A stretch of 63,450 nucleotides of DNA from the NCBI RefSeq assembly GCF_001194135.2, contig NC_068982.1, positions 144,761,239 to 144,824,688 on the forward strand, given 5' to 3'. Position 1 is the first letter of the stretch, and every line of letters begins with the position of its first letter. The notes under the pieces are model-generated. The model searched no databases, was not told the DNA's origin, and was given only the letters and a program-made list of their open reading frames with translations. This DNA comes from Octopus bimaculoides (Eukaryota). Both the position numbers and the translations under genes were made by a program. Below are positions 1-63,450 of the stretch, piece after piece.

Positions 1-80
<80 letters not shown>

Positions 81-90
81 TACACACACA
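1..90. repeat. Compound (TG)n(TA)n(CA)n microsatellite; representative of dozens in the window
   Basis: Direct reading of sequence. Confidence 0.98.
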
Positions 91-307
91 CATGTACATA
101 CATACACAGAGGCACACATTCTTACAGATATACAACTACATATGCACATCTACATATGTGCGTAGACATATGAATGTGCATGTGTGCATGTGTGCGTGTG
201 TACTCCAAAAAGCAAAAGAAATCAGAGGGACTTGGTCATTGATTTAAATTGTATATTTTGTTATCCTCTTTGAATGAATAATAATAATGATAATTATAAT
301 ACTACTA

Positions 308-508
308 AAGGCACAAGGCCTGAAATGTTGGTGGAGGGGGTTAATTGATTACATTGACCCCAGTACTAAACTGGTACTTATTCAACTGACCCTGCAAAAA
401 TGAAAGGCAGAGTTGGCCTCGAAAGTATTTGAATTCAGAATATAAAGAGTTAGGAGAAATGCCACAAAGCATTTTGTCTGGTGCAGTAACTATTCTGCCA
501 GCTCACTT
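308..508 (-). mobile_element. SINE family B (tRNA-like head + conserved core), decayed copy
   Basis: Degenerate match to intact copies at 18573-18806 and 44521-44735 (GAGCTGGCAGAA..GAGTTCAAATTCC..GTCGACTTTGCCTTTCATCC..AAGTACCAG). Confidence 0.85.
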
Positions 509-511
509 CAA

Positions 512-545
<34 letters not shown>

Positions 546-546
546 C

Positions 547-1310
547 ATTTAACATCTGTTGTCCATGCAGGCATGGGTTGGACAGTTTGACCAGGGCTGG
601 TAAGCTGAGGAGCTGCACCAGACTCCAGTCTGATTTGGCATGGTTACTATGGCTGGGTACCCTTCCTAATGACAACCACTCCAAGAGTATAGTGGGTGCT
701 TTTTATGTGCCACCGGCACAGGAGGCAGTCAGGCAGTACTGGTATTGACCACGTTCAAATGGGGCTTTTTATGTACCACCAACACGGGGAGCCAGTCAGG
801 TGGTACTGGCATTGACCCATGCTTGAATGATGCTTATTATGTGCCACCAGCATGGATGCTAGTCAGGCATACTGGCATCGACTATGACTATGATTTCACT
901 TGATTCAACAGGTCTTCTCAAGCACAGTGTATCGCCCAACGATTCAAGGGTACTTTTAAATGGGCTGGTTATGCGATACTTGTATTGGCCACAGCTGCGA
1001 TCTCACTTTACTTGCTGGGTCTTCTCAATCACAGTATATCTCCAAAGGTCCTGGTCTCTTGCCATTGCCTCTTCTACCTGGAATTCTTCACTATACTTGT
1101 AGTCAACCTTCACCTTACTGACAGCATCCCTGTACAGCTCTTACCAACCATTCGTCTATCCCTAGTTTCCACATTGACCACCAGATAAGGGATCAGGGGA
1201 CCCTGTCAGAAGCTTTCTCCAAGTCCACAAAAGCTAAGCACAGAGGTTTATCTTTGGCTAGGTATTTCCCTGCAGTTGCCTTACCATATAGTATCAGTAG
1301 AGCTTCTATC
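547..1310 (-). mobile_element. RTE-type LINE remnant: RT fragment, ORF2 C-terminus and 3' UTR with tail
   Basis: Minus strand translates KDKPLCLAFVDLEKASDRVP*SLIWWSMWKLGIDEWLVRAV then ..EEAMARDQDLWRYTVIEKT; 3' end matches the ...CCATGCTAGCATGGAAAGCGGACGTTAAACGATGATG tail seen elsewhere. Confidence 0.85.
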
Positions 1311-1382
1311 TGGCACAAGTTAATTCCCATTAAAAAAAAAAACATTAAAAAACCAGGATACTTAGAGGTCATAACGGTTTAC

Positions 1383-1442
1383 ATCAAATAAAAGACCTAA
1401 GGACTGAGTCACTTTCTCAACAGGATGTCTTGAAAGAATTTC
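1383..1442 (-). CDS. Candidate exon 7 of unidentified minus-strand gene (EILSRHPVEKVTQSLGLLFD)
   Basis: ttgaaatag acceptor, gtaaac donor, 60 nt open, phase 0-0, fits chain. Confidence 0.3.
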
Positions 1443-1533
1443 CTATTTCAAAGATATTTATATATATTTTTTATAAGTTATTTTCATCTTTTGGGTGTCT
1501 ACCACTGACAAGGCCAATGAAGGCTTAAATCAC

Positions 1534-1577
1534 ATGGTATGGTAGTCCTGGTAGCAGCAATGGTGGTTGAGTATCTC
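1534..1577 (-). CDS. Candidate exon 6 ((G)DTQPPLLLPGLPYH)
   Basis: actagcag acceptor, weak gtgatt donor, 44 nt, phase fits exon at 2317-2363. Confidence 0.28.
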
Positions 1578-1692
1578 CTGCTAGTGATATAAACAAGAGT
1601 GCTTATATGCACCACAAATCCATGGGAGGTTCTCATATGGTAACTATTGCAATATTCTGTGTTCTAATGCCATCATCCACTTTTAAGTGGGG

Positions 1693-1723
<31 letters not shown>

Positions 1724-1726
1724 TAT

Positions 1727-1904
1727 GCGCAGGCATAGCTATGTGGTAAGAAATTTGTTTCCCAACCACATGGTTCCAGGTTCAGTCTCACTGTGTGGCA
1801 CCTTGGGCAAGTGTCTTCTACTATAGCCTCAGGCTGACAAAAGCCTTGTGAGTAGATTTCATAGACAGAAAATTGTAGGAAGCCCATCGCATATATTATA
1901 TGCA

Positions 1905-1963
<59 letters not shown>

Positions 1964-1998
1964 ATGGCTGTAGTCTAATGACTGAAACAAGTAAAAGA
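1727..1998 (+). mobile_element. SINE family A, 5' half joined to 3' tip (internal deletion)
   Basis: Head through aagcccatcg then microsatellite then atgactgaaacaagtaaaag. Confidence 0.8.
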
Positions 1999-2004
1999 TT
2001 ACAT

Positions 2005-2146
2005 CATCATCATCATCGTTTAACGTCCGCTTTCCATGCTAGCATGGGTTGGACGATTTGACTGAGGACTGGTGAAACCAGATGGCTACACCAGGCTCCA
2101 ATCTGATTTGGCAGAGTTTCTACAGCTGGATGCCCTTCCTAACGCC

Positions 2147-2150
<4 letters not shown>
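2005..2150 (-). mobile_element. RTE-type LINE 3' tail, 5'-truncated
   Basis: catcatcatcgtttaacgtccgctttccatgctagcatggg.. identical motif to 63095-63235. Confidence 0.85.
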
Positions 2151-2179
<29 letters not shown>

Positions 2180-2316
2180 AGAAAGACGAAGCAAGAATTT
2201 ATTAGCTAAAAGACTAGAATTGATAAAAAGAATAACATTCCAACATCCTTGTGTGTAGGTTATGTATTTTTTAATGATGCTTAATCAATAAAATATTTAA
2301 CTCTTTTAATACTAAC

Positions 2317-2363
2317 CCATCTGAAACAGCTTCTGTCTTTGAGACAAAGCCACTCGTTCTAAG
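2317..2363 (-). CDS. Candidate exon 5 ((H)LERVALSQRQKLFQM)
   Basis: ataaacag acceptor, gttagt donor, 47 nt, frame continuous with 2885-2946. Confidence 0.42.
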
Positions 2364-2884
2364 CTGTTTATATTTAAATAAAGCCCACTGTCGTAATTTC
2401 ACATAAAATATTTTCAAGTTATGTTCCAAATAAATATCAGTTTTAGTAAATCTTTTGTTGATTATTTCCAAAATTAATTGAAACATGAGGACAGAATTTT
2501 TCATCAGCATAATAATGCTACAAAAGGGTTTATATACTGAATAATGGTTGGATGATACTATAAATTTACAAAGGAGCAGGGATTATATGGAACATATATT
2601 TATTGACTTAGATGCTCATTAAAAAGCTAACTATGCAAAAAAAAAAAAAAGAGGGTGGGGTTAGTTAGCAGAGGAGCTTTAATGTAGACACTTGATAAGC
2701 TCAGCGTAGCAGCCAAATTTCAGTAAACCCCTTATTTATAGCCTATCAAATGAATACCATATGTTTTAATCTTTAGATTTCAGAATTACATGATAAAAAT
2801 AATGACAGAAATGCCAAGCATTGAAATTCTGATTGAGTGTTTCTTTTAATATTTACTCTCTTTCTCTCAATGAAACACATTCAC

Positions 2885-2946
2885 TGAAACAAATCTGACT
2901 CTTCGAGTCTACTTCTGCTGCTACTCAAGGCTCTATGACACAAAAC
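2885..2946 (-). CDS. Candidate exon 4 (VLCHRALSSSRSRLEESDLF)
   Basis: ttttagaattacag acceptor, gtgaat donor, 62 nt, phase fits both neighbours. Confidence 0.42.
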
Positions 2947-3159
2947 CTGTAATTCTAAAATTTTCATATTTAAATTAAAATCTGTTGTGGCAAGAGCCAT
3001 TGCCACCCCTGACGGATTGCACCTCCACTGCATAATTCATCTATACCACCCTGTGACAGGATATGAAAAATCTGTGAGAACCTATTCTAAAGTTATGTTC
3101 TAAATACCTTTTTATTAATGCAAAAGTTATTTTTATATATCCTTTGAAATTCTTGATTA

Positions 3160-3210
3160 TTGTGAGTGGATTTGGTAGACAGAAACTGAAAGAAGTCTGT
3201 CGTATATATG

Positions 3211-3258
<48 letters not shown>

Positions 3259-3470
3259 TTTGTGTGTCTGTGTTTGTCCTCCCAGCATCACTTGACAACC
3301 AATGCTGGTGTGTTTACGTCCTTGTAACTTAGCGGTTCAGCAAAAGAGACTGATAGAATAAGTACTAGGCTTACAAAGAATAAGTCTTGGGATCGATTTG
3401 TTCGACTAAAGGCGGTGCTCCAGCACAGCCACTGTCAAATGACTGAAACAAGTAAAAGAGTAAAAAGAGA
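3160..3470 (+). mobile_element. SINE family A, 5'-truncated
   Basis: Match to full copies at 11037-11434 and 15633-16032. Confidence 0.9.
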
Positions 3471-3574
3471 GAGAAATATTTGGACAATATATTTTCATTA
3501 GAAATAATGATGAATGACTTCTAATAAAAATATATATTGTCCATATATTCCAATTAATTTTTGAAAAATAGATG

Positions 3575-3778
3575 AGCTGGCAGAATCATTTGCATATTGA
3601 GCAAAATTCTTAGTGCCATTTCATCCCTCATTGTGTTCTGAGTTAAAATTCTGCTGAGGTCAACTTTGCCTTTCATCATTTCAGGGTAGATAAAATAGGT
3701 ACTAGTTAAGCACTGAAGTCAATGTAATCGACTTAACCCCTCCCCCAAACTTGCTGGCCCTGTGCCAAAATTTGAAAC
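3575..3778 (+). mobile_element. SINE family B, CpG-decayed copy
   Basis: gagctggcagaatc..ctgctgaggtcaactttgcctttcatc..ggccctgtgcc. Confidence 0.85.
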
Positions 3779-5077
3779 CAATATATTTTCATTAGACATA
3801 TAACAAGGGTGATCATGGCTGACCGAGGGTTAAATACCAACAGCAAAGAGCAGGAAATGGGAGTGGCTTTTATGCTCAGTTGATGCTACACAGACAAGCA
3901 AAATTATTTATCCTTAAATATAAAATTCAATTTTGAAACAAATGTTACATTCTATAAATTTGTAGAATGTCGCACAAAGTTCCTATTATGTTCTTTCTCT
4001 CCTGCTAGTGTATCTCTGATGAGGGGTTTCTTTGTGCTTTTTACAGCCTTATGGCATCCATTTATTTTCTTTAATTTATTCATTTTCTTGTTTTAATAAT
4101 CATATTTTGATTCTGTTCAGGAAGTGATGAGTTAACAGTAGAGTTGTGGGACATAGGTTCAATCTCTAGTTGAATACTGATCATTTTAAATCACTTATAA
4201 TATGGCAGTGATTTTAAGTTTGTTCACAATGCATGGTAGCACCTTGGCCAAGTGACTTCTTCACGGTGGTAGAAATACTGAATCAGCACTCCAGTTGAAT
4301 CTATTTACTATATTCTCAAAAACTTTTGATTGAATTTTTGTTTTTAGCTGGAGAGGTAAAAATATCAAACAGCAATTGTTAGGAAGTCCCAAAGAAAGCT
4401 GTTTAATTAATACTACAAATACAATGGCTTCTGTCAATATAAATTAAATCACGAAGGAGTGTATTGTTATTTGGAACTGGAAAAAAAAATTAGAAATAAT
4501 AAAAATATTTTATAACTATTATAAAAGCAGTTATTACAAATTGTTTAATGAAATGTTTCTTAAAAGCATTCCTTATATTTCATAAATATTATGAGGGGGT
4601 TTAATTAACATAATTAAACACACATTAATAATTTTTCAAGGCAGCAAGCTGACAGAAGTGGTTGAGCATCAGTGTAAATACATCACAATACTTAGTATAG
4701 TCTAGCTTGATTTTTGTCTTTCATCCATCTGGAAAGGAAGTGGGAAGGTGAATCAATAAAATAAATACTAGTAAAAGTACAAACACCAGTAGCATTATGG
4801 GACTCTTGGAACATTGAGGGAGCCTCCAAGTGGCTACTCGGCTTGCTAGAAATAGCAGCCAAATCTCTTTTAAACTACATCCTATTGTTTTGAAAAAGAG
4901 CAGGTCATGTTGGATTATATATTCTTAAATACCTTAAAAAAAAAAAAAAGATAGCTCTGGTTGATACATCTTTCATTAAGTTAACCTGAGGCTAAACAAT
5001 AGGAGTGTTGGTTTCATTTACCATATTCTTGCTCTTGGAAGACTTGGGCTTCTTTCTTGTTGAAAGTTATCAATATT

Positions 5078-5312
5078 TCTTATTCTTTACTGCTCACAAG
5101 GGGCTACACACGGAGGGAACAAACAAGGACAGACAAATGGATTAAGTCGATTATATTGACTCCAGTGCTTAACTGGTACTTATTTAATCGACCCCGAAAG
5201 AATGAAAGGCAAAGTCGACCTAGGCGGAATTTGAACTCAGAACGTAGCAGCAGATGAAATACCGCTAAGCATTTCACCTGGTGTGCTAATGTTTCTGCCA
5301 GCTCACTGCCTT
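5078..5312 (-). mobile_element. SINE family B, tail variant B2
   Basis: Shares tail (ttgcccacaaggggctaaac..acaaggacagac) with 18573-18806, 44967-45192, 59941-60160. Confidence 0.9.
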
Positions 5313-6039
5313 GTTATCAATATTTCTATAGCAATGGGTGGTAGAAACTTGGACAAATCACCCTACAATGTTTAGTTATGGATCCTTACTTTTTGAGTTC
5401 AAATCATGCCACTATCAACATCAACTTACTTTTCATCCTTCCTTTTTTTGTATTTCTTAGCCCGGAGGGAAACTAAGTGAAATAACTCAGAATGGCGAGT
5501 GGCATATAGATGAACAATACAGACAAATACAGGTATATCATATACAACATAAATTCTCGATTTATTGAAATTACTTTCATCTCTAGCAGATGTGTCACAA
5601 TTACTGAATGGCAATTGGTATGTGACTCACCTACTTCCATTCTCTTGTACTGCCATCTTCATCAATCAACTTTCCCTGTCCTTAAGAGATTATACGGCTT
5701 AGAAGTAGACTAGTAGACTTTTTGTTAACTCTCATCTCCCCCTCTTCTACTGCTAGTCATCTCTCTATTTGCTCTACCTGCCATTTCACTCTTGCTCCTT
5801 TTCACCCTCACATCATGGCTCTCACTCTATCTCTTGCATCACATTGCTTTCCATCATTGATCTATCTTTTTGCTCATATTGCCATGACTGTGCATAGTTG
5901 CAGTGTTGGATTAACTATTAAGCAAAATCAGCACGTGCTTAGAGCATCAAGGGAAGGAGAGGGGGGCACCACAGAAATGGTAAATGGTTTACGGCACAAA
6001 AGAAATCACTGTAAACTTGCTAAAATAATATTTGGGATG

Positions 6040-6315
6040 CCTTTATCTCTACTAAGTATAGATGCAGATGTGTTACCTAAGATTAATTTTGAGGATCTGC
6101 AATTCAAAAAAAGTAGGAGGAAACTTTTCAAATAAATAAAGTGTAAGTATACAAAAATAAACGTTATTTTCCCTCTTACTGTTTTGTTTTGTTTTGAAAA
6201 ATAAAAATTTATTTTATGGTTTGTTATTGTTTATATTTTGAATTACTTAATCTTTTATGGGGGCACCAAAATCTTTTAAGTGCTTAGGGTCTTGATAGGT
6301 CTTAACCCAGCCCTG
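6040..6315 (+). mobile_element. hAT transposon remnant (C-terminal dimerisation-domain-like peptide + 3' end)
   Basis: GMPLSLLSIDADVLPKINFEDLQFKKSRRKLFK* resembles hAT dimerisation-domain ends; finishes ..acccagccctg (CAG-type terminus). Confidence 0.55.
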
Positions 6316-6722
6316 CATAGTTGCCTCAAAATGCTGAATACTCTTACCATTCATTCCTCTTTTGATTTATCAAACTCATTATCATTCATGCCTCTATCTG
6401 TCTTATCCTTTCTTTCAATTCATTCTACAGAGAGGTTGGTGAGCAAACAAAACTGCAGTCAAGTGGTCCCTTTAGTTATGCCATGGATATGGCTACTGCT
6501 GTGGTCTTAGTGCCATGGAAAAAATGTGCCCAGTTCACTGTGTAAAATGAAATGTTGAAAGGACCAGTTAGATTGGTCAAGAACATAGTGCCTCCTTAGT
6601 GTTAGTGCCAGTCAGCAAGAAAACAGTTCTCCCACCCATCTAAATGAACAGCAACCATGAATTTGTGCTGACTGCAACTGTGGTGTTCCAGCAAACATAT
6701 GCTAGCATGGAAAAATGGATAT

Positions 6723-6760
<38 letters not shown>

Positions 6761-7409
6761 ATAAGTGCAGATTTTGCAGGTGTGATTTAAAAGTTTACTT
6801 TGCATCCATGTGGTTTTGGATCCAGTTCCACTGCATGGTACCTTGAGCGAGTATTTTCAACTGTAGTCAACCAATGCTTTATGAATGAATTTAATAGAAT
6901 GGAAACTGTGAAGAAGCCTATTGTGTAAGCATACACACACACACACACATGTAGATATGTATGTATCTATGGGTGTGCGAGTGTATGAATGAGTGTATCT
7001 CTTTGTCTTCTCTTGATAGCTGTTTTCTGATAGTTTACAAAGTCACTGTTCATACAAAAGAAAGAAAGAAAAAAACTGTTGTAAACAATTGTTTGACAAC
7101 TGAGCTGTCTGTATTCAAAGGACTGGGGTAACTGCTAAATCATGCAGATAAGGACTTGTTTGGAAAGAGGTAAGAGTCGGCAAGAGGAAGAGCATCTAAC
7201 CAGAGAAAATCTACCTTTTCATCTGACCCATGCAGATATGGATACATGGACCTTAAGAAACAATGATGATAATGATGATGGTGGCATTGGTGGAGGTAAT
7301 GATATATCCATAAATTCGACGACTGGCACCCATTCCAACGTCGTCTCCTTCATTGGAAACAAAACTCGGCTTGCGAAGACTTATTGGGGCAAGCGAAAGC
7401 GAAACCGTC

Positions 7410-7765
7410 AATGGCACCTGTGCCCAGCATTGCTTTCCTGGCACTTGTGCCAGATGGCACGTGTAAAGACATTCAAGCGAGGTCGTTACCAGTGCCGCCG
7501 AACTGGCTCCTGTGCAGGTGGCACATAAAATACACTATTTTGAGTGTGGCCGTTGCCAGTACCGCCTGACTGGCCTTCGTGCAGGTGGCATGTAAAAGCA
7601 CCCACTACACTTTCGGAGTGGTTGGCGTTAGGAAGGGCATCCAGCTGTAGAAACTGCCAAATCAGATTGGAGCCTGGTGCAGCCATCTGGTTTCACCAGT
7701 CCTCAGTCAAATCGTACAACCTATGCTAGCATGGAAAGCGGACATTAAACGACGATGATGATGAT
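7410..7765 (+). mobile_element. RTE-type LINE 3' UTR with ~60-bp internal tandem units and (GAT)n tail
   Basis: Repeated gtggcacgtgtaaa../gccagtaccgcctgactggc units ending atggaaagcggacattaaacgacgatgatg. Confidence 0.85.
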
Positions 7766-8029
7766 ATATCAGAAAAGCTGAGAATAAAGATGATCAAGTT
7801 TTAAAAGGAGAGAATGGATTCCAAAAGAACCATTTCAGTAGAATAACATGAATACAACTTGACATATCAAATAAATAAATAAATATCAATGTAGAAAGTG
7901 GGGTATAGGTAGAATAAATAAATGAAAAAATAAATTGTGATGACAGCAGTGAGTTGAGATTTAGCTCCAGATCAGCCCTGATCAGACAAACCTACCATCA
8001 AAGCCATTCCAGCAATAACCCACTCTCTC

Positions 8030-8233
8030 TTTACTCTTTACTTGTTTCAGTCATTTGACTGCGGCCATGCTGGAGCACCGCCTTTGGTCAAGCAAATCGA
8101 CCTCAGGACTTGTTCTCTAGAAGCCTAGTACTTATTCTATCGGTCTTTTTTGCCGAACCGCTAAGTTACGGGGACGTAAACACACCAGCATCGGTTGTCA
8201 AGCGATGTTGGGGGGACAAACACAGATGCACAA

Positions 8234-8294
<61 letters not shown>

Positions 8295-8454
8295 TACGAC
8301 GGGCTTCTTTCAGTTTCCGTCTACCAAATCCACTCACAAGGCTTTGGTCGGCCCGAGGCTATAGTAGAAGACACTTTCCCAAGATGCCACGCAGTGGGAC
8401 TGAACCCTGGACCATGTGGTTGGTAAGCTAGCTACTTACCACACAGCCACTCCT
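8030..8454 (-). mobile_element. SINE family A, full length, little decay
   Basis: tRNA-like head, ggcatcttgggaaagtgtctt CORE-like segment, internal microsatellite, tail ..gactgaaacaagtaaagag. Confidence 0.95.
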
Positions 8455-9419
8455 ATTTTTTTTTTTTTTTTTTTAACTCCATATTGTTCAATGAAGCCTT
8501 CCTCTTTAACTCTTTAGTTACCATATTTTTGCTGAAATATACTGCTTTTGCTTCAATTAATTTCAAAAATAATGAATTTAAGAAAATAACTTTGGGTCAT
8601 TACTAATCTGGGGTTTAGAATAAAGTCACATGAAATTTTGATGGAAGGATTTAACTTAGACCAGTTTAAAACATGAAGTTTATATCATGAAACCAAAAAC
8701 GGTCTCAGGCCAGCTGGTATCAAAAAGGTGTAGATGGGATGTGAACGAAGAAAGATCTCACTGCTATTTCTAGCAGATCAAGTGACAACATAGAATCGTT
8801 TACTTTGCCATGGGAAGGGAAGCTGTTGGGAGGGTGTTCAGCTGTAAGTAATCCCATTAATTACAATTTATTATAAACTCCTGTACAAATTATAAATCAT
8901 TATGAGCTGTTTCCTTAGCTATATTAGAATTGCAGTTTCTAATTTGTTAAATAAGCTGTTTGGCCTGCAAACAATACAAAATCTGAACATTTTAACTTCT
9001 ATGCTAAGCAGTCACTTAACTAATAAAACCTTGTGATATTTATTGCTTGAGAATACATAATTGCTGAGAATGAAATATTCATTCCGTTTTTTTTTTGTTT
9101 TTAATTTACTAAATTCTTTTTTCATTGTTGGTGTATAAGAAATATTACTGCACACACACACACACTTCCGTGTGTGCATGTGCAAATATGAATACATATG
9201 TACACACACACACACACACTTTGATATGTAGATAGATAAACATATGCATACATATATGCATATATATACATATACACTCTGTAAAGCGTTTGTGTAGGAA
9301 AGACATTCGGCTGCAGAAACCATACCAAAACAGGCATTGGAGCTTCACATTCTGGTTTGTTGGTTACTATCAAACTGTTCATGTTTTTTCATGTTTGTTC
9401 TTCTTTGTTTGGATTGTGT

Positions 9420-9597
9420 AGGAGTGGCTGTGTGTTAAAAAACTTGCTTCCCAACCACAAGGTTCTGGGTTCAGTCCCACAATGTGGTACCTTGGGCAAG
9501 TGTCTTCTGCTAGAGTTTTGGGCCGGCTCAAGCCTTGTGAGTGGATTTGATAGATGCAAACTGAAAGAAGCCTGTTGTGCGTGTGTGTGTGTGTGTG

Positions 9598-9630
<33 letters not shown>

Positions 9631-9830
9631 TAGATCTGTGTTTGTCCCCCACCACCATCGCTTGACAACCGATGTTGGTGTGTAACTGCCTGTAACTGGG
9701 TGGTTGGGCAAAAGAGACCAATAGAATAAGTACTAGGCTTACAAAGAATGAGCCCTGGAGTCGATTTGTTTGACTAAAAGACGGTGCTCCAGCATGGCCG
9801 CAGCCAAATGACTGAAACAAGTAAAAAGAA
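9420..9830 (+). mobile_element. SINE family A, full length
   Basis: Family match. Confidence 0.92.
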
Positions 9831-9844
9831 TAAAAAAGAAGAAC

Positions 9845-10070
9845 ATATATATTATTTTATTCTTTTTCTTGTTTCAGTCATCTGACTGTGGCCTTGCTGG
9901 AGCACCACCTTGACGGGGTTTTAGTTGAACAAATTGACCCCAGGATTTATTTATTAAACCTAATACATATTCTATCAGTCGCTTTTGCCAAACCACTAAG
10001 TTATGAGAATGTAAACACACTAATTCTGGTTGTCAAGCAGTGATGGAGGGACAAACAGACACACACACGT
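9845..10070 (-). mobile_element. SINE family A, 3' half, tail-to-tail with previous copy
   Basis: Family match, heavy CpG loss. Confidence 0.85.
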
Positions 10071-10100
10071 AGATATATACATATATGTATATATATATAT

Positions 10101-10539
10101 GAGGTCTGATCAATAAGTATCCAGACTGTTGTCATAGTAACAAAGCTAAAGCATGCAGAGTGAAGTCACTTGACAAAGATTGACCTCAGACTGTGCTGTG
10201 CATGCTGTTTACAGAGGTCCTTGGAAGGAAGGTGTGTAGCGTGTAATCATTGCATTGACCATGACAGAGAAAGTTGTCATGGTGATACTTGCTCAGAGGC
10301 CTATGCAAAGTTGCAGAAAGTATATAGAGAGAAGTGTATGAGTTGCACACAAATGTACAAGTGGTTCAGACGTTTCCAAGATGGCTGAAAGAATGTCTAT
10401 ATTGGCAAATGTTCTAGGAGACTTGAAACCAGTAGATCTGAGAAAAACATTGAAGATGTGCATGCAGCTGTGAGGCAAAATCGTTGAATCACCATTCATG
10501 AGTTATCAGAGGATGTGCAGATTAGTTATGGTTCAGTTC
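10101..10539 (+). mobile_element. Mariner transposon 5' fragment (TIR + HTH region, disrupted)
   Basis: Starts gaggtctgatcaataagtatccagac after (TA)n; peptide SEAYAKLQKVYREKCMSCTQMYKWFRRFQDG*..EKNIEDVHAAVRQNR*ITIHELSEDVQISYGSV is a mariner N-terminus. Confidence 0.85.
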
Positions 10540-10580
10540 TATATATATATAGAACTGAATATATATATATATATATATAT

Positions 10581-10767
10581 GGGAGAATATACAAATAATA
10601 ACAACAGACGAGGACAGGTGGTGTAAATAACAAAAGTATATATTAGTATGACGCTCGGGAATACGGAAAGTCTTTGACGTTTCGAGCTACGCTCTTCAAC
10701 AGAAAGAATACGGAGACAAGGAGAAAAACACGGAGAAAAAAAATTGAATAGTGTTCAGTCAACGGTC
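10581..10767 (-). mobile_element. ~190-bp Penelope-like/retrozyme-type repeat (family E), copy 1
   Basis: Near-identical to 14109-14301 and 55058-55229; flanked both sides by (TA)n; carries hammerhead motif. Confidence 0.75.
10671..10707 (-). ncRNA. Minimal type I hammerhead ribozyme (variant core), intact copy
   Basis: TCTTT-CTGTTGA-A-GAGC GTA GCTC-GAA-ACGT-C/AAAGA: helix I, core, helix II, palindromic helix III, GUC site. Confidence 0.6.
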
Positions 10768-11036
10768 AATCATATATATATATAGGCTAGGGATTGAACA
10801 CATACCTATTCATAAATTGTTAAAAGTAATGCTTCTGTCATGCACTGACAAGGTAAGCAGAAGCCAAAGTTCTTTCTCACTCTTTCTTCTCTTTAGAAGC
10901 TCTCAGCCAGACCAGGAACCAGCAGAATTGATCATTATCAACTCTAGCTCCAGCACAGTCTTTATTCAAGATAGGTTTCTGTTGAATGTAACATCGATTT
11001 GCTATTCTTGATTTTGCAAGGTTACCACCATATGAT

Positions 11037-11434
11037 AGGCGCAGGAGTGGCTGTGTGGTAAGTAGCTTGCTTACCAACCACATGGTTCCGGGTTCAGTCC
11101 CACTGCGTGGCACCTTCTAGTATAGCCTCAGGCTGACCAAAGCCTTGTGAGTGGATTTGGTAGATAGAAACTGAAAGAAGCCCGTCGTATATATATATAT
11201 ATATATATATATAAATATATATGTATGAGTGTTTGTGTGTCTGTGTTTGTCCCCCCACCATTGCTTGACAACCGATGCTGGTGTGTTTACATCCCCATAA
11301 CTTAGTGGTTCGGCAAGAAGAGACCGATAGAATAAGTACTAGGCTTACAAGGAATAAGTCCTGGGGTCGATTTTCTCGACTAAAGGCGGTGCTCCAGTAT
11401 GGCCGCAGTCATATGACTGAAACAAGTAAAAGAG
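11037..11434 (+). mobile_element. SINE family A, near full length
   Basis: Family match. Confidence 0.95.
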
Positions 11435-11980
11435 TATATGTTGATTAACTTTCTTTTATCTCGAAAGAACTCGAAAGAACTTTATTTCATAACAATACTT
11501 CTACAACTTATTTAACTCTATTATTTTTTTTATGAATGTTACTGAAAATTAAAAAATTCTCTAAATTACTGCCTCATACAAACTAGCACTTTAATAAACT
11601 TTTGGAAGCTAGTACATACTATTTATTGTGTTGAATAATAGTCCTACTTAATCTGATTGAGCCTTTCTTGTGGTGTTGCATAGAAAATATAAGAAAGCTT
11701 ATGATACACACTTTATTGTTATTATTTCTGCCTTTAGCAATTCCTATAATTTCTATAAATAGAAAGGCTGTTTAGCAAATTAGCACACAGGAGAAAAGGA
11801 CCTGTCAGTATACAGAAGATCAGATTATCCATCGAGATTTATTGAGGCAATAAAGTTCTAAAACATAGTGTCACTTCATACTGTTCAACTTTTGACTTCT
11901 AGCATCAGCTGGGTGAAAAATGCTTTTCCAAATTGAAGCGACACATACATAGCTGTAGTCCAAGTGTTTATCATATTTAC

Positions 11981-12059
11981 TTTCTCCCACCATCTGACCA
12001 ACATCAAGCAGGGCGAGTGACAGTATTTGCTAAACGTTAACACTGACCTTATATATCGC
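11981..12059 (-). CDS. Candidate exon 3 (RYIRSVLTFSKYCHSPCLMLVRWWEK)
   Basis: atcttacag acceptor, gtaaat donor, 79 nt; only one frame open and it ends phase 0 as needed by 2885-2946. Confidence 0.42.
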
Positions 12060-12425
12060 CTGTAAGATCAACCAACAGAACTGTGGCTGACTATAACGGG
12101 ACCAAAAAACGTCAATGAAATTCAGTAGCCTTTAAAGGGTGGAGGATTGGCTATTAGAAATAGCAAAGAGGAGAAAGAGATCTGCACTGAGTGAGATCTA
12201 AAACTCAGATTAGTTCTATGCATAAATAAATATGATTGCTACCCAAAACCTGAAAAGCTAATAAGACGCTTGGCTCCAGTTTCAATAGCAATATATGTAT
12301 AGGGGCAAGTTTGTAATTATATTTGCTAACATAATCATGTAATAATCATAATTATTGACAGTATTTATATTTCGTATGCATTATTGTTCGACACACACAT
12401 ATACATATGTTTGATGTGTGTGTGA

Positions 12426-12472
<47 letters not shown>

Positions 12473-12591
12473 TGTGTGTGTGTTTATATGTGTTTGTATA
12501 TATGTATATATATATATGTATGTCAATGTGTCATATATCTAAATAAGAACCACACTCTAAAGAATAGACCAGTAAATTATCAAAGTAATAA

Positions 12592-12753
12592 AGTTAATGT
12601 CTGGTCATAGAGTGACCAATGGTTTCACATCCACGAAAGACGTAGCTCTATGGAGTTAATTTTATTTTCAGACTAGAGTCTGAAGAGTTGTCCATGAAGC
12701 TATGGCTTTCGTGGATACAAAACCATTAGTCATTCTATGACCAGGCATTAACC

Positions 12754-12754
<1 letters not shown>
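12592..12754. mobile_element. MITE, Tourist/PIF-Harbinger-like
   Basis: ~55-bp imperfect TIRs (agttaatgtctggtcatagagtgaccaatgg / rc) and TAA on both flanks. Confidence 0.6.
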
Positions 12755-12814
<60 letters not shown>

Positions 12815-13125
12815 TTATATACTAAGTGTGACTAGGGCTTTCTTGGCTTGCTTCTCTATTAGCATATACGTTTTTGTCATCAAAATTAATGGATGATTTA
12901 ACAATTTGCTAATGTGTATACATAAAATTAATATAAACAGCAGGTTGCAATATTTCACCAAAAAGGAGAATTATGATTGTCGCTAAATGTGACTAGGGTG
13001 TTAAGAAACACCTAGATTGCTAGAAATATGAGCTAAAATGCTCCAATGCTGTATTTATTGCACATGAATGAAAACATATACACTAACAGGGATCTGAATT
13101 GTACGAAAAGTGCCAATTGAGAATT

Positions 13126-13174
13126 CTTAATACTGACGTCAGTTTCAGCAATCTCCGTTGCCTCATCAGTTAAG
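13126..13174 (-). ncRNA. Type I hammerhead ribozyme, palindromic helix III
   Basis: CTTAA-CTGATGA-GGCAAC GGAG ATTGCT-GAA-ACTGACGTCAGT-A/TTAAG; canonical core, GUA site. Confidence 0.82.
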
Positions 13175-13252
13175 CCTGCTCACTAAATCCTCCATTAATT
13201 TGGATGGTGTAAACATATATACTAATAGAGAAGCCAGCCGAGATTGAGCAGG

Positions 13253-13301
13253 CTTAACTGATGAGGTGATGGAGATTGCCGAAACTGACATGAGTATTAA
13301 G
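13253..13301 (+). ncRNA. Type I hammerhead ribozyme, second copy (helix III mutated)
   Basis: CTTAA-CTGATGA-GGTGAT GGAG ATTGCC-GAA-ACTGACATGAGT-A/TTAAG. Confidence 0.78.
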
Positions 13302-13503
13302 AATTCTCGATTGGCATTTTTCATATGATTCAGGTCCCTGTGAGTGCATGTTTTCATTCATGTGCATTAACTACAGCATTAGAGGATTTTAGCTTGTATT
13401 TCTAGCAACGTAGGTGTTTCTTAACACCCTAGTCACATTTAGTGACAATTATAATTCTCCTTTTTGGTGAAACATTGCAACCTGCTGTTTATATTGTATA
13501 TAT

Positions 13504-13731
13504 AGGCGCAAGAGTGGTTGTGTGGTAAGTAGCTTACTTACCAACCACATGGTTCCAGGTTCAGTACCATTGCATAGCACTTTGGGCAAGTGTCTTCTAC
13601 TATAGCCTCAGGCCGACCAAAGACTTAGGAGTGGATTTGATAGATGGAAACTGAAAGAAGCCCGTCGTATATATATATATATATATATAGGATCTTTCTG
13701 ATTTCGCAGGCGCCACTTTTTATTTATGTTA

Positions 13732-13763
<32 letters not shown>

Positions 13764-13960
13764 TGTGTGTGTGTTTGTCCCTCCAGCATCGCTTGACAAC
13801 CGATGCTGGTGTGTTTACGTCCCCGTAACTTAGAGGTTCAGCAAAAGGGACCGATAGAATAAGTACTAGGTTTACAAATAATAAGTCCTGGGGTCGATTT
13901 GTTCGACTAAAGGTGGTGCTCCAGCATGGCCGCAGTCAGATGACTGAAAGAAGTAAAAGA
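13504..13960 (+). mobile_element. SINE family A, full length
   Basis: Family match; abuts right arm of hammerhead repeat. Confidence 0.93.
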
Positions 13961-14108
13961 ATATATATGTGAGAACAGTGGAATGGCAGACAAGCTATAG
14001 TACTGGAATAAAATGCCTTGTGGTATTTTGTAATACCCCCTTTTTACACCCTGGCTTCAAATTGCTATTGTTTATACATTCAGATACACACACACACAAG
14101 CCATGATA

Positions 14109-14301
14109 GATCGTTGACCAAACACCATTCAATTTTTTTTCTCCGTGTTTTTCTCCTTGTTTTCTCCGTATTCTTTCTGTTGAAGAGCGTAGCTCAAAAC
14201 GTTAAAGACTTTCTGTATTCCAGAGCGTCAAACTAATACATCCTTTTGTTGTTTACACCACCTGTCTTCGTCTGTTGTTATTTTTCTTCGTCCATTCTCC
14301 C
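14109..14301 (+). mobile_element. Family E copy 2; hammerhead at 14172-14208 inactivated
   Basis: gctcaaaacgttaaag replaces gctcgaaacgtcaaag (GAAA and GUC site lost). Confidence 0.75.
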
Positions 14302-14310
14302 ATATATATA

Positions 14311-14350
<40 letters not shown>

Positions 14351-14610
14351 TGAAGTCACTTAAACACGTACGGTTATATATTAGGTCATTTTCTCAATAA
14401 TATGATTTTAATTTGCTGTTAGGTTAATTCGTTGCACAAGACATTAGTCAACAGCAGATGACGACTTACGATATCCGTCATCTATGTAAACTAAAACAGG
14501 ATTAAATACAGAATTATGAGAATGTTAGCCCAAATTGCAGAGGTGTTGGAGACTGAAAAGGTGGTCAGACTAGTTTATTACTGTTTCTCTCTTTAATTTT
14601 GAAACTTTAC

Positions 14611-14640
14611 TCTGATCTTTTCCACTTCAAGTTGTAGATA
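14611..14640 (-). CDS. Candidate 30-nt exon 2 (IYNLKWKRS(E))
   Basis: aatttacag acceptor, gtaaag donor, phase fits 11981-12059. Confidence 0.35.
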
Positions 14641-14730
14641 CTGTAAATTAGCGGTATGAAGCCAGACATGTAATGTCATTACACACACACTCGTGTGTGT
14701 GTGTGTGTGTGTGTGTGTGAGAGAATCTAC

Positions 14731-14870
14731 CCTGTCCGTACATTTGTAAGTAGTGTTTCCATAACTTGTGTATCATCAGGTGAAACTGCTTCAGATCTTC
14801 AGGATGGGTAACATATTCTATTCAAGATACAAGTTTTAAGAATCCCTGTGTATGACAGCGCCTTCTCGGC
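14731..14870 (-). CDS. Candidate 5'UTR/start exon; ATG at 14762 (METLLTNVRTG)
   Basis: Very strong polypyrimidine acceptor (tttctttctttctcttttccattttgttag), gtagat donor; in-frame TGA upstream of ATG; an alternative 14742-14817 exon (YVTHPEDLKQFHLMIHKLWKHYLQ) also fits the phase. Confidence 0.3.
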
Positions 14871-15632
14871 CTAACAAAATGGAAAAGAGAAAGAAAGAAA
14901 TGACGCATTCTCTCTCTCTCACTCATTCTTCTAAAAAAGAAAAGAAAATAGGGCAAGGGATATTTATTTTCACTGTCTGTAATTAATACAATACAGCTAT
15001 AGATATACAAAAGAACTTTATTATCTGAACAGAAAACAAAAAAAAAAATATTCTCCAAAATGGAACGATATACATAAAATATTTATAATCATTTGGAAGA
15101 TTAAGAGAGAAAACGAAAAAAAAAAAGTATTAAAATGGCGCCTGTTTAAAAATAGAAATCTGGAGAAGGCTTCCATTTTATATTGTGTTTAAAATTTATA
15201 TACTGTGGGATAATTCTAGCTTAGTCATAAATTAACCCTAGTTTACATTTAGTCGAAAAGAATCGCATGGTCTCTAGCAAAAAAGTGTTCCTTTAATGGT
15301 ACTGCATTTATTTCCGAGCATTAGAGTAAGTTTGTTTATTTCCCCCCATATTTAATGGATTCTGATTTAATGATCTATAGCTATTAAGGTAATCAACATT
15401 TGTCCAGCTATTTGGGGACTATCTTGCACTTTCATAGTACAGTGATCGGATGTACAGATACCATTTAATAACCAATTTAACTTACATCTACTAAACCAAT
15501 GTGAGAACCTTGGGTTCGTAACCATTTTTCACCTGTGGACCCCTTTGGTTCCTCTTAACCATTTGATGTTTCAAAGAATCATATATTTTTATAATTAAAT
15601 ATTATTAAGAATTAAAATTTAAAAAATGTTAA

Positions 15633-16032
15633 CGCAGGAGTGGCTGTGTGGTAAGTAGCTTGCTTACCAACCACATGGTTCAGGGTTCATTCCCACTGCG
15701 TGGCACCTTGGGCAAGTGTCTTCTACTATAGCCTCGGGCCAACCAAAGTCTTGTGAGTGGATTTGGTAGACGGAAACTGAAAGAAGCCCGTCGTATATAT
15801 GTATATATATGTATGTGTGTGTATATGTTTGTGTGCCTGCGTTTGTCCCCCCAACATCGCTTGACAACCGATGCTGGTGTGTTTATGTCCCCGTAACTTA
15901 GCGGTTCGGCAAAAAGAGACCGATAGAATAAGTAGTAGGCATCCACAGAATAAGTCGTGGGGTCGATTTGCTCGACTAAAGGCGGTGCTCCAGCATGGCC
16001 ACAGTCAAATGACTGAAACAAGTAAAAGAGTA
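15633..16032 (+). mobile_element. SINE family A, full length, CpGs retained
   Basis: Family match. Confidence 0.95.
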
Positions 16033-17009
16033 TTGTAGAAATATGACCAATTTTTTATCACATAAATTTTAACAACAAAATCATATATAGACCTCCCACT
16101 TCCAGGGCTATACGGACTCCAGTTGAGAACTACTGCTCTAAACGGTCGAACATCAACCAAGAAATAGTAGCCATGTCACCCCTCAAATCACAGACTACCG
16201 TTATAAAAAACACAAAAAGACACTTTAAACACTGTAGCCCTTGATACACAATCTGAAATAGGGGGTGGATTGACAGGGGTGTTACAAGGAGATGCCTGTA
16301 TTATTATTCTGCTCAGTTAAGGTAGACTAAGTTTAAACACAACGACTTAATTAGTGCTAAAAATACCACCCAAAACTTTTTATTCAATATAAACTCATCA
16401 ATTGTAGGTTGTTTATGAGCAGATTCAATCAGTGACAATAAAATATAGTGAATAAAATAATTATTTGATAAAATTTTAGTTAATTGTTTAATGTTCAGCT
16501 AGTTACTGAATAGTTTCCTTTATAGAATAATTTTATAAGTAAAATATTTCAGTTCCTTCAAAGACTATCCCAAAAGTCAAAATCCTGTAATAAATGGCCA
16601 GTTTCTTTCTCCTCTCTTTCTTTTTTCTCGTATACACACATTCCATCTTTTTATCTTATTTATTTATGTTTGCTTATTTGGGTTCACTTACATTTCGGCC
16701 AAGGAATTCTCTTGAATTACACCAAGAACTTTTTACAAAGAACAACATTGACAGTTAACGATAAATTCCAGACGACATTGTTAGACATAATACCCTAACC
16801 CCTTTTGACTTATCTTCGCTGCTAATCTCCGACTCTATCATCACTCGCATCACACACACACACACACACGCTACACTTCCCCCGCCAACTAACGACATTA
16901 CATTCCTTACTAGAAAATATCACACGCAAATCACACATATACCATTACCACTGTCAACAGAACATTAACAGCTAAAACACAACACACACACACAGAACCA
17001 GAGGGCGTT

Positions 17010-17860
17010 TCTACGAGGTCACTCGACTTGCTGGAAAATAACAGCAGCCAAATTTCTTTCTAATCACATTTTGCTATCTTATAAAATGAAGGACACGTTA
17101 GATAATGTAGTCCAAGATAGCCCATGCCTGAGTATTTGCTAGAAAATAGTAACCAAATTTCCTTCAAATCACATTTTGCTATTTTATAAAAAGAAGAACA
17201 CATTAGATAATGTAGTCCTAGATTATGCTTGAGTAGCCATAGCTGGAACGTCTTTGGCAGGTCAGTTCGATTAGATCTGACCTGGGAGCGATGCAAGTAC
17301 AGACACACGAGTACAACACCCGTTCCTTCCCAACTCCATTATTACACAAATACACATCTATACAAACTACCAGCTTCATACAGAGAGCCGTCAAAACTGA
17401 CACATGTAATACAAACATAGGCAAGCACAGACACGCAGTTTCACACACACACACACACACACACGTGTATGTATCTCAATAAGGAAGCCACTAAGAGGTC
17501 GTTCGAGTTGCTAAAAATAACAGTAAAATCTCCCTCAACTCATACCCTACAGTCTTTCTTGAAAAAAAGACATATTGGATGATATAGTCCTAAATACTCT
17601 ATGTATGAATAAAAGACTGGGGGGGGGGTCATGGCTGGAATGACTTTGATCCTAATTTGACTCAACAGAGTTGAGCGGTGGCTAAATAACAGCGGAGGCA
17701 CCTCTTTGTGGTTATTTGACCTGCTAGAAATAGTATCAAATTTCCTCAACTTACACCCTGTCAACTTAAAAAAAGGAAGAATACATTGAAAAATAGCAGT
17801 CAAAGCTAGAATGCCTTTGGTCATAGATCTGCTCGATTGGGGCTAACCTGGAATTAAAAG
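17010..17860 (+). repeat. Cluster of four degenerate copies of unclassified repeat family F
   Basis: Unit ..ttgctagaaatagcagccaaat..tcaaatcaca..cattggataatgtagtcc; other copies ~4840, 16160, 23745, 44115. Confidence 0.75.
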
Positions 17861-18381
17861 ACCATCAACATAAACGTATACCATTGAGTGTCATATATAC
17901 CGGGCATGACTTATCGACAGCGACATGAACATACACTGTGGTCTCATATAACAAGCTATGACATAAACATACACACACTATCGTCTCATTTACGACAGCA
18001 ACGTGAAAATACGGGCACAGAGCCGATTTTATATACTCTCGCTTTCCTCGTCTACAAAAACAAGTCTGAAGCAAGTTGTGGAGTTGGATTTATCCATTAC
18101 ATTTGATGACAGTTCTGAGTAGATTTGTCATCAGTAACATATTCTGAACAAACAACGAAACTGTTGTATTTATGTGCATGTTTCGTTTGTTTGTTTATTC
18201 GTTTGTCACGAAATGAATCAGAGAGTGGGAGAGAAAGATAAGGGGAAACGAAGAAAGAAAAAAAGGTGTAAAAAATATAGAATAAAACATGGAGGAACAG
18301 GAATGGATGGAAGAGGAAAATGAAAGTTTAAAGGGCGATAGAGAGAAAAAAGAACTTATTGCAGAAAGAATCTTTTCTACT

Positions 18382-18572
18382 CTAGGCACAAAATCCGAAA
18401 TTTTGGGAGAGGGGGGGGGGCAGTCGATTAGATCGACTCTAGTACGCAGCTGGTACTTAATTTATCGACCCCGAAGGATGAAAAGCAAAGTCGACCTCGG
18501 CGGAATTTGAACTCAGAACGTAAAGACAGATGAAATACCGCTAAGCATTTCGCCCGGCGTGCTAACGTTTCT
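18382..18572 (-). mobile_element. SINE family B, tail variant B1
   Basis: Tail aggcacaaaatccgaaattttgggagaggggg as at 44521-44735. Confidence 0.92.
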
Positions 18573-18806
18573 TATCTCTTTATTGCCCACAAGGGGCTAA
18601 ACATAGAGGGGACAAACAAGGACAGACAAAGGGATTAAGTCGATCACATCGACCCCAGTGCGTAACTGGTACTTAATTTATCGACCCCGAAAGGATGAAA
18701 GGCAAAGTCGACCTCGGCGGAATTTGAACTCAGAACGTAACGGCAGACGAAATACCGCTAAGCATTTCGCCCGTCATGCTAACATTTCTGCCAACTCACC
18801 GCCTTC
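18573..18806 (-). mobile_element. SINE family B, tail variant B2, near-consensus
   Basis: Full head, core and tail, CpGs intact. Confidence 0.95.
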
Positions 18807-18920
18807 TTATTGCAGAAAGACAGAAAGGTAGAACGAAAGAAATGGAGAGGAGGATCAAACGAGTAAGGCAAAGGTTTGAGAGAGAGAGAGAGTAAGAGAT
18901 GGAGAAAGAGGCAAAGATTT

Positions 18921-18977
<57 letters not shown>

Positions 18978-19316
18978 TTTTCAAACCAGAATAACAGAAA
19001 GAGACGAAGGGGAAAAATAGACAAAGTTGAAAAGTGGAAAACAAGAAAGAAGGAGAAAACTAGTTTTAAAAAAGGAAACAATAAAGAAAAGTGTTAAAGG
19101 AAACGAAAGGAGGAAAGAAATCGGAAGATGATAATAAAAGAATGCAAGAGAGACGATAAAGACAAAAGAGAGGAAAAGATCGAGAGTAATATCTACAAAA
19201 TCCTATATTATTTTACTAGTGTCGAACTTAACATATTTCGGTTGAAAATAAATAACTGCGCATACATAGTTACTCTTTTAGCCCCGAGACCAAAACACGT
19301 CTCTCCATCCCCCCCC

Positions 19317-19354
<38 letters not shown>

Positions 19355-19909
19355 GTGAAAAGGTGAGATACAGAAAGGATTAATGAAAAAGGACTTAAAT
19401 ATGGAACACCTCTCGTCTGCCATGCGGTCTAGAATCAGCTTGGTTTCAGTGGTTGTAAATATCATAATAATCATTACAGAGTAAAAGACTTAGAACATTG
19501 AGGAAAATAACATACTAGTGAGGCGAGAAATTACACACAAATGCATGTAATACGCACACAAATAAACTCATACAAATTAATAAATATGAAGGACGATATA
19601 CTATAATAACCATTCATATATTTATAATAGATTGTAATTATTACCACCAATAAATCGAGATTAGCGTGTTTGTTTAGTGGTTATGCACTATGATCTGCTG
19701 TTTTATATTCAGAAAAATCTCTGGTAATCTTCAGATGTAAAACACAAGCACTCAACGCGAATATTAAAGCAACAGTCATGTGATTTCGAGTTCAATCCCA
19801 CTGGTCTGGCAAACAGTAGCGTAGCTAGAGTAGGGTCTGCCCCGAGCGACGCTTTTAGAAGAGCAGCAACTTTTGGTTCTACTGTATAAACCTGTATAGG
19901 CGGTGTGAG

Positions 19910-20230
19910 GGTGCATAGCTTAGTGGTTAGGAGCATTTGGCTCACGACCAAACGGTTGTGAATTTGATACCTGACGGTGCGTTGCGTCCTTGAGCAAGGC
20001 ATTTTATTTTCAAGTTACTCCAGTTCACTCAACTGATAAAAATGAGTAGTACATGTATTTCGAAGGGTCAGCCTTGTCACATTCTGTGTTATGTTGATTC
20101 TTCTTGATAACTACGGTAAGGGTACGTATATCTGTGGAATGCTCAGCCACTTGCACGTTAATTTCACGAGCAAGTTGTTCTTTGATCGAATCAACTGCAA
20201 TACTTGTCGTCGTAACCGACGGAATTCCAG
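19910..20230 (+). mobile_element. SINE family D (tRNA-like head, core, long 3' tail)
   Basis: tagcttagtggttagg A-box; tail ..ctcagccacttgcacgttaatttcacgagc.. shared with 34455-34918 and 62354-62510. Confidence 0.85.
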
Positions 20231-20969
20231 TATAGACTATGTTGCCGGGGATGAGAGAAACTTAAGGGTTCACCCGGGCGGCACACACTCTAGCTATGCC
20301 ATTTGCTGGTACATTGCACCAGTGTCTTGGGAATCTGGTACACAAAAACAGTATAAAAATCTGTCGTTACACACATTGTGTGAGTATGTGTACATGCATG
20401 CATATGCATACCAGGCAAATATAACATTAGAGACAAATAACAGTAATATTGTTTCTAATATAGGTGCGAGGCATGAAGTTTGAGGGGAATAGAAACGCCA
20501 AGTAAATCAACCTCAGTAGGGGAGACCGAGTCTAGTTGTTATATTTTTTCATTTTTCCCCTTGGCTCCCACATAAATGAACATAGCTAAAGTTTCTTTTC
20601 AGATTTAATTAGTAAAACATCTCTATTTATTGTTATCACCAGCAAAAAAACAGAAATTACATAACATTAATTAGACAGGTTCTAATTAATGAGTTGGTGT
20701 CAGCTGTAACAAATTTCCCCGAGTGCGGAGTACATTGTGACACTTACTGGGGTACTTTGTTACAACTGTCGATAAGTCGGAATCATGTTAACAAACAAGT
20801 TTAAAATGAATACGTCTCCTGCTTCTTGCATCTAGGAAGTATTATTTTAATTAATTAACTGTGCTTTTGAACCACCTCATATCCTAACTGTGATACTGAG
20901 AGTCCTCATCAGCCAATTTCCCCATTGTTACATGTGCCATCTAGTCGGAATCGTCCTTCTCACCGAAGA

Positions 20970-21344
20970 TCACAGAAAGTCCTGTCGTCCATCGGGACAG
21001 TCAGTGTGTGCCCAGTCGTTACAGATCATGCATTGCACCCATTCTTCACCTGGAAGGGAGTTGGAATACCAATCTGAGCAGACAAGGCATTTCCAATCGG
21101 CGACTTGCTTGCTGCGAGGCTGCTTCCCTTTGTCTTTACCTCTTTTAGTTGACTTTCCCTTCCCCTTTGTTGCTTTTTCTGTACCAGTTGCCGTCTTTGG
21201 TTTGGATTTCCGTTCGTTTATTTCATCCACTATGCGCCGTTGTACGGCAACATCCCGTAATGGTTTATTTTCATCCACAACTTTTCTGGCGGCTCTTTCC
21301 ATGACATCCCCCCTTGTAGTCTTCCTTTTGTAATTTCTAGGAAT
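20970..21344 (-). pseudogene. Internally deleted pogo-like transposase: N-terminal psq-type HTH start fused to C-terminal PHD-like finger
   Basis: IPRNYKRKTTRGDVMERAARKVVDENKPLRDVAVQ|RRIVDE..WKCLVCSDWYSNSLPGEEWVQCMICNDWAHTDC; no DDE core. Confidence 0.78.
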
Positions 21345-21688
21345 GGCGTGTTAAACTGAAATAGAAGGTGTAAGTTGTTACATGCCTGGGGTAAGTTGAT
21401 ACATTGTAACAATTAGCCCCGACCATGGATTTCTAGGGATTACTTCGTACACAGCACTAGCAATGCATGGCATCCAGGACACACCTTCATGTATCGAAGG
21501 CAACTTCCAACACTTCCTAATGAGCCACAAACTACTTCAGTAACACCACATATGCTTTGGCAGTTAAGGAAATAACTTTGTGGCAAAATTCACTTTTGGA
21601 GTAAAAAATCGTTTTTTGAGCCATACTTTTCCTCGTTTCACCCCGCCAATGCAATACACATGTGCAGTCATGATGCTATGGAGTTGGC

Positions 21689-22806
21689 TGTAGTGAAACT
21701 AACACCTCGATCGCCACTACATATGAAACTACCTATCGCCATTAGATACAAAACTGCTATCGCCATTCTTCTCATTTAGATATAAACAAACGCGGGCGTA
21801 GCGGAGAACCCATTCCTTGTCATCACGTGACTGATTAATATTCGAAGCGGCAACTTCTTCGAACCGTTCCCGCCAGAACGCAAACTGACCAATCACAGCC
21901 CTTAATAAGGTCACGTGATAGTGTTTTTCTGCTACCGTCTTGGAGCCCTCTGAACGCTATAAATAGATCAACTCATACCCACCAAATTGGTCTCGGTTCA
22001 GTTTCTCTTTGAGATCTGTTCCGTGTACCACACGACAGCAGCAGCAGCGGCAGCCAGCGACACATCAACAGCTTCGTCCAACGATGACCACCGCCGCCGC
22101 CACATCAGCAACACGAGTCTACGACTACTAACCAGCATCATCGTCATNNNNNNNNNNNNNNNNNNNNNNNNNNNNNNNNNNNNNNNNNNNNNNNNNNNNN
22201 NNNNNNNNNNNNNNNNNNNNNNNNNNNNNNNNNNNNNNNNNNNNNNNNNNNNNNNNNNNNNNNNNNNNNNNNNNNNTAAACAGACAACAATCTCAGCCAG
22301 CGACGAACATCTGTATAACAAGAATCACGGCCCGGCATGGAAGCCACGACATCACAACTAGTGATCAGCTCTGCCACACAGCCTCAACTCCCTTCACATA
22401 CAGACTCATACTAATGGTACTCTAAGAACTGGTATAAATGCTCACGTGTTATTGACTCTCTTTCTATCTGCTGTAATATCTCACATACACATACATGTAT
22501 CACTCACATACATACTTTTCTTTGTATGACGGCCTGTCTTTGATTATGTTTTTATATGTCGCATTCACACTCACACACAGACATACATCTTTAACGCCAT
22601 AATAAATACCTCTGTTATTCATCTAATACGGTTGTGGTCTTTCATTACTGGTCATTTATGTTATCGTAGTATAACATCATTATGTATATCATATTTGATA
22701 TATATTATTTTGTGTTCGACCGTGTGACACGTTTAAATAAAAGGAGTCCTCTGTTTTTCCATTCGTCACCATTTCCCCTTTTTGAGTTCGCACGGTCGTC
22801 CTTACA
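21689..22806 (+). mobile_element. Solo LTR (Gypsy-like), contains 130-N gap
   Basis: TGTA...TACA termini, perfect 4-bp TSD TGGC, CCAAT 21889, TATAAATA 21958, AATAAA 22601 and 22736. Confidence 0.82.
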
Positions 22807-24120
22807 TGGCCTTCACGAGGTAGAGACCCGAGTGCCACCTATTTCTTGAATTTGGAAACAATGGGCTTGTAACAACTTGCCCGTGTAGACCCGGTCTCCC
22901 CTACTTGTCTCATGTTTTATTTTATCGATTCCGGAAGGGCTAGAAGCAAAATAGACTTTGGCAGGATACGAACACAGAACGCAAAGTGTCAGGACAAATG
23001 TTGCTAGGTATTTTGTGCAACGCTCGTAACGATTCTTTCTATACAATAATATCTTTATTTTGCCACAAGGGCGATGGATGAATGAACATTACAAGGACAA
23101 ATAACAAAACAGTTGGAGAACACTATAGTGTTAGATGTTCACCTTCACCTTTCTCACCCATCACCCCTGGGCACCCCGTTCACATCACACTGAAACAACA
23201 GGGTGAAAATATCAACAACACACTAGACACAGTAGGAGTTATGGATAGACAGACATTCCAAAACACTTTGACGGAGTCTGGAAAATGTTAGAAATCTGTT
23301 ATGCATTTAGAGCGCCCGAATGTGAAGGGTGATGGTGGGATGAGGTTGATAGTTGTTGTGGGATGCAGGCGTGAAAGGGGACAAGCAATTTGTGGGGTTT
23401 CTGATGGTGTGTGTGTGTGTGTGTGTGTGTGTGTAGTTATGAGAATTAGTAGTGTAATAGACGGAAAAACAAGCGACGATGTTTGTGTGTAGATCAATGT
23501 ATTTCTTTTACATTTAAATAATAAACGTGCATGAATAATTTCATATATCTATATGTACACGCATCTATGTGTATACAACTGAACTACACATACACACACA
23601 CACGTGTGTGTGTGTGTGTGTGTGAATCTTAGTGAATGTATAATACCTAGCAACAAATGTAAGCAATCACTGTCATAAATAAACTATTAAAAGACGAAAG
23701 ATTGAAAATCAACACACCAACGAAAGAACTTTCATCTAAGTGACTGCTAGACATAGCAACCAAATCTCCTTCAAATAATACCCTTTCGTCTTAAAATATC
23801 CTATAGAGAAAAATTCAAGATAGTCACAGCAGCAATGCCCATTGATCATAGATTTACTTGATCGAAGGTAACTCGTGTCTATAGAACAACCTAAGACCAA
23901 TTATAAAAAGATTTAAAGGTACAAACAAATACACTGTCGATGCTTACTTGCATTATAGCATGATAAACACGTTCGTGTGTAAAATAACTTGCACACACGT
24001 ATACATACATACATACATATTAACAAAACACGGACAATATAATATACACACACAAATACATATACATGAGAAGGTATATGCAACCCCCCATCTCACTCTT
24101 TCCCTCTCTCATATATATTG

Positions 24121-24159
<39 letters not shown>

Positions 24160-24687
24160 CACACACACATACATACATACATATGTATATATATATATAT
24201 ATNNNNNNNNNNNNNNNNNNNNNNNNNNNNNNNNNNNNNNNNNNNNNNNNNNNNNNNNNNNNNNNNNNNNNNNNNNNNNNNNNNNNNNNNNNNNNNNNNN
24301 NNNNNNNNNNNNNNNNNNNNNNNNNNNNNNNNNNNNNNNNNNNNNNNNNNNNNNNNNNNNNNNNNNNNNNNNNNNNNNNNNNNNNNNNNNNNNNNNNNNN
24401 NNNNNNNNNNNNNNNNNNNNNNNNNNNNNNNNNNNNNNNNNNNNNNNNNNNNNNNNNNNNNNNNNNNNNNNNNNNNNNNNNNNNNNNNNNNNNNNNNNNN
24501 NNNNNNNNNNNNNNNNNNNNNNNNNNNNNNNNNNNNNNNNNNNNNNNNNNAACGCTCATGATCCTTTATCTTTTAAAGACTTCCAACAAGTGGGATGGAG
24601 GAAAGAAGTTATTCTCAAACCGAAGGCCTGATCCGAATGTTTATTGCAGAGTGAACTCCGCTAAAGGCACTAAAGGTTTCAATTTAG

Positions 24688-24966
24688 CACAAGGCCAGAA
24701 ATTTCGGGGTGGAGTAAGCAGATTACATGTCTGTCTGTCTGTCCTTGTTTGTCCCATCTTTGTAAGGCCTAAATGGCCAATCGAAATGAAATAAAGTAGA
24801 TTACATTGACCCCTGTGCTCAAGTGGTGCTTATTTTATCGGCCTTGAAGGGATGAAAGGCGAAGTCGACACCTCGGCAGCATTTGAATTCAGAACGTAAA
24901 GACGGACGAAATGTCGCCAAGCATTTTGCTCGGCGTGTTAACGATTCTGCTGGTTTACCGCCTTGC
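24688..24966 (-). mobile_element. SINE family B copy
   Basis: Family match. Confidence 0.85.
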
Positions 24967-25200
24967 TAAAGGTACTCAGATGTAGCAATGTTGAACCAAG
25001 TGACGGATTCAGTGTATCATCTAAGAACACCGAATGCAAAAGAGCCGGAACAAATATCGCAATGTATTTTGTCCAACGCTCTAGCAATTCCGCCAATCCA
25101 TTTCTCTGGGCTGGTACTTGATCAACCTCGAAAGGAAAGTAAATTTTGACTACAGAGGAATTTGAACTCTGAACGCAGAGCTGGAAACAATACCGTATGG

Positions 25201-25409
25201 TACGGGTCTCCAACCACAGGAACATGGATTATTTGGTAGCGTAGTCTGCAGAGTGGTTTTGCATTGTATAATATATAAGCATTATATATGTAATAGTTCA
25301 GTTATATATTATGCACTTTATGCTTTGTTATGTACGCGATTTCCAGGTCCGGTAAAAAATTGCCTTGCATGAAATCGGTTCGCGGTGCCAAAAGAGGATG
25401 GGGATCCTG
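25201..25409. mobile_element. hAT/Charlie-like MITE inserted in a SINE-B head
   Basis: Ends cgggtctccaacc / ggatggggatcctg; 3' part aaaaattgccttgcatgaaatcggttcgcggtgccaaaag resembles MER1-type ends; flanks rejoin as SINE-B. Confidence 0.5.
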
Positions 25410-26926
25410 CCATGGGGCATTTTGTTCTACGCGCGAACGACTGCCAAATCCGGCTTTCACATTAATGCACCTTTTTCAAACATCACAATTCACGTTCATA
25501 GTCAGATATACAAGCATACGCTGTCGTATAAAGTTACATGAACATATAAAAAAGCAAAATATACAAATACATACATAAAAACGCACCAACAATATTTACA
25601 CTAAACGACTAACATTTACAAATACTGAAACAGAATCAACGAGGGGTGGTTCTTTGCTGTCACTCGATCACTTAGCAAAAACTGTCATAATCTCTTTCAA
25701 ATAACACCCTGGTGCCTTGGGGGAAGGACATGGGGCATAATTGAAAACAGTGTCTTATATTTGCTTCTAAAACGACGAGACCGCCTTGGTTGGAATGATC
25801 TTTACCATGGGTCTGGAAATTTAGGCTGACCAATAAACAATAACAACTACAACACAAGTACATTCATATATATAATTCTAACGTATAAAACTACATGGAC
25901 GCATATACAACTGCATATCAAAACATTTTCCACAAATGACGATAATACACATTAAAAGTAAATGAAATTCCGTCGGTTTCAATGATGAGTATTCCAGTTA
26001 TTCATTAACTGAACCACCCAGTCGTCAAACTGTTGAGTAAGCGGCTGGGGTATTCGATATATTCGGTAATCCACAGGTAGAATCAGTGCGACAGTGTCAC
26101 AAGACCAACCATTTGTATTACATGTACAGATCATCCAACAGACTTCTACAGTTTCGTTTTACTCAGTTTCATTCACAAGGCTTGGGTCGAGCAGAAACTA
26201 TGGTAAAAGATATTAACCTAAAGTGTCACACAGTGGGATTGAACCTAAGACTTTCATGGTTGCAAAATGAACTTCTTAACCACTCAACCATACCTAGAAA
26301 ACACATACACATCATCTCACAAACAATAGCCACATGCATGCATACCAATACAAATACCTAGAACACGCACACAAATACAACCACCACACATCTTAATCAC
26401 TGTACACGTCAAGAAAATACTGTTACCTTAAGTCTCTTTAACATAAACAACATACAGCTAAAACCTTCGCGTTCGCTTCAAGAGCCAGGTTTCACTACGA
26501 CAGAGGACCTCATCACCCTACATCTTAAACAAAGCAAAAACCGCATCACAAACTCTGACCTTCTTCAATGACAGAAAGTGTTCCTCACTAACCACTTATA
26601 GCCAGTCCGCCTTGTCCGGAACGTCCTCCCACCAATAAGAGCCAACACTCTACATGACTATTAGGCCCTCAATGGAATATCGGTTTCTAATTTTGGCACA
26701 AAACCAGCAAGTTCAGAGAGGAGATAAGTTGATTACATAGACCTCAGTGTTCAACTGGTATTTATTTTATCGACTCCGGAACGATGTAAAGCAAAGTGAA
26801 CCTCGGCGGAAATTGAACTCAGAGCGTAAGGACGAACGAAATGCTGGTAAGCATTTTACTCGGCGCGGTAACGATTCCGCCTACCGTCAATGGAATATTC
26901 CACCCACATCTGGAGCAGTGCAGTTG

Positions 26927-26981
<55 letters not shown>

Positions 26982-29111
26982 NNNNNNNNNNNNNNNNNNN
27001 NNNNNNNNNNNNNNNNNNNNNNNNNNNNNNNNNNNNNNNNNNNNNNNNNNNNNNNNNNNNNNNNNNNNNNNNNNNNNNNNNNNNNNNNNNNNNNNNNNNN
27101 NNNNNNNNNNNNNNNNNNNNNNNNNNNNNNNNNNNNNNNNNNNNNNNNNNNNNNNNNNNNNNNNNNNNNNNNNNNNNNNNNNNNNNNNNNNNNNNNNNNN
27201 NNNNNNNNNNNNNNNNNNNNNNNNNNNNNNNNNNNNNNNNNNNNNNNNNNNNNNNNNNNNNNNNNNNNNNNNNNNNNNNNNNNNNNNNNNNNNNNNNNNN
27301 NNNNNNNNNNNNNNNNNNNNNNNNNNNNNNNNTGAGGGCTAAGGTCACTGTTCTTTATCTCAGGCAAAATCGATAAAAAAAAAAAAACCCCAGAAAATCA
27401 CTAACACACATTTGAGATCGCGGCCAAATTTCACCCAAACCATATTCTATCATTTTTTCAAAGTCTGACTGATCTCACCCTTTCACACACACACGAGATC
27501 ACATTAAAAAAACCAGATTATATATATATATGTGTGTGTGTGTGAGGGGGGGGGGGCGAGAAAGAGATAGTAGCCGAATTTCTTTAAATAACACACTGCG
27601 GTTTCAAAGAAAGATATATTGCTGTTGCAGTTCTAAATACAATGATCAGGAAAAGACTGAGAATGCCTTTTATAAGCCCCACATCCAGTGCTGCATACCA
27701 ACAAAGTTGTTTAATCCTAGATTAACCTCCGTCGAGTAGACTTTTAATCAAACGTGTTCTGGAGCCTTTTATCCTTTCATAAATAATGTATCGAGGGCTA
27801 CATAAAACAGCAAGTCCTTTTGTCCCCCCCCTTTTTTTTAAAGAAGGTAGAGTGCGATTTCTAACTGGTTGAGTGACCCTTGAAAAGTTCCCTCATCAGT
27901 TATACAGTGGGTGCTGTCTCTACTTAGAGTGATGATAGTTCCAACCCTATTGAAATTTAAGTGATTTTGCAACAGACCCGACAATGCAATTGCCAATGTA
28001 AGAATTAGAAACTGCTGTCATTTTGTCCAGAAGAGCAGAAAATTAGACAAAATGCTGCATTTAATTACAACTCCTTTACATTCCGAGTTCGACTCTGCCT
28101 TTAATAAAGTACCAGTCAAGAACTGGGCTCGAAATAATATTCCTTCCAAGCATTTAGATACGAAGAAAATGAAAATAGAAGACGAAAACAACACCGGCAC
28201 TCGCCTACTTTTTTTTTTTTAAGGGTACATACACTAAATTTGAACATACAGATATAGACACGTAATAAAGAAAGCACAAACATACCACTAAAACGTTTTT
28301 TATTCATGTATACATACACCCATGCCATTACTTTAAATTAAAAAATGAGGATTTAAAAAAAAACAAAGATTCTAATATACATACACTGGGTTTACATATA
28401 CATATTCAACTTGCTTGACATAAGTCAACAATGAAATATCCAATAAATAATTCGTTTGAAGCTGGTGATTCAGACAATACTCAGAGTTTCTTGTTAGTGT
28501 GTGTTCCTTCATGCTGTAGACTACAAGCCTGTATAGGTTGTATTGAAATCAAATAATAGAGGTTTTAATGTCGGGTACGGACACTACTCAACGTTAAATG
28601 CAACAATCGATATAATCACTGTGCAATATGTATTATTTGTGGAGGCCCCGGGGAAACAAACTGAAGGGCTTCCTCGGGCGGCACTCACTAGCTACACCAA
28701 TGATGCGTGTGTTCGTAAACATAAAACCGACAATATATACAATATCCCAATTAGAGTTTTTTAAATGCAATATTGCAATGATTGAAGCTGATAACTAGAA
28801 ATGTAAAGACTTGGGACAATTTCATTATCGTGTTTACAATTTTTTTCAATCAACGAAGTTAAACCATTTTTTTAAATGATTGTTGTTTTTCTATTTATTT
28901 GGATGAGTGCAGGCTGAATTCACTGACTCTAATACTTAACTATTAGCATTTCAATCACAAGTACAGAATTCTTTTAGATTGGAACTGGTTAATTCTTTGA
29001 GAAATCAGTGAAAGAACTTCTAAGTGGTCCTCCAACCTGCTAGAAGTAACTAAAATCACCTTCAAATCGCACCCCATTGTCTTAAGAACGGACAGGATAA
29101 TTTGGATGGAG

Positions 29112-30561
29112 TAGTCATCAAGGTCAATATAAATATCCTCACACGGGAAGAAAAAACAAAAAAAAAACAAAAACAAATTAACCAGCCGGGGTGTGTTAAC
29201 AAGTGTGTGGGAAACGAATATGAAAAAAAATGCGCGCTGACAACCCTGGGCGGGGAGGGGCTTTCGGAAAATTCACAAGATCCGATTTTTCCATCATAAA
29301 TTCGGGTAAAATGGATATAAATTAATTTTTTTAAAACGGAATCCCACGTTTTTGGTTATGGAGGATCCGATTCTGAGAGAAAAAAAATTTTTTTTTCAAA
29401 AATCGCATTTTCAAAATTTCATTATGTTATCGCAGTTTTGTGAGGTCTAGCTGTTATTTCTAGCATGTGGATAACTTGCTTGAAGGCCTGAGGGTATCTC
29501 TTTTACTCGTTTCAGCCATGACTGCGGCCATGCTGGAGCATCGCCTTTATTGTCGAGCAAAATCGACCCCAGAGCTTATTTTTTGTAAGCCTAGTACTTA
29601 TTCTATCGGTCTCTTTTGCTGAAAGCTAGGTTACGTGGACGTAAACACACCAGCATCGGTTGTCAAACGATGTTGGGGAGACAAACAGACACACAAACAT
29701 ATACACATATATACGACGGGCCTCTTCCAGCTTCCGTCCACCGTATCCACTCACAAGGCCTTGGTCAGCCCGAGGCTATAGTAGAAGACACTTGCCCAAT
29801 GTGTCACGCAGTGGGACTGAACCCGGGATCATGTGGTTGGTAAGCAAGCTATTTACCACACAGCCACTCCTGCGTCTATATATTCTTTTTATTTTTCTTG
29901 TTGAAATATTGAAATTTTACAAATTTTTTTCAGAATCGTATTCTTCGTATTTTACTTCGTATTACGCAGAAGAAAAAAAAAAAATTCTAGAAAAAATGAA
30001 AAGTGAAGGGAGGGTAGACGGTAGGGTAGGGTGGGGGTTGAAATTTTGAAAATGCGATTTTTGAAAATTTTTTTTCNNNNNNNNNNNNNNNNNNNNNNNN
30101 NNNNNNNNNNNNNNNNNNNNNNNNNNNNNNNNNNNNNNNNNNNNNNNNNNNNNNNNNNNNNNNNNNNNNNNNNNNNNNNNNNNNNNNNNNNNNNNNNNNN
30201 NNNNNNNNNNNNNNNNNNNNNNNNNNNNNNNNNNNNNNNNNNNNNNNNNNNNNNNNNNNNNNNNNNNNNNNNNNNNNNNNNNNNNNNNNNNNNNNNNNNN
30301 NNNNNNNNNNNNNNNNNNNNNNNNNNNNNNNNNNNNNNNNNNNNNNNNNNNNNNNNNNNNNNNNNCTATCCATTTTACCTGAAGTTATGCCGGAAAAATC
30401 GAATCTTGTGAATTTTCCGAAAGTCCCCTCCCCACCCCCAGGGTCGTCGGCGCGCATTTTTTTCATACTCGTTTTCCATATACTTGTTAACATCTCCCAG
30501 GCTGGTTAATTTTCTTTTTTTTTTACTCGGGTCAAGGTCTTTATATTGACCGTCTTTGATA
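29112..30561. mobile_element. Foldback-type element with ~310-bp inverted arms; SINE-A in the spacer
   Basis: 29122-29422 is the reverse complement of 30039-30551 (interrupted by N gap). Confidence 0.8.
29495..29878 (-). mobile_element. SINE family A, full length
   Basis: Family match. Confidence 0.92.
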
Positions 30562-30835
30562 GTGTATGGGAAAAAAAAAAAAAAGTGGACTGGTCACGGT
30601 TAAAATGTCTTTGATAATATATTTACTACACCAGGGGTGACCTGGGTTTAAACTACGTTAATATCCGAATTTGTTAATAATATCTGTGATTACATTTCTT
30701 CCAGAAAGCGACAATAACTTATAACAAGTTTAATGTCAATGCAAGTAAGTCCTTATTTGGAATTATTTTGTTGGGGTGGAACTATAAAACTTAAATTTTC
30801 GTAAGTACATTCTCCAACCCACACATACACGAATT

Positions 30836-30867
<32 letters not shown>

Positions 30868-31279
30868 CACACACGAACATTTTAAAATGTTCATTTTTTA
30901 AAAAAGAAAGTTTGCATGTACGTACATGATGAGCTCCAATGGAAATATGCTTGCAAGTTATATCCTTGATAAATGATATAGAATTATATGTAATGATTTA
31001 TGTAATTAAATCTGTCTACATGTGTGTGTGTGTGAAATATTTTAATATCAAGCGGCGTGCGTGTGTGTGTGTGTGCACGAGCGCACTTAAGCGATATACA
31101 AGTGCATAATCATGATAAAAGAATATGAAATAACTTCATATATCAACATGTTTCATACACATACATTTAAGCATTCATCGTTTTGTCTCAACAACAAACG
31201 TACAAAACCAAGACACAGGAACGAAGAAGCAATGAAATAAATGACAAGCTTTAAAATGAATAAACAAGTTTTATTGAAT

Positions 31280-31332
<53 letters not shown>

Positions 31333-32135
31333 CATATATATATACACACACACACATATACACACACACACATACACACATATACACACACACACATACA
31401 CACACACACACACACACACATACACACANNNNNNNNNNNNNNNNNNNNNNNNTATATATATATGCATACATATGCCACGATATGAGTTGTTCAATGTTAA
31501 CGTAAGTTGTCATTAAACTTTTTCGATGAGATAGAGTGCTCAATAATCGAAAGTAGACTTAAAATTGATATTAATTTTAACATTCGCACTTCCGCGTGTA
31601 TATCACAGCAGGGATATTAGATTACATTATATGAATAAATATTTGTATCACTGACTTATAAGTTCAGTCTGAATGCAGCGCAGTTTTTCATTTCTAATCC
31701 TATAATATATAGCAATTTCACACATGCATCAACACGTAGAAGAAATGCCTCAACATTACACCCCCATTTTACCCACCCTGAAAGCAATAGGGCTGATTAC
31801 CCATTGAGGGATAGTTTATGTTTTATGAAAAGATGCCATATATTGTGATAAATATTGACTTCTGATTTAGATTCACGGCTACAAATTAAGCGGGAATTGA
31901 AACACTGTCGCAATCTCAATTTGCTGTGAGTTTAGCTCATGCGCTGCAGGGCTCCCCAATGATCTATCTATCTACGTACGTATGTGTGTGGTGTTCGAGT
32001 GTTAAAAGAAAGTGGGAAAGAGTTAATTAGAAACAAACGTCAACAGAAAAAAAATATTGATTAGATTAGTTGTTCAAATATAGGAGAAAAGTTATGTATA
32101 AAAAAATCAGACAAATAATAATAATAAATGTTTGC

Positions 32136-32462
32136 TCTTACCTGTGAAATTTCTCCGAAATTCTATTCTGACCCAATTAAACACCACATGAACAATAACA
32201 GAAAATTTTTAAAAGTGACGTGAATAAAGAGGAGCAGGACACTTTGCTTAATAAAAGTGCTTCCGTTTCTTTTCCTTTTTAATAAACACTTATTTCGTTT
32301 GGTAGTCCAATAAAAACAACATACGAGCCTTTTCACGTGTCCAGTATTTTTCTTTGTCTATCTTTTTCTTTCCTTTCCTTTTCTCTTTCTTTAGTTTATC
32401 CTTCTTTTCTACTGTTCACAAATGTAAATTAATAAAAAAAATCATAGAGATTATATATAAAT

Positions 32463-32493
<31 letters not shown>

Positions 32494-32785
32494 TACAATC
32501 ACGACGGAATGTGATAAATGTCCCGTCCCATCAGCTGTTAGGCAGTCAGTAAGAAAACCACTAGCTCGAAGTAATAATAAATAAAAAGAAAAAGATCAGA
32601 CTAACCACTTGGTCTAGAAAGAATATTTAAAGTTTTCGGAGGACGGATTGGGATAGTGTGTTTAGTGTAGTGACAGTTCTTACAAAAAACTTGACCACTG
32701 TGATGAAACTTTTTCTTTAGTATAAAAAAGAGAAGTTCGATTGGTTGAAAACTTGTCGTAAACTACCCGACCGACAAGGGTAAGT
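32136..32785. promoter_or_regulatory. Possible divergent promoter with outward-facing splice donors
   Basis: CAG|GTAAGA donor on minus (32142), AGG|GTAAGT on plus (32779), TATAAAAA 32721, ATTGG x2, TGACGT, CTTCCG, CACGTG; SINE-free island. Confidence 0.3.
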
Positions 32786-33251
32786 CAAAACAATCTACTG
32801 TTTGTGACTGCCTTTCGCTTCCCACCCACAATCTCTTCCGCTCTTCTCCACTCTCTCATTCTTTCTTTACTTCTCTATTCTGTGTCGTTACTTCTTTTAT
32901 TTTATTTCTCCCTTTCGCTTTCTTTTCTTGCCTTTTCCTCTCTATCTCTCATCTCCTTTATTTCTTCTGCTTTCGCCCTACATTAAATACACGCGCGCTC
33001 ACACACATATATATCTTGTTTTTTACTTGTTTCAGACATTGGACTGTGGCCATGCTGGGGCACAGCCTCGAAGTGTTTAGTCAAAGGTTAACTGCATCCT
33101 GCAGGAGTTTCTGAATGGTACGCCTCATCAAAAATTACCTTGAACTTTTTAACTATGCGGGCCACGTCTCATGCGGTCCGCTTCTCGGAAAGGGTTGACC
33201 ATGCCTAGTTTAAACAAACATATCGACCCCAGGACTTTTTGGGACGTTAAT

Positions 33252-33745
33252 GCAGATTCGCACTTTACATTGAAAAATGCATTTTTCTGAAAAAGTTTAT
33301 TCGGTTTCCTAGGTTTTACTTGTCGGAGAATATGAATATGCAAAAAAAAAAAAAAAAAAAAAAAAATCAAAATTTTAACTCCATCTCAACCTACCGCCAC
33401 CCCCAATTTTAAATATATAGTGTTGTATATTAAAGTGTGGAAATTTCACTGAAGGAGATATGTAACAGAAGACTACGGGGATTTTAACAATACCGAAACA
33501 ACAGTTTCTGCAATTTAGCCTAAATGAATATAAAAAGTGCACTTTACATACCTACTTTAATGAAATTTTCACACTTCAATATACAACAATACATTTAAAA
33601 ATGGGGTGGGGGGTTTAGGTTGGGAGGTGGTTAAAATTAAGTTTTTTTTTTTTTTGTATATTCGTTATCTCTAATATGTAAAACCTAGGAATCCGAATAA
33701 ACTTTTTCAGAAAATTACATTTTTGAAGGTGAGGTGCGAATCTGC
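33252..33745. mobile_element. Foldback/MITE with ~200-bp inverted arms, inserted in a SINE-A 3' half
   Basis: gcagattcgcac..ttctgaaaaagtttattcgg.. mirrored at right end; flanks (33025-33250, 33750-33790) are SINE-A. Confidence 0.85.
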
Positions 33746-33795
33746 CACTTTTTTCTTTTAAGCCAGGCACTTATTATTTCGGTTTATTCAGGTAC

Positions 33796-33838
<43 letters not shown>

Positions 33839-34365
33839 AGTGCGTATGTGTGCGCGCGCGTGTGTGTACGATTATTTGTATTATAACGTATGGATTCAGA
33901 GAATCATATGGCTATGACAGAAGGCTCCTCTAACGGACTAGGTTATCAGACCATAGTGATTCAATACAGAGAAGTGTAATGCAGTGTCCATGCAACTGAA
34001 ATCCAAAAGATCCGATCATGAAATTTTATCATGAGAAGTATATAAGCCATAAAAAGTTAGGAGGTATGAGAGATAAATATATTTATTTCATCCTTACGGT
34101 TACAGCCGTTTCGCAACCTTCTTAATGTAGTAATAATTTCAGTGTGCAATAAAATTATGTTTACATGTTTGCGTTAATATGCATGCCATACATTATACTA
34201 TACAATTGTAGATTCGCAAATCAATGCAAATAAAGAAAGCTAGCGCATCAAATCACCAAAGCATCATGGTTACACCAACGATTCAACTAAAAACAGCCGT
34301 AACCCTAAGGAGGATAAGTGGTTAAATAAATATACTCATCTCTCGTACCTCCTGACTTTTTATGG

Positions 34366-34408
<43 letters not shown>

Positions 34409-34454
34409 GTGTGTGTGTGTATATATATATGTGTGTGTGTGTGTATGTATGTAT

Positions 34455-34918
34455 ACGTGGAACTCCGTCGGTTACGACCACGAGGGTTCCAGTTGATCCG
34501 ACCAACGGAACAGCCTGCTCGTGAAATTAACGTGTAAGTGGCTGAGCACGCCACAGACACGTGTACCCTTAACGTAGTTCTCNNNNNNNNNNCAGCCTGC
34601 TCGTGAAATTAACGTGTAAGTGGCTGAGCACGCCACAGACACGTGTACCCTTAACGTAGTTCTCGGGGAGATTCAGCGTGACACAGTGTATGACAAAGGT
34701 GGCCTTTTTGAAATACAAGTATAACAGAAACAGGAAGAAAGAGCGCGAGAAAGTTGTGGCGAAAAAGTACAGCAGGGTTCGCCACCAACTCCTACTGGAG
34801 CCTCGTGGAGCTTTAGGTGTTTTCGCTCAATAAACACTCACAACGACCGGTCTGGGAATCGAAACCACGATTCCACGAGCGCGAGTCCGCTGCCCTAACC
34901 ATTAGACCATTGCGCCTC
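34455..34918 (-). mobile_element. SINE family D variant (different middle segment)
   Basis: Head GGAGGCGCAATGGTCTAATGGTTAGG..GGTTTCGATTCCC; same tail as 19910-20230. Confidence 0.85.
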
Positions 34919-34990
34919 CACACACACACAGAGGATCGTTTGTAAGAAACAAATCCGAAAGAAGCACACTCTAAGATGTAGAGCAAAGCA

Positions 34991-35186
34991 TATTACAAAT
35001 GGGGAAGGCTGGTTTATAGGATTAAGAGGTCATGGGCCAACCTGTTAGCCCATGCCCTCTTAAAATATTTTTAAGAGGTCATGAGTCAACAGGTTTTGGG
35101 GATCTTACGATACGCCATAAAGCTAAATCCTTTATAGGCAGGAAACCTAAGGTAACCCCATAAACCGGCCTTCCCCATTTTTAATA
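34991..35186. mobile_element. MITE with ~30-bp TIRs
   Basis: aaatggggaaggctggtttatagg / cccataaaccggccttccccattt; similar start at ~54675. Confidence 0.65.
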
Positions 35187-35634
35187 TATATATATATATA
35201 TATATACGTATATACATAAGTATATATACTTCTCTATACATACAGGAATATACATACAATACATACCCACATACAGGCACACACATGCGTATATATGTGT
35301 GTGTGCGCGCAGGGACGGACCCAAGGAAGGGTACTGAGGGGTACGTGCCCCTCTCAAGAAAAGAAGTGCGCCCTTCTAAATAATGTTATTACGCCCTTTT
35401 CTTCTAGAATTGTATTCCCTTCTGACTGTGCCCTCCTTTCGAAAAATTCCTCGGAACGCGCCTGGTGTATGTGTGTTTGTCAGAGGGGGGGGGGAGAAAG
35501 CGAGAGAGAGAAATTATTAAAATGACTCCAGTGCGGACAGTCAGATGCTTGATTCCTTAGTTATCAGAAGTTTACACATCAACAGGTGATCAACCATACT
35601 GAATGTTCGTGGGAGGAGAGAAAGACAGAGTAAG

Positions 35635-35668
<34 letters not shown>

Positions 35669-36554
35669 TATTATATCGGTTACATTTATTTCATCGAGTA
35701 CGATAATATTAGTCAGACCCGGTTTCGAGTCTAGTTGGGACCGTGTATTTACCTTTGTCTATGAAGAGAGATATAGCTTATATCTATTTACAACCACTAA
35801 ATGCCGCAAAGTAAAGTCATGATGTTTAGTGGATGTAAAGAACTATGCGATATCTTTTTCTGTGGACTGAATGGGTGCGTGGTCTCTTCTGAGATCCCAA
35901 ACGGAATCGAAACCAGAGAAAAAAAATCCTCGTTTTCTCTCCATGGAGAGGTAAAAGAAGACATTTATTTATTTTAGTCTAAGTATATTCAATAATTCAC
36001 AGTTACACACACACATACACTCTCATGCACAAGGGTAGTTGTGTGTTTGAAAATCTTGCTTCTCAACCATGTGCTCTTAGGTTCAGTCCCACTGCTTGGA
36101 ACCATTGGCGAGTGTCTTCTATAGATCTCGGCCTACCAAACCCTGGTGTGTGGATCTTGTAGACGGAAACTGAAAGAAACTCGCACATATATTTATGTAT
36201 ATGTATGTATATATATATACATCTGTGTGTCTTTGTGTTTTGTTTGTCCCCACCCAGTGATGTCCAAGCTACACTTAAGATATATAAATGACTACAATTA
36301 ACAAATCAAATTCCAATCTCTCATTCTGAGAAGTGGATGGTAAGTGGGTCCATGTCTGTGATATATATGTACCCAATATCAAAATTAATTTGATTTTTAA
36401 AAGTGCAAGCACTGGCTACAGCATCAAGAATCGCTCAGGAATGGTATGTTATTTATTGATCTAGGGTACACCCGCTTCCCTGCCGGTTCTCACAAAACTA
36501 AAAGATTAAAATAAAAAAATTTAAGTTGCTCTATATATATGTGTGTGTGTGCTA

Positions 36555-36623
<69 letters not shown>

Positions 36624-36625
36624 CT
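36555..36625. repeat. (TATC)n microsatellite
   Basis: Direct reading. Confidence 0.97.
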
Positions 36626-37804
36626 ATAGATATAGTGTGCGTGCATGTGTGTACGCGCGCGTACACACACACACACACACACAAAACCACATATGTACCT
36701 ACGACAGTCACTGCTGATTGAAAATACCCATGTAGTCGGGATCAAACACAAACACACCCTTGGTCTTCCTTCACTTGACTTTTTGGAACATCCAAGATAG
36801 TATATCGGTTGGATGAAAGAAGGAGAAGGATTTTGCGCTAGCAGTACTGAGTAGTTGTTTATTTATTGAACCCGAAAGGATCAAAGATAAAGCTGACCTC
36901 AGCACGAATTGTGCTCAGAGTAGTGGGGAGTCGGAAAAAATATTGCATTGCGCAGTATGCTTTCCGACGCTTTATGACATTTTCTAATCAAACCACCTTA
37001 CATGTGCCTCTTCTCTCTCCGTAAAAATGAATGTGTGTTCTGTGTGTTCATATATGTAAAAGTAGATAGATAGATAGATAGATACACATATACATACATA
37101 CGCGCACACATATTCACTCACTCTCTCTCACAAACACGCACGCACACACACATGTACACTCCAACTGATTTTAGTATTGCGTATCGCTTTTCTCTTCGTT
37201 GACGCTCAAGTTTATACATACATACGTATCTATCTATCTATCTATATATCTGTCTATATACATACATACATACTACATATATAAATATACATACACATAA
37301 ATAGATACATATGTGTGGGTATGTATACTCACACACATACATATACATGCACATCTAAACAGAAATTTCTCTCTCACTACTTCCTCTACTTTTTCATTCT
37401 TTTATTTTTCTTCATTCACAATTTCTTTATTGTATTGAGCTCATTCCTTCCTAATGAGTCTTATAACACGCCCTCTCATTCTCTTCTTCCTTTACTCTCC
37501 TCTTCCTTTCCCCTCCTCTAAATCCTCCGTAAATCCATGTTCTTAATCCTTCTTACATCCCCCCCCCTGCACCTTTTAACGTAATAGGAAATCACCTCCC
37601 TCACAAAGTCAATAAAAGTTAAGTATGTAAATCAAGTACCATTGACGATTTACTTGATGTAAACACTTTTCCCTCCCAATTTTTTTTCCCTTGTGGCAAA
37701 TAAAAAAAAACACGTTATTACGCAGCTGTGCATTATTCTGATATTCTAATGAGTTTGATTTGGTATACCTGCACAAGTGTGCCCTACCTCCAACATTGTT
37801 TCCC

Positions 37805-38473
37805 CATAACTTACAGAAAAATTGATATTTTCTAATGAAATTTTCTACAGATACCTATCAGATGGCGTATGTACATTACGATTATATCGGAATTTGTAGT
37901 GAAAACTTTTTCGGGGGCAGGAAAGAGGAGTTTCGGATAATTTGCTTGAGTCGATTTTGTTTCCTCATAACTTTCAGAAAAAAATAGATATTTTTAAATG
38001 AAATTTTCTACAGTTATCTTTTAGGTAGTATTCATATTAGTTATGTCGGAATTTGATGGGATAATTTACACGAGTCGAGTTTATTTCCTCATAACTTTCA
38101 GAAAAATTGATCTACAAATGCTTACCATCTGGTGTAGATTATACTGGAATTTAATTTAAGGTAAAAAAAAAAAAAAATGGTGAGCGCACATCACATACAC
38201 ACACAACACATATTTATAAAATAAAACTTGAAATTTTGAAAACAAAATTATCAGCATGTATGTGTGCGCGCCTACCAATTCTTTCGTTCCTGTTTACTTT
38301 CAATTGTGATATATTCATAACCTACACCATCTGAAAGGTATTTGTAGAAAACTTCACTAAAAAAAAAATCTATTTTCCTGAAAGCTATGCGTAATCGAAG
38401 TCGGTTGAGTATGCGTGATCAAAGTATAATATGTGTAATCAAAGCATACCTACACTTGAGTAGGTATGCTTTG
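37805..38473. mobile_element. Modular repeat element: three direct units, one inverted unit, terminal hairpin
   Basis: cataactttcagaaaaa..aatgaaattttctacag at 37805, 37966, 38090, inverted ~38315-38390; 14-bp perfect stem 38440-38473. Confidence 0.65.
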
Positions 38474-39600
38474 GTTAATCTCTATTGATTAATCTTCGTT
38501 TAATCAATCATTTAACTTATGATTTGAAATTTCTTATTCGCTGGACAGGTATTTTCAGTTATCTAACTGAATATTTACAATATATTTTTAAATATACTTG
38601 CTCATTTCCTCAGTATAATTATAAACACGTGGAAAATATCGAACATCTGAAGAGAAATACTTGAGCTTGCATGAATCCGTTTTCAATCTAAATCATTGTT
38701 TTACCTAAATATTTGATTTACTAAGAAACAAAAAAAATTACTGCCAAATAACAATCGTTATAAATAGCAATACTATGAGCAACAGATCAAAACAACCTAC
38801 TCGACCTGTTCAAGCCACACAAAGTTTTCCGCGAAAGCTTTAAAAAACCTTTTTTACTTTAAATCAAAAGGAAGTTCAACTGTTTAACCAGTCAAACGTT
38901 TAATAAACAGCTGGGTGTCAGGTGTTTAACAATGTCCCATAGGATTAATTGCGGTATTTATTGTTATTTTGCTACTCACTTTGTGCGCAGTTAGAAAGTT
39001 AGTTTAGTGATTCACTTTCTTTATTCAGTTAAATTTCATAGAAATCACCTTATTGAAAAGGTAAAGGAAATCATACTATCTAATGGGTAGAGGTCATTAT
39101 TTATAGCGCTTTCAACTCCTCCTAGATTAATGTAGGGGAAGGGGTTAATGATTAAGTATGTGATAGGCTCAAGTAAGACTGAAATCTATCTGGAGCTGCC
39201 ATAACATAACCAAAGGACTAAGAAGCTCACTTTGCAGCCACTAGGTCCAGAGTTCGATCCAATTTTGGGCGAGTGTTTTTTTGTTTTTGTTTTTTTTTTA
39301 CCTGTGTCATGGGACAATCCGAACCTTGTGAGTGAAATTAGACGGAAACAACACAGAAGCCCGGTGGATTGATTAATCTTATCACACACACACTACGTTA
39401 TGTTTATGGAGAATTATTATGTTAAAGGATACACATAAGGTATACTCAGCTACTTACATGCAGTTTCAAATGGGAAGGTTGTTTAGTTGATCATTCGACT
39501 GACCCCTCGTAATGGAGACCAACTGAGATCTATGAACTTGCAAAAATAATTAATATAATATTAATCAGTGGATAATATTAATCACTGCAGAATTATTTTT

Positions 39601-40105
39601 GGATCTTTTTTTAAAACGGGGGCCACATTTTTCATTAATGTTTTACGTAGTGTTTTTGGTACGGAAAGACTTTCAAACTTCGTATACTTATCTATTTTGT
39701 GTTATAGAACAGAAAAATATTTTTGTATTCGAATTTATTTCATGTAAAAAATTGTCTTATTTCGATAATTTCAACCAATCACTGACAAGTATTCAGTTGT
39801 TTATATTTACTCCTTTGGCTGATTAAGCGATGTAAAGCGTATTTAATCTCCATACCTTCGTTTTATTTGCTTTTTTCATTTTAAATTTGCTTTAACCCTA
39901 ACCCTAGGGTTAATTGTTTCAGAATCGTTTGTTTATGTAGTCGGCACTTAATGTATATCGGCTGAATGGACGTCAGTGANNNNNNNNNNTTTTTTTTTAA
40001 GAAGACTAAGAGAAAAAGATGTTTTATATGACACATTCTACCAATGTTCCAAGTTTCAAAGTGTTTCGTTAATGAAAAATGTGGCCCCCGTTTTAAAAAA
40101 GATCC
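39601..40105. mobile_element. MITE with 37-bp TIRs and internal telomere-like motif
   Basis: ggatcttttttaaaacgggggccacatttttcattaa at both ends inverted; taaccctaaccctagggtta at ~39892. Confidence 0.8.
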
Positions 40106-41849
40106 GAATGATGTATTTCCCATAGAAAAAGTTTATCTAATGAGGAGTTGATGCTGTTAAAACAAGACCAAACTAAGAATAGAGATGAGACTAAGGAAAT
40201 TCTACCGACTCCACCTTAAATTGCCTGCAAATAATGTTGCTAAAGAGTTGGCACTCATAGAGAGAAAGGCCTGTAAGCTTTTGCTGGTAACAGCTCTAAT
40301 TGTAAACGTAGCATAGAAGTTGCAAGGAGAGTTTACAATGAGCTCAGTTCCTACATGGAGTTGTACAAATATATGATGCGCCATAAACAACAAACAATTT
40401 AGAATTATTTCTTTGCCTCTGAAGTTGATGTCCATGATAATGAACTCCAAGATTAAAGCTAGTGTTCCTTACCCTCTCTGTATCTCTCATTCCACCGCGA
40501 ACCCTCAAACAATAGTCAACTGCATCCATGTTAAGAACATACGCTATTACAATATTACGCTTCTTATAATTCCCTGGCGTATCTCTCTTCAAATAGTTTA
40601 ATGTATACATATTATACTGTGTATATTTAGAAATGGTTATTTTCATGCATAAACGTGGTTGTGTTGCTTGCGGGTTTTCCCCTGCTCCACCGAAACTATC
40701 CGTCGGAATGTATTATTTACTTTATAGCATGAAAATCAATACGAAAATTAACTTTGTGTTAGGCCATGTTTTTTTTCGGGAGACATTATTCCTGTAATGC
40801 AGGGTATTCTTATACACACGCGCGAGCTCATATATGTATGTATGTATATATATGTATGTATGTATGTACATACATACACACACACACATAAGAGTGACTG
40901 AAGGTCCGAGAGAGAGAGAGAGAGAGTGTGTGTGTGTGTGTTTGTGTAGTGACACTGATTTTGAATATAAATAACAGTATTGACTGACGGAAATACCCCA
41001 AGGGAGCCTGTTCTGCATATTAGATACAAATATGGTAAGGGTATCACATATGTATTACAGTGGAGCTCAAAAACTTTGATCAACTAAGATTATCCAAACA
41101 ATTAGTGAACAAAAACTCCCATAGGGGAGATTGTGTTTAAAATCTAAAAACAATACGGGTGATATATTAAATACAACCTGTTTTTATTTTATTTATTCAA
41201 CACTAAATAGCAGTAAGCAATATAAACAAATTATTTACTTATAAGTAGGGTAGCAGTGAAAAATGAAAATTCCCAACACTATTGCAGGGTCGCGATTCAG
41301 TTGCACCGTTTGCACCAAAGTAAATCCTGTACTATTAACAAAAACAAACTGTTCTCTTCTCTTAATGCACTAAAGAACGTGCTTATATTTCTTTGATAAT
41401 ATGGGCTTAAGTTAAACAACATCACTACTCGCATTACCAGCACTGTCGAAACAATACCATCAATAGCAACAACACCAACCGCAGTGTATATCAATACTTT
41501 CTTCTTTCTCGCCCTTTCAAAGCCTCGCCAGGCTCATGGGCCCGGTTTCCCGGTTTCTATGGCGTATGTGTTCCCCNNNNNNNNNNNNNNNNNNNNNNNN
41601 NNNNNNNNNNNNNNNNNNNNNNNNNNNNNNNNNNNNNNNNNNNNNNNNNNNNNNNNNNNNNNNNNNNNNNNNNNNNNNNNNNNNNNNNNNNNNNNNNNNN
41701 NNNNNNNNNNNNNNNNNNTCTTTGATAATATGGGCTTAAGTTAAACAACATCACTACTCGCATTACCAGCGCTGTCGAAACAATACCATCAATAGCAACA
41801 ACACCAACCGCAGTGTATATCAATACTTTCTTCTTTCTCGCCCTTTCAA

Positions 41850-42082
41850 AGCCTCGCCAGGCTCATGGGCCCGGTTTCCCGGTTTCAATGGCGTATGTGT
41901 TCTCCAGCTGGACGGCACGCCAGCCCATCGCAGCGTTACTCATTTTTGCCAGCTGAGTGGACTGGAGTAACGTGAAATGAAGTGTTTTGCTCAAGGACAC
42001 AACGCGTCACCCGGTCCAGGAATCGAAACCACAATCTTACGATCATGATGCTGACACCCTAACCACTGAGCCATGCGCCTCC
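41850..42082 (-). mobile_element. SINE family D head + core with alternative tail
   Basis: ggaggcgcatggctcagtggttagg..gtgtccttgagcaaaacac..ccagtccactcagctggcaaaaatgagta. Confidence 0.85.
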
Positions 42083-42143
42083 ACATATCAATACTAACAT
42101 AGGATAAAAATGAAAATGGATCAAAATACTTCTCGACTCATAA

Positions 42144-42808
42144 GGCCGGTTTCCATGACATATATATTATCCTACTGGACGGGACGCCTGCCCCTTGTAG
42201 GATTACTCACTTTTGCCAGTTGAGTGGACTGGAGCAACGTAAAATGAAGTGTTTTGTTCAAGAATACGACACATTGCCCGATGTAGGAACCGAAACCATA
42301 ATCTTACAATCATGAATCCAATACCCCAATCACTAAGCCATGCACCTCCATAATACGTACAAGCGTTGCCATCAACTATATTGCCAAGAGCCAACGAAGG
42401 ATCTTCTAGACATAGCAGCCAAATCATATCATAACGTCTCAAAAACAAACGAGACGATGGTAAATTTATAGGCCGGTTTCCATGACGTATACATTATCCC
42501 ACTGGACGGGACGCCAGCCCCTTGTAGGATTACTCACTTTTGCCAGCTGAGTGGACTGGAGCAACATAAAATGAAGTGTTTTGCTCAAGAATACGACACA
42601 TTGCCCGATGTAGGAACCGAAACCATAATCTTACAATCATGAATCCAATACCCCAATCACTAAGCCACGCGCCTCCATAATACGTACAAGCGTTGTCATC
42701 AACTATATTGCCAAGAGCCAACGAAGGAACTTCTAGACATAGCAGCCAAATTTCAATCAAATCATATCGTAACGTCTTAAAAACAAACGAGACGATGGTA
42801 AATTTATA
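42144..42808. repeat. Tandem duplication, 327/338-bp units each containing a SINE-D copy
   Basis: Units start 42144 and 42471; scattered SNPs and an 11-bp indel; no gap between. Confidence 0.9.
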
Positions 42809-42844
42809 GAATATTTCTTTCGATTTCAATGAGAAATAATATTC

Positions 42845-43196
42845 TTGCTCGTTTGTTTCTTGTGTGTTATCTACTAATCTGACCTCCGAATATGCTGCAA
42901 AGAATTTTTTATCTCCAGAAAACGGAGCGGGTGTTGGGGAAGTCCGAAGGTCTCCCCCGTTCCCCCATCCCGGAGTTTTCGTCACCATTTTCTTTTTCTT
43001 GTGTTAACAATGAATATGACCGCCATAGTAATCGGAAACGACTAGCTTTGTAAATGAAAGAGGAGAAACGGTAAAGAAAACTCTGCAGAGTGGGGTAATC
43101 CTAGGATCCCCTACTCTCTCCGTTTTTTTGTTAGAAAGTCTTTGCAGCATGTTCGGGTGTCAGATTAGTCGATAGCATATGAACAAAAAAGAGAAC
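42845..43196. mobile_element. Foldback/MITE with ~150-bp diverged inverted arms
   Basis: ctaatctgacctccgaatatgctgcaaaga (42874) vs rc of 43139-43168. Confidence 0.75.
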
Positions 43197-44520
43197 AAAC
43201 TAAAAAAGAACAAAAAGAAAACTTATTTACCACTGAACTCGAGAAGGATGTTCTATAAATTTACTGAGACGTTTATAGTTGCAGTCCTTTTGACCTTATG
43301 GTATATTCAATCAAAGCTAACCTTGGACTAAACAACAGCAGTAACTTAACTGTATTACTATTTTATGTGTTGGTTACTCCTATTCTTCTTAGACTGTTTA
43401 CTATACTGAGGTAGGTTGCGTGTGTAGACAGTGATCACACTAAAGTTTAATTGAGTTTTCAATTATTTTATTAACCTGCGTTGAATTTTTTCTCAAATGT
43501 ATGGCCTGGGCCGATAATGGCCGAAACCAATCTAAGTTATCTAATAAATTAATGGAACAACGGTTTTCTGGCTAAGAATCTTCTGTATATAATCTACTGG
43601 ATAATATTCTGAAACTAGTGCAAGGAATTTTAATCACTGCATATACTTAATGTACATTAATTAACATTATAAGTTAAGATTGGTGCCGTTTGTCTTATAC
43701 CACAAAAGCATGTATAAGAAAAGTGAAGGAGAGAGACGCAAACTCATTGTAATGACTTTGAGGCTTGCTGGCCTGAGGTTGGATTTGTCAGCTTTTATAG
43801 CTGTAAGCCAGCTTATAGAATCTTCGGTCAAACTATATGACGGGAAAACTCACTGCGTTACTTTGAAGTTTACTCTGTCAATCTTAATAAGTCCACAACA
43901 ACAACAACAACGGAAACAACAATGTTCCAAGAGGACTCATTATGAATGGATAACCATCCTCAACAAATGTAGTATTCTTGAGAAAAGGTTAAGTTTATTG
44001 ATATTTTACCCGAAAAATTTTGGCAAGCCTTATCAAGCAGGAAATCAAATGTTATCTGCTATCTAACATGTAGGTTTAAATAGCTACTGTGAGAGGCCTT
44101 TATGTGGTAATTTCTTGAAATAGCAGCTAAATCTCCCTCAGATCACAACATTGGATAATATAGTACTAGATATATGTCTGTATATACGATAGGATTGCCA
44201 TGGCCTGGACACCTTTGACCATGGTTCAAATCAATCAAGAAAGGCCTTGGGCTAAACGACTATGTACTTAACGTATAATAAACAACAGCCTAAACATACA
44301 CAGTACTAATTATGTCTACATATATATTTCCTTTATTTAATCATCTGTTATATGTTGAAATAAAGATGTTGGAATGGTGGTAACAGTAGAAGCCGTGGTG
44401 GTGGTGTAGTGACAATGTTGGTGGATGTAGTGGTAGTGGATATGGTGGTGATGTTAGTAGCGGTACTGTGGACATGTTGGTGGTAGTGGTGATAGTAGTA
44501 GTACTATTAGTGGTAGTGTT

Positions 44521-44735
44521 GAGGCGGCGAGCTGGCAGAAATGTTAGCATGCCGGGCGAAATGCTTAGCGGGTATTTCATCTGTCTTTACGTTCTGAGTT
44601 CAAATTCCGCCGAGGTCGACTTCGCCTTTCATCCTTTCGGGGTCGATAAATTAAGTACCAGTTGCATACTGAGGTCAATCTAATCGACTGGCCCCGTTCC
44701 CGAAAATTTCGGGCCTTGTGCCTAGAGTAGAAAAG
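44521..44735 (+). mobile_element. SINE family B1, near-consensus
   Basis: Family match. Confidence 0.95.
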
Positions 44736-44966
44736 AACTATTAGTGGTAGCATTGGCGTTGTGATAGTGGTGGTGGTGATAGTGACATTTGCAGTATTGT
44801 TGTTGTTTAGTTGCATATCTATCCTCATCAAATAAGACTTAAGATCAAAGACATTCCAGCCGTGACCATCCCAATTTGTTTTTCATATGCAGGGAATCTT
44901 CATCTACATAATCCATGCCTTTTTAAAACTAGTAGTATGTAAATAGAGAAGGGATTTGACGGCTAT

Positions 44967-45192
44967 TTCTTATTTCTTTATTGCCCACAAGGGGCTAAAC
45001 ATAGATGGGACAAACAAGGACAGACAAAGGGATTAAGTCGATTACATCGACCCCAATGCGTAACTGGTACTTAATTTATCGACCCCGAAAGGATGAAAGG
45101 CAAAGTCGATCTCGGTGGAAATTGAACTCAGAACGTAACAGCAAACGAAATACCGCTAAGCATTTCGCCCGGCGTGCTAACGTTTCTGCCAG
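44967..45192 (-). mobile_element. SINE family B2, near-consensus
   Basis: Family match. Confidence 0.95.
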
Positions 45193-46399
45193 CTATTTCT
45201 AGCAGGTCGAGTGACCACACAGAGAACCCTTCATCAGTTCTTATGGCTCGTATTGTTGTTTAGCTCTAGGTCAGCTCTGTGAACAAAACTGTCCACCTAT
45301 GGCCATCATGTTTGAAGGTTACAACAAACTATGTTATCAAATGTGTCTGTAAGATTTTAGGGTGTGTCTGGAGGGGGGACTTGGCTACTATATCTGGTGG
45401 CAGATGCAGCAGTGGTAATATTGATGGTGCCAGCAGGGGTGATGGTGGTGGTACAAACGGTGGTGTTAGCATTGATTGTGATGGTAGTAGTGGTGGTGGT
45501 TGCATTTATGATAATGATGATTGTGATGATGGTGGTGGCAGTGACTTGGATGGTGGGGTGGATATAGGAAGGAGAGGGAGAGTGGGTCAGTGAATGTAAT
45601 TACTATTGTTTGTTCATTCATTTTACATCTGTTTTTCTCTGTTAGTAATTGGCGAGACAAAACGCCTGTTATTGAGACATTGTTTTACGGCTGAATGCCT
45701 TTACTGTTGCTAACCTTGACCCAGTCATCGATTCTATTTTCTTTCTCCTTATCAAAGTCACTGGCCTCAGTCACTGTGGTGTTGCTGTATCCTCCTCCTC
45801 CTCCTCTTCCTCATCATCATCATCATCATCATCACCATCACCACCATCATCATCATAAAAAAAAAAGCTATGCAATATTGCTTTCCTTTTCATACTTCAT
45901 TACTTCTCACAAGTCCTCACACACTGCTTATTGTTGTAGCTGTTGTTAAGTGNNNNNNNNNNNNNNNNNNNNNNNNNNNNNNNNNNNNNNNNNNNNNNNN
46001 NNNNNNNNNNNNNNNNNNNNNNNNNNNNNNNNNNNNNNNNNNNNNNNNNNNNNNNNNNNNNNNNNNNNNNNNNNNNNNNNNNNNNNNNNNNNNNNNNNNN
46101 NNNNNNNNNNNNNNNNNNNNNNNNNNNNNNNNNNNNNNNNNNNNNNNNNNNNNNNNNNNNNNNNNNNNNNNNNNNNNNNNNNNNNNNNNNNNNNNNNNNN
46201 NNNNNNNNNNNNNNNNNNNNNNNNNNNTTTTATTATTTTATTTGTTTTTTCTCATTTGACTGTGGCCATGCTTGAGCACCGCCTTTAGTTGAAAAAAAAA
46301 ACGACTCCAGGACTTATTCTATCAGTTTCTTTTGCTGAACTGCTAAGTTACAGGGATGTAAACACACCAACATCGGTTAAGTCATGGTGGGGGGGGGGG

Positions 46400-46843
46400 A
46401 CTAATCAAATGGAATTGTAGTTGTAGCCGATACCAGTGCCACCTGACTGGCTCCTGTGCTGGTGGCATGCAATAAGCACCATACATGCGTGGGTTGTTGC
46501 CAGTGCTACCTGATTGGCTCCCCGTGCTGGTGACATGTAAAAAGCACCATCCGAACATGGTCGATGCCAGCCTCCCTGCCCCAACTGGCTCCTGTACCGG
46601 TAGCATGTAAAAGCACCATCTGAACGTGGCTGATGCCAGTTCCACCTGACTGGCTCCCATGCTGGTGGCATGTAAAAAGCACCCACTACACTCTTGGAGT
46701 GGTTGGCATTAGGAAGGGCATCCAGCTGTAGAAACTCTGCCAAATCAGATTGGAGCCTGGTGCGGCCTCCTGGCCTGCCAGTCCCCAGTGAAACCGTCCA
46801 ACTCATGCCAGCATGGAAAACAGATGTTAAACGATGATGATGA

Positions 46844-46845
<2 letters not shown>
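46400..46845 (+). mobile_element. RTE-type LINE 3' UTR with tandem units and (GAT)n tail
   Basis: Same structure as 7410-7765. Confidence 0.85.
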
Positions 46846-46883
<38 letters not shown>

Positions 46884-47952
46884 TACCTTGATACTGAGTG
46901 GACTAAGATCCCCGTTGGCAGGCCACTGGTATTTATAGAGTATTAAACACTTTTGGTATGCAAATTAGGGATTCTTTCATAGAGTAACTGTTGATTTTGT
47001 AGGAATATGTAAATGGAATAGGTAAATGGAAAATGAAAGAAACCCTATCTATCTATCTGTCAGTATGTCTGTCTACTTTCTGCCTGTCTAACTGTCCATC
47101 TGTCTACCTCCTGTCTGTCTGTCTGTCCATCCATCCATCCTTCTGTGTGTGTGTGTTTGTGTGCGTGCTCCTTTTTTTGTGTGTTCCCTTGTCTAGGCAT
47201 CATGTGATAATTGTAAATGAGCATCAATGTCATGCAAGTGGGGTTGTTTGTTTCCTATCATCTGTGGAAAAAAGCATCTGGTTATGGGAAAAATATTACC
47301 TTTCCTGGAAATAACTGAAGGTTGGTGACAGGAAGAGCATCTGACTGTAGAAAATCTGCTTCAATAAATTCCATCTGACCCATGCAAGCATGGAAAAGTG
47401 AACATTAAATGATGATACCTCTTGCTTCTTGTTTCTAGATTTTTAAAGACCTCATTGGGCGTTTTTGTTTACTAATAGCATAGATAATCTCAGTTAATCA
47501 AAGTTTTTCACCTCATTTATATTATATATGTGAGAAGCTACCATATGGCATTTAATGATCTAGTCAGAAACCATACCGTATTGTCATTACTATTGTACAA
47601 TACTGGACATATTATCCAGCTTCCAGAAATCTGCGAATGCTGTGCAGTACCATGCGATCATTATTATCATCATCATCATCATCATTATCGTCGTTTAACG
47701 TCCGCTTTCCATGCTGGCATGGGTTGGACGGTTCAACAAAACAGACTCTGCTTATGGTGTGTTAAAAATAGTTTTGTTCTGTACTTTTTAAGTGGATTGA
47801 TGAAGATTAAACATACTCTGCTTTAGAATTGTATTAATTTGTACCTTTCTCTGTCAAGTTCTTTACTTTTCTTCTTTTAATTTCCATCCTATAAATTGTA
47901 TACATGGTACAATATAGTATATTTTAAGTGGATTATTAAATACCAATTTCGG

Positions 47953-48156
47953 ATTTTGGCACAAGGCCTGCAATTCTAGGGAGGTGGGTAAGTCAATTAC
48001 ATTGACCCCACTGTTCAATTGGCACTCATTCTATTGACCCTGAAAGGATGAAAGCAAAATGAACTTGGCAGAATTTGAACTCAGAATGTGAAGACAGACT
48101 AAATGCTACTTAGCGTTTTACCCAGCATGCTAACGATTCAGCCAGCTTGCTGCCTT
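47953..48156 (-). mobile_element. SINE family B1, CpG-decayed
   Basis: Family match. Confidence 0.85.
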
Positions 48157-49513
48157 AAGTGGATTAATAAATATAAAACAGACCCTGTTAAATACAATAT
48201 AGCTCTTCACTTTTCATAGTTCATTTTGCATTTTAAGTATATATTTAGATTGAATCTAGAAAACCAGGAAATCCAGAAATCTGGACACTTCTGGTCCCAA
48301 GCTGGCTGGATAATTGGTTCAGTTGTGTATTACTGCTGGAGCCTTTAACTTCTTCAGTTTGTGGTGCATTATTCAAAAGTAATTCCCCTCCTCTCTACCA
48401 CTCCAACAATTCTCTCTTAAATTAACAAAAGACTTTCAGAAAATGAGGTCCAAGAAGTCTTGAGTATAAATTTGAGAAAGACACAGAATCCTTCATTTCA
48501 TGCAGACCCGTTAAAAAAAAAAATGGTTCTTAAATTGCTATAAAAGATAATAATGATGATATATTGAATTAGCTAACATGGTTGGGCGTTCCCCTGAAAA
48601 AAAAAATACCTTAAGCTATTTACTTAATGTTGATTCATTTTTTTCTTGTTGTGTTTTGTTGTTATTGCTGTGTTTTCTATGTCCTGTGTTTTTACCCTGA
48701 TAAAGTTTTTAGTTAAATAAACTTTCAAAATGAAATTATTAAAATAAAATTACTGAAAACTAGAGAGGAAAACCAGTTGTATTTGATAACTTAATATTCT
48801 GACTCCTTTTCTGTCTGCCTGTCTCTCTGTTTCTCTCTCTCTCTCTCTCTCAACCTCCTCTTCTCCATTATCTCTGTTATACTGCTATTATCTTTGTGTC
48901 TTCAAGATGTTCTCAGTCAAACATAGTTCTTTGTCTGTAAATATGTGTGCCTGCATTTGATGTAATTGCGGAATATGATCTTAGTTACTGTTCTTTGGAT
49001 ATGAATTCTTATAATATTTAACTGAAAACATCTTAAGACAAAAAGTTTGTCATAAGAGAGAAAACAAAAAAAGGGGAAAAGTGAGACAGTGGGAGAAGAG
49101 GAGAAAAAAGTGAGATGGAGTGACGTTCCAGTCATGACCATTCCATCATTTTAGCATGTCATTGGCAACTAACTACTGACATCTTATAGATAATTGGGCA
49201 GAATATCCAACAAATTTTATCCTCCAGTGTCACATATTCAATGACAACATGGATTGCAAGTGACCAATGAAGTGACCTTTCAGACCAAACATGGCCAAGG
49301 TCTTGCTTATTGTGAACATCTGAGTGTTGAGAAACACGAAATCCAAATAATAATGATGTGAGTCATTAACTGCTTATTTTTCTCTCACACTCTTTCTCAT
49401 TCTCTCTCAGTCTGTCTGTCTATCTCTCCCTTCCTCCCTCTCTCTCTCTCTCTCTCTGTTTCACACACATATGTGTATATATAATGTGTGCATACACACA
49501 CACAAACACACAA

Positions 49514-49564
<51 letters not shown>

Positions 49565-50555
49565 NNNNNNNNNNNNNNNNNNNNNNNNNNNNNNNNNNNN
49601 NNNNNNNNNNNNNNNNNNNNNNNNNNNNNNNNNNNNNNNNNNNNNNNNNNNNNNNNNNNNNNNNNNNNNNNNNNNNNNNNNNNNNNNNNNNNNNNNNNNN
49701 NNNNNNNNNNNNNNNNNNNNNNNNNNNNNNNNNNNNNNNNNNNNNNNNNNNNNNNNNNNNNNNNNNNNNNNNNNNNNNNNNNNNNNNNNNNNNNNNNNNN
49801 NNNNNNNNNNNNNNNNNNNNNNNNNNNNNNNNNNNNNNNNNNNNNNNNNNNNNNNNNNNNNNNNNNNNNNNNNNNNNNNNNNNNNNNNNNNNNNNNNNNN
49901 NNNNNNNNNNNNNNNNNNNNNNNNNNNNNNNNNNNNNNNNNNNNNNNNNNNNNNNNNNNNNNNNNNNNNNNNNNNNNNNNNNNNNNNNNNNNNNNNNNNN
50001 NNNNNNNNNNNNNNNNNNNNNNNNNNNNNNNNNNNNNNNNNNNNNNNNNNNNNNNNNNNNNNNNNNNNNNNNNNNNNNNNNNNNNNNNNNNNNNNNNNNN
50101 NNNNNNNNNNNNNNNNNNNNNNNNNNNNNNNNNNNNNNNNNNNNNNNNNNNNNNNNNNNNNNNNNNNNNNNNNNNNNNNNNNNNNNNNNNNNNNNNNNNN
50201 NNNNNNNNNNNNNNNNNNNNNNNNNNNNNNNNNNNNNNNNNNNNNNNNNNNNNNNNNNNNNNNNNNNNNNNNNNNNNNNNNNNNNNNNNNNNNNNNNNNN
50301 NNNNNNNNNNNNNNNNNNNNNNNNNNNNNNNNNNNNNNNNNNNNNNNNNNNNNNNNNNNNNNNNNNNNNNNNNNNNNNNNNNNNNNNNNNNNNNNNNNNN
50401 NNNNNNNNNNNNNNNNNNNNNNNNNNNNNNNNNNNNNNNNNNNNNNNNNNNNNNNNNNNNNNNNNNNNNNNNNNNNNNNNNNNNNNNNNNNNNNNNNNNN
50501 NNNNNNNNNNNNNNNNNNNNNNNNNNNNNNNNNNNNNNNNNNNNNNNNNNNNNNN

Positions 50556-50597
<42 letters not shown>

Positions 50598-51311
50598 TAT
50601 ATATATGTATATACTTATATACATGTATATATACATACACACACACATATCTCTCTCTCTTTCTCTTTCTTTCTCTCTTTCTCTATATGTATGTGTGTGT
50701 GTGTGAGTGAATGTATTCATGCACAAAACTTACATACATACATGTATACATACATATATAAAAACGTGATTCAATGTATACATATACAACACGTACGCGT
50801 TCATATATATATGCACACATATCTATACTTTAGTATGTTTACATTTAGATAACTCTAGGGTAAAGACTATTAAATCAACATATTACTAATTTTAGTCAGT
50901 TAGAGAGGAGTCATTTTCTTATCATTTCTGTTGGTTGATGCTGTCCATTACATTAACTGTGTTTTAGGCAATAAACAACAACAGCATAAAAAAAACAACA
51001 ACATATGATTTAGCTGTCTGTCCTGGTGGAATTAAAAATGTAATTACAATACAAGCTTATTCTTCCAGCTTTCTTTTCAAATATAACAGACTGATGAATA
51101 ATTTCATTGTTGTTTACAATAATTCTCTATTGTTATAAAGAACCTAACTTTATATCTGTATCCAAGTTGGATTACCATATATATCAGTATGTGTACGTGT
51201 GTGTGTGTGTGTGTGTGGTAGACAAATAAAGCAATGAATAAAATGATTTGTAATGTACAAGAATTCCTTAGAAAGTTTGAACAGCTAAAGAGAAATATTT
51301 CATTAGATCCT

Positions 51312-51510
51312 GAGGCAGTTAGCTGGCAGAATTGCTAGCACAACGGGCAAAAAGCTTAATGGCATTTTGCCAATCTTTATGTTCTGAATTTAAATTTTGC
51401 TGAGGTTGACTTTGCTTTTCATCCTTTCAGGATCAATAAATTATGTACCAATTGAATACTGGGATCAATGTTATCGACTTCCCCTTCCTCTGAAATTGTC
51501 GGCCTTGTGG
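51312..51510 (+). mobile_element. SINE family B1, CpG-decayed
   Basis: ttgctgaggttgactttgcttttcatcc. Confidence 0.85.
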
Positions 51511-51546
<36 letters not shown>

Positions 51547-52120
51547 NNNNNNNNNNNNNNNNNNNNNNNNNNNNNNNNNNNNNNNNNNNNNNNNNNNNNN
51601 NNNNNNNNNNNNNNNNNNNNNNNNNNNNNNNNNNNNNNNNNNNNNNNNNNNNNNNNNNNNNNNNNNNNNNNNNNNNNNNNNNNNNNNNNNNNNNNNNNNN
51701 NNNNNNNNNNNNNNNNNNNNNNNNNNNNNNNNNNNNNNNNNNNNNNNNNNNNNNNNNNNNNNNNNNNNNNNNNNNNNNNNNNNNNNNNNNNNNNNNNNNN
51801 NNNNNNNNNNNNNNNNNNNNNNNNNNNNNNNNNNNNNNNNNNNNNNNNNNNNNNNNNNNNNNNNNNNNNNNNNNNNNNNNNNNNNNNNNNNNNNNNNNNN
51901 NNNNNNNNNNNNNNNNNNNNNNNNNNNNNNNNNNNNNNNNNNNNNNNNNNNNNNNNNNNNNNNNNNNNNNNNNNNNNNNNNNNNNNNNNNNNNNNNNNNN
52001 NNNNNNNNNNNNNNNNNNNNNNNNNNNNNNNNNNNNNNNNNNNNNNNNNNNNNNNNNNNNNNNNNNNNNNNNNNNNNNNNNNNNNNNNNNNNNNNNNNNN
52101 NNNNNNNNNNNNNNNNNNNN

Positions 52121-53381
52121 AAATAGACACCTTTAATTTTCAAAATCTTTTATTTAATATGCAAAGTGAACAATTAAAATGTAATCGATAGGTAGGACTA
52201 CATACTTTAGTATTTAGTTGACATTCCCTTTGCAGTTTTTAATTCAGAAACTCTTTTTGGCATTGAACTGATGAGCTTTGTGATAGTCTCTTGTGGAATT
52301 TCTGCCCACTTTTCACGCAACAATCGAAACAATTCATCATTAAATTTAGGTTTCTGTTGAGTTTGTCATGCAGCACTATCTAGTATGCTCCTAAAATTTT
52401 CAATTGGGTTCATGTCAGGAGATTGGCTCAGCCAAGGAAGCTTTTTGATCCCATTTTCAGTCAGCCATTGTTGATTCCTTTTCGCTGTGTGGCATGGAGC
52501 CCCATCTTCCATGAATAAAAACTCATTTTCTGTTATGTTATTGTGTGAATACATTGGAAGTTGTCTTTACTTAAGTATTTCGATGTATTTTTCAGAGTTT
52601 ATGGTTCCAACACATTCGATCAGCTCAGAACGACCATTCTTGGTGATAGCTCTCCATACCATTACAGAGATACTGCCATGTTTCACAGTTGGTTGGGGTC
52701 ATTTCAAATCAAATTCTTGATTGAGAAGCCTCCAGACCCAAACACATCCATTGTCTGAATATAATGCAAATTTGGATTCATCTGAGAAAATCACTCTATC
52801 CCAAAATGAACAGGATTTTTCTGACATCTCCTTAGCCCATTTCTTTCTTTTCATGATATTAATTGGTTGATGGAGGGGTTTTCTTCTAGCTGCTTGTCCA
52901 TAATACCCAAGCTTATGCAGATATGTAACACACATTTTTGGACTAACTTCTAGCTGCTTTGCAATGTCAGAAGCCTTCAAACGTGGTTCATTTTCCACAA
53001 TTCTCTTCAAACAGCAAAGCTTCCTTTGCAAGGGCCCAGGTTGGTTGGGATGAGAATCTATTGATTCTTTTCCTTGGCTTTTGAATTGCACAATAATCCT
53101 ATTAACAGTAGCAAGAGAAATTTGAAGATTTTCCGCAATTTTTCACTGGCTAAGACCAGCCTTAGATTGACCAACAATATGACCTCTTTAAAAATCTCAC
53201 ATTTCAGCTGAATGTTTTGTGCATAGCATGGTTACTCATTGCAAATGTTTAATATAATGACACCTAGAATGAAAAAGAATAATTACATTGTAAATTCTAC
53301 ACCGCTGGAAACATTAAGATGCTTAGATCAGAAATTTTGAAAATTAAAGGTGTGTGTCTATTTACTTCCTGCATGTCTGTG
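52121..53381 (-). mobile_element. Tc1-like DNA transposon (left end runs into N gap)
   Basis: TIR aaatagacac(ac)ctttaattttcaaaat at both ends; right end followed by TA. Confidence 0.9.
52207..53229 (-). pseudogene. Tc1 DD34E transposase pseudogene, 340 codons, six internal stops, no frameshift
   Basis: RGHIVG..SDESKF..TVKHG..MEDGAPCH(34 aa)..SPDMNPIEN in one frame. Confidence 0.93.
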
Positions 53382-53396
53382 TATATATAAATATTG

Positions 53397-53668
53397 ATAT
53401 AAAGATTTATAATAGTATAAAATAAAATTATAATTAAGGGCATAGAGGCTTCTGTGCCTATATACTGAAGATAGATGCTAAATCCATCCAAACACTCTAA
53501 ATCATCACTTTATAAATTATAAAGTGATGATTTAGAGTGGTTGGAGGGATTATGCTGAAGATAGACTCTAAACCCATCCAACCACTCTAAATGATCAATT
53601 TATATCGGCACAGAAGTCTCTGTGCCCTTAATTGTAATTGTATATTATGCTATTATAAATCATTATAT
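53397..53668. mobile_element. MITE with ~65-bp TIRs, internal hairpin and direct repeat
   Basis: Outer IR ttataatag..aattaagggcatagaggcttctgtgcc; inner hairpin 53488-53544; direct repeat ctgaagatagaNNctaaaNccatccaa. Confidence 0.75.
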
Positions 53669-53739
53669 ATGAATTTTACATAATTAAGTCATTTATGTGC
53701 TGGCCACTGACAACATTTTTAATGATTTTATCCTTTAAT

Positions 53740-53777
<38 letters not shown>

Positions 53778-54511
53778 NNNNNNNNNNNNNNNNNNNNNNN
53801 NNNNNNNNNNNNNNNNNNNNNNNNNNNNNNNNNNNNNNNNNNNNNNNNNNNNNNNNNNNNNNNNNNNNNNNNNNNNNNNNNNNNNNNNNNNNNNNNNNNN
53901 NNNNNNNNNNNNNNNNNNNNNNNNNNNNNNNNNNNNNNNNNNNNNNNNNNNNNNNNNNNNNNNNNNNNNNNNNNNNNNNNNNNNNNNNNNNNNNNNNNNN
54001 NNNNNNNNNNNNNNNNNNNNNNNNNNNNNNNNNNNNNNNNNNNNNNNNNNNNNNNNNNNNNNNNNNNNNNNNNNNNNNNNNNNNNNNNNNNNNNNNNNNN
54101 NNNNNNNNNNNNNNNNNNNNNNNNNNNNNNNNNNNNNNNNNNNNNNNNNNNNNNNNNNNNNNNNNNNNNNNNNNNNNNNNNNNNNNNNNNNNNNNNNNNN
54201 NNNNNNNNNNNNNNNNNNNNNNNNNNNNNNNNNNNNNNNNNNNNNNNNNNNNNNNNNNNNNNNNNNNNNNNNNNNNNNNNNNNNNNNNNNNNNNNNNNNN
54301 NNNNNNNNNNNNNNNNNNNNNNNNNNNNNNNNNNNNNNNNNNNNNNNNNNNNNNNNNNNNNNNNNNNNNNNNNNNNNNNNNNNNNNNNNNNNNNNNNNNN
54401 NNNNNNNNNNNNNNNNNNNNNNNNNNNNNNGGGGTCGATTTGCTCGACTAAAGGCGGTGCTCCAGCATGGCCGCAGTCAAAATGACTGAAACAAGTAAAA
54501 GAGTAGAGTAG

Positions 54512-54675
54512 CACCCACTACACTCTCTAAGTGGTTGGCGTTAGGAAGGGCATCCAGCTGTAGAAACTCTGCCAAATCAGATTGAAGCCTGGTGTAGCCA
54601 TCCGGTTTCACCAGTCCTCAGTTAAATCGTCCAACCCATGCTAGCATGGAAAGCGGACGTTAAACAACGATGATG
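54512..54675 (+). mobile_element. RTE-type LINE 3' tail
   Basis: Family match. Confidence 0.85.
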
Positions 54676-55057
54676 AAGGCCGGTTTATGGGATTTTGATA
54701 TATACTGCTCTATATTATAGAGTGTGCTTCTTCTTTCAGAGTTATGTTTTTTACAGACGATATACGTATGTATGTATATATATATATATATATATATATA
54801 GATATATATTCACATGTGTGTGTGTGTTTATGTTTGTTCCCACCATCACCATAGCTTGACAACCAACGTTAATGTGTTTACATCTCCATGACTTAGCAGT
54901 TCAGCAATAAGTGACTGATAGAATAAGTACTAGGCTTACAAAGAATAAGCCTTGGGGTTGATTTCCTTGACTAAAACCGTTTAAGGTAGTGCTCGGTCAA
55001 ATGACTGAAACAAGTAAAAGAGTGGAAGAGTACAAGAGTAATACATAAATATATATA

Positions 55058-55229
55058 GACCGTTGACTGAACACTATTCAATTTTTTTTCTCCGTGTTTT
55101 TCTCCTTGTCTCCGTATTCTTTCTGTTGAAGAGCGTAGCTCGAAACGTCAAAGACTTTCCGTATTCCCGTGCGTCATACTAATATATCCTTTTGTTATTT
55201 ACACCACCTGTCCTCGTCTGTTGTTATTG
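55058..55229 (+). mobile_element. Family E copy 3 (truncated by gap)
   Basis: Near-identical to rc of 10581-10767. Confidence 0.75.
55118..55154 (+). ncRNA. Minimal type I hammerhead ribozyme (variant core), intact copy
   Basis: tcttt ctgttga a gagcgtagctc gaaacgtc aaaga, identical to 10671-10707. Confidence 0.6.
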
Positions 55230-55715
55230 NNNNNNNNNNCGTTATAAAACAGAAAGCAACACATCTGAATTAAAAGATACATATATTACCCAAGAAGTAA
55301 GATATATTGTAAACCATGCATGAAATGAAACATATCATAGTTCACTTAAACTAATCTACAACTCAACATGCCAATTAATTGGCTATAACCACATTAGAAT
55401 TTCAATTCTATCTTTTTATTATTTTTTTAATTTTTACTTTTATGCTCTTTATTTCTTTTTATCTTTTCAGTTTTCTGTTTTTGTTTGTTGCCCACACCTG
55501 TTAAATATTTTCTTCCCAAGCATCTTCTTTGGGAACAGAGTAATGCTTGGAATGTTGTATAGTTCTCACTCTAATCAAGTGTTTTTTTTTTTATACTTGT
55601 CTTTTTAAATTGTTTTTACTAAGTTTCAGTTCCAATAATATGTTTCCTACTATGAAACTTGAAAATACAAGCTGTTATAAAGGAAATGTATTATTGTTAT
55701 TGTTGTTGCTTTTGC

Positions 55716-55758
<43 letters not shown>

Positions 55759-56437
55759 TAGTTTTATTTTTATAGCGTGCTTTCACTTCACTACCGAGCG
55801 CAGCTCTGTGTGCCTTGGGTATATGCTGCGGTTTGCTATGATGCTCTTATGGTTACTGTATTGAATGTGCTATTATTATTATTATTATTATCGAGTGAGA
55901 GAGCAGTTCATAGTGACACTCATGTAAAATATAAAGCCCAATATACTCATCATGACTACTCGTCTGATAAGGGTCCACCAGGCACATGCATTGCAACCAT
56001 ATGTGCGCGACACATTGATTTCATATCAAGATAAACAGCACATGACCTTGCAGGTGGGGCCCAGTTAGAATTTTCTTCAGGTCGAGTAGCCCATCCTATT
56101 CAAAAGTTCCCTGAATAAGGGTTGTTTAAGGATGTTGAACGAAACACCCATATTTCCAGAGGTGAATTATCCAAACCCCCTAAGAAATCCTCTCAACACA
56201 TGGCTATGATGCTCCCCTACTACTTCTGCTTGTGATCAGAGATGCACATATTACTAGCCACTAAGGGACATGCTCAACTGGTTAAGGTCAAACAACTGAC
56301 AAGCAAATCTGTAGTACTGAGCAGAATATTTGCTGCAGCCCATCTTTTTATACCAAGACAAAACAATGTACATAATAACACTTCCAATCAGTTAAGTTTA
56401 AAAGCCATGAGAGCCACTGCCTGGTACTGCATCAGGG

Positions 56438-56476
<39 letters not shown>

Positions 56477-56491
56477 GATTATTATTATTAA

Positions 56492-56702
56492 AGCTGTGAG
56501 CTGGCAGAATCACAAGTGTGCTGGACGAAATGCTTAGCGGTATGCCACCCATCGCTATATTCTGAGTTCTAATTCCACCGAGGTTGACATTACTTTTCAT
56601 CCTTTTGAGGTCGATAAAATAAGTACCAGTGAAACACTGGGGTCAATATAATTGACTCGTCCCTACCCAACAAATTTGAGGCCTTGTGCTTCCACTAGAA
56701 AG
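56492..56702 (+). mobile_element. SINE family B1
   Basis: Family match; partial copies follow at ~56718 and ~56866. Confidence 0.85.
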
Positions 56703-56896
56703 GATTATTATTATTATTCTGCTGACGTCGACTTTGTCTTTCATTCTTTCAAGGTCAAGAAATTAAGTACCAGTTGCATACTTGGGTTGATCTAATTGAC
56801 TGGCCCCTTCCCCAAAATTTCGGGCCTTGTGCCTAGAGTTGAAAAAATTATTATTATTATTATTAAGGCTGAGAGCTGGCAGAATCATTAGTGTGC

Positions 56897-57030
56897 TTAT
56901 AAAACAGAAAGCAACACATCTGAATTAAAAGATACATATATTACCCAAGAAGTAAGATATATTGTAAACCATGCATGAAATGAAACATATCATAGTTCAC
57001 TTAAACTAATCTACAACTCAACATGCCAAT
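56897..57030 (+). repeat. 134-bp exact copy of 55242-55375 inserted in a SINE-B head
   Basis: Base-for-base identity on reading. Confidence 0.92.
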
Positions 57031-57059
57031 GGTATTTTGCCCAGCGTTATGTTCATCAT

Positions 57060-57375
57060 CATCATCATTATCGTTTAACGTTCGTTTTCCATGCTAGCTT
57101 GGGTTGAACGGTTCGACATGGGTCTGGGAAGCCAGGAGGCTGCACCAGGCTCCAGTCTGATCTGGCAGTGTTTCTATGGCTGGATGCATGCCCTTCCTAA
57201 TGCCAGCCACTCTGTGAGTGTAGTGGGTGCTTTTTACGTGCCACCGGCACAGGGGCCAGGGCAGGCTGGCAACGGCCACGATCGGTTGGTGCTTTTTTCG
57301 TGCCACTGGCACGGAAGCCAGTCAAGGCAGCGCTGGCATGGTGCTTTTTACGTGTCACCAGCACGGGTATCACAA
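57060..57375 (-). mobile_element. RTE-type LINE 3' UTR/tail
   Basis: Family match. Confidence 0.85.
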
Positions 57376-57962
57376 CTACAATAAGTTCAAATTCTGCCAA
57401 GGTCGACTTTACCTTTCATCCATTCAAGGTCGATAAAATAAGTACCAGTTGAACACTGNNNNNNNNNNNNNNNNNNNNNNNNNNNNNNNNNNNNNNNNNN
57501 NNNNNNNNNNNNNNNNNNNNNNNNNNNNNNNNNNNNNNNNNNNNNNNNNNNNNNNNNNNNNNNNNNNNNNNNNNNNNNNNNNNNNNNNNNNNNNNNNNNN
57601 NNNNNNNNNNNNNNNNNNNNNNNNNNNNNNNNNNNNNNNNNNNNNNNNNNNNNNNNNNNNNNNNNNNNNNNNNNNNNNNNNNNNNNNNNNNNNNNNNNNN
57701 NNNNNNNNNNNNNNNNNNNNNNNNNNNNNNNNNNNNNNNNNNNNNNNNNNNNNNNNNNNNNNNNNNNNNNNNNNNNNNNNNNNNNNNNNNNNNNNNNNNN
57801 NNNNNNNNNNNNNNNNNNNNNNNNNNNNNNNNNNNNNNNNNNNNNNNNNNNNNNNNNNNNNNNNNNNNNNNNNNNNNNNNNNNNNNNNNNNNNNNNNNNN
57901 NNNNNNNNNNNNNNNNNNNNNNNNNNNNNNNNNNNNNNNNNNNNNNNNNNNNNNNNNNNNNN

Positions 57963-57996
<34 letters not shown>

Positions 57997-59940
57997 AGTG
58001 ATAGTGATAGTGAGTGGCGACGGCATTCCTTTTGTGTTTTTAAATGTTTCAGAGAGGACGTGAGAGAGAGAGAGAGAATGGTGACGGCGTTCGTTTTGTG
58101 ATTTTAAATATTTATCACATCGCAAGAAAAGTAGATACATAGATCGAAAGAAAAGTTGATATATAGATACATACGCACATTGTTAAATTAAAAGCAGGAG
58201 AGAGGAGGGACACAGAGAAAGTGAAAGAGAAAGAGAGAAAATGACAGACAGTAGATACATAGATCGAAAGAAAATTTGATACATAGATACAGACACAGCA
58301 AATATTGGATGTCACTTTCACTTTTCATTACCACACAAGGATAAAACTAACTCGCAAGTGGCTGAGTACACCACAGACATGCATATCATTAACATAGTCC
58401 TCAGGGAGATCAGCCTCACTCAGAATGTGACATGGCTGGCCCCTTTGACTTATAGCTACAGCTCATTTTTGTCAGCTGAGTGGACTGCAGCAGGGCGAAG
58501 TAGTGTACCTTGCTCAAAGATACAGCGCGCCGCAGGGAATCGTACTCATGACTTTACAATCGTGGGCCGAATGCCCCTAACCACTGAGCCACGCACCTTG
58601 ACTCTCTTAACCGTAGAGAAAAGGAGTGAAGCGATAGAGAAAGAGAAAGGAAAGCCTCAGTCATTTACAATGACAATTAAACTGAAATACGATCGATCTT
58701 TTCTAGCTTCTTTACTTTTAACAATGAAGAAGAGGGAAAGACATTTAGTGATGAATAGAAGGAAATTCTTTCAGGAGTTTGTGTCTTTATTCTGGAAATT
58801 CCAAAACGATCAAATGTTAGTTCTCTCTTCTTCCCCCCCCCCTGCTACTTATTCGCCTTCTTTCATAGTTCTTCATGTCTTTATTTGAGGGGGAAAGACC
58901 ATGTTTCTTTTTTCAGGCACATTTAATGTTTTCCCTANNNNNNNNNNNNNNNNNNNNNNNNNNNNNNNNNNNNNNNNNNNNNNNNNNNNNNNNNNNNNNN
59001 NNNNNNNNNNNNNNNNNNNNNNNNNNNNNNNNNNNNNNNNNNNNNNNNNNNNNNNNNNNNNNNNNNNNNNNNNNNNNNNNNNNNNNNNNNNNNNNNNNNN
59101 NNNNNNNNNNNNNNNNNNNNNNNNNNNNNNNNNNNNNNNNNNNNNNNNNNNNNNNNNNNNNNNNNNNNNNNNNNNNNNNNNNNNNNNNNNNNNNNNNNNN
59201 NNNNNNNNNNNNNNNNNNNNNNNNNNNNNNNNNNNNNNNNNNNNNNNNNNNNNNNNNNNNNNNNNNNNNNNNNNNNNNNNNNNNNNNNNNNNNNNNNNNN
59301 NNNNNNNNNNNNNNNNNNNNNNNNNNNNNNNNNNNNNNNNNNNNNNNNNNNNNNNNNNNNNNNNNNNNNNNNNNNNNNNNNNNNNNNNNNNNNNNNNNNN
59401 NNNNNNNNNNNNNNNNNNNNNNNNNNNNNNNNNNNNNNNNNNNNNNNNNNNNNNNNNNNNNNNNNNNNNNNNNNNNNNNNNNNNNNNNNNNNNNNNNNNN
59501 NNNNNNNNNNNNNNNNNNNNNNNNNNNNNNNNNNNNNNNNNNNNNNNNNNNNNNNNNNNNNNNNNNNNNNNNNNNNNNNNNNNNNNNNNNNNNNNNNNNN
59601 NNNNNNNNNNNNNNNNNNNNNNNNNNNNNNNNNNNNNNNNNNNNNNNNNNNNNNNNNNNNNNNNNNNNNNNNNNNNNNNNNNNNNNNNNNNNNNNNNNNN
59701 NNNNNNNNNNNNNNNNNNNNNNNNNNNNNNNNNNNNNNNNNNNNNNNNNNNNNNNNNNNNNNNNNNNNNNNNNNNNNNNNNNNNNNNNNNNNNNNNNNNN
59801 NNNNNNNNNNTTCAAGTCTTTCTCAATTATCTCCCTTTGGGGTGTTTCCAAAGTTTTATTTTCGTTTCTCTATTGTTAATTTTACTCGCGTCTCTATCTT
59901 AGTAGAAACTAGTGGAAACTCGCGTATCTATCTTAGTATA

Positions 59941-60160
59941 AAGGCAGCAAGCTGGCAGAAACGTTAGCTCACCGGGCGAAATGCTTAGCGGTATTTCGTC
60001 TGCCACTAAATTCAAATTCTGCCGAGGTCGACTTTGCCTTTCATCCTTTCGGGGTCGATTAAATAAGTACCAGTTACGCACTGGGGTCGATGTATAATCG
60101 GCTTAATCCGTTTCTCTGTCCTTGTTTGTCCCCTCTGTGTGTAGCCCCTAGTGGGCAGTA
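59941..60160 (+). mobile_element. SINE family B2
   Basis: Family match. Confidence 0.92.
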
Positions 60161-60450
60161 AAAAAATAAACTGATGGATAAAGAAATCAAACTACATAAA
60201 CAAACGGCAGCAAAACCGTTCAGAAATTAAATAAAAACTAACATATGTTTATGATATATATTATATATATTATATTGTATATTATATATTATACATACAT
60301 GTTAACACTTTACAGTATATTTATATATATATACATATATCTATACATCGATCTAAAACAACAGGAATACTAAAGGAAGGCTGGAATTTAAGAGAAGGGA
60401 AAAATCGTCAGGTCTCATGTTATTCATTTAAAAATTCCTGAGTAGAAGTT

Positions 60451-60790
60451 ATTATTACCTCCGCCTTTGAAACTATTTCGAATGGTGAATTTGTTAACTT
60501 TGAGTGGTATTAGATAAAGATAAACTATTTATTACTGTTACTAAATTTTCTACAACCACCTTCACATTCCATGACTACCATTGGGATCGATCAGGCATCG
60601 GATAAGGATTCTGGATTATTTTTCCGGTAGTTTACTTAATTTTTGAGAGTGGTCGGGTTAATTTTTAGTATTCTCGTTTGTCGAGTTTATTTCAGATATT
60701 CTCTTTCTAAAAATCATCTCTGGCTAATCGTTGAGAGGATGTTGGTGTTACCTAGGCAGAAGTTTTCGCTCTCTGAGTGCTCATATTATT
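60451..60790 (+). mobile_element. Helentron-associated (HINE/DINE-1-like) non-autonomous element
   Basis: 5' attattacctccgcc, 3' ggcagaagttttcgctctctgagtgc short hairpin, T-rich flanks. Confidence 0.45.
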
Positions 60791-61092
60791 TGATTAAAAC
60801 TCTCAGCTTATTTTACTGGGTATGATGGAAAGTGTCAGCTGTCTGCAACTAGCAGACTAAGGTGACACTTATTTACTGATCATACTTCAAGAACCTTGCG
60901 AAGAATTCTTGCAGTTCCAAGCGATGGTGATTTTTCTATCTTTAGGTATTCTATCTTTACATTTGTACCAGTCTTTTTGAGCCATGGTGGTAGCCGAGTG
61001 CTGATATTTCCAAGCATGCCAATTACTACCAATATCACGTCCACTTTTTTCATTGCCCACAACCTGCGTATTTCGCACTTCAAATCGTCATA
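60790..61092 (-). mobile_element. Dong/R4-clade LINE 3' end (restriction-like endonuclease C-terminus + 3' UTR)
   Basis: YDDLKCEIRRLWAMKKVDVILVVIGMLG..LGTARILRKVLEV*; abuts (TAA)n, the known Dong target. Confidence 0.8.
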
Positions 61093-62353
61093 GTTGTTGT
61101 TATTATTATTATTATTATAGCTGTTACTGAAATTGAGTCCAAGAAAAAAAAGAAAAAACTCCCAGACACATCTATAATAGCTTTTTATTTTTACTTTTTA
61201 TATTGTTCCTCTGGAATGTCAACGTTACCATTTTAGTTCTTTGAAGACATTTTTAGGCACTTTATTGGGCTGGGACATGATGACATTATTATTCTGCTGG
61301 GACACGAAGGCATATTTACTGTGTTGTTGTAAGTGACATGTGGACAATATTATGCTGCCGACAGAAGCTGCGAGGAATTGACAAAAATGATATAGCATTG
61401 GACTAAATTATGTTGCAGTATTTAATTTTGTCCCACTACATTCTGAGTTTAAAGCTGCTATAGATTAACGATTTTTCCCTATTTGGAAGTGTGGGAATGG
61501 GCAATAAAATAAATATTAATCATGAAATTATTATTGTTAACAATAAAATAATGATTATGATTATCATTATTTACGTCATAACAATTTAGAAACTTCGAGA
61601 GAACGTGAAATAATTCGTTTTTAACTGTACAACTCAAAGTAGATAAAGCTATTAATAATTACATGTAGATAATTAAAACAATATAAAATAATATATTGAC
61701 CCGGAAGCATCGAGTGAGAACATCAGAGCCATTTTGGCCTTGTTGGGTCTTAATGACGTGTGCTCGCAAGTGGCCATATGCCCTGACGAGATTTATGGCC
61801 TTTAATACACAAATGGTGAATTATGCATTCTCTGGTAGTGTGAATAGTCGCCTGGATGATTTTTCATCTCTCTTCGATATGTATTGTATTTTTAAACATA
61901 GCACATCTATAAGGGATTATATCTTGGTGGTAAACCACAGTAATTTGCCTGCCAACGATGTATATACATTATAGTACATAGTTAGATGGTTGTGTGTGTG
62001 TGTGTGTATGTATATAGACAGATAGATAACAAGTATGTATGTATGTATGCATGTATGTATGTATGTCNNNNNNNNNNNNNNNNNNNNNNNNNNNNNNNNN
62101 NNNNNNNNNNNNNNNNNNNNNNNNNNNNNNNNNNNNNNNNNNNNNNNNNNNNNNNNNNNNNNNNNNNNNNNNNNNNNNNNNNNNNNNNNNNNNNNNNNNN
62201 NNNNNNNNNNNNNNNNNNNNNNNNNNNNNNNNNNNNNNNNNNNNNNNNNNNNNNNNNNNNNNNNNNNNNNNNNNNNNNNNNNNNNNNNNNNNNNNNNNNN
62301 NNNNNNNNNNNNNNNNNNNNNNNNNNNNNNNNNNNNNNNNNNNNNNNNNNNNN

Positions 62354-62510
62354 TCAAAGGGCCAGTCTTGTCACGCTGAATCTCCCTGAGAGCTACGAGA
62401 AGGATACACGTGTCTGTGGAGTGCTCAGCCGCTTGCACGTTAATTTCACGAGCAAGCTGTTCTGTTGATCGTATCAGCTGGGACCCTCGTCATCGTAACC
62501 GACGGAGTAC
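62354..62510 (+). mobile_element. SINE family D 3' tail
   Basis: Family match. Confidence 0.85.
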
Positions 62511-63094
62511 CCCATTTTTATATATATGATGGAACAAAAACACAATAGAGGACAATAAAACATCCGGGCAGATAGAGGATACAAATGCGGACAGAAAAAC
62601 AACAAATAGGGGACAGGAAAATAAAAAAATAAAAAGGACGGGTCATTCGTGGCCTTCTTTCATCAGTCAAATTTCCAGATTGTTCTTACAGTTTCGGGCA
62701 GTTACACTTGAGACTGTTCAAATCTGGTTGCCCACCAAAAGTCAAAGCTATGAGCATTAGAGTTTTTTTGTAAGAAAGCAAGCGAATGTGTACGACAACA
62801 AAGACAAAAAACAGAGACCATGTTACACAATTGCAAATACAAACAACAAGAATATAACACCAGGTGTCTTTCGACTAATGAGAACGAATCAAATTAAGCT
62901 GGCGTCTATAGAGTGAAAGCTTGAGGCAGGAACATAGGAGATGGACATAATATATATGAAGCGGAAACAGGTGTAATTTATGAGATGTGTCACTTGTTTG
63001 TGTAAAATATTTAAATTGAAGTGAATTTGTAAGTGTTCAATTTGTTGTTTTGTTTTCCATTTCTTATATATGTATTTATATATTCATCATTATT

Positions 63095-63235
63095 ATCATC
63101 ATCATCGTTTAACGTCCGCTTTCCATGTTAGCATGGGTTGGACGGTTTGACTGAGGACTAGTGAACCAGATGGCTACACCAGGCTCCAATCTGATTTGGC
63201 AGAGGTTTTACAGCTGGATGCCCTTCCTAACGCTA
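63095..63235 (-). mobile_element. RTE-type LINE 3' tail
   Basis: Family match. Confidence 0.85.
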
Positions 63236-63279
63236 ATGTCATTCCTAACGCTATTAATAAGCTGTATTCTTTTTCTTTT

Positions 63280-63450
63280 TTTCTTTTTACTTGTTTCAGT
63301 CACTTGACTGACTGCAGCCATACTGGAGCACCATCTTTAGTCGAACAAATCCACTCACAAGGCTTTGGTCAGCCTGAGGCTATAGTAAAAGACACTTGCC
63401 CACGGTGCCACGCAGTGGGACTGAGCCCGGAACCAAGAAGCTGGGAAGCA
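63280..63450 (-). mobile_element. SINE family A with internal deletion
   Basis: Tail joined directly to head at aacaaat|ccactcacaagg. Confidence 0.85.

What the first reader, a model, noticed from the sequence alone, without database searches (positions are those of the whole stretch)
12822..13495. Inverted pair of canonical hammerhead ribozymes in a ~340-nt retrozyme-like unit
Seen: two ~250-bp arms in inverted orientation each contain CTTAA-CTGATGA-[6-bp helix II, GGAG loop]-GAA-ACTGACGTCAGT-A-TTAAG, i.e. helix I, an exact CUGANGA/GAAA core and a GUA cleavage site. Helix III is a loop-less 12-nt palindrome. The copies carry different lesions (G10.1-U in one, helix III mismatches in the other) and their consensus is a perfect ribozyme. 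The spacer recurs beyond the left arm after a 28-nt linker, implying a tandem monomer of ~340 nt. Established: type I hammerheads with palindromic helix III act as dimers and mark Penelope-like elements and small non-autonomous retrozymes that yield circular RNAs. Inference: this is a non-coding, self-cleaving, possibly circRNA-forming mobile family in a cephalopod. I do not know of a description of it, but cannot check.
Basis: partly seen in the sequence, partly recalled or inferred. Interest (0 to 1): 0.9.

Follow-up and report, generated by a model that had tools for sequence, protein, structure and literature searches.

The report
Inverted hammerhead retroelement insertion in octopus
Two mirror-image, decaying copies of a short non-coding mobile element that carries a hammerhead self-cleaving RNA motif sit in a TA microsatellite of an octopus genome. 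The motif is real, but the locus looks like an ordinary dead insertion of a well-known class: hammerhead-bearing elements associated with Penelope-like retrotransposons, including retrozymes.

Summary
Arms 12930-13182 (-) and 13245-13495 (+) are 90% identical inverted copies. Each starts with a complete type I hammerhead: CUGAUGA, GAA, A15.1-U16.1, A17 and helices I-III. My descriptor hits only these two sites in 63 kb, and 1 of 300 shuffles gives any hit. Rfam does not call them.

The host is an Octopus species. The element is a dispersed family. Octopus vulgaris holds an independent copy (L009) with an intact core and pair-preserving changes, plus a 5'-truncated fragment (L002).

In both species the copies lie head-to-head, with 3' ends facing outward next to (TA)n. 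This matches the published signature of Penelope-like-element (PLE) integration, and opposite-strand hammerhead pairs were already reported in Schistosoma.

The unit is non-coding, 34% GC and about 342 nt, and the two window copies are circular permutations of it. That hints at a tandem or circular template, but I found no tandem array.

This locus cannot release a monomer: the two ribozymes are on opposite strands, and a transcript would fold into a -391 kcal/mol hairpin. The arms differ neutrally (JC 0.107).

Verdict: a new member of a known kind, of modest interest. Circular RNA and activity remain untested.

The parts
12757..12821 (.). (TA)n microsatellite on the left flank; presumed insertion target
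   Evidence: TRF finds period 2 with 32.5 copies. Other family copies also abut (TA)n.
12822..12840 (-). 19-nt terminal extension of the minus copy. It matches 16 of 19 positions of an internal body segment (CCCTAGTCACA..TTAG). It is tail-like, and its origin is unclear.
   Evidence: Read from the sequence and alignment. The inverted copy in L009 is 5'-truncated in the same body segment.
12841..12900 (-). Second copy of segment S. In the minus copy it lies downstream of body plus linker.
   Evidence: 83% identical to 13184-13243 in inverted orientation.
12901..12929 (-). Linker; 3'-terminal family sequence (AATTTTATGTATACACAT...)
   Evidence: Conserved after GTTTATATT in both O. vulgaris L009 copies.
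12930..13117 (-). Body of the minus copy (non-coding)
   Evidence: Inverted repeat with 13310-13495. Stops are shared in all frames.
13118..13182 (-). Hammerhead, minus copy. The core is intact and 10.1-11.1 is a G.U pair. Helix III is a perfect 12-nt palindrome that contains TGACGTCA. The predicted cut lies between 13131 and 13130.
13183..13183 (.). Junction base where the 5' ends of the two copies meet head-to-head
   Evidence: Alignment of the two units.
13184..13244 (+). Segment S. It sits immediately upstream of the plus hammerhead and pairs with the 24 nt that follow helix I in the RNA fold.
   Evidence: (repeats D5 and I8).
13245..13309 (+). Hammerhead, plus copy. The core is intact, 10.1-11.1 is G-C, there are two G.U wobbles in helix II, and helix III has two mismatches. 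The predicted cut lies between 13296 and 13297.
13310..13495 (+). Body of the plus copy, ending ...GCTGTTTATATT
13496..13505 (.). Remnant of TA-rich target on the right flank, followed by a SINE-like repeat with several partial copies in the window (about 13506-13960)
   Evidence: Sequence read directly. The repeat recurs in the window and in octopus loci.

Best explanation
This is an old, inactive, head-to-head double insertion of a short non-coding retroelement that carries a type I hammerhead ribozyme. The unit is about 342 nt, 34% GC, and is ordered S - hammerhead - body - linker.

The family belongs to the hammerhead-bearing sequences associated with Penelope-like elements (PLEs): pLTR-derived elements, also called animal 'non-LTR retrozymes'.

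Inferred mechanism:
1. A multimeric or circular transcript of the family was used as template by a PLE reverse transcriptase with a GIY-YIG endonuclease.
2. That enzyme cuts AT-rich DNA, here a (TA)n microsatellite, and primes cDNA synthesis from both cut strands.
3. The two cDNAs grew toward each other and were joined at 13183. The 3' ends face outward, and the variably positioned 5' ends meet in the centre.

In the source element the hammerhead would cut after GUA (A17) to process multimeric RNA.

At this locus the two ribozymes lie on opposite strands and would be locked in a 250-bp hairpin, so the locus is a dead end. It has since decayed neutrally.

Shown: the motif, the architecture, the non-coding nature, multi-copy status across two octopus genomes, and the recurrent head-to-head and (TA)n context.

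Inferred: PLE mobilisation, a tandem or circular template, and self-cleavage.
For: Motif:
- The core and all three helices are complete in both copies.
- The descriptor is specific: 2 hits in the window, and 1 of 300 shuffles gives any hit.

Family:
- O. vulgaris locus L009 1122-1400 is a 70-77% identical copy in unrelated flanks.
- All 12 invariant core nucleotides are kept in that copy.
- Across the three hammerheads 92% of structure cells pair and 3 pairs change on both sides. Slid controls give 23-44% paired and 0-1 such pairs.
- L002 542-703 is a 5'-truncated 3' fragment that ends in (TA)n.

Architecture:
- In both the window and L009 an inverted 5'-truncated copy abuts the hammerhead-bearing copy head-to-head, next to (TA)n.
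- This matches published PLE insertion structure: an inverted 5'-truncated copy, a tail, and (TA)n targets (PMC8557442).
- A purified PLE protein cuts and extends both strands at AT-rich sites (PMC11167929).
- 'Dual min-HHRs ... ~100-700 bp ... in opposite strands' have been reported (PMC4209133).

Unit:
- The minus copy (13182->12841) is exactly one permuted unit. The plus copy is the same circle opened elsewhere.
- The linker is family sequence.
- GC is 34%, and the circular fold has z = -2.3.
- There is no open reading frame.

Decay: 25 differences in 251 positions, 19 transitions to 6 transversions, 8 in CpG context. The hammerhead is no better conserved than the rest.

Partner elements:
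- Penelope elements are abundant in octopus (PMC13282606, PMC8967140).
- A degraded PLE reverse transcriptase is present in sampled O. vulgaris DNA.
Against: - There is no PLE coding sequence anywhere in the 63-kb window (tblastn). No family copy was found attached to a PLE ORF, so PLE mobilisation rests on analogy.
- I found no head-to-tail tandem array. Segment S following the linker is seen only at this one locus.
- No target-site duplication can be read in the microsatellite.
- The 19-nt end piece does not match the published 30-40-nt PLE tail.
- Rfam hammerhead models do not match the window copies. The O. vulgaris copy reaches only 21 bits against a threshold of 48.5.
- The thermodynamic minimum-energy fold of the 65-mer is not the hammerhead fold (-15.8 versus -10.1 kcal/mol).
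- Covariation rests on three sequences, and 40 of 500 shuffles reach the observed values.
- There are no expression or cleavage data.
Confidence: 0.62

Rival explanations
1. It is a fragment of an autonomous Penelope-like element: a solo pLTR or ORF-start region plus its inverted truncated partner. On this view it is not a separate short non-autonomous family.
For: - In PLEs the hammerhead lies at the pLTR-ORF junction, and insertions are heavily 5'-truncated (PMC11167929, PMC8557442, PMC4209133).
- The AUG inside CUGAUGA opens a 27-codon frame in the minus copy.
Against: - All three sense frames downstream of the hammerhead carry stops shared by both copies, so the sequence was non-coding when duplicated.
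- S recurs about 280 nt downstream of the hammerhead, which implies a period of about 342 nt rather than about 3 kb.
- The window shows no similarity to a PLE protein. tblastn with the same PLE protein found nothing in locus L009, which holds the O. vulgaris family copy.
Confidence: 0.12
2. This is the first reader's reading: the locus is a live retrozyme-like unit whose transcripts self-cleave, as dimers, and yield circular RNAs of about 340 nt.
For: - The cores are intact in both copies.
- Helix III is palindromic and could pair between two molecules.
- The unit size, low GC and lack of coding capacity match animal retrozymes (PMC7229834).
Against: - The two hammerheads are on opposite strands. 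Any transcript therefore holds only one sense ribozyme, and no unit can be excised.
- A transcript would fold into a near-perfect hairpin of -391 kcal/mol, z = -42.6.
- Both copies carry lesions, and the arms diverge neutrally.
- There is no tandem array.
Confidence: 0.05
3. It is a DNA-level structure: a foldback or MITE-type DNA transposon with 250-bp terminal inverted repeats, or a local inverted duplication. It merely carries a hammerhead-bearing sequence.
For: - It is a long, near-perfect inverted repeat with a 62-nt loop, flanked by TA-rich DNA.
- Another hairpin element lies just upstream, at 12586-12759.
Against: - The extra S and linker outside the left arm make the two copies permuted rather than symmetric.
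- In O. vulgaris the inverted partner has a different length (about 90-115 nt) while the other copy is complete. That fits variable 5' truncation and not fixed terminal repeats.
- A lone 5'-truncated 3' fragment exists.
- No matching target-site duplication was found at 12930/13495.
Confidence: 0.1
4. It is a chance hammerhead-like motif inside an unrelated repeat.
For: - Rfam gives no hammerhead match for the window copies.
- The two copies count as one independent occurrence.
Against: - The descriptor is expected 0.003 times per window.
- The motif is retained, with an intact core and paired changes, in a copy that has diverged by about 25% in another species.
- The architecture, including the helix I internal loop, recurs in another octopus hammerhead family.
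Confidence: 0.02
5. The locus now acts as a hairpin-RNA gene, for example a source of dsRNA, small RNAs or ADAR substrates, whatever its origin.
For: - The predicted hairpin is extremely stable.
- The only Rfam match is a long-hairpin miRNA model, MIR869, at 97 bits.
Against: - The MIR869 match is far below its threshold of 330 bits. It is a plant family and reflects only the inverted repeat.
- The arms accumulate uncompensated differences.
- There is no evidence of transcription.
Confidence: 0.05

Closest known systems
Hammerheads of Penelope-like elements, and their truncated or inverted remnants (Cervera & De la Pena 2014, PMC4209133; Craig et al. 2021, PMC8557442; Frangieh et al. 2024, PMC11167929)
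   Same: - A type I hammerhead with a long helix II (5-6 bp), a short proximal helix I (5 bp) and a palindromic helix III.
- Pairs of motifs a few hundred bp apart on opposite strands.
- An inverted 5'-truncated copy adjacent to the main copy.
- AT-rich or (TA)n insertion sites.
- Mostly dispersed truncated copies.
- The O. vulgaris copy has the extra nucleotide between A9 and G10.1.
   Different: - No reverse transcriptase or GIY-YIG ORF is attached or nearby.
- Helix III is a stable 4-5 bp stem, not the 0-2 bp of 'min-HHRs'.
- The window copies lack the extra nucleotide.
- The 19-nt end piece is not the canonical 30-40-nt tail.
Animal non-LTR retrozymes (Cervera & de la Pena 2020, PMC7229834; Li et al. 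2026 preprint, 10.64898/2026.07.22.740005)
   Same: - A non-coding, low-GC unit within the 170-400 nt size range that carries a type I hammerhead.
- A dispersed family with monomeric derivatives.
- Likely dependence on PLEs.
- The permuted copies suggest a tandem or circular template.
   Different: - The defining head-to-tail tandem arrangement was not observed for this family.
- circRNA has not been shown.
- The two hammerheads here are inverted.
Schistosoma Sm-alpha SINE-like elements and newt satellite 2 (classical genomic type I hammerheads; from my own knowledge and PMC4209133)
   Same: - A short, non-coding, abundant repeat carrying a type I hammerhead.
- Helix I has an internal loop.
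- A weak or palindromic helix III is thought to allow dimer action.
   Different: - No Pol III boxes or tRNA-like head were seen in the unit (ARAGORN negative).
- There is no satellite array.
- Helix III here is longer.

Membership tests
Hammerhead ribozyme, type I | Conserved core: C3 U4 G5 A6 N7 G8 A9, G12 A13 A14, the A15.1-U16.1 pair, and H17 not G | tested here: met
   Both window copies and the O. vulgaris copy have it.
Hammerhead ribozyme, type I | Three helices around the core, with helix I open-ended | tested here: met
   The descriptor hits only these sites. The structure was evaluated. 92% of structure cells pair across 3 sequences.
Hammerhead ribozyme, type I | Covariation supporting the helices | tested here: inconclusive
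   Three pairs change on both sides, against 0-1 in slid controls. Only 3 sequences are available, and 40 of 500 shuffles reach the observed value.
Hammerhead ribozyme, type I | Match to Rfam Hammerhead_1/3 at gathering score | tested here: not met
   The window copies give no match, even at E<=10. The L009 copy scores 21.2 bits on Hammerhead_3, below its threshold of 48.5.
Hammerhead ribozyme, type I | Site-specific self-cleavage | not testable with these tools
   This needs in vitro transcription.
Animal non-LTR retrozyme | Head-to-tail tandem repeats, each unit with a hammerhead on the same strand | tested here: not met
   Only microsatellites are tandem here. The two hammerheads are inverted. 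The sampled family copies show no array. The permuted copies only hint at a tandem or circular template.
Animal non-LTR retrozyme | Unit of about 170-400 nt, low GC, non-coding | tested here: met
   The inferred unit is 342 nt with 34% GC. Stops are shared in all frames.
Animal non-LTR retrozyme | Expressed as linear and circular RNA | not testable with these tools
   No transcriptome data could be reached.
Penelope-like element (autonomous) | A single ORF with a reverse transcriptase and a GIY-YIG endonuclease | tested here: not met
   tblastn with the Poseidon_Ac protein against the window returns only noise at E>4.
PLE-type insertion product | An inverted 5'-truncated copy adjacent head-to-head; partial tandem or complex structure | tested here: met
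   Seen in the window and independently in L009.
PLE-type insertion product | AT-rich or (TA)n target | tested here: met
   (TA)n lies next to the outer 3' ends in the window, at the left end of L009 and at L002. The other L009 end abuts (TG)n.
PLE-type insertion product | A 30-40-nt 'tail' at one end | tested here: inconclusive
   There is a 19-nt extension at one end only (12822-12840). It derives from an internal segment and is not contiguous sequence.
PLE 'min-HHR' variant | An unpaired nucleotide between A9 and G10.1, a G10.1-C11.1 pair, palindromic 15.2-16.2, and little or no helix III | tested here: inconclusive
   The extra A occurs only in the L009 copy. G-C occurs in the plus copy and L009, and G.U in the minus copy. 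The palindrome is present, but helix III is 4-5 bp.
MITE / foldback DNA transposon | Fixed terminal inverted repeats with a target-site duplication | tested here: not met
   No matching duplication was found at the arm ends. The length of the inverted partner differs between loci.
MIR869 microRNA precursor (Rfam RF04143) | Gathering score of 330 bits | tested here: not met
   The score is 97 bits, and the match only reflects the long inverted repeat.

The most novel reading that the evidence does not exclude
Octopus genomes may carry a large, so far undescribed population of short hammerhead-bearing retroelements that home to (TA)n microsatellites.

- I saw at least four families. My rough estimate from a small sample is 10^3-10^5 copies for this family alone.
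- Some families may still be active retrozymes that produce circular RNAs of about 340 nt.
- Their frequent head-to-head insertions create long perfect hairpins, which could feed dsRNA pathways such as ADAR editing or small RNAs in cephalopods.
- Helix III of this family also embeds a perfect cAMP-response-element palindrome (TGACGTCA). That could double as a promoter element.
Probability: 0.15. Interest if true: 0.55.

Novelty: new member of a known kind. Interest (0 to 1): 0.3.

Why it matters
The locus adds cephalopods to the animals in which PLE-type hammerhead elements can be traced at sequence level. None of the papers I could search describes octopus hammerhead families, and the curated Rfam models miss them.

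The recurrent head-to-head copies next to (TA)n, seen in two octopus species, fit in genomic data the recent biochemical finding that a PLE protein cuts and extends both DNA strands.

In practice, such insertions create long hairpins and AT-rich junctions. These can confuse assembly, miRNA prediction and repeat annotation. As a single locus it is a decayed, non-functional copy.

Tried and rejected
**Rfam.**
- The whole window at gathering score gave nothing.
- The region at E<=10, and each motif alone, gave no hammerhead match.
- The MIR869 match is a hairpin artefact.

**Looking for further copies.**
- blastn of the unit against the window found no other copy.
- A six-frame pseudo-protein of the region, searched against 5.8 billion proteins to catch ORFs called on other copies, gave nothing at E<=1.
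- Exact-pattern scans of metagenome contigs (both scans used) and viral contigs, with the hammerhead and with a conserved 30-mer, gave 0 hits.
- Exact look-up of ten window ORFs found none in the collection.

**Looking for the orthologous locus.** I tried to reach it through the TE ORF at 20973-21302. The O. vulgaris loci retrieved are paralogous TE copies. The presence or absence of this insertion in a sister species therefore could not be scored.

**Looking for a PLE.**
- tblastn with the Poseidon_Ac protein against the window was negative.
- Against sampled octopus DNA it found one degraded reverse transcriptase (L002), with no hammerhead of this family attached.

**Other checks.**
- Coding potential downstream of the AUG in CUGAUGA was rejected, because the stops are shared.
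- A tRNA-like head or Pol III origin was rejected, because ARAGORN is negative.
- A minimum-energy fold of the isolated 65-mer does not give the hammerhead fold. This is not decisive, because tertiary contacts are not modelled.
- A covariance model built from the three hammerheads found no further members in 350 kb. The only other hit was a weak match (19.4 bits) to another octopus hammerhead family.

Full report
**1. The observation**

- Two inverted arms, 12930-13182 and 13245-13495, are 226/251 identical.
- Each arm begins, at the centre of the structure, with a complete type I hammerhead.
- Its order is: helix I 5' strand UGAGCAGGCUUAA, CUGAUGA, helix II with a GGAG loop, GAA, a 12-nt helix III, A17, and helix I 3' strand UUAAGAAUUCUC(A/G).
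- The minus copy has a G10.1-U11.1 pair and a perfect palindrome ACUGACGUCAGU.
- The plus copy has G10.1-C11.1, two G.U wobbles in helix II and two mismatches in helix III.
- Helix III can also fold on its own as a 4-bp stem with an ACGU loop. "Loop-less" is therefore one option, not a necessity.

I wrote a structural descriptor: CUGANGA, helix II of at least 4 bp, GAA, an A...U helix III of at least 3 bp, H17, and helix I of at least 4 bp.
- It finds only these two sites in 63 kb.
- It hits 1 of 300 dinucleotide shuffles.

Rfam does not recognise either copy, at gathering score or at E<=10. The only strong Rfam row is MIR869 at 97 bits against a threshold of 330. It merely reflects the long inverted repeat.

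**2. Anatomy of the locus**

Reading each copy in hammerhead sense gives two different layouts.
- The plus copy is S (13184-13243), then T, then the hammerhead, then the body, ending ...GTTTATATT at 13495.
- The minus copy is the hammerhead (from 13182), the body (to 12930), a 29-nt linker (12929-12901), S again (12900-12841, 83% identical), and 19 nt that resemble an internal body segment (12840-12822).

The two copies are therefore circular permutations of one unit of about 342 nt (GC 34%). Their 5' ends meet at base 13183, and their 3' ends point outward.

The flanks are a 65-bp (TA)n on the left and GTATATATA followed by a SINE-like repeat on the right. There is no tandem array and no other copy in the window.

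All three sense frames contain stop codons shared by both copies, so the element was non-coding when it was duplicated.

The arms differ by 19 transitions and 6 transversions, 8 of them in CpG context, giving JC 0.107.
- The hammerhead (7 differences in 65 nt) is no better preserved than the rest. This is neutral decay.
- A published octopus calibration puts JC 0.09 to consensus at about 25 My (PMC13282606). On that scale the insertion would be roughly 15 My old. This is an inference.

**3. Host and family**

TE-derived ORFs in the window match only Octopus vulgaris or O. bimaculoides proteins, at 58-88% identity. The host is an Octopus species.

Those proteins gave me access to 286 kb of octopus chromosome sequence. 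In it I found the same family twice.

L009 (O. vulgaris OX597816.1) holds a 70-77% identical copy at 1122-1400.
- Its hammerhead is at 1122-1189.
- An inverted 5'-truncated copy (1103-988) immediately precedes it, head-to-head.
- The left flank is (TA)n and the right flank is (TG)n.
- The flanks are unrelated to the window, so this is an independent insertion with the same architecture.

L002 542-703 is a 5'-truncated 3' fragment that ends in (TA)n.

The linker sequence is conserved after GTTTATATT in both L009 copies. It is therefore part of the element and not filler.

The O. vulgaris hammerhead keeps all 12 invariant core nucleotides despite about 23% divergence. By simple binomial reasoning the chance of this is about 0.04.

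Its helices change in a pair-preserving way:
- A-U to U-A in helix II.
- U-A to C-G and A-U to U.G in helix I.
- An inserted G.U pair in helix III.

On the three sequences, 92% of cells pair and 3 pairs change on both sides. Slid controls give 23-44% paired and 0-1 such pairs. With n=3 the shuffle control is weak (40/500).

The O. vulgaris copy also shows that G10.1-C11.1 is ancestral and that the top 'pair' of helix II is ancestrally C.A. It carries the unpaired nucleotide between A9 and G10.1 that is typical of PLE hammerheads. It scores 21 bits on Rfam Hammerhead_3, which is below threshold.

**4. What it most likely is**

The published properties of Penelope-like elements fit the locus point by point.
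- PLE hammerheads have long helix II, short helix I and palindromic helix III. Most copies are truncated. [quoted passage not shown] were noted in Schistosoma (PMC4209133).
- PLE insertions are 5'-truncated and form partial tandems. They often carry an inverted 5'-truncated copy at the 5' end and prefer microsatellites such as (TA)n (PMC8557442).
- A purified PLE protein cuts AT-rich DNA and extends both strands (PMC11167929). That gives a direct mechanism for head-to-head copies.
- Animal non-LTR retrozymes are 170-400-nt, low-GC, non-coding tandem units with type I hammerheads (PMC7229834). They have recently been argued to derive from PLE pLTRs, with many dispersed monomers (10.64898/2026.07.22.740005).
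- Penelope elements are abundant in octopus (PMC13282606, PMC8967140), and I found a degraded PLE reverse transcriptase in the sampled DNA.

I therefore read the locus as a decayed double insertion of a PLE-dependent, hammerhead-bearing non-autonomous element.

The permutation of the two copies suggests a multimeric or circular template. This is the weakest link, because S after the linker is seen only here and no array was found.

There is no PLE ORF in the window, so the link to PLE machinery is by analogy.

**5. What it is not**

The locus is not a working retrozyme.
- The ribozymes are on opposite strands, so no transcript contains two sense hammerheads.
- Any transcript across the locus would fold into a 250-bp hairpin of -391 kcal/mol, z = -42.6.

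The DNA-transposon or foldback reading is disfavoured for three reasons:
- The copies are permuted rather than symmetric.
- The inverted partner differs in length between the two loci.
- A solitary 5'-truncated fragment exists.

**6. Context and novelty**

The same 286 kb holds three other hammerhead-bearing short families.
- A multi-copy element of about 200 nt carries a textbook PLE min-HHR (CUGACGA-A-GAGC-UCC-GCUC-GAAAC-GU-U). It always ends in (TA)n and is once found head-to-head.
- A family of about 250 nt, flanked by (TA)n in one of its two copies, shows compensatory changes between the copies.
- A motif with a 10-nt palindromic helix III scores 19 bits on Rfam Hammerhead_1.

Hammerhead elements are thus common in octopus DNA, and a single locus is unremarkable.

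The literature I could search has no description of octopus hammerhead families. One report lists 235 Rfam Hammerhead_1 hits in the giant squid (PMC6962438).

I classify the finding as a new member of a known kind, with modest interest.

Noticed in passing
L001 17084-17270; L002 9240-9000, 4910-5140, 4160-4020; L010 725-516: A multi-copy O. vulgaris element of about 200 nt with a conserved PLE-type min-HHR (UUU-CUGACGA-A-GAGC-UCC-GCUC-GAAAC-GU-U|AAA). Every aligned copy ends ...GGATTAAC followed by TA repeats. In L001, a 55-nt, 98% identical inverted copy of its 5' end (16980-17034) lies head-to-head across a 49-nt TA-repeat spacer.
   Followed up: partly
L001 16652-16896 (+) and L009 275-34 (-): A second octopus hammerhead family of about 250 nt. 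The L001 copy lies between two (TA)n tracts. The two copies are 82% identical, with compensatory changes in helices II and III. Helix I has the same internal-loop layout as the window's ribozyme, and my covariance model scores the L001 copy at 19.4 bits.
   Followed up: partly
L011 29988-30034 (+): Another hammerhead candidate, with a perfect 10-nt palindromic helix III (AUGCAUGCAU) and C17. It scores 19.2 bits on Rfam Hammerhead_1 (E 0.014), below the threshold of 34.
   Followed up: no
window 13134-13141: Helix III of the minus-copy hammerhead contains the perfect palindrome TGACGTCA, which is the consensus cAMP-response element (from my own knowledge). A role as a promoter element in the source family is pure speculation.
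   Followed up: no
window 13142-13170 (-) and 13257-13285 (+): The best small Rfam match to the core plus helix II is the 3' end of JPX_2, a mammalian lncRNA conserved region with consensus ACUGAUGAGGcUaGGaGGUUGCAGAAAC. It scores 14-15 bits at E 0.3-0.5. The match is not significant, but that consensus itself looks like a hammerhead core remnant.
   Followed up: no
window 12586-12759: A 174-bp hairpin (69-nt arms, 83% complementary, 36-nt loop) lies directly upstream, between microsatellites. It looks like a MITE or a foldback element.
   Followed up: no
window 20515-21688 (ORF 20970-21302, - strand); L002 9688-10668: A repeat carrying a cysteine/histidine-rich (possibly zinc-finger/PHD-like) ORF has copies in O. 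vulgaris that are 87-91% identical. In L002 it lies directly upstream of a degraded PLE reverse transcriptase (10854-12519), in the same orientation. It may therefore be the 5' part of an octopus PLE.
   Followed up: partly
window 8034-8454, 11035-11434, 13506-13960, 15633-16032, 29498-29884: Several copies of an abundant SINE-like repeat with an internal TA/TG microsatellite. One copy abuts the right end of the hammerhead element.
   Followed up: partly
window 52121-53384; about 10164-10385; about 1400-1525: Other TE remnants. One is a Tc1-like transposase with broken frames, 92% identical to an ENA contig (L006). Another is a possible transposase N-terminal (mariner-like) fragment. A third is a possible reverse-transcriptase fragment (FVDLEKASDRVP). 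The last two were identified by eye only.
   Followed up: partly
window, e.g. about 22130-22330, 24200-24550, 49560-50560, 58940-59840: Many runs of N next to microsatellites. The window comes from a gapped draft assembly, so repeat structures near the gaps may be incomplete.
   Followed up: no
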